Assembly: GCA_964016885.1 (NCBI GenBank)
Contig: OZ024743.1
Coordinates: forward strand, 156,922,001 to 156,986,000
Direction: 5' to 3'
Origin: Eledone cirrhosa
Taxonomy: Eukaryota
Length of the DNA: 64,000 nt
This document shows, in pieces, positions 1-64,000 of the stretch. Position 1 is the first letter of the stretch. Every line of letters starts with the position of its first letter. The position numbers and the translations under genes were made by a program. Below the pieces are notes generated by a model, which saw only the letters and a list, made by a program, of their open reading frames with translations, was not told the origin of the DNA and made no database searches.

Positions 1-489
1 TTTTTTTCGTTTTGATTTTATACTTTTATGCGAATTACTTAAGAAATAAAGTATTGTATATGTTTTTGTGTCAAATTTTCAATGCCCTAGGGACCGCATT
101 AGGCGATTTAGCGATCTCTCCCTATAATTCTTAGTCTTTCCCTTTTTAGATAGATACATACATATAACGTCGCGCCCTTATAATATCTGTCTGTATGTCT
201 GGCTGTCTATTTTAAGTCACTTCCCACAATTCCCTCTGCGTCCAGAAAGCGCCCTTATAATATGCCTGTATGTCTGGCTGTCCGCTACCGTCCTTGCTCA
301 AGACAAATCTCACACTCATTCCCCAAAACAGCTTCATCGAAGAAAATCTTAAAGATTATCCAGCCATCAGAGTATTCGGTTTATTTTCTTTACATATTCT
401 CGAGACATGTAATTTTTCCACGATTAGGTCTGCTGGCCGCCCGCGTTCCAAAATACCGTATCCCGTGCAATGCTGGATACCACTTCTAG
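1..489 (+). mobile_element. 3' part of a non-autonomous Helitron-like element
   Basis: Ends in an imperfect hairpin (tatcccgtgcaatgctggata) followed by CTAG|T at 486-490. 120-250 resembles 31890-32020, which lies in the Helitron with helicase remnants. Confidence 0.5.
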
Positions 490-535
490 TAATTCATATA
501 ATTAAAACAATGAATGCAATTTACTTAATAATAAA

Positions 536-569
<34 letters not shown>

Positions 570-859
570 CTCATTACTCATCTCATGCTTTATCCCCTCT
601 TTCTTCCTTTCTCTCTCGCTCTCCATTCAATATGAGGTTCTATCTTAAACCGACTTTTTTTTATACATATAGTATTCAGATGTTGACAGCAACCCTCGGC
701 TTTGAGAATACTAACATTTTACAAAAAATATAAAATATACATGTGTGTGTGTGAGTGTGTGTGTGTATGTGTGTGCGTGTGCGTGCGTGTGTGTGTGTGT
801 ATGTGTGTGTGTGTGTGTGTGTGTGTTTGTCTGTATGTGTGTGCGTGTGTGAACAAAAG

Positions 860-1000
860 TTAAACAGACACAATAAAGCAAACGACACAGTACAATGTAG
901 AAATATATTAGTTTAACGCTTGACATAGTAGAAAAAGTGTCTTTACGTTTCGGAGACTAGTCTTTCAGCTCGAGATAGAATGAGAAATAAAAGATGAAAT
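860..1000 (-). mobile_element. Decayed PLE pseudo-LTR fragment, same family as 62620-62750
   Basis: Minus strand gaaagactagtctccgaaacgtaaagac...aagcgttaaactaatata aligns by eye with 62638-62700. Adjacent to (CA)n/(TG)n. The CUGAUGA core is lost. Confidence 0.55.
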
Positions 1001-1079
1001 AGAAAGGTGTATAGAGAGATGAGGATGGAACCGTAAAAGAATGTTTTTAGTTAATCACGTATGCGTTCAATCAGCCATT

Positions 1080-1350
1080 TTGGGAAAAATAATATATATA
1101 TTTGTAAAAACTTAGTATAGATATCCAAGGAGTTAAAGCATTCAATCTGTAAGATAAGTAACGTACAATCAGCTGCAATACTTCTATTACTCAGTTATTT
1201 AAGTTTCAAAGGCCATTTCCTGATCATAAAACAACCTTCAAACATCCTGAGAAGAATCATACCACTAAGTTCGCAAACCACGTGTGCAACCACAAATAAT
1301 ATGGCACAGACTTCTCCATAAATTAGAGGATAGGGGAAACACCCACAACG
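1080..1350 (+). pseudogene. Highly decayed PLE GIY-YIG endonuclease remnant
   Basis: Translates as FQRPFPDHKTTFKHPEKNHTTKFANHVCNHK*YGTDFSIN*RI, resembling the FKxR..H..SF......T.LS.H.W......I.W.I block of PLE endonucleases. Confidence 0.4.
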
Positions 1351-2779
1351 TCGAAAAAAACTGCCTAAAGACACAGCTGCATTTCTTCAACTTTTCTCCA
1401 CATATGCCTCATTTTTTTCTGATAGATGGTCTACGCCGGAATAAATTAGATATAACCCTATGTTACGAATCATTTTTCTACACAAATCCAGTCTCTTTTT
1501 TTCCTTTTAGAATTTAGTCAATTAAGATTTTTAAGAGATCCATGCACTTAGCATTAGAACTCTCCTCGATCAAATATCTCCCGGAATATGGTAGCTTGAA
1601 TTATTTGCTTCTAAACCCAAGCGCGCAAATATCTAGATCAATGCAAACCTAATATACTTAGATCTAGATCCCAAATACGAACAGTAACCGTCCACGCTTT
1701 AGTTTAATTTTTTTTTAAATTAAATAAACCTCTTCATACTGTACATCAGCTGGGATAGATAACGATACCCCGTAGACCGATCAACGCTGGGTTCTAACGG
1801 ATACATATATTAGATAGTTTAATTAACTTCTTTATAACAATTTAGAAATAAAAGCGATTGACCATAGATTAAATAGCCTGACTTCTTTTAGGACATTTAC
1901 CTACTTCCATCGCCTACTGCTACTGATGTAGCTCCTCTCTTCTGACACCCAACTTGACAGTAATAGAACCCACACACACATGCCTATCGGGTATTAAAAT
2001 GCCAACACCTCTTTAATTGCAGGCATATCACAAACAAACAACAAAACATTTATATTTATTTACTTTCGACTTACTGTCTGACGCCAATGCATTAAGTAAA
2101 TGTTTAATACGGACCATTTGATGCCTGTGAAGTGTGCATAACAGAATAAGCTGATGTTGAATAAGTGAAACCGTCTGTCATCTCTTTTTAATATTGATAG
2201 TCCGTCTGATAACGTATAGCTTGTGTTTTCCATGAGGTCGATGCTTCCGCCTAATTACATCATCGATTGCTTGGATCACTCAAGACTAATTTCCTTAAAT
2301 ATATATATATATATATATATATAGCGTATCCAGAGACGCCACAGAGAGTACGGGAGGGAGCAAACCTTGACAACTGAAACTGGTAACGCCACAACCTTTA
2401 CAGCTATGGAGCAGGAACGGTAGATGCTACCGTTTGGCTATAGTCGGGTTTCCTCAAAATGATCAGTGGATCTGGTGCTGTAGAATTGGTTGGAGGTTGG
2501 AAACACCACTATCAAGGTGGGGTTGCTAGAAATGATTGCCCATGTAGGGGTTGGGATATTAACAAGCCCCCGGCTGTCAGAATGGGTTATGGACGGGATA
2601 CCATCAGGAGGAAGGATTTGCAGCTTAGGCAGGATAAAGTGAGAAGTGTCCGCTCATATGGAAGTCAGGACCAGGTATGCATATACTATTGCATCCAAAT
2701 TGAGGCAACTCCATGAGGAACTGATGGCGTTGTGACATTGGGGATTGTTCAGCTAAGGAGTTTCTGCTTCAGCTGATTA

Positions 2780-3640
2780 ATGCTTGTTGCGCTCATGTCT
2801 CTATATGAATGCATGATTACCTCTCTTCGGATAAATGGTGCTATATCGAAACCATTCTACGTGGGAGTCGCGCTCTGCCAATGTTGCGTACTATCACCTC
2901 CCCTATTCATTCATTTCATGTACCAGATTGACATGGGCAGCCGGGTTGGAAGAGGTATCACGACTGGCAAGTGAAAAATTAGTCGACTGAGATTTGCAGA
3001 CGACATGGTATTACTTAATTCGACAAAAGCGGATCACCAATTTGCGTATGATAGGTTTGATGTCGAGTCCTACATGGCTGGAATGAAAATAAGTACTGAG
3101 AAAATTGAGGCACACGTCCGCACACGGAAGGGTCCGCTGTGCACTCTACATTTGAATGGCGTTCCACTGAAGCATGTGGAGGATATCAAGTGTCTTGGGG
3201 CTGAATTCATGAGTGATAGAATGCAGGAGGCTGAATTTTGTGCAAGAATTGCATGAGTTGTTGAAGTAATGCGCCAGCTTCAGAATTTGACCATCAGAAG
3301 AAGTGTGGTACTTGTAAAAGCAAAACTCTCTATCTTCAAATCAGTATTCGTGTTAACCCTTCTTTATGGTCAGGAATCTCAGGTAATGATTGAAAGAATA
3401 CGGTCGCAAATACAAGCTGCCGAAATGGAATACCTCCGAGGGTTTTGAAGTAACGTTACTCGATAAAGTGCGTGACACGGAAATCAGAACGTCACTCTAG
3501 ATAAAACCGCTGATTCCCGAATTGAGACATAACAGCTCCGATACTATGGATATGTGGTTAGAATTTCTCAGGAAAGAATCGCGGGACAGATTTGACGGAC
3601 AATACCAGCCGGCAAGAGACCCATGAGTTGACCTGGAGCA
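2780..3640 (+). pseudogene. Decayed RTE-clade LINE reverse transcriptase fragment
   Basis: GVALCQCCVLSPPLF (QG..LSP), LRFADD at about 2987-3004, IKCLG, and QLRYYGYVVR..PAGKRP. Multiple stops. Confidence 0.75.
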
Positions 3641-4127
3641 ACATTTTGATTTTCTTCACCATCAAGGTTGTTGGTTTTCGTCCAGGGTATTATGAGACAG
3701 CTTCTATTACCCCTAACAGTTGTGGCAGCTGCCATTTTATTCTCATTAACCGCATAGTAGCATCTATGAACAGCAGTATTTCTGTTGCCACCGGGCAAAC
3801 CCATCTTTGTCCCACCTATCAAACAAACAATGATTAGCGTTGATGGGTATGTTATTCGCAGTGGGTCTGCACAACAATAACAACGATTAGGTCGGCCATA
3901 TCGGAATCAAATACTTTCTCTATTCTCTGTTTCTTTTTACAGTATTTATTTTTATTGATTAACTAAGTATACAATTAGCACCTGATGATATCACCAGTGT
4001 CTTACTTGACCAGGTCAGTAAAATATTCAGTATTTCTTTCAACAATCAATCTTTAAAGGATATCCCCAGTCGGGAGCCCCTGTTGATTTAATGAAATACA
4101 CACACACATATATATATATACAGTAAT

Positions 4128-4242
4128 AATTGTTTCTACATTTGGCACAAGGCCAGCAATTATGCATTAGGTTACTGGTACTTTATTTTATCGACGCCGT
4201 AAGGATGAAAGGCAAAGTTAACCTCGGCAGGATTTGAACTCA
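4128..4242 (-). mobile_element. tRNA-derived SINE, 5'-truncated
   Basis: Shares gagttcaaat..gccgaggttaactttgcctttcatccttacg..gtcgataaaataaagtaccag with the full copy at 19791-19980. Confidence 0.8.
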
Positions 4243-4255
4243 TTGCTTAACATAC

Positions 4256-4260
<5 letters not shown>

Positions 4261-4311
<51 letters not shown>
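4261..4311. repeat. (AAT)n microsatellite at the 3' junction of the Tx1 element
   Basis: Direct reading. Confidence 0.95.
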
Positions 4312-4312
<1 letters not shown>

Positions 4313-4557
4313 TTTTCTTTATTAACCACAAGGGTTCACATAAAGTAGACATTAAGGACAGTACAGGACAATACAGGACGGTACAAATGGGCATTTCTGC
4401 GTGTAAAAAAAAAACAGAGGTTGAAATAAAATAACAAAGAAAAATTCCCCAATAGGGGGGAAACTTCCAAGGGACATTTGTGGAGAAAGCCCATTAAAAG
4501 ACCACAGTGGCCCTGACCACCAGGGCAAGTGCCCTCTCCCAGTTTTCCACCTTTAAT

Positions 4558-7500
4558 TTACAGACACATACTCAGAGAAGGCCCATTCATTCGGGCCATA
4601 CTTGCTTCTCTCACCCATCTTTCAACAAAATGCTGGGAAGAGAGCACTTCCCTCTCTACCCTGATTTTCCTTTTCAAATGAAATTTGAAAAAGTTAATCA
4701 GGGCATCACCGAAGAGGTAAGTGCTCGTCTTCAGCCCTTTCAAACGTGTCCACCATACTATCTCTTTCGCCATGGCCACCAGACAGATAAAAACTGCCTG
4801 CCCTTCCAGGCTAAAGGAAGGGGGCGGGGCAATCCTCACGATGGACTCAGCTGATAGCTGGATCCGTCCTACACGTGACAGCAGGTGTTCGACATAAACC
4901 CACAAGTCAGCAATGCTCGGACACTGGACGAGTGCGTGCAGGACGGTTTCGTCGCCCTGCGCGCATCTCGGACATGCCCGGCTGACGGCACCTCCATGCC
5001 TGTAGAGTTTATCCCGAACTGGCAAAGCTCCTCGGTAGCACTGCCAGGCCAGGGATTTCTGGAAGTTGTCCATAGGCCCCGGCCCGAAAGTCCTTTCGAA
5101 GAGATTGGCTAGTTGATTCTCGTCGACGCCTAGAGTTTCTCCAAGTACGTCGTCGCTCTTCCCCTCCACTAATCCCCTATAGAACGCCAAGGTGGAGTTT
5201 CCACCGATCACATTGCCCGATTGGTCGAGGGATGTGAGCGCCTGAAAACATTCCAGTCTCCAAGCGCTCCATCTCGGTCTTCGCTTGAACCAGGACTGCA
5301 GCTCCGTCAAGGAGACGAGCTGGGGAAAAACGTATCTTGCAAACGGCGACCACACCTGATCACCGTCGAGGAAGAGGTGGAGATGTCGTAGCCTGAGCGC
5401 GTGTCTGCGCATCATCAGCCACGGCATGCCCAGCCCTCCACGTAGCGGGTGTTGACAGCAGATGGACCGCCTGACCATCGGAGCGCGTCCCTTCCACAAG
5501 AAGCGAAAGAGCAAACGCTCCAGCGCAGTCAGGCGGGGCTTAGGACAAGGTATGACGGTCAGGCGGTAGTAGATGACGGATGCGATGTACGCATTCGCCA
5601 CCTCCGCTCGACCTTTCAGGGATAGCTTCCTCTCGGCCCATTTCTGGGTGAGAGAAGCCACCCTGCTCGGCACCTCGTCCCAGTTTTTGTCCGTCTGGAG
5701 GTCTGGACCGAACCAGACCCCTAGCAATTTAACCGGTCCGTCCGTCCAGCGCCCGACGACGCTGTTGGACGGCATGGACCTGCCTCTCCAGGTGCCGAGC
5801 TGCAGGCCCACTGACTTTTCCTGGTTGATCATTGCTCCTGTCACCGCTTCGTATTCTGTTAGTGTAGTGCCGATCGCCTCGATGTGTTTGGCGTTCGACA
5901 CCACTACGGTGACATCGTCGGCATATGCTGACACGGATCTTCCGCATCCTAGTTCGCGCGGGACCCCCCTCAACGTCTCCAGTTTGTGCAGTAATGGCTC
6001 GAGAGTCAATACGTACAATAGGGACGAGAGGGGACATCCTTGGCGGACCGAGCGCATGATGTTGAACTGTTCCGAAAGGTGACCGTTCACTCTCACTACA
6101 GAGAAGATGTCGCTGTGCATGGCAGCGATCCAGCCTCTGAAGACGGGCCCAAAGCCAGCCGCCCTCAGCACTGCCGTTAGGTAACGATGGTCGACCCTAT
6201 CGAAGGCTTTCGACTGATCTAAATTGATCAAAGACCCACCCGTGCCAGGTTCCCTAGCTACCCTCTCTACGATGTATCGCATGAGGTGGAGGTTGTCGTG
6301 GATGGATCTGTCGGGAATGGCGCATGTCTGTGCCTCTCCCACCAGACCACCAACGGCAAGCGCCAACAACTTTGCTAGCACCTTGGCCAAAATCTTGAAC
6401 TCTGTGTTTAGCAGAGTTATGGGCCTAAAATTATCTATGTTATCCCCCTTGTTCGGATCCTTTCTCAGCAGCGCCACCGCTCCTCGGCTCACAGAGCTGG
6501 GAATTCTCCCGTTCTGTTGCCAGTTGCAGTAGACGTCCGCCAAGAGGCCTCCGAACAAGTTTGGCATGTGTACGTAAAGTTCATAGGGCAGACCATCCAA
6601 ACCAGGCGATTTACCCCTTATGGAACTAGTCATTGCATCCCGTACTTCAGCGGTTGTTATCGTCTTTTTGCAACACTCCGCCTCAGTGGCCGAAAGTCGC
6701 GGCAGTCCGTCGAGGTAGACACTAAAGTCCATCCCTCGATCCGGCCCGCCACTGCCCCCGAACAGTTGAGCGAAGTGTCGCTGAAAAGCTTCACACATTT
6801 GCCCGGGATCGAGTAGCATGCGCCCGTCGTGGTCCACCAAAGACCGGATCGTGGCTTCGTTGCCACGACGCGCCTCCGCCACTCGGGCCCATTGAACGGC
6901 TTTCGTCCCCTCGTGTCTGAGAGCACGCACCCTAGCTCTGACAACGCAGCCTTCGTGCTTTGCATTGAAGAATTGGTCAAGGGCCAATTTCGCCGCAAGC
7001 ACGTCGGTCGCGATGCCTTTGCTAAGCGCCTCATCTAATTTTCTAACTAGTTCTCCCTCTGCTCTATTTTTCTCTATTGCTAAAGTCTTACTAAACCTAA
7101 TGGACTCTATTCTAATTGCTCTTTTCAGAGCAAACCACCACTTGTTGTTGACGATGGCCCCCGTCAGCGCCCGCTTAACTAGTTCGCTAATCCGGTCTCT
7201 GTAGTCCTTGCGCGCTGGTAAGGACGCGTTTAGCTTCCAGTAGCCGGGTCCTCGCCTATGAAGCCTATCTAAGTCAAGCACACAGATCACGAATTTGCGG
7301 TCCGTGTAGCTGACTATCTTGAATTGTGGACAGCCTATGCTAGACTTATCTATTTGCCTACAAAATACTCTATCTAGATATGATCTGGATGACCCTATGC
7401 GATTTGTCCAAGTCCACATTGGTACATTCGGGAAATCCATTCGGTACCTGTCAGACAGTTCAAAACGTCTGAGAAGGTTGGTGAGACTCTTGCACCCTCC

Positions 7501-7974
7501 TTCCCTATCCACTAATCCCACACAATCCCAGCGTGCATCTAAGATCCCGTTCCAGTCGCCCACTAACACTAAAGAGCGGGACGTTCCAAGAAAGGTCTCC
7601 AGACGCCGGAAGAAATCAGGCCGCCCTGCTCCTGTCGGGGCATAGACAGCTAACCTGAAAGCTTGCCCGTCTCCGCTGGTCACGTCCAGCACCACCAACT
7701 TACCTTCTGGGTCCAGGAAGATGGCCCGTATGGCAAGATCCAAACCTCTCCGAAAAAGCACAGCAACTCCTCCCCCCGATCCCGGACGGCTGGGAGATGC
7801 GTACACATCGTAGCCGCCGAAGATCGGTGCGAAAGCCTGTGCTTCGGAGATTCTGGTCTCGCTGATGGCCACTACATCTATGTTTAGTGACCTGAGGTCG
7901 TTGAGCAGGTGGCCCTGCTTTCATGACGACCCCAAGCCACGCGCATTTATGCTGCCTATTCTGAGTGAGGTCAT
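4558..7974 (-). CDS. Tx1 ORF2: AP endonuclease, reverse transcriptase and C-terminal Cys/His finger; one premature TGA at codon 18
   Basis: ATG at 7974 gives MTSLRIGSINARGL, in frame with the 1104-aa ORF. Motifs AISET, GDWN, SYLDR, KSPGLDG, RPITLLN, LDQSKAFD, QGCPLS, YADD and CPRC..ETVLHALVQC. The TGA at 7921-7923 corresponds to TGG (W) in the copy near 51370. Confidence 0.92.
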
Positions 7975-8008
7975 GTTGAAAAGGAGTGGAAAAGATGGGA
8001 AAGACCAC

Positions 8009-9860
8009 TTACCTTACTTCTCGTAGGGGAAGGACGGTTTTTCCATCCTTTTCACTGCTTGTGGCCTCCTCAGGAAGGATGTCCTTATAAATCCTCCTGG
8101 AGAGTGCTTGTCGGAAGTCTCCGATGTCTTTGGGGTATTTTTGTTTTAGTGTCATGTACGTTTTCTGTGTGATGCGAGTGATTTGTATGTGTGGAGGTGG
8201 TGTGAATTTTGGGGTTGTTGTGTAGTCTTTTTCTGTGATGCTGGTGTTGAGTTGGATGTAGTGTAATAATTGCTTGTTGTTCAAATTTAATGCTGTGTAG
8301 TGTGTATCGTTTTGGTTGTTTTGTTTTGTTTGCTTTTGTTGTGGGTTTGTTTCTGTTTCGCATTTTGGTGACTTTTGTGGTGTAGGTGATGGTGTTGTTG
8401 GAGTTAATGATGGTGATGGTGTTGGTGTTTGGGTTGATGGGGTTGGTGATGCTGGTGTGGATGGTGGCATATCTGTCCTAACTTTTTTGTTTCTTAATTT
8501 ATTTGTTTCCCTCTGTATTTTGTTTTTGGAGGGGGAAGGAAGAGAATTTTTTTCTTTTTTGGTTTTTTTTTTTTCTTAATATCGTTTCCCACTCCTCGTC
8601 GTCACAATCTGTCTCCAGTTGTGATAGGCCGGGGAGTGGAAAATCCTCCACAGCCGTTAGTTTTGGTTGTGGTGTGGTGGATGGTGTAAGCGCTGGTGCT
8701 AGTTCTGAAGCGTTGGGTGGTGGTGGTGTTGGTTTTGCTGGTGGTGGTAGTGGTGTTGGTTCTGCTACTGTTGCTGGGGTTGTTGCTGTTATAGTTGCTT
8801 CTGTTGTTGCTGCTACAGTTGTTGCTGCCATCTCTGCTACTGGTGGTGTTGATGGTTGTGTCACTGGGGTGGGTAGGAGAGGTGGCCTCAACCTTTTAGC
8901 CTGAGGGCAGAAAGCCCTTAGGTGGGTTCCTTCACCATAAACGACACACCTAGGTCTTCTGCCCTCGACAATTACCGTGAGGTGGCTGCCGTCAGTGAGG
9001 TCTATTACCTCTGGGATCTCCTCAATGCTTTTTTGGTCCGCTTGGATTAGGAGCTCCATCCCAGATCCGGACCAGTTTTCCTGCTTTTCTTTTGCTATTG
9101 CTATTATTTTCGTGTTGGCTTCGATGCCGGCGAGGACAGCCGCTATTAGCCAGGGAATTTCGATGGCCGGTGGAACGTGGGTCACCCTGATCTTTACGAG
9201 TCTCTGGTCACAATCGCTTGGGACGAGTGTGAAGTCGTCACTTTTTAATGGGGCCATGGAGTGTTCTCTAGCCTCCTCTGGTGTTTCAAAGAACACATCC
9301 ACGGTTCCATACTTTTGCCCACGTCTGATGTGGGTTTTTCTTGCCCACACATGTCCCAAAGCTTTTTGGATTTGGGACTCGGATGCCCGTTCCACTCGAC
9401 GCGATTTTACATTTATTGTTCTATACGACACGGTGCATAGGTGCCGATGCTCCATTTTATTCGGTGGGGGCGTGAGGCTGACCCTGTACCTATCTTTCTT
9501 TACCATTTGTTTGGCATTTTCTAAATCTTCCTGAGTTACCATAAATGCTTCGAATTGTTTTGCTACTCTGGCGAAACTGAGGGGGGGTTTTATAATATCA
9601 TTGTTGTTGTTGTTGCTATCGTTAATATTAATTTTAGTTTCAGTTGTGGTGGTGGTGACGTCAGTCGTCTTTGGTGGGGAAGAGTCCATTTTGCTTGATT
9701 TCATTTCGACATCACGAGTTAATTTATTTTTTTCTTCTTTTGTTTCTGTTTTCGCGGTGGTGGTGGTGGTGGTGGTTGTCGCGGTGGTGGTGGTGGTGGT
9801 GGAGGCTTTAACACCTGCAGTCATTGGTAATGGCGGGAAATGAATGTCTGCCTGAGACAA
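8009..9860 (-). CDS. Tx1 ORF1 (gag-like nucleic-acid-binding protein), split by a 1-nt frameshift in an A-run near 8565-8575
   Basis: Lies upstream of ORF2. Degenerate zinc knuckle CVVYGEGTHLRAFC and Thr/Pro-rich linkers. The frame of 8009..8470 is open back to the homopolymer (KKEKNSLPSPSKNKIQRETNKLRNKKVRTDMPPS). Confidence 0.75.
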
Positions 9861-10203
9861 ATTTAAAATATTGCTACTGCTTATATTTTTTTTGTGTTGG
9901 CAAACGTAGTAACATTTACAATGCTGGTGTCGGTGTGAGGTGTTATTTTGTGAGGAAGGCTTTCAGCTGCTTCGTGCAGAGGTGAAGTAGCCATTTTTTT
10001 TTCAAAGAATTTTTTTGATAATAATAAAAGTTAAAATTTTGGGCACAAGGCCCCAATCTTTTTCGGTGTCCTTTTCGGAAAACAGTGTATGTGTGCTTAT
10101 AAACAGTTAACAATAAAACTTTCCATAAATGGCAATTTTTAACAAACGGAATTAACAAACCTTTGCGGAGCTCACGATGATACGATTTACTACGTAGGTC
10201 GCC

Positions 10204-10289
<86 letters not shown>

Positions 10290-10309
10290 GGAAATAATAA
10301 TAATAATAA
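10204..10309. repeat. (AAT)n microsatellite at the 5' junction of the Tx1 element
   Basis: Direct reading. Confidence 0.95.
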
Positions 10310-10751
10310 GGGAAGGGAAGAAGACGCACGAGGTGGTAGAACGTCACGAAATTGCTCCCGTAAGTTTTTTGATTTTTAACATATTTAAATCAATTGTGAA
10401 AGAACAATTCTTAGCACAAATGTTGCATAAAGGCACCGAATGAGGTCCCATAAAGTTTCGGATCCATATTATATTGTTGTATCGCTCAAATATTCAATTT
10501 TGTATTATATATTTTGTATTCAAAAAAAGAAAATGGTTATAAATGGAACAAAACACCCTCTGTCTACACTATATAGAACAGCGGCAATTTCAATTTCACC
10601 AACACCAGAAACTTGATACACTACCTATCCCATCACACTAAATATAACGGCAACTTCACCGGCATCATAATAATAATTACTATTATTATTGTCTCAAATT
10701 TAAAAAAATGTTTAATTCAAATTTTACGGGAATATGTCAACACAAAATATA

Positions 10752-10930
10752 ATTGTTTCTACTTTTGGCACAAGGCCAGTAATTACCCAGTGCATTACTG
10801 GTACTTTATTTTATCGACCCCGTAAGGATGAAAGGCAAAGTTAACCTCGGCGGGATTTGAACTCAGAATGGCAAGGACCGTAACTCTATGCGTCAAAGCA
10901 TGGCGCCCGACCCTCTACCGACACTGCTAA
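10752..10930 (-). mobile_element. tRNA-derived SINE
   Basis: Close match to 19791-19980, with B-box GTTCAAATC. Confidence 0.85.
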
Positions 10931-11433
10931 TGAAAATATATATTAAACATACGAACACAAACTCATAGATACTATATCAGTAACCACAACACCACCGCTG
11001 CCACCACCCCATCACATCCATCATCGCCGCCACCACTCATTCAATGCTACTGACACTATTCCCCTGTTAACTTGAGAGAGAAAAGGGAAGGTGGTGGTAG
11101 CACTAGACAAGAGAGAGGCTAGCAAAAGATATAAATAGATTGACTTGGTGACCTTGCCACGGACAAACGTCTACATCAACAATGATGGGACTGCTGGCTC
11201 ACCCCTTCCTCACCAACAATATAAAAAGCCCCGGCACCACCACCGACATAGCCAGCAGCAATAACAGCCAACTACAACAAAACGTATATTATATTATTGT
11301 AATGCACTGGGTGATTGCTGGCCTGGAGTGGAGACAATTATTAATAATTTCATTCTTAAGCCACGCAATGCTCACATTAAGGAACCACTCATGATAATAA
11401 CAATTTAAAAAAAAAAAAACAACAAAAAGAAAA

Positions 11434-14400
11434 CCCCGTGACCAAGAAATACCGGGATGGCGGCCGGCGGGGAATAGCCATGTCTCTAGGGGAGAACGGC
11501 CCCTCTAGTCTTGGTTGACACTCGTTCTAGAAGTGGTAACACGAAAAGATTACCCCTTGGCGGATAAGGATAAAACGCGACAAAATAAAGTAGATGTCTA
11601 ATGATGAAATCTCATACCGGATCGGCCGTCACCCGGGTAAAAAAGGGCCGCGTCCCTCAGAGAGGAACCAGACTGGGGTCGAAAAATCAGCTAATGGTTC
11701 AAACCTTCCCATCACTTCGGAGCTGGAGACCTCCCATAACCGGAATACTCCTACTGTTGGCCCTCCATGCTCACCACCAAGAAATCCAAAGAAAAAGAGA
11801 GAAAAATGGTCAAGGGAAGATAATAAAGAAGTCCTTGAGGCTTTCTACACTGCCATGTACTACCCATCAAATACATCGAATACAGAGCAAACATATATCA
11901 ACTGGAAAAGAAACATCCCGAAAACAGAGGCTATATTGACAGTAACAAACTAGCCAATATACGAAGAAATATTGTAAGAAAAAAGTTACTAACTGATATA
12001 GAAATTGATCAGATCAAGCTAGTAGCACAAAGTCAGCGAAGGGAAAATGAAGCATGTGTCAGTGAAAACGAGGTAAACTGTAACACTTCGAATCCCAGAG
12101 TTGGGGCGGAATCACTGGCAACAGAACAAATTAAAGAAAGGAGCGAAAAAGTGGAGGGAGTGCATGCTCAGGATGAAACTCCAAATGAAAATAATGAGAT
12201 CGTAAATGATAAAGAAATGAATGAGAATGAACTTGCCAACTTGAAGGATGAAATTATGATCGAATGGATGAAAATGAAAGAATCTGACATGGGGGAACGA
12301 GACACCCTCCCTAAGATCCAGAACTCCAAACAGAACCAAAAGATAATACACAAGACTAACATAATTCTCAAAAACATTATCATCACAAACAAACTAAGCA
12401 TTACTGACTTAAATCATCTCTATTATGCATCGGCTAAAGTCACCACTCACTTATGTGGAGTGAAGATGAAAAAACAAAGGAATTCCCACAAGAAATCTAC
12501 TTGGCAAGATAACATCAATCGCCAAATAAACCTTCTCCGATCTGACATAGAAATTTTAACAAACTATAAAGTAGGTGAACATGTTAAACAAACTAAACTT
12601 AGAAAATTGAAAAAAAAGTACAGTATAAGATCAACATGTGACATAGACATGCTGATAGAAACAATCAAGCAAAAAGTGTCGGCCAAAGCTGCTCGTATAA
12701 GGCGCTTTGAAAAACGATCTAGATTCTATAAGGACAATAATATGTTCAAAAACAACCAAAGAAACTTCTACAGAAAAATTGGTAAGTCAACAATAACTGC
12801 TAAATCAATACCACCCAAGGAGGAAGTGCAAGAATTCTGGGAAAAGATCTGGGCCGAAGAAAAAGTTCATAACATACATGCCCCATGGATAGACAGACAA
12901 ATGAAAGAAACAGCTCACCTTGAAGAACAAACATGGGAAAATATAACAGTTGAACAGCTGCGCTTGGCTCTAAGAAAAACCAGCAAATGGAAATCCCCAG
13001 GAAAAGACAAAATACAAAACTTTTGGATAAATGCCTTCACAGAGTCTCATGAGCTGTTAGCCCAACTTTACAATGAAATAGTTAAGGAGCCAGAAAAGAT
13101 ACCATCATGGCTAGTTAACGGCATTACATTCCTGCTACCGAAGAATGATGAGACAAACAATCCCAAAAATTACAGACCGATAACCTGCTTGACCACAATG
13201 TATAAAATGTTAACATCAATTCTAACTGAATACACATATGACCACCTGATAACAAATGACCTATTTCCCATTGAGCAGAAAGGGTGTAAACGAGGCTCAT
13301 ATGGCTGTAAGGATCAGCTTCTGGTTAACAAAATGATACTGGAAGATTGTCATAATAGACACAAAAATCTATCGATTGCTTGGATAGATTATAAAAAAGC
13401 ATTTGATAGTTTGCCACACAGTTGGATTGAAAAATGTTTAGAGATTTTCAAAATATCCCCCGTTATCAGGAGGTTTTTGTCATTCAGTATGAGGACATGG
13501 AGAACGACACTCCTTTTGAATAGTGAAACAAAATCACTGGAAGCTGGAGAAGTTAACATTAATTGTGGAATTTTTCAGGGTGACTCTTTATCACCGCTTT
13601 TATTCTGCATCGCACTTATACCATTAAGTAAAATGCTCAATGAAACAAAACATGGATATAGAGTCTATGACAAAACCATTAATCACCTGTTCTACATGGA
13701 TGACCTGAAACTATTTGCAAAAAATGATGAACAATTGCAAGGGCTATTATCCACTGTGAAGCAGTTCAGTGATGACATTAAAATGGAGTTTGGACTGGAT
13801 AAATGCGCCAAAGCAACGTTCACCAGAGGAAAGCTGCTGAAGAGTTCAGACATTAATCTTGATCGGGGGAACGTGATAAGAGAGCTTGATCAAGAACAAA
13901 CTTACAAATATCTAGGTGTTTGTGAAGGAGACGGAATCAAGCACTCGACAATGAGGGAAAGGATAAGGAAGGAATGTTACCGCAGAGTCAGAGCAATCTT
14001 AAGAACGGAATTGAATGCAAGGAATAGGATCGATGCCATAAACACGCTTGCCATACCAGTAGTAACCTACAGTTACAATGTCATTAACTGGTCAAGCACA
14101 GAGATCCGTAGGCTCGATACAAAAATCCGAAAATTCTTAACCATGCACAGAATGCATCACCCTAAGGCAGACATAGATAGAATATATCTCCCTAGGAAAG
14201 AAGGAGGACGTGGGTTAATCCAGTTAGACATTGCGTTGAAAACTGCAACAATTGGATTATCCACATATCTAAGGGAATCACATGATTGGATGATCAAACT
14301 CGTTTTGAAACACGAAAGCACCAAAAGATCATATTCCATTACAAAAGATGCACAAAGATACAGTAATGGACTACAAATTTCAGAAGTCCCATTTACTGCT

Positions 14401-15410
14401 GAAATGGAAAACACAGAAAAAGCAAAGCAGGTAAAAGTAACTGCAAAGAAAGAACTGCTACAGAAACTGGCTAAGAAATGGCAAGAAAAGCCTCTGTATG
14501 GAAAATACCCAGAGCGAGCTAACAATCCTGATGTTGACAAAACTTTAACCCATCAGTGGTTGGCATCCTCTGGACTGAAATCGGAGACTGAAGGACTGAT
14601 TATATCCGCACAAGATCAGTGTCTGCCAACAAAAAATTACCAAGCCAACATAATAAAAAATGGGTGCAGCCCATTATGCCGTGTATGCAAAAAACAACCA
14701 GAGACCATTGACCATATAATTTCAATGTGCAGTCCTATAGCTCCAACCGAATACCTAAACAGGCATGACAGAGCTGCACAATACATACATTGGATAATGT
14801 GCAAGCATTTTGACCTGCCCCATCAAAAGAATTGGTGGGAGCATCAACCACCTCCCATACTTGAAAAAGATCACATCTCAATCTTGTGGAACTTTAGCAT
14901 CCAAACAGACCGAAAAATAGATGCAAATAGACCTGATATAATATTGAAGGACTTTCAAAGGAGGGTATGCCTGCTAATTGATATGTCTGTTCCAATAGAC
15001 AAGAATGTATCTATAAAAACATTTGAAAAATTGAGCAAGTATAAGGACCTGGAGATAGAAATTGGAAAAATGTGGAAATTGAGAACTAAAACAATACCAG
15101 TGGTTGTAGGCGCTCTGGGAATGATACCTAAGGGGTCTAACGACTACTTATCGCAAGTCCCAGGAAACCCGCGTATAGGAGAAATACAAAAGATAGTACT
15201 AATGGGAACTGCCCATATACTAAGGAAGATCCTGTCAATATAAGTACATCACAAGTCTAAACACTAAGGATGCATGTGTGAATATGTGTGTTCTTTCTTG
15301 AACATGGCGGACCTTGTTGTCTCTTGAGGTCACTGGTTGTGACTTGGTGATAACTCGTATAAACATAAAGCAAGATAAATGCAAATAATAATAATAATAA
15401 TAATAATATT
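11434..15410 (+). mobile_element. Near full-length R4/Dong-type (REL endonuclease) non-LTR retrotransposon
   Basis: Single long ORF, structured 5'UTR, short 3'UTR and (AAT)n tail at about 15384-15410. Confidence 0.9.
11594..15243 (+). CDS. R4/Dong ORF: RT, CCHC finger and restriction-like endonuclease; one frameshift near 11905-11915
   Basis: KWSREDNKEV N-terminal block, then LANIRRNI in the frame of the 1030-aa ORF. Motifs KSPGKD, YRPITCL, WIDYKKAFD, GIFQGDSLSP, FYMDD, CRVC..ETIDHIISMC, RHD, RPDII..D..P and K..KY. Confidence 0.9.
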
Positions 15411-15411
15411 A

Positions 15412-17125
15412 ATAATAGAAGTCCTGGAAAACAGAGTTAAAATCAGCTGGAGAATCCTTGGGAGGCGTGAAGATCAAGAGAGGTATCTTCCAGGGAGATA
15501 GTCTGTCCCCTCTGTTGTTTGTCCTTGCCCTGATGCCCCTGACCATTATACTGCGAAAGGTGAGAACAGGATACAAGTTGGGAAAGGGAGAGCTTACCAT
15601 TAATCACCTCCTCTTCATGGACGATCTTAAGCTCTTCGGGAAGAGTGAGAAGGAGTTGGGTGTGCTTGTTGACACTGTCCGTATTTTCAGCAATGATATA
15701 TGTATGCAATTTGGTATTAGTAAGTGTGGAGTCCTTGCGATGAAGAGGAGTAAATTGAGGAGAAGCAACGGAATCCAGGTACCAACAGGTGAGATGATAA
15801 AGGAAATTGACACTGAAGAAGGATACAAGTATTTGGGTGTTCTGGAGGCTGATGACATCAAGAACAAAAAAATGAAGGAATTGATAAGATCTGAATACAT
15901 TCGGTGAGTAAGGAGCGTATTAAAATCACATCTGAACAGTAGGAATGCCATAAGTGCAGTAAATTCCCGAGCTGTGTCTATTATTAGGTACAGTGCGGGA
16001 ATTCTGAGATGGAATGTTGCTGAACAAAAAGAAATGGATAGGAAGAATAGGAAGCTATTGACTATCTACAACATGTTCCACAAGAGGAGTGTTGTCGATA
16101 GACTCTACTTAAGGAGTTCTGAAGGTGAAAGAGGTCTTATCAGCATAGAGGACTGTGTTCAGATAGAGAAAAACAACCTACACAAATACGTGTCTGATGG
16201 TAAGGATCCAATGCTCAGAATTGTACTGAAGGAGAGGACAATAGACCAGGGAATGTCCAAGGAGGAAACAACAAGGAGAAAGAGCAGCCTTCATGAAAAA
16301 TCCCTTCATAGTACCTTCTTTGAGAAAACTGAATTCAGAGATCCACAGACATGGAACTGGTTGAAAAGAGGAGACCTTAAAAAGGCTACAGGAGGAATGC
16401 TAATGGCTGCGCAAGAGCAGGCCCTCAAAACGAAGTGTTTGAAACACCATATTTACAAGGATGAGGCTAGCCCACTGTGCAAGATCTGTGGACAGAGAGA
16501 TGAGACTGTAGCTCACATTGTATCCGAGTGTAAACACCTAGCCCAGGCTCACTATTAAGCCTGGAGACATGATGTGATGGGCAGGGTGATCCACTGGCAC
16601 CTATGCAAAGTAAACAATTTACCACATTCTGAGAAGTGGTATGAGCATAAGCCAGAGACGGTGATAGAAAACGATCAGGTGAAGGTGGTATGGGATTTTA
16701 GGATACAGACGGACAAGCTGGAACACAATAGACCTGACCTGGTGGTTTTGGACAAGGAAAAAAGATCGTGCCTGATTGTGGATGTGGCCTGCCCATTCGA
16801 CACGAGAGTGCAAGAGAAGGAGAGGGAGAAAATTAACCGATACCAGGACTTAAAGTGGGAGGTAAAAAGGATTTGGAACTGCCATGACGTCAAAGTGGTC
16901 CCGATTGTCATAGGCACACTAGGTACTATCTCAAAAGGTCTCCAGGGATGGTTAAAGAAAATTGACCCTGCCACGCTTTCTGGAACGCTTCAAAAGGCAT
17001 GCTTGCTGGGAACAGCAAGAACCCTCCGATACGTTCTGAATATCTGAGGCTGCAGGTAGTGGATTGATATTCATTTCAACAAACTTTCCAGTTAACTAAC
17101 ATCAATGACTGAGACTCAAAGAACA
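15412..17125 (+). mobile_element. Second, 5'-truncated R4/Dong-type element from a different subfamily, pseudogenised
   Basis: GIFQGDSLSP, FMDD, CKIC..ETVAHIVSEC, RPDLV..DVACP and K..RY. In-frame stops at about 15905 and 16556. (AAT) tail. Confidence 0.9.
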
Positions 17126-17149
17126 ATAATAATTATAATAATAATAATA

Positions 17150-17820
17150 CCTTCTTTATTAACCACAAAGGTTTACATAAAGTAGACATTAAGGACAGTA
17201 CAGGACAATAGAGGACGGTACAAATGGGCATTTCTGCGTGTAAAAAACAAAAACAGAGGATGTAACAAAAAAAATAACAATGAAAAGTTCCCCAATACGG
17301 GGAAACTTCCGAGGGACATTCGTGGAGAACGCCCATTAAAGAGCCACGGTGACCCTGACCGCCAGGGTAAGTACCCTCTCACAGTTTTTCACCTTTAATT
17401 TACAGACACATACTCAGAGTAGGCCCATTCACTCGGGCCATTCTTGCCTCTCTCACCTATCTTTCAACAAAATGCTGGAAGAGAGCACTTCCCTCTCTAC
17501 CCTGATTTTCCTTTTCAAATGAAACTTGAAAAAGTTAATCAGGGTATCACCGAAGAGGTAAGTGTTCGTCTTCAGCTCTTTCAAACGTGTCCACCATACT
17601 ATCTCTTTCGCCATGGCCACCAGACAGATAAAAGCAACTTGCCCTTCCCGGCTAAAGAAAGAGGGAGGGGGAATCCTCAAGATGGACTCAGCTGATAGCT
17701 GGATCCGTCCTACACGCGACAGCAGGTGTTCGACATAAACCCACAAGTCAGCAATGCTCGGACACTGGACGAGTGCGTGCAGGACGGTTTCGTCGCCCTG
17801 CACGCATCTCGGACATGCCC
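17150..17820 (-). mobile_element. 5'-truncated Tx1 copy (ORF2 C-terminus and 3'UTR)
   Basis: High identity to 4312-4980. The 3' end abuts (AAT)n at 17124-17149. Confidence 0.9.
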
Positions 17821-17825
17821 GAATG

Positions 17826-18938
17826 ACGGACCTGCCCCTTGTATAGGAGCAAATTTTGGAATAGAATAGAAAGAACTAGGAACAAGGCCAATAGAATAAA
17901 CTCATGGTATGATAGCAATAAATACCAGAGTGTAATGTTCATCAATACAACCCCTAGAGGCGAACTAGCCTACAAATTTAGAAGGGCCCTAAATAAACAT
18001 AAACTCAATATTAAGATAGTAGAAAGACCAGGTACCTCCGTAAAAACACTTATTAGCAAGACATACCCGTTCCAAAGACCCTCATGTATAGATAATAATG
18101 TATAACCTGTAAAATAAGCCCCCATATTAACTGTAAAACTAGAAATGTAGTGTATAGCATAAGATGTACTGAAGGACAATGTAGAAACAAAAATATAGTG
18201 TACATAGGTGAGACAGCTCGTAGTATAGGGGAACGAATAAATGAACACTGGCGAGACCTTCAAGATTATAAAGAATCATCTGTACTCTACCAACATGCTA
18301 AGATAGAACACAAGGGTAAATTAGAGAACATAGAAATAAAAATAGAATCCACACACAGAAAAGATGCAATGTTTAGGCAAATTACAGAGGCAGAAAGCAT
18401 AAAAGAATTACAACCAAAATTAAATAGAAAATATGAGTGGAACAGCAACATCACAACTTACAATTAAGGACAAAATGAAAACACACACACACATAGAACA
18501 AACAACCAACCAACAACATGTAAATAAATAAACAAATAGATAAATGAACACAAACACACACAGGCACCCGGATGTGGCGCATGCGCAAACTGAGCACACA
18601 ACACACACACAGAAACAAAATGGCGTAGGACAGAAGAAAGAAAAGGCACAGAAACAAAGAAAGGAATCCCCAGTCACTGAAGAGGTCACAGAGTGTGTGA
18701 CGAAAGGACTATGACTATATATAAACAACTATCTGGTTGTGGAACCAACCAACCAACCAGAAATGTATAAGTTTGTAGATTTGTAAATTTATAAATGTAT
18801 AAATATATAATAACTTGAAGTGAAAGCAACTGGTGCGTGTGTTTCTTATTGGCAACATGACCCTCCCAAAGTATAACAATATCGCTTTCAACACACGATT
18901 TCAGATAAAGAATCTTGCTAAACAAATTCAAAAACGAA
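17826..18938 (+). mobile_element. Penelope-like element family A, 3' part (GIY-YIG and pseudo-LTR)
   Basis: NVVYSIRC...VYIGETARSIGERINEH...EAESI. Homologous to 44328-45480. Confidence 0.85.
18672..18716 (+). ncRNA. Type I hammerhead ribozyme (PLE family A)
   Basis: agtca-CTGAAGA-g-gtcaca(gagtg)tgtgac-GAAA-ggac-TA-tgact; stems I and II pair perfectly. Confidence 0.8.
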
Positions 18939-19270
18939 ATATATATACGTATATATATACATATATATATATATTAAAATAACATATTAAAGTTTAAGCA
19001 AATCTTCTGAATTAATAACACCGATTACGCGGGCCATCTCGGAACCGAATAATTTCTCTAGTATTTCTTTGTTTTTACCGTATTTCCTTTTATTGATTAA
19101 CTAATTATGAGATTCAGAAGATCCTGTTAAGGGTGAAAGCAGCGATTCTTTACTTTAATCTGTTATTTTAATAAATATTTGCTCTACGGTTTTTATACAT
19201 ATGTATATATTTATATATATAATATCCTTATCGAGCCCTCTTCGCGGATTTTAGTCTTCGCTATTATTAT

Positions 19271-19320
<50 letters not shown>

Positions 19321-19790
19321 GCATAGTATATTTCCTATCAGATTGGTGTTAATCAAATAGTGCCTTTAATCGAGCACATTATTTAAGAAGGTAAACAAAA
19401 CGCCTGTTTTCAGCATAGGTTTTCCAATAGAAATGAATTCATTTTTTATCGTCCTGATTATATTTCCTTCACGCCATTTCACGGTTAATGATTGTTTGGG
19501 TGTTTTTCTTTTCGATTGAGAAGCGATGATTAGCAATCTTATTGATCAAAGTCTGTAAGTTATGGGTTTTTTTAGCCTGGATTTTTTTTAATCAATTACC
19601 AAAGACATAGAAATCAATGAAGAAACAATATAATTTTGACACCACAGTTTGACAAATCTGCAACATTCTTTCATCATTCCCAAGGTTACTATTATTATGA
19701 AGACTATCTCTGTTTTCAATCCACACTTTATTGACATCTTTCTTTGTAGGCGTTTATATTTTATATTATCTGTCCTTCTTTTATATATAT

Positions 19791-19980
19791 AATTGTTTCT
19801 ACGTTTGGCACATGGCCAGCAAAAACCCAGTGCATTGCTGGTACTTTATTTCATCGACCCCGTGAGGATAAAAGGCTAAGTTAACCTCGGCAGAATTTGA
19901 ACTCAGAATGGCAAGGGACGTAACTCTATGCGTCAAAGAATGGCGTCCGACCCTCTACCAATACTGCCAATCCACCGCCC
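19791..19980 (-). mobile_element. Full-length tRNA-derived SINE
   Basis: Head with A-box-like TGGCAGTATTGG and B-box GTTCAAATTC, conserved central block, and gtagaaacaatt tail. Confidence 0.85.
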
Positions 19981-20052
19981 TTGTTTTATATATTAATATA
20001 GTATAATACGTAACATGAATGACAACATCAATATTCTCTCTCTCTCTCTCTG

Positions 20053-22200
<2,148 letters not shown>

Positions 22201-22416
22201 ATATATATATATATATATAGAAGAAGTTAATATGCCCATGAGTACTAAGTACCCCTAGAAATAGATATAGGTTGTCTATGATTTAAGGTTGTACTATGGT
22301 ATTAATTTGACATACCAGAACTATAATATTAAGATAAGCAGAACAAGCAAAATTCAACCAATTTTTTAAAAATAAATTTAAAAATATATAATTTAAATAT
22401 TTACCTATTCTTTTGG

Positions 22417-22495
22417 CCCTTACCGATCGGTTTCGCTTTGTAAAACACCAGAAATCCAATGGATTTCCAATGGAAAATCAAAGTTCATCAGAGAA
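22417..22495 (-). ncRNA. Type I hammerhead ribozyme
   Basis: ttct-CTGATGA-a-ctttg...caaag-c-GAAA-ccgatcgg-TA-aggg; stem III is the palindrome ACCGATCGGT. Lies between 62-bp inverted repeats (22326-22390 / 22555-22617). Confidence 0.7.
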
Positions 22496-22610
22496 GCTTT
22501 TTCCTTTCCTAGGGCTAAAGACCCAGGAACGATAAAATATATTGTTATTTGCATTATATTTTTTAATTTATTTTTAAAAAATTGGTTGAATTTTGCTTGT
22601 TCTGCTTATC

Positions 22611-22648
<38 letters not shown>

Positions 22649-23747
22649 TACCTATATTGACAACTATTTGAGTCGATAGATTTTTCTTATCGTGATGGTG
22701 TGAAAAAGTGATCATCTTGTTGATTTATTACATTTTTCTTAGTGTATGTGTCATGTATACAAATATAGTAGAATTGCCGTTCTGGAGCATATGGATGGTG
22801 TGGTACGAGATAAAGCAAAATACATGCAAAATAGCAATTATCCTCATTATTTATTAACTTCTCATATTTTCATTGCCTGTTTTCATTGTACGAACTATTG
22901 CAGAATTATATACATTGGGTGTGCTAAATGTTTTATTTCTATAATATACTATCTATTTATTGAAGATTGTTTACATAATATGTATGCAAGGACTAATGGT
23001 GATATATGTATGGTATGTATATTTGTAAGATCTGGGTTTTATCTATCTATTTTTATAACGGGATTGGAAAAACATGAGATGCCCCAACATTTCAACAGTC
23101 ATTAACATGTGTGACGATTATGATCTACAAGTTGTAATATCACATGCAATAGCTACACTAATCATGTTGAAGATTGAAAGAGTATTGCGGATGTTGCCTA
23201 TTACAATTCAATCAGAGAAGATGGTAGCTGAAGACGATTTCAAAAAGTAACGCCAAATTGATTAGAATGGTACCAAATATATTATGCCGGAAAAGGAATT
23301 TGACACGATGATCATTACTTGAAGAATCTGTTGTTACAGGTCTATCGAATGGGAGTTGATAAATAGCTTTTTGCCTTTGTACACAAGTAAATCCCTGGTG
23401 ACAAATAGTTCAAATAGTTCAAACCACTTTAATCATTTGATAATTGTAATTATTAATATATGTAGACTATATATTCTGTAGTTTTCCTGGACTAAAGTAA
23501 CCTGATGAAACACCTTAAGTTCAACGTTACTTATTGGTAATACGTCTCAAGTGAAATAAATTTAGATATATCACAATTGTAAAAATGAAAACAAAACAGA
23601 ATACTCGACAAGGTCAATCTGTAAATAATTTCGGTCTCAGAGAAGAACAGATGTCAGTGTCTGTGATGGACAGTATCAGACTTTCAGTATTAATTAAATG
23701 TTCTGTGGTAAAACAAGAACAAAAAAGAAAAAAACAACAGCAACAAT

Positions 23748-23850
23748 ATTACTACTACTACTCCTACTACTACTACTACTACTACTATTACTACTACTAC
23801 TACTACTACTACTACTGCTGCTACTACTACCACTACCTCTATCTACTACT
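23748..23850. repeat. (TAC)n microsatellite
   Basis: Direct reading. Confidence 0.95.
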
Positions 23851-23859
23851 AATGCTGAT

Positions 23860-25330
23860 AATAATAAATGTTTCATACGATCGCCAGAAGGGCCGACAAA
23901 AAAGGGACAATACAAAGAAAAGGACAGTTAGGGTTTGCAATAAAATCGACTAAAAATCCCAAATAACAATAACAAGAAACAAGAAAAGTACAACAATGAA
24001 AATTCCTGAATATTGGGGATATCCATTCGAGAGCACGCAGGAAGGGAACCCCTGTCCTCATCAAACTAACCGGCCTACAACAGCATAAACAGAGTCAGTA
24101 ATGCACGGATACCTGAGGAGTGAATGCAGAAGGTGTCATGGCTCTGTGCGCATCTCGGACAGGACCTGTCAGACAGCACTTCCGTGCTTGTAGAATTTAT
24201 TACAAACAATCAGTGCCTCCTCCCCGGTAGCACTGCCATGGGAGGGATTTCTGGAAGTTATCTATAGTCTCCGACTCGAAAGTCCGCCGGAACAGACTGA
24301 TCTGTTCGACTTCGTCGACACCCAGAGCCTCTCCGGGTGCATTGGTGCACACTCCCACCACTAATCCTCAACGAAACTCGGAAGTGGAAGATCTACTGAC
24401 CGCATTGCCCATCTACAAGAAGTCAGTGAGCGCCTGACAACATTATCGGTCTCTTCTGGACCCATGACTACTTGTTAGTCAAGGAGACGAGCTGCGGAGA
24501 GGACTATTACACAATCAACAACAAAACTTGTTCAAAGTTTAAGCAAAATATCCTGCAGATGCCACAGCCTTAACACATGTTTGCGGATCATTAACCATGG
24601 CATGCCAAGCCCTCCACCTAGACGTTTCATATTCCTCCAAGCAGGCGGCGACCACCTCAATTTCCGAAGTCTTTAAGACCATCACGGTGATGTCCACATA
24701 TGACGACACAGCCATTCTTCTTTCGTTTCGGACGGGATGCCCTGCAACATTTCCACCTACCGCAGTAAAGTCTTGAAAGTCAATAAGTACAGAAGAGCAC
24801 CCACACGGACCGACCAGGAGATCTGAAACAGGTTCGAACGATGGCCATTATCTTTGACTACCGAGCAGATGCCACTGTGCATTGCAGCGAACCAGCCTCT
24901 AAAGACGGAGCAAAGCCAGCTGGTTTGAAAACAGCCATCAGGTATCGATGGTCGATTTTATTAAAAGTTTTCAATTCATCTAAATTGATCAGTCTCACCG
25001 AAACCAGTTTTACACCCTGCACTCTTTATGATGCATGTATTGAACTAGTTCATGATTGCGTAAGATTGCTCTTACCTACCAAATCATCGACGTCAAGCGC
25101 CAAGCTCTTTTCTAACCACTTGGCCAAAATCTTAAACTCTGTATTTAACATGGGTATGAGCCTGACGTTATCAAACGTATCCATCTTCTTCTCGTCTTTT
25201 CTTATCAGCGCAACTATGCCCCGGTTCAAAGAACTTAGAATACTCCCATTCTGCTGCCAGTTGCAGTAGAGCACTTCGAGGAGATCAGAGAGCAAATCTG
25301 ACATATCTACCTAAATCTCGTATGGCCAAG
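23860..25330 (-). pseudogene. Decayed, internally deleted Tx1 ORF2 copy
   Basis: LYCNWQQNG..RGIVALIRKD..LNTEFKILAK matches the ORF2 at 4558-7974. Confidence 0.8.
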
Positions 25331-25389
25331 AAATCAAACAATTATTATTGTTTCATTGGCAGTATCTGTAGAACGCTAAACACTCTGCT

Positions 25390-25545
25390 TCGCAGCATAG
25401 AGTTACAGTCGAGTTCGTTTGCCTTTGATCCTTACGGAGATGTTAAATAAAGTAACAGTAATGCACTGGGGTACATTTAATCGTTTATCTTTTCCCCTCA
25501 AATTGTTGGCTTTGTGCCTAAAGTAGAAACAATTATTATTATTAT
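25390..25545 (+). mobile_element. SINE copy, rearranged or diverged
   Basis: tttgcctttgatccttacgg..aataaagtaacagtaatgcactggg..tgtgcctaaagtagaaacaatt(att)n. Confidence 0.7.
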
Positions 25546-26098
25546 TACTTTTATTATTGTCAATATTAGATTCTTGAAAATACGAATATCATCTACCTAC
25601 TTCAGTATACTACCTTACAAGGAAACCGATATATAGTTACTTGACGCTGGTGAAATTGTGGTCACAGAATGAAGGAAATATTATATACGTTGTCATAGTT
25701 ACAATGTGTGTAAAAAAAAAGAATGTTAGTTATAGATGGTTTATATTATAATATAGATATGATCTATAAAAAATATTGAATAAACGATATCATATATGGG
25801 ATACTACAGTTACAGCTAATCAACCATTATTAAATTTCTGAAACACACATAACGTGAAATATTGCTCTCTATCAATATATATATTTAAATGTCACAAGAA
25901 ACAATGACAATTCACTGACCTCACAAATTAACTGCATCTGACCTTTGTGTTTCGATACAAAATGAATATATATTGTTTGCCTGTTCTTTATTTAACACCA
26001 CACCAAACATCCTGACTTAGATTTGAATATTCTTCTAATTTTCCACATCTTTTTCCAGAACTAAGTTCTTCTAACTTTTATATACTAGACTTTGGATA

Positions 26099-26134
<36 letters not shown>

Positions 26135-26287
26135 ATACACTCTTTCTAACACCCTCTTTCTAACAACCCCACACACACTCTGGTATATATATATATTTTT
26201 ATTTTTATTTTTATATATGCAGCATATATAAATATATATATATACAATATATTAACAAATGGAAACTATATTTATAAAACCATATTT

Positions 26288-26350
26288 ATTTCATTATACA
26301 TATTTCAAGGACACCAAAGCAAATTATGGTGCGCTTTCATCAGATAAAAT
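26288..26350 (-). ncRNA. Type I hammerhead ribozyme (PLE family B)
   Basis: Reverse complement of 31319-31381. Confidence 0.7.
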
Positions 26351-28059
26351 ATAATATAGATCAGTTTTATAAACAAATATTGACATACCCTTGAAGAATA
26401 CGACGATTTCGGTTGGAAGCTCCCGGATAGTGGGGTTACTAATTATATTATTGGTCTATTATGCAAATTAGTGTCGGAGAGGTTTAAATCCGTACATTTA
26501 AATTAAGCCGTTGGAATAAGGAAAAGGAAAAAGAAAAAGAAAAAGAAAGAGAAAAAGAAAAAGAAAAAGAAAAAGAAAAAGAAAAAGAAAAAGAAAAAGA
26601 AAAGCAAACCCAAAGAAGGAAAACAAAAGAAAGAGAAAGAGAGAAAACCCTAAGTGAGAGAGGGTTGTATTAAAGTAATTTATGAGATGATGAAGCTAAA
26701 AAATAAATATTTAGTGGATCAATTACGCGGAGTAAATAAAGCGTGGATAAATAAATAAATAATAATAACCGGAGAATTTTATCTAATGTTTAAATTTGAT
26801 TAAATGTTTAATTTATCAATTAAATTATTGAGATCTATAAATTAAAAATTGAGATCTATATATTATTAAAAGAATATATATATATACTATTAAAACATAT
26901 TATTAAAATATATGTTATTATTAAATAACCATATATAAATTTATTATTAATCATCAACGAACAATTAATTATTAATTTTTCAATTAATTATCAATAACAA
27001 TTATTATAAATAATAAAAAAATTATAAGAAATAATAAAAAATAAAAAATGTTTATGTTTAAAATATATGATTAAAATATAGGAATGTTTGTAAACCGTTG
27101 GAAATTCAGAGATTTTACCGAAGAAAAATATCTTCTTAGTTATAGCAATACAGCGTCAAGGAAATTAATTGATTTATTTGTAATTTAGAAAGCTCTAAGG
27201 ATTAAATGTTATAAAGGTTAAGATGATAAATAAAGTTAAGATTATAAGAAAACGTTTTATTATTTTATAGTAAATTATAATTTTATAAATGTTATATATT
27301 TTATAAATCCACCTATTATACAGTTGTGACTGTTAAAATATAAATTTGTTTACTATAACGTCTTAATGTTTAAAGTTTGTCATAAGAATATATCTAAAGC
27401 ATAAACCATAACAAACCTTTTATATGAGTTCATTCATAGAATGTATTCAAATTATACATTTCGATACATTTCGATACACAGACATACATACATGTATACA
27501 TATACATAGACATACACATATATACACAGATATATATATATATATATACATACATACATATACACACATATATATACATATATACATATATATATATAAA
27601 TACAAAATACATAATATAAAATAAAATATGAGTTATAATTTTAAAAAGGATTATAATTTTAAAAGGAATTACAATTTTAAAAAATATAATTATATAATTT
27701 TAAAAGGAATTATATGTTTAAGCAATACAATTTTTTAAGCAATATAATTTTAAAAATATATATAAGAATATATAGAAAAAACACAGTATAAAATATGAAT
27801 TATAATTTTTTATATCCATGAGAGGAATTAACAAAAAATACTTTTTTTTAGAAACTTTCAGTATGTTTATCTTAATTTTTTATACCCTTTTTAAAATACT
27901 TTCAATATGTTTATCTAGAAGAATTTTCAAGGAAAAATGTTTAAGGAAAAATGTTTTCTTCATTCAAGAGAGCTTTTGGCAGTCGTATGAAGGAATCTAA
28001 TGATTTATCGATAGGTTTAATAAGATCAGTTATATATTACATTTTAAACTTATATTTAA

Positions 28060-29912
28060 ACGTTGAATTTAATCTATGTTTGCCGCAACTGAAAAGATTG
28101 TTCCTTAAATTCACAGAATTTTTGCTTTTTAATATAAAGAATATTTCCTCTATACAAAGAGCACAATTTTCTGAAGAAGCATTAAATGGGGGAACTTTGG
28201 AGATAATATTCCAAAGTAAAGAATAGTTAATGTTCTTTGATTTTAGGTCCCATAGTAAGCTAGATAGAGAAGTTGAAGATTTTTTATTTATATTAGTAAA
28301 AGGTCATTTATGGTTATTAAAACGAGATTTAAATCTGTGGAAGTAGAACCTACATAATTAAATGAATTTAAATTAGTTTTTACATTACAATTATATACTA
28401 TATTTTTAGCTAAACAATTGTTATTTAACGGACAGTTAGATTTATTTCTACAGTTACATTTATCAAAATTCAAGTTACTAGGAGCCGTATTATTAAATTG
28501 GATATTGCTGGGGTTGTTAATGGTATTCTGGTTAGATTTTAAGTTTCTATTATTAATTCTATTAATATTCTGTATTTTATAGTATGTCTATTAAATATTG
28601 AGTAATATCTGTGTGTTATAGGGAAGCATTTGTCCAGAGCTTTAAAGAATAGATAGCAATATCAGTTTTAATATTTAATGAGAAAGGAGGAGCGAACCAT
28701 AATATATTCCTAGTTCTATTTCTTTTTTTGTTCTTCGAATTATTGTAAGCTTTTCTATTATAATTGTCAAAATTATTGTTAGTTGTTATATTTTTATTAT
28801 CACTCTATTTAATTGTATTACTATATCCAGCTCTACCTAACGCTTCGTTGTAATACTGTGCTTTATCATCAAAAATATTCTTATTAGCTGACATCCTAGA
28901 AATGCGTTGCTGTACAGAATTTACTATAGTATTTTTAACGGATCTGGGGTGATTGGAGTTAAAATTAACGTAGTTTAAGTTCTCGTTTAATTTGTTAAAT
29001 GGATAATGAAGACATTGTGTTAAGGTTTAAGGTTACATCTAGAAAGTTAACTATTTTATAATTATTCTCTATTTCTACTTTAAGATTAAGGTAATTAAAA
29101 AATTGTATAATTTCTTTTCTTTTCCTATTTAATTCACAGTTATTATTTTCGATAAGTAATAGCATATCGCCGCGATATAAACCTCCGGTCATCTCCGGTA
29201 TTTTTCTATGTAGAGTATTATTTATAAAAAGCCCCACAAGATCCGTTATTTGGGTGGAATCAGATGACCCTATAGTGATATCGAAATTATTATATCTATC
29301 TCCTCTAGTCCAGAGGTGGTTGTTAAATTTAATTAACGTTTTCCGTGCTGTTAGGATAATGTGCATTTCATTACTAGTTAAGTCTGTATGTTTAAATGCA
29401 TATCTCAGTGCTTTATTAAGTAGATTACGAGTGATGGATGAGTAATAATTAGCAATATCCAATTGAATAAACTTATTATTATAATTAAATTTAATGTCTT
29501 TAAACCATTCGATAACTTCGTTACTTCCTTTCCATAATTTTAAATAAGATAATTCCTTAATTTGTGGTATTATTCTGTCTAAAATGTTCTTGCTAAGTAT
29601 GCCAAGGTCCGATTTAGATGGTGCAGTTAATCTAACTGGTAAGTCAATTTCAAAGTTCCTTTTGTGGTCCTTCATATTAATTTTTGGTTTCCTCGGCATG
29701 AAGGATTGTATCCTATTTTCAATGCCTAATTCCTGCATTATATAAGAAGCGTCTGTATTCAATTTTTCAAGATCGTCATTAGTTGTTATTTTGTATTTCT
29801 TCCTTAAATCCTTTAATATTAGATCGTTATAAATATCCTTTTGCATTCCATAAAGATTATTGGTTTTATCAGACTTGACTAGAATTTTTTCCGTTTTTTT
29901 CCAAGTTTTCAA
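28060..29912 (-). pseudogene. PLE RT and GIY-YIG ORF, frameshifted
   Basis: KSDKT, QLDIANYYSSI, ITIGSSDS, LYRGD (degenerate YRDD), FLDVTL, then CNCR..CPL..C..NIVY..YVGST and C-terminal CALCIEE. Confidence 0.85.
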
Positions 29913-30150
29913 TATTATTTTTGAGATATTTTAGGTAATCCTGGCCTATGAAGTTGTTTTTTTTAAATATAATGCTAGGAATGATAGAGGTGATTTCATT
30001 TTCAAAATCCATTAGTAGTTTGCTGGAATTAATTGAAAAACTAATAATTAATTGTTGATTGATGATTAATAATAAATTTATATATGGTTATCTAATAATA
30101 ACATATATTTTAATAATACTTTTTAATAGTATATATATATATTATTAAAA

Positions 30151-30191
<41 letters not shown>

Positions 30192-30430
30192 TACTACTAC
30201 TATCTCTATATATATATACTACTACTATCTCTAATCCTTCTATAGATTTAGAAAAATAACCAATAATATATTCTATAAAAAATGTCAAAACAACAGATGG
30301 GAATCTAATTACTCACTGCCACCAAGAATTCTCACTGCTATCGCAAAACCACTCCTTCAACTATTCTTCTAACAACTTCACCCCTCCCTCCTAATATTCT
30401 CTATAAAAACTAAATAGGTCCTCAGTAATA

Positions 30431-30550
30431 TTATTCTGATGAAATGACAGTAAATAATAACATTGACATATTGAATGTCTGCATAACTAAAAGTTTGTAG
30501 ATAGTAGCTGTTTTAGGTTATGTAACTGTTATAGAAACACGTGTCAATAA
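30431..30550 (+). ncRNA. Type I hammerhead ribozyme with extended stem II
   Basis: ttatt-CTGATGA-a-atgacagt...actgttat-a-GAAA-cacgtg-TC-aataa; palindrome ACACGTGT and GUC site. Confidence 0.75.
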
Positions 30551-31318
30551 ATTCCTTTCAACTAAACTGTATCCATTCAAATCTTTCTATATATATATAT
30601 ATGTATATATATATTCTTTTAATAATATATAGGTCTCAATTTTTAATTTATAGATGTCAATAATTTAATTGATAAATTAAATATTTAATCAAATTTAAAT
30701 AGTAGATAAAATTCTCTGGTTATTGTTATTTATTTATTTATCCACGCTTTATTTACTCCGCGTAATTCATCCACTATATATTTATTTTTTCGCTTCATCA
30801 GCTCATAAATTACGTTAATACAACACTCTCTCACTTAGAGTTTTCTCTCTTTCTCTTTTTTTGTTTTCCTTCTTTGGGGTTGTTATTTCTTTTTATTTTT
30901 ATTTTATTTTTATTTTTATTTTTATTTTTATTTTTATTTTTATTTTTATTTTTATTTTTATTTTAATTTTAATTTTAATTTTTATTTTTATTTTTATTTT
31001 TATTTTTATTTTTATTTTTATTTTTATTTTTATTTTTATTTTTATTTTTATTTTTATTTTTACTTTTATTTTTATTTTTATTTTTATTTTTATTTTTATT
31101 TTTATTTTTATTTTTATTTTTATTTTTATTTTTATTTTTCTGTTTACCATATTCCAACGGCTTAATTTAAATGTACGGGATTTAAACCTCTCCAACACTA
31201 ATTTGCATAATAGACCAATAATAAAATTAGTAACTCCACTATCCGGGAGCTTCCAACCGACATTGTCGCATTCTTTAAGGGTATGTCAATATTTGTTTAT
31301 AAAACTTATATATATTAT

Positions 31319-31381
31319 ATTTTATCTGATGAAAGCGCACCATAATTTGCTTTGGTGTCCTTGAAATATGTATAATGAAAT
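31319..31381 (+). ncRNA. Type I hammerhead ribozyme (PLE family B)
   Basis: attttat-CTGATGA-aagcgcacca(..)tggtgtcctt-GAAA-tatgta-TA-atgaaat; 7-bp stem I with one G-U. Confidence 0.75.
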
Positions 31382-31512
31382 AAATATGGTTTTATAAATA
31401 TAGTTTCCATTTGGTAATATATTGTATTTTTACTCCAATAATTTGTTGAGTGCTTTATATCAGTTATAAAAATGTTTGCTTGTTGTATCACAACAAATTA
31501 AATATAACTTCT

Positions 31513-32930
<1,418 letters not shown>

Positions 32931-32971
32931 CAAAACCAACATCAGAGAACGTTAAAACATGTATATATATG

Positions 32972-33120
<149 letters not shown>

Positions 33121-33169
33121 GCTACTGTACGTCTGTATACATATATGTATGTACGTATGCATACATACT

Positions 33170-33216
<47 letters not shown>

Positions 33217-33843
33217 ATATATATATGTATTGTGATTATACTGTGATTTCTGTAGCATAACATATTTTTGTAACTCCTGCTTTTCTATATGATGTCACTA
33301 ATGCTGTTAATAGTTATGTACTTATATAAATGTTCTGAAGACAAGGATATTAATCACCCGTTTAAACATTGTGTATGCTACGATGAATCCAGACATTCGT
33401 CTGGAAGAAACAATTGTCAACAATTAAATTTGACTGTTTTATATTATATATATATATATATACATGTGTGTGTGGGGGGGGGGGGGGGTGCATGCATGCA
33501 TATATACAATATTAAGCGATAAAGGTTTTTTTACATGTATTTTGGTTTCTATTGCGTATCGATCAGTTACACTCGTTGCGCAGAGGATTGACTCAAGGTC
33601 ACCGATCGAAGTTATGGACCCGACTCCAGTATCTAGCTTCTTTTAAGACTCGTGATTCAACAAAAATGCGTTGTGAGCGATGAGATATTGGGTATTAATA
33701 AAACATCGGCCCTATATATTTCCGTGGTTGTATGTGTATGTAAGTGTTTCCGTGCATAGACAGGCCTACCCGTGTATATATATACCATCAACCCATGTCG
33801 ATTCCATTTGGATTGCCTCGGAAACAACCTTATTATGTAACAA

Positions 33844-33917
33844 GCTGTCTGATGATGACACGACACTCGCACACAGAACAGTGTGGCCAGTGTCGTCATT
33901 GAAATATATATCACAGC
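33844..33917 (+). ncRNA. Type I hammerhead ribozyme
   Basis: gctgt-CTGATGA-..acgacact(..)agtgtcgt..-GAAA-tatata-TC-acagc. Confidence 0.8.
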
Positions 33918-33980
33918 ATTGTTATTAAAGGACTTGAACATCTGAAACTACTTCGCTATTCCTTATTCTATATATATAAC

Positions 33981-34673
33981 CTGTAGTATAATAATTAGTA
34001 TACTTCAATCTGGCTAAATTTTTCTTTTGCAATATATATACAGATGTGTTGGTATCTGTGTTTCATCACATACATATTAGTTTATACACGGCTCAGTGGG
34101 TATTTTCCTCCTTCGTGCTAATTCCATTGTAAAAGAATTCATTACCTTATTAATTTAACTGCTCCTAGTTTGAGCTGCAAGCCGCCTCATATATACGACT
34201 GTTATTTCTAGCAGTACGGTTATGAGACTAGTTAGATACTGTAAAACCATGTGCGTCACGCAGTCTTTTAAATTATTTAGAAGTGAAGCATATCAATTTG
34301 TCCCTGGATGTTTACTGAGGAGAGCAGGACATGATATTCCTACTCTTATTTAACTCGAAACATATTTGGATTTTAAAGTTTAAACTTATCTACGGAACAG
34401 GTTTGATTTTGAAATTTAAATGTGTCTAAACATCATAGGCCCTTGGCAATACAGTTCGTCTTTGTTGATTTATTATTTTAAATCGATATGGACAAACTGT
34501 AGTATAATAATTAGTATACTTCAATCTGGCTAAATTTTTCTTTTGCAATATCTATACAGATGTGTTGGTATCTGTGTTTCATCACATACATATTAGTTTA
34601 TACACGGCTCAGTGGGTATTTTCCTCCTTCGAGCTAATTCCATTGTAAAAGAATTCATTACCTTATTAATTTA
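33981..34673 (+). mobile_element. Terminally redundant non-coding element (516-nt period, 177-bp direct repeats), retrozyme-like
   Basis: 33981-34157 is repeated at 34497-34673. Central HHR. TA-rich flanks. Confidence 0.7.
34307..34434 (+). ncRNA. Type I hammerhead ribozyme with long stem III
   Basis: gatgttta-CTGAGGA-gag...ctc-GAAA-catatttggattttaaag...ttttgaaatttaaatgtg-TC-taaacatc; perfect 8-bp stem I and GUC site. Confidence 0.85.
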
Positions 34674-35344
34674 TATATATATATATATATATAAAGAGAT
34701 TTATGTACATATATGTATGCATGTATGTATGTTTATATATTTGTGCCTGTGTATTTTTATGGGTGTTTATATATGCCTGTGTGTACGTTAATAGGTATGG
34801 TGTGTGAGGATATGAACAGTGAAGTAAGCAACCGCAATCAGATGTTGTCAGATAAAAGTAGTTCAAAACCTGATATGAGACCATGACCACTAGATCGGGA
34901 GCTGTGGAATTAAGTACTGTATAGAATATGTATCACAAAATCAATTGACAAATCTTTCAAAACTATTTTCACCCCAAGTCCATTATCACATTCTTCATAT
35001 ACCCCTTCGCCTTCTTCTACTGCCACTACCATCTTTTCCATTCTATTTCCATCCTACTAATTCCCTTTCTCAATTAACCCCCACCATGACTCTTCCTTAA
35101 TTTGAACTGTCTTTACTATTAACTGTTTTGTTTTTGTCTGACGCACCCGTGAGAAACAGGTGGTACTCCAGAGTAACAAGTGTCAATAATTAGCCTTAAT
35201 ATGATGAATATATACATATGCATACACACACACACATACACAGACATACACATATATATGTGTGTATGTGTGTGTCGGTGTGTGTGTGTGTGTATATGTG
35301 TGTGTGTATATGTGCGTGTGTGTATCGGTGTGTTTGTGTATGTA

Positions 35345-35415
<71 letters not shown>

Positions 35416-37643
35416 GTGAGTTTTTTTTTACAAAATGAAAAATAAACGAGGTGTCCTACACGAGTGAAAGTATAAAGAAAAAGAGATGAAATCGAAAATG
35501 CAACTGGAGTCTTATTTTTTTTTTAAATATATATATTTATTTGGTTCCTTGAACGGTTTCGCAGTTCTTCTGCTTTTCAAAAGGCGAGTTGAGATGGAGG
35601 GTCTGTGGTTTTTCTCACATCTGATATATATACATTTATATATATATATACATTTAATAATACTGAACGATGTCATCCGATATGACCGATAAACCTTCGC
35701 TCTTTCTCACACCCACTCAATGCTTTAATTAAATCAGTATTATTGAGATACCAATAAGAAGGAAGCAGATTGTACAATAATACGTTAAATAGCGAGAAAA
35801 CGATTTCGTGTGGTTAGAGCATTTGATTCAGTCCATATGGATCTGGCGTGCATCGAAATTGGGTAATGTTAATAGTGTATTACGTAATCGGCTAAGATCA
35901 GCTTCATCAGCGAGGAATTAGTCTCTTCGGAATATGTCAACTATGAGCCCAATTTCATAGTGTGTAGTAGCCATTACAGTAGTAAGCTCCACTTTCAGTG
36001 TCATGTGGAAGTGAAGAGGAGTTAAGCTATTTTTGAAGACCGCGTTGGCATGTATTTTCAAATTGAAAAAAGTAAAAAATGAAAACGGTCCACGAAGCAT
36101 TTGACCAGGCCTTCTGTATAGATAGCAAAGATAAAATTGTAAACAATTAATTAACATAAAACTATAATAAACATATATCCTTGTATTTTACCATATATGA
36201 CAATGCTTCTCTGTGCATATACATCTTTAGTTTCTGTTTTATACCTACTCTGCAAATACCCTGAGACGCGGTCTCCCGATATCCGAACTGTGAACAGTTC
36301 ATACGCCGCTGAAAGCAATTATACTAACTTTACAAATTGACTTACACATAACACAATTAGAGGCGAAATAAATGTCTTTGAACAGTAGCGAAAATTAAAT
36401 TCACGTTGCTCTTGGAAATAATAGGTCGGTATGCCTAACTACATGCCATGAATGCTATCGTAAATAGACATCATTGAATATACGCCGTTTCATTCTACAT
36501 CACTGAAACCTAGGTATTTAAACGCATAAATCTAATGAAACCATTATTTTAAAAATATAAACTATTACTTATATTTCCTGAATACTATAATCAATGGAAG
36601 TCACACAATGTCACGAATGTTCGAGCCAATTTCCTGGCTTACTATCGAATGAGTAACATCAAAGGATGGGGAAATTATGCGCTCCGCTTCCCAGTTGACA
36701 GTACCCATAACACATTATTCCCAGAGAAACCATTGAAGAACTAGTGAAAGGTGTGTGGTTACATCCTGAGAGGCACATTATCTATTAAAGAACCCAAATT
36801 TAGCAGTATGTCTTGGTGTAGTAGAAAGGTAAAGCTGAAGTGGAACATTTTTGGCCTGGTATCCTGCCACAGATTATCTGGCCCCGTTTAGACTATAAAG
36901 TTTCCATATCCATATCATCAGACGTAGTCTTTATTAGGACAGTCTGTCGATGCATACGGAAGTTATTTTGACTGCCTCGTATCTTGGCTGACATTACCGT
37001 CTTTGAGTATAACAAAAAACTGAAGTCTTAAGAAGTAGTTCACGGTCCTATTGCTCAGACGATACTGTAATATCGAGAGTTCTGTGAAGGATAGGGCTTT
37101 CGGCCATTGTCAAGATCATGAAATGATGTATGTGGAGCGCAATATATTTATGGATCGTGCAAAGTAGTGATTAAAGGCCACATTACTTGCTATCGCATTG
37201 TCACATGGAAGTGTTATCTTATGCAGAAGTAGTGCTAAAGCGCATTAAAAAGCCAAGAGATTGCTAATACAAAATTTGTGGAGTGCAACGGTTCATAGCT
37301 TGAGTGAGGGAAAGTTGACCCTATATGAGAAAATTCCTAATCGAGTCTTTGTACGAAATTCTGTTTAGTTTGCCTTCTGGGAATGAGGTGGGGGACACTG
37401 GAGAACATCTTAGTCAGTTGTGGAACATTATCACTTCTGGAAAGCTATACAGAAAAATCGGCAGTGTTATACATACATACATACATACATACATACATAC
37501 ATACATACATACATACATACATACATACATACATACATACATACATACATGATGGTTGCAGCCTCGTTATCGAGTATGTCCATTGCACGAAAAAAAAATC
37601 ATTACAATAATAACAACAATAATTAAAAAAATATTTATATATA

Positions 37644-38979
37644 CTAGCAGAAGTGCCCGCGTTGCTCGGAGTTTAATTGTTTTCAAGTACTATTAATGAT
37701 TCCACTCAATTATGATTATTGAGGCAAAGAAAGTATATACGGGTAAGCAAGAAAGGAGGGGTAGCGAAACATTTCAATTGAACAGTGAATAAGTGGAAAG
37801 TGAGTATTAAGTAAGTTGTATGAAGAATGCACGTCAAATAGTAGGTCAAACATGTAAACCAAGCCGTCTGAATTATAGCACAAAAGAGCGTAAACAGGGG
37901 CGATAATTGTGGGCACACTGGAAAAAAAATCATCAAAATCGGACGTTCTTGAAAACAGTTTTTCTCATTATTTTTGTGTCTTATATTGCTAAAAACAGAG
38001 AAAATAAATTACAAAAAGGACAACAATAAAATATAATGTCTTTGTTGAGATTCAAGTAAATAAATGCTTAAGCGTCGTTATGACTACGTTTGTTGTATAA
38101 ATTAATCTGTTGCTTTTGAATACTTGTTATTTGATATAAAATGTAATGGTGTAAAATGTAATGGTCAAATACCGGTCGCTCTCCGACAGGTTTGCGGTCG
38201 TATCCGTGGCAGTGGAGACTTCTGTTGTCCTCGGTCCCACGGCTACCTCCTTACTCACCACCATAGGTGCTGAGCGGGCCAGCCGCAGGTGTGAGCGCCG
38301 TGAGTTGGAGTGGCTTTTCCACCGCGTTTACCTTGCCGTCCTCCGGGGAAACGCCTTCTCCATTCTGTCCGCCGGGGCTGTGGGTGGTCGCCATCGCGTA
38401 CCGTTGTAGTTGTTGTGTACAGATATTAACTCACTTAGAAAATGTTTTGAATGAAATGTATTTAGTTTTATCGGCTTTTTAAGTTTTGTTATTTGATTTA
38501 TGAGCGTCGTTATGACTATGTTTGTTGTTGTATAAATTGATGTGTTGCTTGGTTTTCAAAGTTTATGTCGCGTTTCTGAACGAAGTTTTGTCGCTGTTAG
38601 AGTTGCAGAGGAGATTGAGAGGGGAGTAGAGGGAGGGATGAACCTTTCAAAGAGAGTTGCAGAGGAGATTGAGAGGGGAATAGAGGGTGGGATGAATCTT
38701 TAAAAGAGAGTTGTAACATGTATGTAGTTTCATCGATTTTTTAGGGTAGTAGAGAGAAGTATTAAGTGTGAAAAAGAGAGGGTTACAGCATTTATTTAGT
38801 TTTATCCATTATTTCATAGAAGCATGAAATTGTTGGCAAAGTTTATTACGCGTTGACCATCGCTGGTAAATTTAGAGCACATTGTTAAAGAAATCATCAA
38901 AATCGTTAGAGAAATGTGGAAATGCATAAAAGTCATACACACACACAGACAGATATCTTCCGTTTTATATATAGAAAGA
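37644..38979 (-). mobile_element. Non-autonomous Helitron
   Basis: Minus strand starts A|TCtttctatatataaa and ends with GC-rich ccgagcaacgcggg..CTAG|T. No TSD. Confidence 0.7.
38161..38409 (+). pseudogene. C-terminal REL endonuclease fragment of a CRE-like non-LTR element
   Basis: KYRSL..F..VAVETS.VLGP.A..LL..IG...RE..WLF.R..LA..RGNA.SIL. GC-rich island in AT-rich DNA. Confidence 0.65.
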
Positions 38980-39372
38980 TAACCTCTGTAATTTATTTAC
39001 ATTATTCTTAATACGGGGTCGATAAAATAAAGTACCAGTAATTCACTGGGTAATTGCTGGCCTTGGGTCAAAAGTAGAATCAATCATTCTGAATAAATAG
39101 AATTTAATTCTACGACATCATTTATACCATAAACGTGGTTTTGTCTTTGCGTGTAATCTTTCTCAACGTACAACATAATGACGTATTATCTTCGTTTTTT
39201 TTTCGTTCTTTGTCAGGGAACGTCTCCACGAACCAAAGTATCGTCTTCCTTCGGCTGAAAAGTATTTTGAAATATTTACTTCTGCGTTCACAGATTGATT
39301 TTTTTAGTTTCAGAAGATCCCGTTGACGGTGAATGCAGCGATTATTTGCTTAAACTTAAATCTGTTATTTTA

Positions 39373-39456
<84 letters not shown>

Positions 39457-39760
39457 CGTAAAACAAGAAAATTATAAAATTAACTTACTAAAATATCACT
39501 TCCAACTAATTAGTTTCTGGAATGGAATAAATATATTTTCCGAAGAAGTTACAGGCCGCAGTCTTATTAGCAAACCACTTTCCACTGATTGACCTCGATG
39601 TCACGTGATTGATCCTTTTTGAATTTGCCACCGACGCAGAGACAGTGATTTTCTCAATGGCTAGGAATTCAGTCCACGCTTTGCTATTTCCTATCCACTG
39701 AATTATTTTTTAATAAGTTTCCAGTGTCCACGCTTTGCCTGGCTACTTAGATGAGAATAG

Positions 39761-39842
39761 ACTTCCCTGACGACGGAATGCTTCTCCGTATCTTCTTCGG
39801 AAAATATATTTATTCCATTCCAGAAACTAATTAGTTGGAAGT
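39761..39842 (+). ncRNA. Type I hammerhead ribozyme (R1)
   Basis: acttcc-CTGACGA-c-ggaatg...cattcc-a-GAAA-ctaattag-TT-ggaagt. Confidence 0.8.
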
Positions 39843-40282
39843 GATATTTTAGTAAGTAAGTTAATTTTATAATTTTCTTATTTTACGTCTCTCATATTAT
39901 TGTTCTGCAACCCCATGCATTGAACCACAACGTTACTAAGACAAAACCTATATATTTGCTAGCATTGATATGCATCTGTATGTATATATATGTTACTAGA
40001 TATTAATTCTTTATAATTATCTCCAAATTATTTGTCGAGCAATATTGGCCATGACTGCTGCTATGGTAGCAGGCAGGCCGCAGTCTTATTAGCAAACCAC
40101 TTTCCACTGATTGACCTCGATGTCACGTGATTGATTCTTTTTGAATTTGCCACCGACGCAGAGGCTGTGATTTTCTCAATGGCTAGGAATTCAGTCCACG
40201 CTTTGCTATTTCCTATCCACTGAATTATTTTTTAATAAGTTTCCAGTGTCCACGCTTTGCCTGGATACTTAGATGAGAATAG

Positions 40283-40364
40283 ACTTCCCTGACGACGGAA
40301 TGCTTCTCTGTATCTTCTTCGGAAAATATATTAATTCCATTCCAGAAACTAATTAGTTGGAAGT
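40283..40364 (+). ncRNA. Type I hammerhead ribozyme (R1, second tandem copy)
   Basis: Same motif exactly 522 nt downstream. Confidence 0.8.
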
Positions 40365-40530
40365 GATATTTTGGTAAGTAAGTTAATTTTATAATTTTCT
40401 TATTTTACGTCTCTCATATTATTGTTCTGCAGCCCCATGCATTGAACCACAAAGTTACTAAGACAAAACCTATATATTTGCTAGCATTGATATGCATCTG
40501 TATGTATATATATGTTACTAGATATTAATT

Positions 40531-40577
<47 letters not shown>

Positions 40578-40683
40578 AATGGAAAAGAATGAAACGAAAT
40601 TTCATTTATCACTCTTAGTACGGCTGATACTTAAATATAAGTATCTATACGTACATACATATATGTATACAGACGTACAGTAG

Positions 40684-40739
<56 letters not shown>

Positions 40740-42138
40740 CATGCACACATATATATATATATATATGTGCGTATGGGTTTACCGAACATGTATTATAATG
40801 TTCGGTTTGTTTGTAAACAAACAACCTGAATTATTAGCCGTAGTGTTCGGCAACCATCATTGACCTTTTGTTCAACACTGACAAAGTGACGATGAACTAG
40901 TTTCAATCTTATTAGCTATCATCACCATCGTATACTTTCCTGTCAGATGATTGAATGTTTGAAAGTATATACTTTCCTTATGCATATTAACGGCTGAGCA
41001 GCCAAATTTGTAGATCGAGTGAGGTAATCGTCTGGGCGTACAGGAAACGATAAATCGAAAAGAATGAAACGAAGTTTCATTTCTCACTATTAGTACGGCT
41101 GATACTTAAATATATACGTACGGGTTTAACGAACATTTATTATATTGTTCGGTTTGTTTGAGGATAAACAGCCCGAATTACGCCGTACAATGTTCGGCAA
41201 CCATCGTTGCCCTTTTGTTCGATAAACCCATACGTACATATATATATGTACGTAAACGCATACGTACATGTATTTAAGTATCAGCCGTACAAAGAGTCAG
41301 AAATGAAATTTCGTTTCATTCTTTTCCATTTATCGTTTTCTGAACGACTGGCCGAATAACTCACTCGATATTCAAATTAGGCTGCTCATCCGTTAATATG
41401 CATAAGGAAAGTATATACTTTCAAACGTTCAATCATCTGACAGGAAGGTATACGATGCTGACGATAGCTAATAAGCTTTAAACTAGTTCATCGTTGCTTT
41501 GGCAGTGTTGAACAAAAGGGCAACGATGTTTGCCGAACAATGTACGGTGTAATTCGGGCTGTTTGTTTACAAACAAACCGAAAATTATAATAAATGTTCA
41601 GTAAACCCATACATAAATATATATATATATGTGTGCATGTATGTATATATACACATACTACTGTACGTCTGTATACATATATGTATGTGCGTATACATAC
41701 TTACATTTAAGTATCAGCCGTACTAAGAGAAATTAAATTTCGTTTTATTCTTTTCCATTTATAGTTTTCGGTACGCCCGACCGACTAACTCACTCGATAT
41801 GCAAATTAGGCTGCTCAGCCGTTAATATGCATAACGAAAGCATATACTTTCAAACGTTCAATCATCTGACAGGAAGGTATACGATGCTGACGATAGCTAA
41901 TAAGCTTGAAACTAGTTCATCGTTCTTTTGTCAATGTTGAACAAAAGGGCAACGATGGTTGCCGAACACTGTACGGCGTAATTCGCGCTGTTTGTTTACA
42001 AACATACCGAACATTATAATAAATGTTCGGTAAACCCATACGTACATATATATATATATATATGTGTGTGTGTGCATGTATGGCTATATACACATACTAT
42101 TGTACGTCTGTATACATATATGTATGTACGTATACATA

Positions 42139-42141
<3 letters not shown>
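40578..42141. mobile_element. Inverted plus tandem array of about 429-nt HHR-containing units (retrozyme-like family R2)
   Basis: Minus-oriented block 40578-41222 and plus-oriented units 41226-42141. HHR positions 40889-40931(-), 41452-41494(+) and 41881-41923(+). Confidence 0.8.
41881..41923 (+). ncRNA. Minimal type I hammerhead ribozyme (R2)
   Basis: acgatg-CTGACGA-t-agct(aata)agct-t-GAAA-ctag-TT-catcgt. Confidence 0.85.
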
Positions 42142-42224
<83 letters not shown>

Positions 42225-42430
42225 TATGTATATATATATATATATATTAGAAATGGGTACTACTGACTAGAACAGTTTCATTCTGGAGATATCATTAGGA
42301 AGCCCAATGATTTCTCCCGAATGAAACAGTTCTAGTCCTGTAGAAGCCATTTCTATATTAAATATTTATACTCTGCTATGTATTGAGTACTTTACTTATT
42401 GTGGTTACCCCCGATTGAACACGTGATACA

Positions 42431-42523
<93 letters not shown>

Positions 42524-42553
42524 ATATATATATAGAAATATATATATATATAG

Positions 42554-42599
<46 letters not shown>

Positions 42600-42817
42600 A
42601 TTTTGTGCTTTCTTTGCAAATTTTTGCAATGACAACACATACTGAATTCTTTCGCAAAAACTAGGGATTTTCTCCCCTTTGGATTTCACATGTGCTTTGG
42701 ACACTGTGGGATCTTGGCGCACGCTGAAGAAAATACCTTTTGAGAAATTCATATCCTTGTTCGATCATTATACTAAAAGTTTATTATTTTTTATAAGCAG
42801 ACAGTATTATTGATTTA

Positions 42818-42919
42818 TCCCGCCGAGGTTGACTTTGCCTTTCATCCTTACGGGGTTGATAAAATAAAGTACCAGTAATGCACTGGATAATTGCTGGCCT
42901 TGTGCCTAAAGTAGAAACA
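42818..42919 (+). mobile_element. 5'-truncated SINE with a 12-bp TSD
   Basis: attattgattta at 42806-42817 and 42920-42931. The empty site is in the duplicate near 43524-43535. Confidence 0.85.
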
Positions 42920-43626
42920 ATTATTGATTTAGGTGTCGCGAAACCCTATATCGGATTATACAATCATTCCCGAGGGTCCGGGTAAATATTTCAATCAAAT
43001 CTTATTTTTGTTTCACCCGCTTAGCTTGCTCGCTTTTTGGGCCTCGGTAGTTAATGGCTTCTTAACAATCCTCTCAGTTTTGTATGACCTTTTTAACTTA
43101 TGTTTATAGCTCTGGTATATCCATATCCATTGAGCGCTCGCCAACACAAATGGGAAGTTGCGTTTCATAATTTCTACTCGCCGAAATGCGATTCTCGGTC
43201 AATGTATATTTCCATTAATCTCTAAAGTCTAGCAATTAACCAGTTAATTTTTTTGATTTTTTTAGTTAATTCTATTGACTGATTAATCGCCTAAGTTTAT
43301 TTTAAAAACCACTCGGTTGAGAGCTATTTCGTTTTGTGCTTTCTTTGCAAATGTTTGCAATGACTACACATACTGAATTCATTCACAAAATCTAGGGGTT
43401 TTCTCCCCTTTGGACTTCACATGTGCTTTGAACACTGTGGGATCCTGGCGCACGCTGAACAAAATACCTGTTGAGAAAGTAATACCTTTGTTCGATCATT
43501 ATACCAAAAGCTTATTAATCAGTATTATTGATTTAGGTGTCGCAGAAACCCTATATTTGAGCGCTCGCCAACACAATTCTGAAGTTGCGTTTCGCTAAAT
43601 TCTACTCGCCGAAATGCGATTCTCGC

Positions 43627-43665
<39 letters not shown>

Positions 43666-43728
43666 CGAGAGAACGCTGGAAGGTAATATCCGTAGTGGTA
43701 GAGCACTCAGTCAATGTGACAAGTTAGG

Positions 43729-43943
43729 TAGAAGTGGTTATACAACAGTTTGTTCACCATACCGAGAACAATTGTTTCACCTTAGCGGATCCTCAGCTCG
43801 TAATGGACATGGTTATACGGAACGGGAAGAACAACCGGTTGTCCTTCACATACCGTATAACCATGTCCTTACGAGCTGAGGATCCGCTAAGGTGGAACAA
43901 TTGTTCTCGGTATGGTGAACTATCTGTTGTGTAATCACTTCTA
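43729..43943. repeat. About 210-bp near-perfect palindrome carrying two inverted HHR motifs
   Basis: Arms 43729-43820 and 43852-43943. Confidence 0.9.
43763..43800 (-). ncRNA. Minimal type I hammerhead ribozyme
   Basis: cgag-CTGAGGA-tcc(gctaa)ggt-GAAA-caattg-TT-ctcg. The plus-arm copy at 43872-43909 has GGAA in place of GAAA. Confidence 0.7.
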
Positions 43944-44144
43944 TATATATATATATATATATATAAATGTGTGTGCGTGTATATATATATATATATATAT
44001 ATACGTGTGTGTGTGTATGTAGAAGGTGCGTAGTATTGTAGAACAATAAAACTATGCATATAGAGATAAGTAGTACTCAACAGTTGGTAGAACTGGATTA
44101 TATATTAAAGAAGAGATTAAAAGATGGTTAAAAAAGTTCCATAT

Positions 44145-44212
44145 ATTTTATTATGCGCATTTCGAAAACAACATCATCCTGGGACAAAAATTATGTTCTC
44201 ATCAGATAAAAT
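44145..44212 (-). ncRNA. Type I hammerhead ribozyme
   Basis: attttat-CTGATGA-gaacat...atgttgttttc-GAAA-tgcgca-TA-ataaaat; 7-bp stem I and palindrome ATGCGCAT. Confidence 0.8.
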
Positions 44213-44327
44213 AAGGTAACATTATATGAGGCCTAAAAACACTTGTCAATGATGTTGTTTTCACAATATATGGAACTTTTTTAACCATCTTTTAATTTCT
44301 TCTATTATATATATATATATATATATA

Positions 44328-45920
44328 TTTCGTTTCTGAATTTGTTTAGCAAGATTCTTTATCTGAAAACGTGTGTTGAAACCGATATTGTTATACTTTG
44401 GGAGGGTCATGTTGCCAATAAGAAACACACGCACCAATAGCTTTCACTTCAATTTATTATAATAAATTTATAAGTTTTCGGTTGGTTGGTTGGTTCCACA
44501 ACCAGATGGTTTTTTATATATTGTCAAAGTTCTTTCGTCACACATTCTGTGACCTCTTCAGTGACTGGGGGTTCTTTTCTTTGTTTTTTGTGCCTCTCCT
44601 TTGTTCTGTCCTAAGCCATCTTGTTTTTGTGTGTGCGTTGTGTGCTTAGTTTGCGCATGTCTTACATTCGGGTGTCTGTGTGTGTTTATATTCGTTTATT
44701 TATTTGTTTATTTACATGTTACTGGTTGGTTGTTTGTTCTATGTGCGTGCGTGTTTTCATTTTGTCCTTAATTGTAGGTTGTGATGTTTCTGTTCCACTC
44801 ATGTTTTCTATTTAATTTTGGTTGTAATTCATTTATGTTTATTGCCTCTGTGATTTGTCTAATCATTGCGTCTTTTCTGTGTGTAGATTCTATTTTGATT
44901 TATATGTTCTCTAATTTACCCTTATGTTCTATGTTAGCATGTTGGTAGAGTACAGATGATTCTTTACTATCTTGAAGGTCTCGCCAGTGTTCATTTATCC
45001 GTTCCCCTATACTACGAGCTGTCTCACCTATGTACACTATATTTTTTTCTCTACATTGTCCTTCAGTACATCTTATGCTATATACTACATTTATAGTTTT
45101 ACAGTTAATATGGGGGCTTAATTTACAGATTATACATTTCTTATCTATACAGGGAGGTTTTTGAAAAGGGTATGTCTTGCTAATAAGTGTTTTTGTGGAG
45201 GTACCTGGTCTTTCTACTATCTTAATATTGAGTTTATGTTTATCTAGGGCCCTTCTAAATTTGTAAGCTAATTCACCTCTAGGGGTTGTATCGATGAACA
45301 TTACACTCCGGTATTTATTGTTATCATACCATGAGTTTATTCTATTAACCTTATTCCTAGTTCTTTCTATTCTATTCCAAAATTTTCTCCTATACAAGGG
45401 GCAGGTCCCATTTGTGTCATTATTTACCATTTTTTCCCATTTGGTTCTGGCTCCTCTATACACTCTGATTTTATCTCCTGACTGGAATTAGAGAAAAACA
45501 CAATGGAAAGCATCCAGCAAATAGATAACTCCATCCACCAGAGTATTAGAGTTACTATAGACTACCCAAGCAAACACCCCAACCATCGATTACCTGTACT
45601 AGACACAGAGCTCTGGTTAGATACCATTAATAACAAAAAACAAATCCTCCATTCCCATTATGCCAAACCCATGACTTCCAAATATCTGATCCACCGAAAC
45701 TCAGCTGTTTCGGACCATACCGAAATCAACATACTGATTGCGGATTTGGTACGGGTGATGAGAAACGTGTCCCGCATGTGCAACCCCGAAGAAATAGAGA
45801 GACACATACAGCACTTCATACACCGTATGCAGTTCTCTGGTTAAGATCAGAGAGATAAAAGCAGAGTGTATAGAGGAGCCAGAACCAAATGGGAAAAAAT
45901 GGTAAATCATGACACAAATG
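44328..45920 (-). mobile_element. PLE family A copy with an inverted 5' segment
   Basis: GIY-YIG ORF 44900..45463(-), pseudo-LTR 44328-44800, and RT-thumb segment 45490-45920 on the plus strand (LPVLDTELW..HYAKPM). Confidence 0.85.
44523..44565 (-). ncRNA. Type I hammerhead ribozyme (PLE family A)
   Basis: gtca-CTGAAGA-g-gtcaca(gaatg)tgtgac-GAAA-gaac-TT-tgac. Confidence 0.75.
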
Positions 45921-47118
45921 CTTGAAAGATATGATGAGCAGCAACTTCGACAGGAGCCTGCTATTCAACCACTGGCCTCACTGTATGACTGCGAAGAAGA
46001 ATTTCGAGTCCAGCTTTGCTGTGGGAGAGTCTCGCACAGACGCTGTATGACAACGCCTTGGAGGAACTTCGCTGTCTGGAAATTCAATGCCTTTTCTCAG
46101 ATTTTTACATTTTCGTATGCGATTCGAGATGCTTCAAAAGCAACTTTCTTCCTCATGTACAGTCTTTCTCCATACATTACGATCAGTAGTTACGCTTTCC
46201 CATGTTACAGCAATGATGTTAGCGTCTTTTAAAGAGGCTTTCAACGAATCGATATGCCTCATTTTTGGTTTATGTGGAGGTCGTTTTCCTTTAACTAACT
46301 CTCCATAAATGAGTTGTTTCGGTATTCTAGAATCCTTCATCCTGGCAAGGTGACCACTCTATCGGAGTCTTTGCTTAAGCACAAGAGCTTCTATACTTTC
46401 ACACAGAGAGCTTTCCAAAATCTCAAACATCACTGATGTGGTTCCTCTAGTGGCCATGGATCCGTCTGAGGCACATCTGATGGAAACGCTCCAATTGTTT
46501 AAGGTGGTGTCGATATGTGACCCAGTTCTCGCTGGCATAAAGAAGAGAAAAAAAGCACACATGCCTTGTACACCTTTAGCTTTGTCTTCTTGCATATATC
46601 TTACCGACGCCAGAGGCGCCCTTCTAGCTTTCCGAAAGCATCACTTACTATCCTACTCCTGAGTGGAATGTCATTATCAAGATTGTTGTATCGATTGACA
46701 GTGCTTCCGTGGGAGACAAACTAATTAAACACTCCAAGTCGTTTACCATACAAATAGATGTTTGGTCACTTGTGCAGTATACCAGGGGCAGGTTGGTACA
46801 TGACGGTTTTCTTGAGACTGATAGTCAATCCTAAGGCAGTGCATTGCACCAGAAAATGCATTAAAAATGTGCTGCATGTCAATCTCTGTGTTCTACGAGA
46901 TCGCAATCATCTGCATACAAGAGGTATCGTAAATCTGTTCTTTTGCTGGAGCATGTTTTGTTAACACACAGATTTAGTTCCTCACACATCTGCAGTAAGA
47001 GCATACCATTGCTGTTACACTTTCCCACCCTATGCCTTCCGATTACATTCCATGTGCTAAAATCCCTACCCACTCTAGCATTAAAGTCACCAAGCACAAT
47101 GACCTTGTCTACCTTGTA
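45920..47118 (-). pseudogene. Decayed, internally deleted RTE-clade LINE
   Basis: VLGDFNARVG..GKCNSNG (APE), LLYADDC (RT), and RMKDSRIPKQLIYGEL..GKRP. Confidence 0.85.
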
Positions 47119-47703
47119 TACATACATGGTGTTTGCCAACTGGTTTTCGAGTACGGCCACTACTTTATATCCATGTAGGAGAACCCCTACCGATGCGCTG
47201 AACAAGTGTGACATTTTAGTCCAGCCAGCGACTTAAAAACTCTGGTACAAACACTGGTACAAACTCTGGTACAAACTCTGGTACAAACACGACAATTATT
47301 GACACATAGTGCTGGGTCCATGGTACCATGTGACGATAAGTGCAGAGAGATCTCCATATATAAAGCAATGCCTGTGCTGTGAAGCTTTTATAGTGAGCAA
47401 AGGCACTGCACAAAGCCAGTCCCACTCTCTTAACCAAGATTATATTTACCAAAAAGAAGAACATGTCAACATCATTGGATACCATCAGGATGGCAGGTGT
47501 TATATCAGAGTTTTCCTTCTCCTAGAATTCTGCCTTGACAAAGGCTAAGGGGCCATCTCTCCCGGTGATTTTGGATGGCCATTGACTCTTTAGAGCTCCT
47601 TTGCCCTTTCACAGGTTTTGTTTTTAGTCCTGCAGGATGTCCAAAGTCACCCTCCTCACCAAGAAACCTTGGTGGGGTTGCCAGTTTAGTCGGCATACAT
47701 ACA

Positions 47704-47736
<33 letters not shown>

Positions 47737-48342
47737 GGTGGCTGCCAACTCGTTTTCGAGTACAGCCACTACTTTATATCCATGTAGGAGAACCCCTACC
47801 GATCCGCTGAACGAGTGTGACTTTTTAGTCCAGCCAGCGACTTGAAAACTCTGGTACAAACACTACACCTGTGACAATTATTGACACATAGTGCTGGGCC
47901 CATGCTACCCTGTGACGACAAGTGCAGAGATCTCCAGATATAAAGCAATGCCTGTGTCGTGAAGTTTTTATAGTGATCAAAGGCACTGCACAAAGCCAGT
48001 CTCTCTCTCTTAACCACGATGATATTTACCAAAAAGAAGAACAAGTCAACATCATTGGATACCATCAGGGTTGCAGGTGTTATATCAGAGTTTTCCTTCT
48101 CCTAGAATTCTGCCTTGACAAAGGCTAAGGGGTCATCTCTCCCGGTGATTTTGGATGGCTATTGACTCTTAAGAGCCCCTTTGCCTTTTGACAGGTTTTG
48201 TTTTTAGTCCTGCAGGATATCCAAAGTCACCCGCCTCACCAAGAAACCTTGGTGGGGTTGCCAGTTTAGTCGCCAATGACCCGACCATGAGGCAGGTTGT
48301 ACTGGGATACATGTTACCAGTAGCACCAACTGGTGACCTGAC
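47119..48342 (-). mobile_element. Two head-to-tail copies of a non-autonomous RTE-derived element of about 620 bp
   Basis: 47119-47695 (5'-truncated) and 47730-48342, separated and flanked by (CATA)n. The 3' part retains CSVCTRVFKSLAGLKSH. Confidence 0.7.
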
Positions 48343-48759
48343 ACATACATACATACATACATACATACATACATACATACATACATACATACATACAGTT
48401 GACGCGATCAGTCGCACATTTTGGCATGGGAGACTGTTACAAACAACATGAGGGTTCAAGCATTAACAAAAACAACTTACAGAACACAAGTAGCGAGAAC
48501 AATATACCGAAAAAAAGCAATGAGAACTGTAAAAAGATTTTATTTAGTTGTAGCTACAGAAGAAACCGAAATCATAAATCGCATTTCTCTTAAAATGATG
48601 TGGCTATATGAATGGAATGAAGCTACACTGAGAGGAAAATCATCGAGAGCTAAATTACTTCACAGCCAAACAATTACGCCAACAAGCATTTGTTGAACGT
48701 AAAATAAACATAAATATTATTAATTATAAGTCCCCCAGAATAAACATTAAGTCAATACC

Positions 48760-51425
48760 ACGTGCTTTAGGTCACCATGCTACTAGATCTTTTAGCAGAC
48801 AGGTAGAACAGTCCCTTGAAACAAATATGCCATTCTCGCCACATTCATCTACTCTTTAGCAGCACTTCTCTCTCCAGGCAGACCTTCCTTTCCAGGTGAA
48901 ACTTGAAGAAGTTGAGGGATTGGCCGAAGAGAAAAGGGTATGTTTTCAGTCCTTTCAACCACGTCCAGCATACAACCTCTTTCGAAACTGCAACCAGACA
49001 GAGGGATATTTCCTGCCCTTCCTGGCCAAAGGAGGGCGGTGGGTGGATCTTCGCTATGGACGGCCGATAGCCGGATCCGCTCTAAACACGATAACAGCTG
49101 TTCGACATAACTCCACAAGTCAGTAATACACAGACACTGGACGAGTGCGTGCAGAACGGTTTCGTTGCTCTGCGCGCGTCTCGGGCAGGTCCGTCTGGCA
49201 GCATTTCTGTGCCTGTAGAATTTATCTGGAACCGGCAATGCGCCCCGGCAGCACCCGCCAACCGAGGGATTTCTGGAAGTTATCCAATGTACCCGGCTTG
49301 AAAGTCTTCCGGAACAGACTGGTCAGTTTGATTTCGTCGACGCCCAGAGCCTCTTCGACTGCTTCATCGCAACTTGCTCACCGCTAATCCTCGATAAATC
49401 TCGAGAGTAGAAGTTCCACCGACTACATTGCTCGCCTGTTAGAGGGAATTGAGCGCCTGACCAGATTCCAATGTGCCAAACAGTCAGTCTCGGTCTCTTC
49501 TCAGCCCATGACTGCAGCTCAGTCAAAGACACGAGCTGCGGAAAGGTCCGTATGATAAATGGTGGCCACATCTGTTCACCGTTTAGGCAGAATATCTGGA
49601 GATTCCGCAGCCTCAACGTATGTATGCACCGCATTAGCCACGGCATGCCCAGCCCTCCGCCTACGGGGTGCTGACAGCAGATGGACCGCCTCACCAATGG
49701 GACGTGTCCCCTCCACAAGAATTTGAAGGGGATCTGTTCCAGCTTGGCGAGGCGCGGATGGGGGAATGACACGAGGATCAGGCGGTAGTAGATGACGGAC
49801 GCGATGTACGCATTCGTCACCACCGCCCCACCTTTCAGTGATAGCTTCCTCGCAGGCCATTTCTGTGTGAGACTGGCTACCTTGCCCGTCACCTCGTCCT
49901 AGTTCTCATCCACCTGGAGATCTGGTCCGAACCAAAGCCAGAACAATTTTACCCGTCCGTCAGTCCAGCACCCAACGGCGCTGTGGGACGGCATGGATAT
50001 GGCTCTCCAGGTGCTGAGCTGAAAGCCCACCGACTTTTCCGGGTTAAGTTTCGCTCCCGTCAACCTTTCATATTCCAATAATGTGCCGACACAATCACGG
50101 CTATGTCATCCGTATAAGCCGACACAGCCTTTCCACTGACTTGAAGAGAGCCTCCATGTACCGATGATCGACCCTATGAAATGCTTTCGATTGATCTAAA
50201 TTGATCAGAGCCCCACTGAAGCCAGGTTTGCACCCTACGCGCTCTATGATATATCGTATGAGGTGGAGGTTGTCATCTATGGAACTAGTCGGGAATGTAC
50301 GTCTCCCCAACCAAATCCTCGACGATTATGGGCCTGCAGTTGGCTCATGTTCTTGTCTTATATAGTCTTATAAGTCTGGCATATTTACGTAAAGCTCATA
50401 ATGCAGACCATCGAAACCGAGTGACTTGCACCTCGTACAGCCGAGAAGTGCATCCTGAATTTCAACTGATGTAATCGGCCTTTCGCAGCGCCCAACGTCG
50501 TCCATCGAGAGGCACGGCATGCCGTCGGGGTAGGGGCTGAAGTCCACTAATCTCTCTGACCTACCACTCTCCACGAATAACCGAGGAATGTGCTGGCGAA
50601 AGGCTTTGCACATCCGCTTGGAATCTTGCAGCTCGTGTCTGTCTCGGTCCATCAAAGACTGAATTGTGGTTTTATTACCACTCAGCTTCCAGCAACCAGG
50701 TCCTAACCTACGCGTCTCATCTAGATCGACCATGCAGATCACAAACTTGTGATCTGAACAGACGACCGTTTTAAAAAGTGGGCAGCCTACATTATTTCTA
50801 TTTATTTTCCTAATGAAAATCCTGTCTATATACGATCTAGATTAACCTATGCGGTTGATCGAGGTCCACACTGGCGCATTAGGGAAAACTAGTCGGTACC
50901 TGTCGGATAGTTGGAACTGACTGATTAGGTACTTCAGGCTTTTGAAAGCCTGCTCCTATCAGTTACTCCCACACAATTCCAGTGTATCTCTAAGGTTCCG
51001 TTCCAGGCCCCGCTGACAGTAAAGAGCAAGACGTACCGAGAAAGGCTTCCATGTGCCTAAATATCCGGCCGTTCGGCCCCAGTAGGGGCGTAGACGGCTA
51101 CAAGGCTAAAGGCACCAGCTTCGCTGTGTTCATGTCCAGGCCCACCAACTTACCGTACGGCACCCGGAAAATCGACCTTACCTCGACATCCAGGCCATTC
51201 CTAAACAGCACTGCCACCCCACCTCCCATTCACGGCCGACTAACAGATTCGAAGATCAGATAGTCGTCGAAAATGGAGGCTAGTGCGTGCGTGTCGGAAA
51301 TCTAGGTCTCGCTGACGGCAATTGCAGGAATTTCCAGAGACTTGAGGTCGTTCAGCAGGTGACCCTGTTTCCAGGCTGACCCAGGCTAAGAACATTTAAA
51401 CTTCTTTCTCTTACTATGGCCATGT
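48760..51425 (-). pseudogene. Decayed Tx1 ORF2 copy from a different subfamily
   Basis: AWKQGHLLNDLKSL, LINLDQSKAF, TQKWPARKLSLKG and ETVLHALVQC. Deletions and frameshifts. Confidence 0.9.
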
Positions 51426-52031
51426 TGGGAAGCTAAAAGAGAGAGGTGAGTTTTACTTACCTCCTGGGGTTTTGTGAAGATTGGGTGGTTCGACCTCCGT
51501 GGTTGGTGGGGTATCTATTCCAAAATATGTAATATCGTAGTTTCTATAATATTATGTGCATGAATTATAACCAAGGCACCCTTAAATCCAATGGCCGTTA
51601 ACAACACTGCTATTGTATCTAAAATATATGCTTAATGAAAAACACACTTTTTCCTAGTTTCCATCATTCTACTTTGGATTATATATACAAGAATGTGTCA
51701 CGTTATATATTTCTATATGAAAACATGTCTCTTTCTTTGTCCGTCTGTTTATGGATTACCAAATTTCCGTTTTCTTTACTTGTTTGTCAATAGGTCGATT
51801 GTAATATCTTACGCGTTTTTAATGCTTCTCTCGCTCCGTATCTGACAGCATGCCTACCTATCTCTCTAAATCCAGAATGTTGGGAAAGAGTGGGATTATA
51901 TTTCTTCAGAACTCTGTCTTTAGCAATATATGATAATAATATCTTTCAAATATGTTGTTCTACCATAAACATGCTGTTCTACCATAAAGACTCGCATAGA
52001 CACATTCACGAAGAAGCTATCAAACACACAC

Positions 52032-52118
<87 letters not shown>

Positions 52119-52469
52119 TATGAGAGTATGTGTATTCATATATACACATACATATATGCATACCTACCTACCTACATACATACATGTATGCATGCATACG
52201 TATGTGTGTGTCAGTGTAAGAGAATGAAATTAAAAAAGAAAGAATGAGAAATAAAGTTGAGCTCAAGGAAATGTTTCAAATAAGCATGGATTAAGATACA
52301 TTAAATATTTCAGTACACCTGAGTGTACTGAATGACGTACGCAAAAAATTCTTAATGAATTAAAATTCGCCGCAAGGTGTTTTTTTCTGTTTACTTACTC
52401 AAACGAAAAGGAATATTTTAATTCATTACGAAGATATTACTACGTCATTCTGTTCATCTCTAATGCTTG

Positions 52470-52585
<116 letters not shown>

Positions 52586-52715
52586 CAAAAGTTCTATTTA
52601 AATTGTTGGGATACAACAAGCAAATATTTTTATAACTGATATAAAGCACTCGACAAATATTTGGAGTAGATATACGATATTAATAAATGGAAACTATATT
52701 TATAAAACCATATTT

Positions 52716-52778
52716 ATTTCATTATATATATTTCAAGGATACCAAGTTACATTATGGTATGCCTTCATCAGACAAAAT
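52716..52778 (-). ncRNA. Type I hammerhead ribozyme (family B variant)
   Basis: Reverse complement of 54395-54457. Confidence 0.7.
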
Positions 52779-54394
52779 ACAATATATAACAGTTTTATAA
52801 ATAGACATTGACGTACCCTTTTAAAAATTGACCGTTGCTTTTGGAGGCCATTAGGATAGTGGTTTGTTTACTTTAGTAAGTCATAGTGTTAAGAGTAAGT
52901 AAAAAGATGGAGAGAGAGAGAGAGAAACGTGGAGAAAAGAAAGGGAGAGATAGATAAAGAAAAAGAAGAAAGCAAAAAGAAAAGAGAACAGAGGAAAAAT
53001 AACGGGGAGATATCAAACCATCAGACAGAGAAAAAATCCAGAGAGAGATATATAGAGATAGAGAGAGGGGGGAGAGAACGAAAACCTTAAGTTATGTCAT
53101 ATTAATTATGATTAGATATTTAGTTTAAAAATTGAGATCAATATATTAAAAATTGGAATTTAAACATTATAAAATATATATATTGCTAGAGAGATTATCT
53201 ATCGTATATTACATACACATAGGCAAAGGTACATAAATATATATATATACACACTCACTCAGAAAATACACATTATATCTACTCCCGCATATAATATACA
53301 CATACAAAGCATAAGTGTTTTTTTATTTATTGCTATACATTCCTTGTGTTATTAATTAAAAATTAAAAATGTTTAGTATATATATATAAATATATAGGAT
53401 TAACTTTCATGCATTTATGGCTGTTAAGTTATGCATATCTGCAATCAAAAACTGCATGGGTAAGCCTGTACATTCACATCCATAATTCTTAGTTATACAT
53501 GAATAGATATGTGTGTGCATTTTCAATTGATATACACGCGTCACTCATGCATATATACAGACAGACATATAATCATAAAAAAGCATATAACACATGTATA
53601 TGTATGTCAACACACACATATAGATACATAAGCCGTACATAGACATACGTATACATCAATATATAACATAGTACAATTGAGTATATAAAATACAAAAGGA
53701 TTATATTTTGGACATATAATTATATCAATATAACTTAAAAGGCAAACGAATTCTACAAATATCAAAATACTAAAATAACCCAAAATATTATATAATATTT
53801 TAAGTTAAAATAATATGTTTAATATATTTAGTATAGAAATTTATCTTACGTATATTTTAATCAAGATATTGAAAGAACAAACTTTTGAAAATTATGAGAA
53901 GCTATCAGAATAAAAAATAAATCTAATAAAAATTATGAGAAGCTATCAGAATAAAAACAAATATAATAAAAAATAAAAAATAAAATGAATCTAATAAAAA
54001 AAATAAAATAAAATGAATCTAATAAAAAATAAAATATTATATCAATATAACTTAAAAACAAGAATTCTACAGATATTAAAAAGTTTAAAAATAAAAAAAT
54101 AAAAAAATAAAAAAAATGTTTTTTTAAATTTTAAAAACTCTTAAAATATTATAGAATATTTTAAGCTAAAATAATATGTTTAGTATAGAAATTTATCTTA
54201 CGTATATTTTATTAAAGATATTTATCTATCTCTCCCTTTCTTTTCTCCACGTTTCTCTCTCTCCATCTTTTTACTTACTCTTAACACTATGACTTACTAA
54301 AGTAAACAACCCACTATCCTGATGACCTCCAAAAGCAACGGTCAATTTTTAAAGGGGTACGTCAATGTCTATTTATAAAACTGTTATATATTGT

Positions 54395-54457
54395 ATTTTG
54401 TCTGATGAAGGCATACCATAATGTAACTTGGTATCCTTGAAATATATATAATGAAAT
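54395..54457 (+). ncRNA. Type I hammerhead ribozyme (family B variant)
   Basis: attttgt-CTGATGA-aggcatacca(..)tggtatcctt-GAAA-tatata-TA-atgaaat. Confidence 0.75.
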
Positions 54458-54497
54458 AAATATGGTTTTATAAATATAGTTTCCAATTATTAATATC

Positions 54498-54584
<87 letters not shown>

Positions 54585-54669
54585 AACGAGTATTACCCAC
54601 TCTACTACCCTAAGTATTGAGTACTTTGGTGCGTTATGGTCAACCTGGTTCCTTACCACATTTCCTCCG

Positions 54670-54712
<43 letters not shown>

Positions 54713-55184
54713 TATACATATATGTATATATATATACATGATGGCTGACCCCTCGTTATCGAGTATGACCATTGCACGATATACCATTATTAATAATTAT
54801 TAATTAATTCTATCGTGCAAGTCATAGTTTGTCAAGTGAGGAAAAACTGTGCACTGAGCCAATCCCACTCTCTGAGCGACAGTAGTTATAACCCGAAAAG
54901 AAGAAAAGATCAACATCATCGGTAACTACTGAGCCGCAGGTTTTATATCGGAGTTATCCCAGTTTCCTGAGTTGCCTTCTCCTAGAAGAATGTCTTGACA
55001 AAGGCTACGGGTCCTTCACGTCCACTGATTTAACCGCGCGATCGGATATCCAGCCCGACTATTTCTATGTCCCCGCGCATATACATATACATATACATGT
55101 GTATATATATACATATTTACTCAAACGGCCACACGCACACGCACACACACACCCACCCACACGCACAGACACAAACACACACAC

Positions 55185-55240
<56 letters not shown>

Positions 55241-55264
55241 TAATATATATATATATATATATTA

Positions 55265-56590
55265 GTATAACACTGGTGGGTTATATCTTTAGTAGTAGAG
55301 CACACAGTCCATGGGAAGATTTTGGTAGAAATAGTTCCACAACAGTTAATATACCATTTCCGAGAACAATTACCTTCACCTTACACAGATCGCCAGTTCG
55401 GTTTAAATGAGATTATGCAGAAAAGGAAAATAATTATACGAATACGCATGTGCAGAATAAGTTCTTCCCATAGGAGAGGGAACGTGCGTTAGATCTACGA
55501 GAGGGAGGAAATTGCAAACATTCAAAATATAAGAGATTATTCATGCTATTCTGTCTTGTGGTTATGTCCGGTAGTCTGTCTAGAACTTTAAAATTACGTA
55601 ATAGATGTTTCGAAACGTGCGGACAACATCAGTGGAATTCAGAACTTGTATTTAGACAAGCGTTATTACGCAAATTCCTCAAAATATTGATTCTTTCTTC
55701 AATGCACAGCCCACAAGCCCGATCCTATTTCCGTATGACTTATACTTGGTTATAACTTTCCATTGAATGGAGTAATCCTTGATGGTCTATATGTGGATTG
55801 CGTTTCTTCATGTGATCATTTCTCGACAGATGATTGAGGACACGTTCTTTAGACCAGCGCTCCGCCATACCTAAATAGGATTTGACCTCTCGTTGTTGAT
55901 TTGGTCGGTTAGAAGTGACTACAGCTTCATAAATTACGGGGAGTGTGCTTCGCTGTTGTTGAAGGGGATAAGCTTCAGCCCTTCGGGGAGAGCACCCTGG
56001 TGGGGTTCTGTTCTTAGTGTTGTTGATGATGCGGACATTTATATTCTTAGCACAGTTGTAGCCTAATTTTTCCCTGTGACTGTTAAAGATGGAGTGGTAT
56101 TTATGACCTATGGAGAAGTACCTATATGTGATAGCTAAACATCTTTTACCCAGATTACACTTAACATTTTGTGAGAAAGGGGGGGGGCTTATTTTTCTAT
56201 TAACACGACTTATTTTCTATTACTGTTGGCGTTATAGGGGGAGTAAAAAATTGATTCTGAGGAGCCGCTATTAGCTAATGCCGCATTGTAATGTGGATCG
56301 CTCTGTCAAAGATTGCTTTATTAGAAGAGATTTTAGAGATTCTAGTGCCGTTATTTTTCACGATGCTTCTGAATACTGTAGGTGGGCGACATGTGTCTTT
56401 GTGTATGTAATTTAGTTTTTCATTAAGTTTATGGAAGGGTCTAAACGTATGTGTTTGTAGATCAACATTTATGTCTAAGTAATCTACGCTAGTTAGTAGC
56501 TAGTAAGGTTAGAAGTTTCTCTGATCCTAAGTCATTAACTGTTGCAATTAAATCTCTGGGAAATGGGGAATTAACTGTTGTAGAACTACA
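55265..56590 (-). pseudogene. Decayed Naiad-like PLE 3' half (RT thumb and GIY-YIG)
   Basis: VIYEAVV...YLGMAE..KER..NH, CGLCIEER..LN..SE...CPH. The 55270-55400 flank resembles 43690-43800. Confidence 0.65.
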
Positions 56591-56600
56591 CCCACACACA

Positions 56601-56666
<66 letters not shown>

Positions 56667-56820
56667 TAATGAATTAGTATATCTACCAACATATTTATAC
56701 AGAAGTATACTTACGCTAGCAAGATATTGGTTTTGTCTTAGTAACTTTGTGGTTCAATACAAAAATTTAGAACAATTATATGAAAGACGTAAAATACACT
56801 TACTGTTGGGACAAACCTCG

Positions 56821-56861
<41 letters not shown>

Positions 56862-56908
56862 AAAGACGCAAAATAAGAAAATTATAATAATTAACTTACT
56901 TAAGTTTC

Positions 56909-56985
56909 ACTCCAACTAATTAGTTTCTGAAAGGGGATATACATAGTGTTCAAAACTATGGAGAATCGTTTCTTCATCAGGGAGT
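56909..56985 (-). ncRNA. Type I hammerhead ribozyme (R1 variant)
   Basis: Reverse complement of 57306-57382 with one substitution in stem II. Confidence 0.7.
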
Positions 56986-57305
56986 CAATTCTCGGCTAAG
57001 ATCCCTGGCGATAGGTGGACACAGGGAGCTCAAACAAAAATAATTCAGTGAATGGAAAAAAAGCAAGCGCGGATTAAATTTCAAGACACTGAAAATGTCA
57101 CTGGCTACCCGGTCAGAGGCAAATTCAAAAGAGTCAATCACGTGACATCGAGGTTAATCAGTGAGGAGTGGCGTGTTAAAAAGACAGTAGCCAAAATGTT
57201 ACTATGAACCATAGTAGTAATTTAGCCAAATTTTTGCTCAACAGAATAATTTGGAGATAATTATAAAGAATTAGAATATCTACCAGGGATCTTAGCCGAG
57301 AATTG

Positions 57306-57382
57306 ACTCCCTGATGAAGAAACGATTCTCCATAGTTTTGAACACTATGTATATCCCATTTCAGAAACTAATTAGTTGGAGT
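57306..57382 (+). ncRNA. Type I hammerhead ribozyme (R1 variant)
   Basis: actcc-CTGATGA-a-gaaacg...catttc-a-GAAA-ctaattag-TT-ggagt. Confidence 0.75.
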
Positions 57383-57433
57383 GAAACTTAAGTAAGTAAG
57401 TTAATTATTATAATTTTCTTGTTTTGCGTCTTT

Positions 57434-57465
<32 letters not shown>

Positions 57466-57540
57466 AATCGAGGTTTGTCCCAACAGTAAGTGTACCGATG
57501 CTATATTTAAATGTATTAGAAGCATATGAAATTACAAGTT

Positions 57541-57667
57541 TTCTTCTTCTTCTTCTTCTTCTTCTTCTTCTTCTTCTTCTTCTTCTTCTTCTTCTTCTTC
57601 TTCTTCTTCTTCTTCTTCTTCTTCTTCTTCTTCTTCTTCTTCTTCTTCTTCTTCTTCTTCTTCTTCA
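57541..57667. repeat. (TTC)n microsatellite
   Basis: Direct reading. Confidence 0.95.
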
Positions 57668-58154
57668 GTAACCGTTTGCACCTGATACTTCTGGATCCCC
57701 AGCTGACACCAGCCAAGCTTTTGGATGTTATCTAACATAGGAAATGCATTTAAGAATTATAAAATTGGCTAAGAGGTGCGTCATCAGCGGGGAATTAGAA
57801 CCTCTGGAACGGATCAGCTATATGTACCTAGGCCAGTGTAGTAAGTAGTAAACTAGACGCTCAGTGTCACTTAGCTTGACTCCAAATGGGATTAGGGATT
57901 AGGGATTACAGGCGATGTCTTGGTTTAATGTAGACATTTAATTCCTGAATGGCATTGTTTTTACGATTTACGAGTTTGGAACCCAATGGGTTCGTAGACT
58001 AGATGTTTTCTTTTTAGTTTCTTGCTTTTTGGCTTTGTTTTCCGAGTGCAATTTTTACGTATAGGGCATTCAATGATTGCTTACATTTTTTCTGGGTGTC
58101 TCTGCGTTCGGATGTTTGTGTTTGATGGTCCTACGTCCTTCCTTGCATATATGA

Positions 58155-58765
58155 ATGGTGGCTGCCAACTCGTTTTCGAGTACGGCCACTACTTTATATC
58201 CATGTAGGAGAACCCCTACGGATGCGCTGAACGAGTGTGACTTTTTAGTCCAGCCAGCGATTTGAAAACTCTGGTACAAACACTACACTTTTGACAATTA
58301 TTGACACATAGTGCTGGGCCCATGGTACCATCTGACGACAAGTGCAGAGAGATCTCCAGATATAAAGCAATGCCTGTGCCGTGAAGCTTTTATAGTGAGC
58401 AAAGGCACTGCACAAAGCCAGTCCCACTCTCTTAAACAAGATGATATGTACCAAAAAGAAGAACAAGTCAACATCATTGGATACCATCAGGGTTGCAGGT
58501 GTTATATCAGAGTTTTCCTTCTCCTAGAATTCTGCCTTGACAAAGGCTAAGGGGTCATCTCTCCCGGTGATTTTGGATGGCCATTGACTCTTAAGAGCTC
58601 CTTTGCCCTTTGACAGGTTTTGTTTTTAGTCCTGCAGGATGTCCAAAGTCACCCTCCTCACCAAGAAACCTTGGTGGGGTTGCCAGTTTAGTCGCCAACG
58701 ACCCGACCATGAGACAGGTTGTACTGGGATACATGTTACCAGTAGCACCAACTGGTGACCTGACA
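58155..58765 (-). mobile_element. Third copy of the non-autonomous RTE-derived element
   Basis: High identity to 47730-48342. Flanked by a direct duplication of about 88 bp (58059-58154 / 58767-58863). Confidence 0.75.
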
Positions 58766-58921
58766 GTATAGGGCATTCAATGATTGCTTACATTTTTTCT
58801 GGGTGTCTCTGCGTTCGGATGTTTGTGTTTGATGGTCCTACGTCCTTCCTTGCATATATGAATACATATATGTATATAAACAAATGATGGTTGGAAGATC
58901 ACTGATGAAGGACTAACTTTA

Positions 58922-58970
<49 letters not shown>

Positions 58971-59398
58971 TATTTGGCAATATACTGTATGCTTAGTTAA
59001 AAACATTTTGAAGACCTTGCGCTATTAGTTTAAGGTAGTGACTATGTCACTTATTTCTTTTTTCTACAAACAAAAAAGGGAGATAAGCTTGCAGATCAGT
59101 TTCACACTCTTGGTGATCATCAGAACTTAGCAATCGCCGATGTTTGTTGAAAATGATAGATGCTGGTATCTTATAGAATTCCAGTAATAACCAGGTACTG
59201 ATTATACAGAGTGATTGCCGATCCAGCAAAAATTGAAAATTAGGATTGGTGCTCTGAAATATCGATGTATACATGAATATATATAGTATATTTCGCAATA
59301 TACCGTATGCTTAATTAAAAACATTTTGAAGACCTTGCGCTACTATTTTAAAGTAGTCACTTACTTCTTTTTTCAACAAACAAAGCATATATATATAT

Positions 59399-62794
<3,396 letters not shown>

Positions 62795-62799
<5 letters not shown>

Positions 62800-63511
62800 C
62801 AACTAGAAATTGATTGACATATATATATATATTTAAAATGAACACATGAAACAATCACGGGATAATTTGTAAACTGTGTAATCACACACAGCTAGGTAGG
62901 TAACTAATTAAAGTTTAACTAGAGCTTCAAATATTACCTTTTAAAAAAAGATTAATCCTCCTTGTATATATTTCATTAAAAAAATATATTTCACAAAAAA
63001 TCTGTAAAGTCACAGTAGTTAAATGTTAGATCATCAGCAAGGAGGAAGAAATAACTGTCTGTGTTTACACATCAAATGCAAATCTGCGAGTAACCCGTCG
63101 CACGTGCTGCAATTCTAAAACTACTAACAGCATGCTAGCGTCCTCCAAATGGCGTGAATTGGGTGGCGGACAGCTATAAATAGCAGCCAAGTCCTTTCAA
63201 CCGATTTAGCTCTACAATTAAGGGGCCGTTTATATATCCGAAATAAATTAAATTAAATTAAATTAAATTAAATTAAAGGAGACATGTGCAATTTACACTG
63301 TAGAATAAGCTCAAAGATTCCAATGAATAGATCCGAGCATTTTATATCAACTAGAAATTGATTGATATATACATATATATATTTAAAATAAACACATGAA
63401 ACATTCACAGGGGATAATTTGTAAAGTGTGTAATCACACACAGCTAGGTAGATAACTAATTAAAGTTTAACTAGAGCTTCAAATATTACCTTTTAAAAAA
63501 TGATTAATCCT
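62795..63511 (-). mobile_element. Terminally redundant non-coding element (about 548-nt period), retrozyme-like
   Basis: 62795-62959 is repeated at 63343-63511. Internal HHR. (TA)n flanks. Confidence 0.65.
62957..63045 (-). ncRNA. Type I hammerhead ribozyme
   Basis: cctccttg-CTGATGA-...-GAAA-tata-TA-caaggagg; perfect 8-bp stem I, poorly defined stem II. Confidence 0.7.
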
Positions 63512-63532
63512 ATATATATATATATATATATA

Positions 63533-63880
63533 CTTCGTTTCTGAATTTGTTTAGCAAGATTTTTTATCTGAAAACGTGTGTTGAAATCGATATTGTTATA
63601 CTTTGGGAGGGTCATGTTGCCAATAACTAATACACACACCATGCTTTCAATTCAATTTATTATAAATTTCCGGTTGGTTGGTTGGTTCCACAACCGGATG
63701 GTTGTTCATATATTGTCAAAGTTATTTCGTCGCACATGATGCGACCTCTTCAGTGACTGGGGATGTTTTTCTTTGTTTTTTGCCTCTCCTTTGTTCTGTC
63801 TTAAGCCATCTTGTTTTTGTGTGTGTTTGCTTGCTTAGTTTGCGCATGTTACATGCGGGTGTATTTGTGTGTTTTTATTT
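63533..63880 (-). mobile_element. PLE family A solo pseudo-LTR fragment
   Basis: Homologous to 44328-44700. Confidence 0.8.
63715..63757 (-). ncRNA. Type I hammerhead ribozyme (PLE family A)
   Basis: gtca-CTGAAGA-g-gtcgca(tcatg)tgcgac-GAAA-taac-TT-tgac. Confidence 0.8.
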
Positions 63881-64000
63881 GTTGAGTAAAACTTTAGGCA
63901 TTATTCGGCTGCGCTTACTAGCAACCAGCCAACTCGCCGACGGGGACCTGTCACAAACTTTCTGATTTGACCACTAGCCACGTGAAGATTCTTAGCCATT

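What the first reader, a model, noticed from the sequence alone, without database searches (positions are those of the whole stretch)
33981..34673. 1.3-mer element with a canonical GUC hammerhead: possible footprint of a circular RNA template
Seen: 177-bp direct repeats with a 516-nt period. The HHR lies in the unique middle, with an 8-bp stem I and a stem III of about 19 bp or more, rich in G-U pairs. Unlike the others it should fold as a monomer. Inference: terminal redundancy around an intact cleavage site is what reverse transcription running more than once round a 516-nt circle would leave.
Basis: partly seen in the sequence, partly recalled or inferred. Interest (0 to 1): 0.75.

Follow-up and report, generated by a model that had tools for sequence, protein, structure and literature searches.

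The report
Penelope-copied hammerhead ribozyme repeat
This is one of several hundred recent copies of a 516-base non-coding repeat with a predicted self-cutting RNA, and its two fixed ends in (TA)n microsatellites show it was likely pasted in by a Penelope-type jumping-gene enzyme, probably by copying round a small RNA circle.

Summary
In detail: 177-bp direct repeats, period 516, around a complete type I hammerhead (GUC, cut after 34426). It is one copy of a young non-coding family (615 exact hits of a 28-mer; 134 insertions mapped), a metazoan non-LTR retrozyme. The copies are not circular permutations. Their 3' ends sit at two fixed sites about 70 nt apart (125 of 134) and abut (TA)n; 5' ends vary. 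In 67 of 68 two-armed inverted copies with both ends at such a site, each arm uses a different one. This is the Penelope-like (PLE) 'tail' signature. Both sites are followed by a CTC..GAG hairpin also found after both ends of a Hydra-clade PLE in this genome, the likely partner. Arms run through the cleavage junction without scars, and rare variants recur across turns (19 against 0.3 expected), which favours a circular template (about 60%). An uncleaved multimer with local duplications is not excluded. No RNA data were available. The scan has reported the same kind of element on other DNA of this genome.

The parts
33981..34673 (+). One-armed insertion of the 516-nt retrozyme family, 1.34 monomers, one hammerhead (monomer position 1 = 33983)
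33981..34157 (+). 5' direct repeat (second turn of the same monomer region)
34497..34673 (+). 3' direct repeat; ends at RT start site 175
34307..34434 (+). Type I hammerhead: stem I 8 bp, core CUGAGGA (34315) and GAAA (34357), long stem II insert, stem III 21 bp with 6 G-U pairs
34424..34426 (+). GUC triplet; predicted cleavage after 34426 (monomer 444/445)
   Evidence: cleavage inferred from the canonical hammerhead core
34450..34501 (+). Long hairpin just 3' of the cleavage site
34603..34673 (+). PLE-type tail: the 71 nt between the two family-wide end sites, monomer 104 (34602, also 34086) and 175 (34673, also 34157)
34608..34633 (+). CTC..GAG hairpin after end site 104 (the copy in the 5' repeat, 34092-34117, has lost the A of GAG at 34116)
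34162..34174 (+). CTC..GAG hairpin after end site 175; same CTGCTCCT..GAGC as after the second end of the Hydra-clade PLE
33969..33978 (.). (TA)5, left half of the target microsatellite
34674..34693 (.). (TA)10, right half of the target microsatellite
33790..33968 (+). Neighbour, not part of the element: 3' fragment of a different high-copy hammerhead family (core at 33849, short palindromic stem III) that ends at the same (TA)n

Best explanation
It is a non-coding, hammerhead-bearing retroelement (non-LTR retrozyme) whose copies end at two fixed sites beside (TA)n and were likely written in by a Hydra-clade Penelope-like RT/GIY-YIG protein, probably copying a 516-nt circular RNA. Steps: (1) inferred: an array with two or more hammerheads is transcribed and self-cleaves after GUC to a 516-nt monomer, which is ligated to a circle (host RtcB-type ligase, as shown in vitro for other retrozymes, PMC7229834). 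(2) inferred: the PLE protein binds a CTC..GAG hairpin present twice in the RNA and cuts (TA)n on both strands. (3) shown at DNA level: copying starts at two internal sites 70 nt apart, one per DNA end, runs a variable distance through the cleavage junction, and the two cDNAs are joined head to head or one is joined directly to the target. (4) The window copy is a one-armed product: start at 175, 1.34 turns. With one hammerhead it cannot excise a monomer itself, so it is a footprint rather than a source. Odds by step: retrozyme 0.95, PLE machinery 0.9, Hydra clade 0.7, circular template 0.6.
For: Family: 615 exact hits, control 0; full monomers mostly 96-98% identical; longest ATG ORF 43 aa. 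Ends: 125 of 134 right ends at 100-107 or 160-176; 67 of 68 two-armed copies with both ends at a site use one of each; AT run at 120 of 134 right ends and 75 of 85 left ends of two-armed copies. This matches PLE tail and inverted structures (PMC8557442) and two internal RT starts with both strands extended (PMC11167929). Partner: L101-type ORFs have Hydra motifs (DKT, CxCx5C, C-terminal GIY-YIG), insert in (TA)n, have two ends about 90 nt apart, each followed by CTC..GAG, as are both of ours (110 of 121 and 69 of 78 units); background 1.9% of window positions; absent after both Neptune-like ends. Continuous template: 78 of 147 non-length-selected arms cross the cleavage site, 34 exceed a monomer; 0 stops at 440-452; 166 of 177 junctions identical, no small indel. 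One monomer per insertion: within-insertion divergence median 1.3% against 3.9% between (57 insertions); 214 of 232 subfamily variants in all copies of the insertion; 19 rare variants shared across turns, 0.3 expected. Constraint: 0 of 40 core, stem I and hairpin sites carry subfamily changes against 35 of 450 elsewhere, p 0.045 one-sided.
Against: Cleavage and circles are not shown for this family. 8 of 9 Xenopus retrozyme dimers did not cleave in vitro (bioRxiv 2026.07.22.740005) and uncleaved RNA was the main PLE substrate in vitro. Local DNA duplication also makes shared variants: L173 is such a duplication and supplies 2 of the 19; L013, L015 and L090 are mosaic (8 variants); L192 has a variant in both arms in register but not in the next turn, and L021 a crossed pattern, neither fitting one monomeric circle. 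Only 4 rare variants are shared by both arms and across turns. Arms stop in excess at 453-470, just 3' of the cut (11 stops, 10.4 against 2.9 per 1000 nt, p 2e-4 uncorrected, 14 windows), which could mean some cleaved linear templates. The hairpin motif is short, its length limits were set after seeing these sequences, and no long homology to a PLE was seen in the visible part. The energy model does not favour the canonical stem II base.
Confidence: 0.6

Rival explanations
1. Same PLE machinery and start sites, but the template is an uncleaved linear read-through transcript of a tandem array; arrays are kept long and uniform by local DNA duplication.
For: Uncleaved RNA is the dominant PLE substrate in vitro; intact junctions fit it equally; L173 shows a post-insertion duplication; L013, L015, L090 mosaics and the in-register variant in L192.
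Against: No variant was inherited in a fixed unit position across several insertions (the 87/91 signal was a gap-placement artefact); 214 of 232 subfamily variants are in every copy of an insertion; the ribozyme has a full core, 8-bp stem I and 21-bp stem III and should cut as a monomer; only 22 of 134 insertions have two or more hammerheads in an arm, and linear copying alone can only shorten arrays.
Confidence: 0.28
2. The template is the cleaved linear monomer held shut by stems I and III, and RT jumps the nick.
For: Excess stops at 453-470, just 3' of the cut.
Against: No stop at 440-452 and no small indel in 177 junction crossings; template jumps usually leave scars (recalled from R2 work, not tested).
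Confidence: 0.06
3. The mobiliser is another (TA)n-targeting PLE family (Neptune-like or Poseidon-like; labels from recalled motifs) or an unsampled one.
For: All three PLE groups sampled end at (TA)n and have two ends or long open frames; only 36 PLE loci from 3 queries were examined.
Against: CTC..GAG follows both Hydra ends and neither Neptune-like end; the sequence after the Poseidon-like end could not be read.
Confidence: 0.2
4. TRIM/LTR element with 177-bp LTRs, or a one-off local duplication.
For: This single copy looks like two LTRs around a short interior.
Against: Repeats start CT and end TA, not TG..CA; 5' ends vary, arrays reach 7 hammerheads, 85 of 134 copies have an inverted arm; hundreds of dispersed copies.
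Confidence: 0.01

Closest known systems
Metazoan non-LTR retrozymes (Cervera and de la Pena 2020, PMC7229834: passages and parts 2-4 of 6 read; Li, Clavereau and Pollet 2026, bioRxiv 10.64898/2026.07.22.740005: parts 1-3 of 5 read, supplements closed)
   Same: Non-coding, low-GC (33%) tandem units, each with a type I hammerhead; no LTR, PBS or PPT hallmarks; monomers to multimers; predicted self-paired circle that leaves the ribozyme stems formed; co-occurs with PLEs.
   Different: 516 nt is above the 150-450 nt of the 2020 paper (within the 51-972 nt of the preprint); stem III is 21 bp rather than 1-2 bp; most copies are about one turn long and two-armed. In the parts read, neither paper maps ends, tails or inverted arms, and both leave the mobilising mechanism as a proposal.
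Penelope-like elements, Hydra clade (Craig et al. 2021, PMC8557442: passages and section 11 read)
   Same: 5' truncation, partial tandems, inverted 5' copy, tail at one end only, (TA)n target, hammerhead; shared CTC..GAG hairpin after the end sites in this genome.
   Different: No ORF; tail 70 nt against 30-40 nt in the paper and about 90 nt in the local Hydra family; no long nucleotide homology to the sampled PLEs. The paper describes non-autonomous head-to-tail Chlamys derivatives (MRC1), which share sequence with their partners.
Poseidon PAc mechanism (Frangieh et al. 2024, PMC11167929: parts 1-2 of 4 read)
   Same: Two internal RT start sites bounding the tail, AT-rich target, both strands cut and extended.
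   Different: There the ribozyme is minimal and protein-assisted and uncleaved RNA is used in vitro; here the ribozyme is predicted to work alone.
PLE hammerheads and the circular-template proposal (Cervera and de la Pena 2014, PMC4209133: passages read)
   Same: Proposes ligated circles as template for more-than-unit reverse transcription; large helix III variants that cut as monomers occur in fungal and protist PLEs.
   Different: Animal PLE ribozymes there are minimal and dimer-dependent; no genomic test of the circle is given in the passages read.

Membership tests
Non-LTR retrozyme | Type I hammerhead in each unit | tested here: met
   all 12 core nucleotides intact in 137 of 153 units; Rfam gathering 0 hits
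Non-LTR retrozyme | Short non-coding, low-GC unit in tandem or partial tandem | tested here: met
   516 nt, GC 0.33, longest ATG ORF 43 aa; 22 of 134 insertions with two or more hammerheads in an arm, maximum 7
Non-LTR retrozyme | Dispersed multicopy family without LTR hallmarks | tested here: met
   615 exact hits; no TG..CA
Non-LTR retrozyme | Self-cleavage | not testable with these tools
   predicted from the fold only
Non-LTR retrozyme | Expressed as linear and circular monomer RNA | not testable with these tools
   no RNA holder listed
Non-LTR retrozyme | Active copy has two or more complete hammerheads (Li et al. criterion) | tested here: not met
   the window copy has one; the family has 22 of 134 that qualify
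PLE-mobilised element | Two fixed ends bounding a tail found at one end only | tested here: met
   67 of 68 two-armed copies
PLE-mobilised element | 5' truncation and inverted 5' copy | tested here: met
   85 of 134 have a leading inverted arm; 5' limits spread over the monomer
PLE-mobilised element | (TA)n target | tested here: met
   120 of 134 right ends
Autonomous PLE | RT and GIY-YIG ORF | tested here: not met
   no ORF over 43 aa
Derivative of a Hydra pLTR | Sequence homology to the pLTR of an autonomous family | tested here: inconclusive
   only a short shared hairpin motif; no long match in the visible part (36 loci, output cut)
TRIM / LTR retrozyme | Fixed ends at both sides with TG..CA; type III hammerhead in the LTR | tested here: not met

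The most novel reading that the evidence does not exclude
A Hydra-clade Penelope protein performs twin, internally primed rolling-circle reverse transcription on a ribozyme-made 516-nt circular RNA that carries two mimics of the PLE's own CTC..GAG start hairpin; several unrelated hammerhead RNAs in this genome share only that hairpin, so it is the minimal address that makes any RNA circle a (TA)n-targeted retroelement.
Probability: 0.42. Interest if true: 0.72.

Novelty: new member of a known kind. Interest (0 to 1): 0.5.

Why it matters
How animal retrozymes move has been proposed (PLE enzymes, circular template) but, in the papers read here, not shown. This family gives mapped start sites, a named candidate enzyme with long open frames in the same genome, and a two-hairpin cis signal, so the proposal can be tested in vitro with an existing assay. 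A small RNA address that sends a circular RNA into (TA)n would also be of use for RNA-templated insertion. The kind of element is known, and the scan has already noted several sister families in this genome, so this copy adds a family and independent support rather than a new class.

Tried and rejected
Rfam gathering scan: 0 hits. Expression: no RNA holder listed; three DNA-type or unlabelled contig runs from one study; laying two of them only showed high repeat depth and exposed the upstream repeat. Circular-permutation test: rejected, ends are fixed. A-to-I editing scars (lead from e1-8803865): none, A>G 48 against T>C 52 among rare variants, p 0.42. Apparent position-specific inheritance at 87/91: a 2-nt deletion aligned two ways; analysis redone with clean calls. 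Stop clusters at 26-62, 159-176 and 453-470: cannot be read as circle or linear evidence, because arms join at short palindromes (15 of 86 listed junctions are symmetric, counted by eye). Flank all-versus-all BLAST showed only common repeats, no attached ORF family. Viroid-like relatives: 0 hits of a 26-mer in viral contigs. Pol III B box: none. Pfam did not recognise the PLE RT remnants of the window. Earlier scan notes by sequence and by place: nothing for this family. Rows dropped: 6 loci duplicating arrays L013/L015 and repeat loci of the same insertion; L148 as a segmental duplicate of L147; pieces under 88-90% identity; monomer positions 36-61 (homopolymer and AT tract). Target-site duplications cannot be read inside (TA)n.

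Full report
Observation. The two repeats are 33981-34157 and 34497-34673, 177 bp, period 516, 2 mismatches. Between them lies a type I hammerhead on the + strand: stem I 8 bp, CUGAGGA at 34315, GAAA at 34357, stem III 21 bp with 6 G-U pairs, GUC ending at 34426. It folds far better than shuffles (z -5.7, 0 of 200), and the 516-nt unit folded as a circle has z -4.9 against 40 shuffles with stems I and III formed. The energy model does not form the canonical base of stem II and Rfam has no hit at gathering score. Monomer position 1 below is window 33983; the cut is at 444/445.

Family. The window lies in a 3.0-Gb animal genome (earlier notes call it a cephalopod, not checked). A 28-mer has 615 exact hits, control 0; a hammerhead 26-mer has 183. 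I mapped 134 insertions: 35 chosen by best full-length match (length-biased) and the rest by position or by subfamily and ribozyme patterns. The unit is non-coding (longest ATG ORF 43 aa), 33% GC, and falls into subfamilies with 37 diagnostic sites, none in the 40 core, stem I and hairpin positions against 35 of 450 elsewhere (p 0.045). The nearest sampled relative of the window copy differs by 1.1%.

Ends. Instead 125 of 134 right ends fall at monomer 100-107 (49) or 160-176 (76); 85 insertions have a leading inverted arm, and of the 68 with both outer ends at such a site, 67 use one of each; 120 of 134 right ends and 75 of 85 left ends of two-armed copies abut an AT run. Inner ends vary. The repeats do not carry TG..CA. 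This is the PLE anatomy described in PMC8557442 (partial tandems, inverted 5' copy, tail at one end, (TA)n) and explained in PMC11167929 by two internal RT starts with both target strands cut and extended. The window copy starts at 175, runs 1.34 turns and is joined to (TA)5 with no inverted arm; that (TA)n is also the end of an older, different hammerhead element.

Partner. Three PLE groups with long open frames were sampled, 36 loci. One has the Hydra marks of PMC8557442 section 11: DKT, CxCx5C linker, C-terminal GIY-YIG, (TA)n target. It has two ends about 98 and 188 nt after its hammerhead core. Following a lead from e1-8805697, I found that each Hydra end, and each of our two sites, is followed within 4-10 nt by CTC..GAG; at site 175 and the second Hydra end the match is CTGCTCCT..GAGC. 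The fuller motif is in 110 of 121 and 69 of 78 units, and in 25 of 5000 shuffles once, never twice; the short form follows 1.9% of window positions. It also follows an end of the 522-nt element and of the upstream family, and neither Neptune-like end. The motif is short and its limits were set after the fact; the Poseidon-like continuation could not be read; no long homology to a PLE appeared in the visible output.

Circle or line. A cut linear monomer allows only 176 or 247 nt of cDNA. 78 of 147 non-length-selected arms go beyond, 34 exceed a monomer, 9 cross two cut sites. No arm stops at 440-452; 166 of 177 crossings are identical over 438-452 and none has a small indel. So the template was continuous: ligated or uncleaved. 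For the circle: units of one insertion are closer to each other than to other insertions (median 1.3% against 3.9%, 57 insertions from the first 75); 214 of 232 subfamily variants are in all copies of the insertion, the exceptions being mostly recurrent sites with no fixed register; 19 rare variants are shared across turns where 0.3 are expected, 4 of them by both arms. Against: L173 is a local duplication and gives 2 of the 19; three long arrays are mosaic; L192 and L021 show patterns a single monomeric circle would not give; stops are in excess at 453-470; uncleaved RNA was used in vitro by PAc. An apparent in-register signal at 87/91 was an alignment artefact. No A-to-G excess. No RNA run was listed. 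I put the circle at about 0.6.

Known or new. It meets the sequence-level definition of a metazoan non-LTR retrozyme (PMC7229834; bioRxiv 2026.07.22.740005); cleavage and circular RNA are untested. Those papers propose PLE mobilisation, the second by pLTR homology in Xenopus, and state that the mechanism is open. Four searches returned no title or abstract start that maps tails, twin arms or a shared start hairpin for a retrozyme; most listed papers were seen only as listings, and supplements were not read. My PLE reading was recorded before those notes were opened. Verdict: new member of a known kind, with useful mechanistic evidence; interest 0.5.

Noticed in passing
window 33790-33968 (+): 3' fragment of another high-copy hammerhead family (1086 candidates, best 40 at 97-100%) directly upstream, ending at the same (TA)n; one copy (L201) runs about 74 nt further and shows CTC..GAG after the first end.
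   Followed up: partly
window 39447-40568: 522-nt tandem element with two hammerheads (39767, 40289), an inverted left arm, (AT)n flanks and a TATTAAT..CTC..GAG motif at its end site: a second retrozyme family, here with two ribozymes.
   Followed up: partly
window 26242-31566 and 52533-54558: Two-armed remnants of the Hydra-clade PLE family with minimal hammerheads (26343 -, 31326 +, 52771 -, 54402 +) and an RT fragment at 28995-29930.
   Followed up: partly
window 44290-45487 (-) and 17828-18979: 3' parts of an abundant PLE family (Neptune-like, label recalled) with GIY-YIG, a hammerhead-like core and two ends 58 nt apart; copies with 820-1000 aa open frames exist elsewhere.
   Followed up: partly
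window 44100-44300 (-): Short hammerhead element (core 44205) whose stems are flanked by a long inverted repeat, inserted at the (AT)n after the Neptune-like end.
   Followed up: no
window 41235-42148: Tandem repeat of period about 439 nt, 88% identical, between (TA)n tracts; not examined for a ribozyme beyond the strict scan.
   Followed up: no
window 4558-7920 (-) and 11839-15243 (+): Two long open retrotransposon frames: 1120 aa with endonuclease, RT and zinc domain, and 1134 aa with RT.
   Followed up: no
L173:2421-3373: A 436-nt tandem duplication spanning the inversion junction of an insertion, showing post-insertion local duplication.
   Followed up: yes
L147 and L148: Identical insertion structure and flank about 198 kb apart on C4: segmental duplication or assembly duplicate.
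   Followed up: no
monomer positions 16, 108 and 153 across loci: Recurrent G>T changes in single units of many unrelated insertions; hot spots or sequencing artefact.
   Followed up: no
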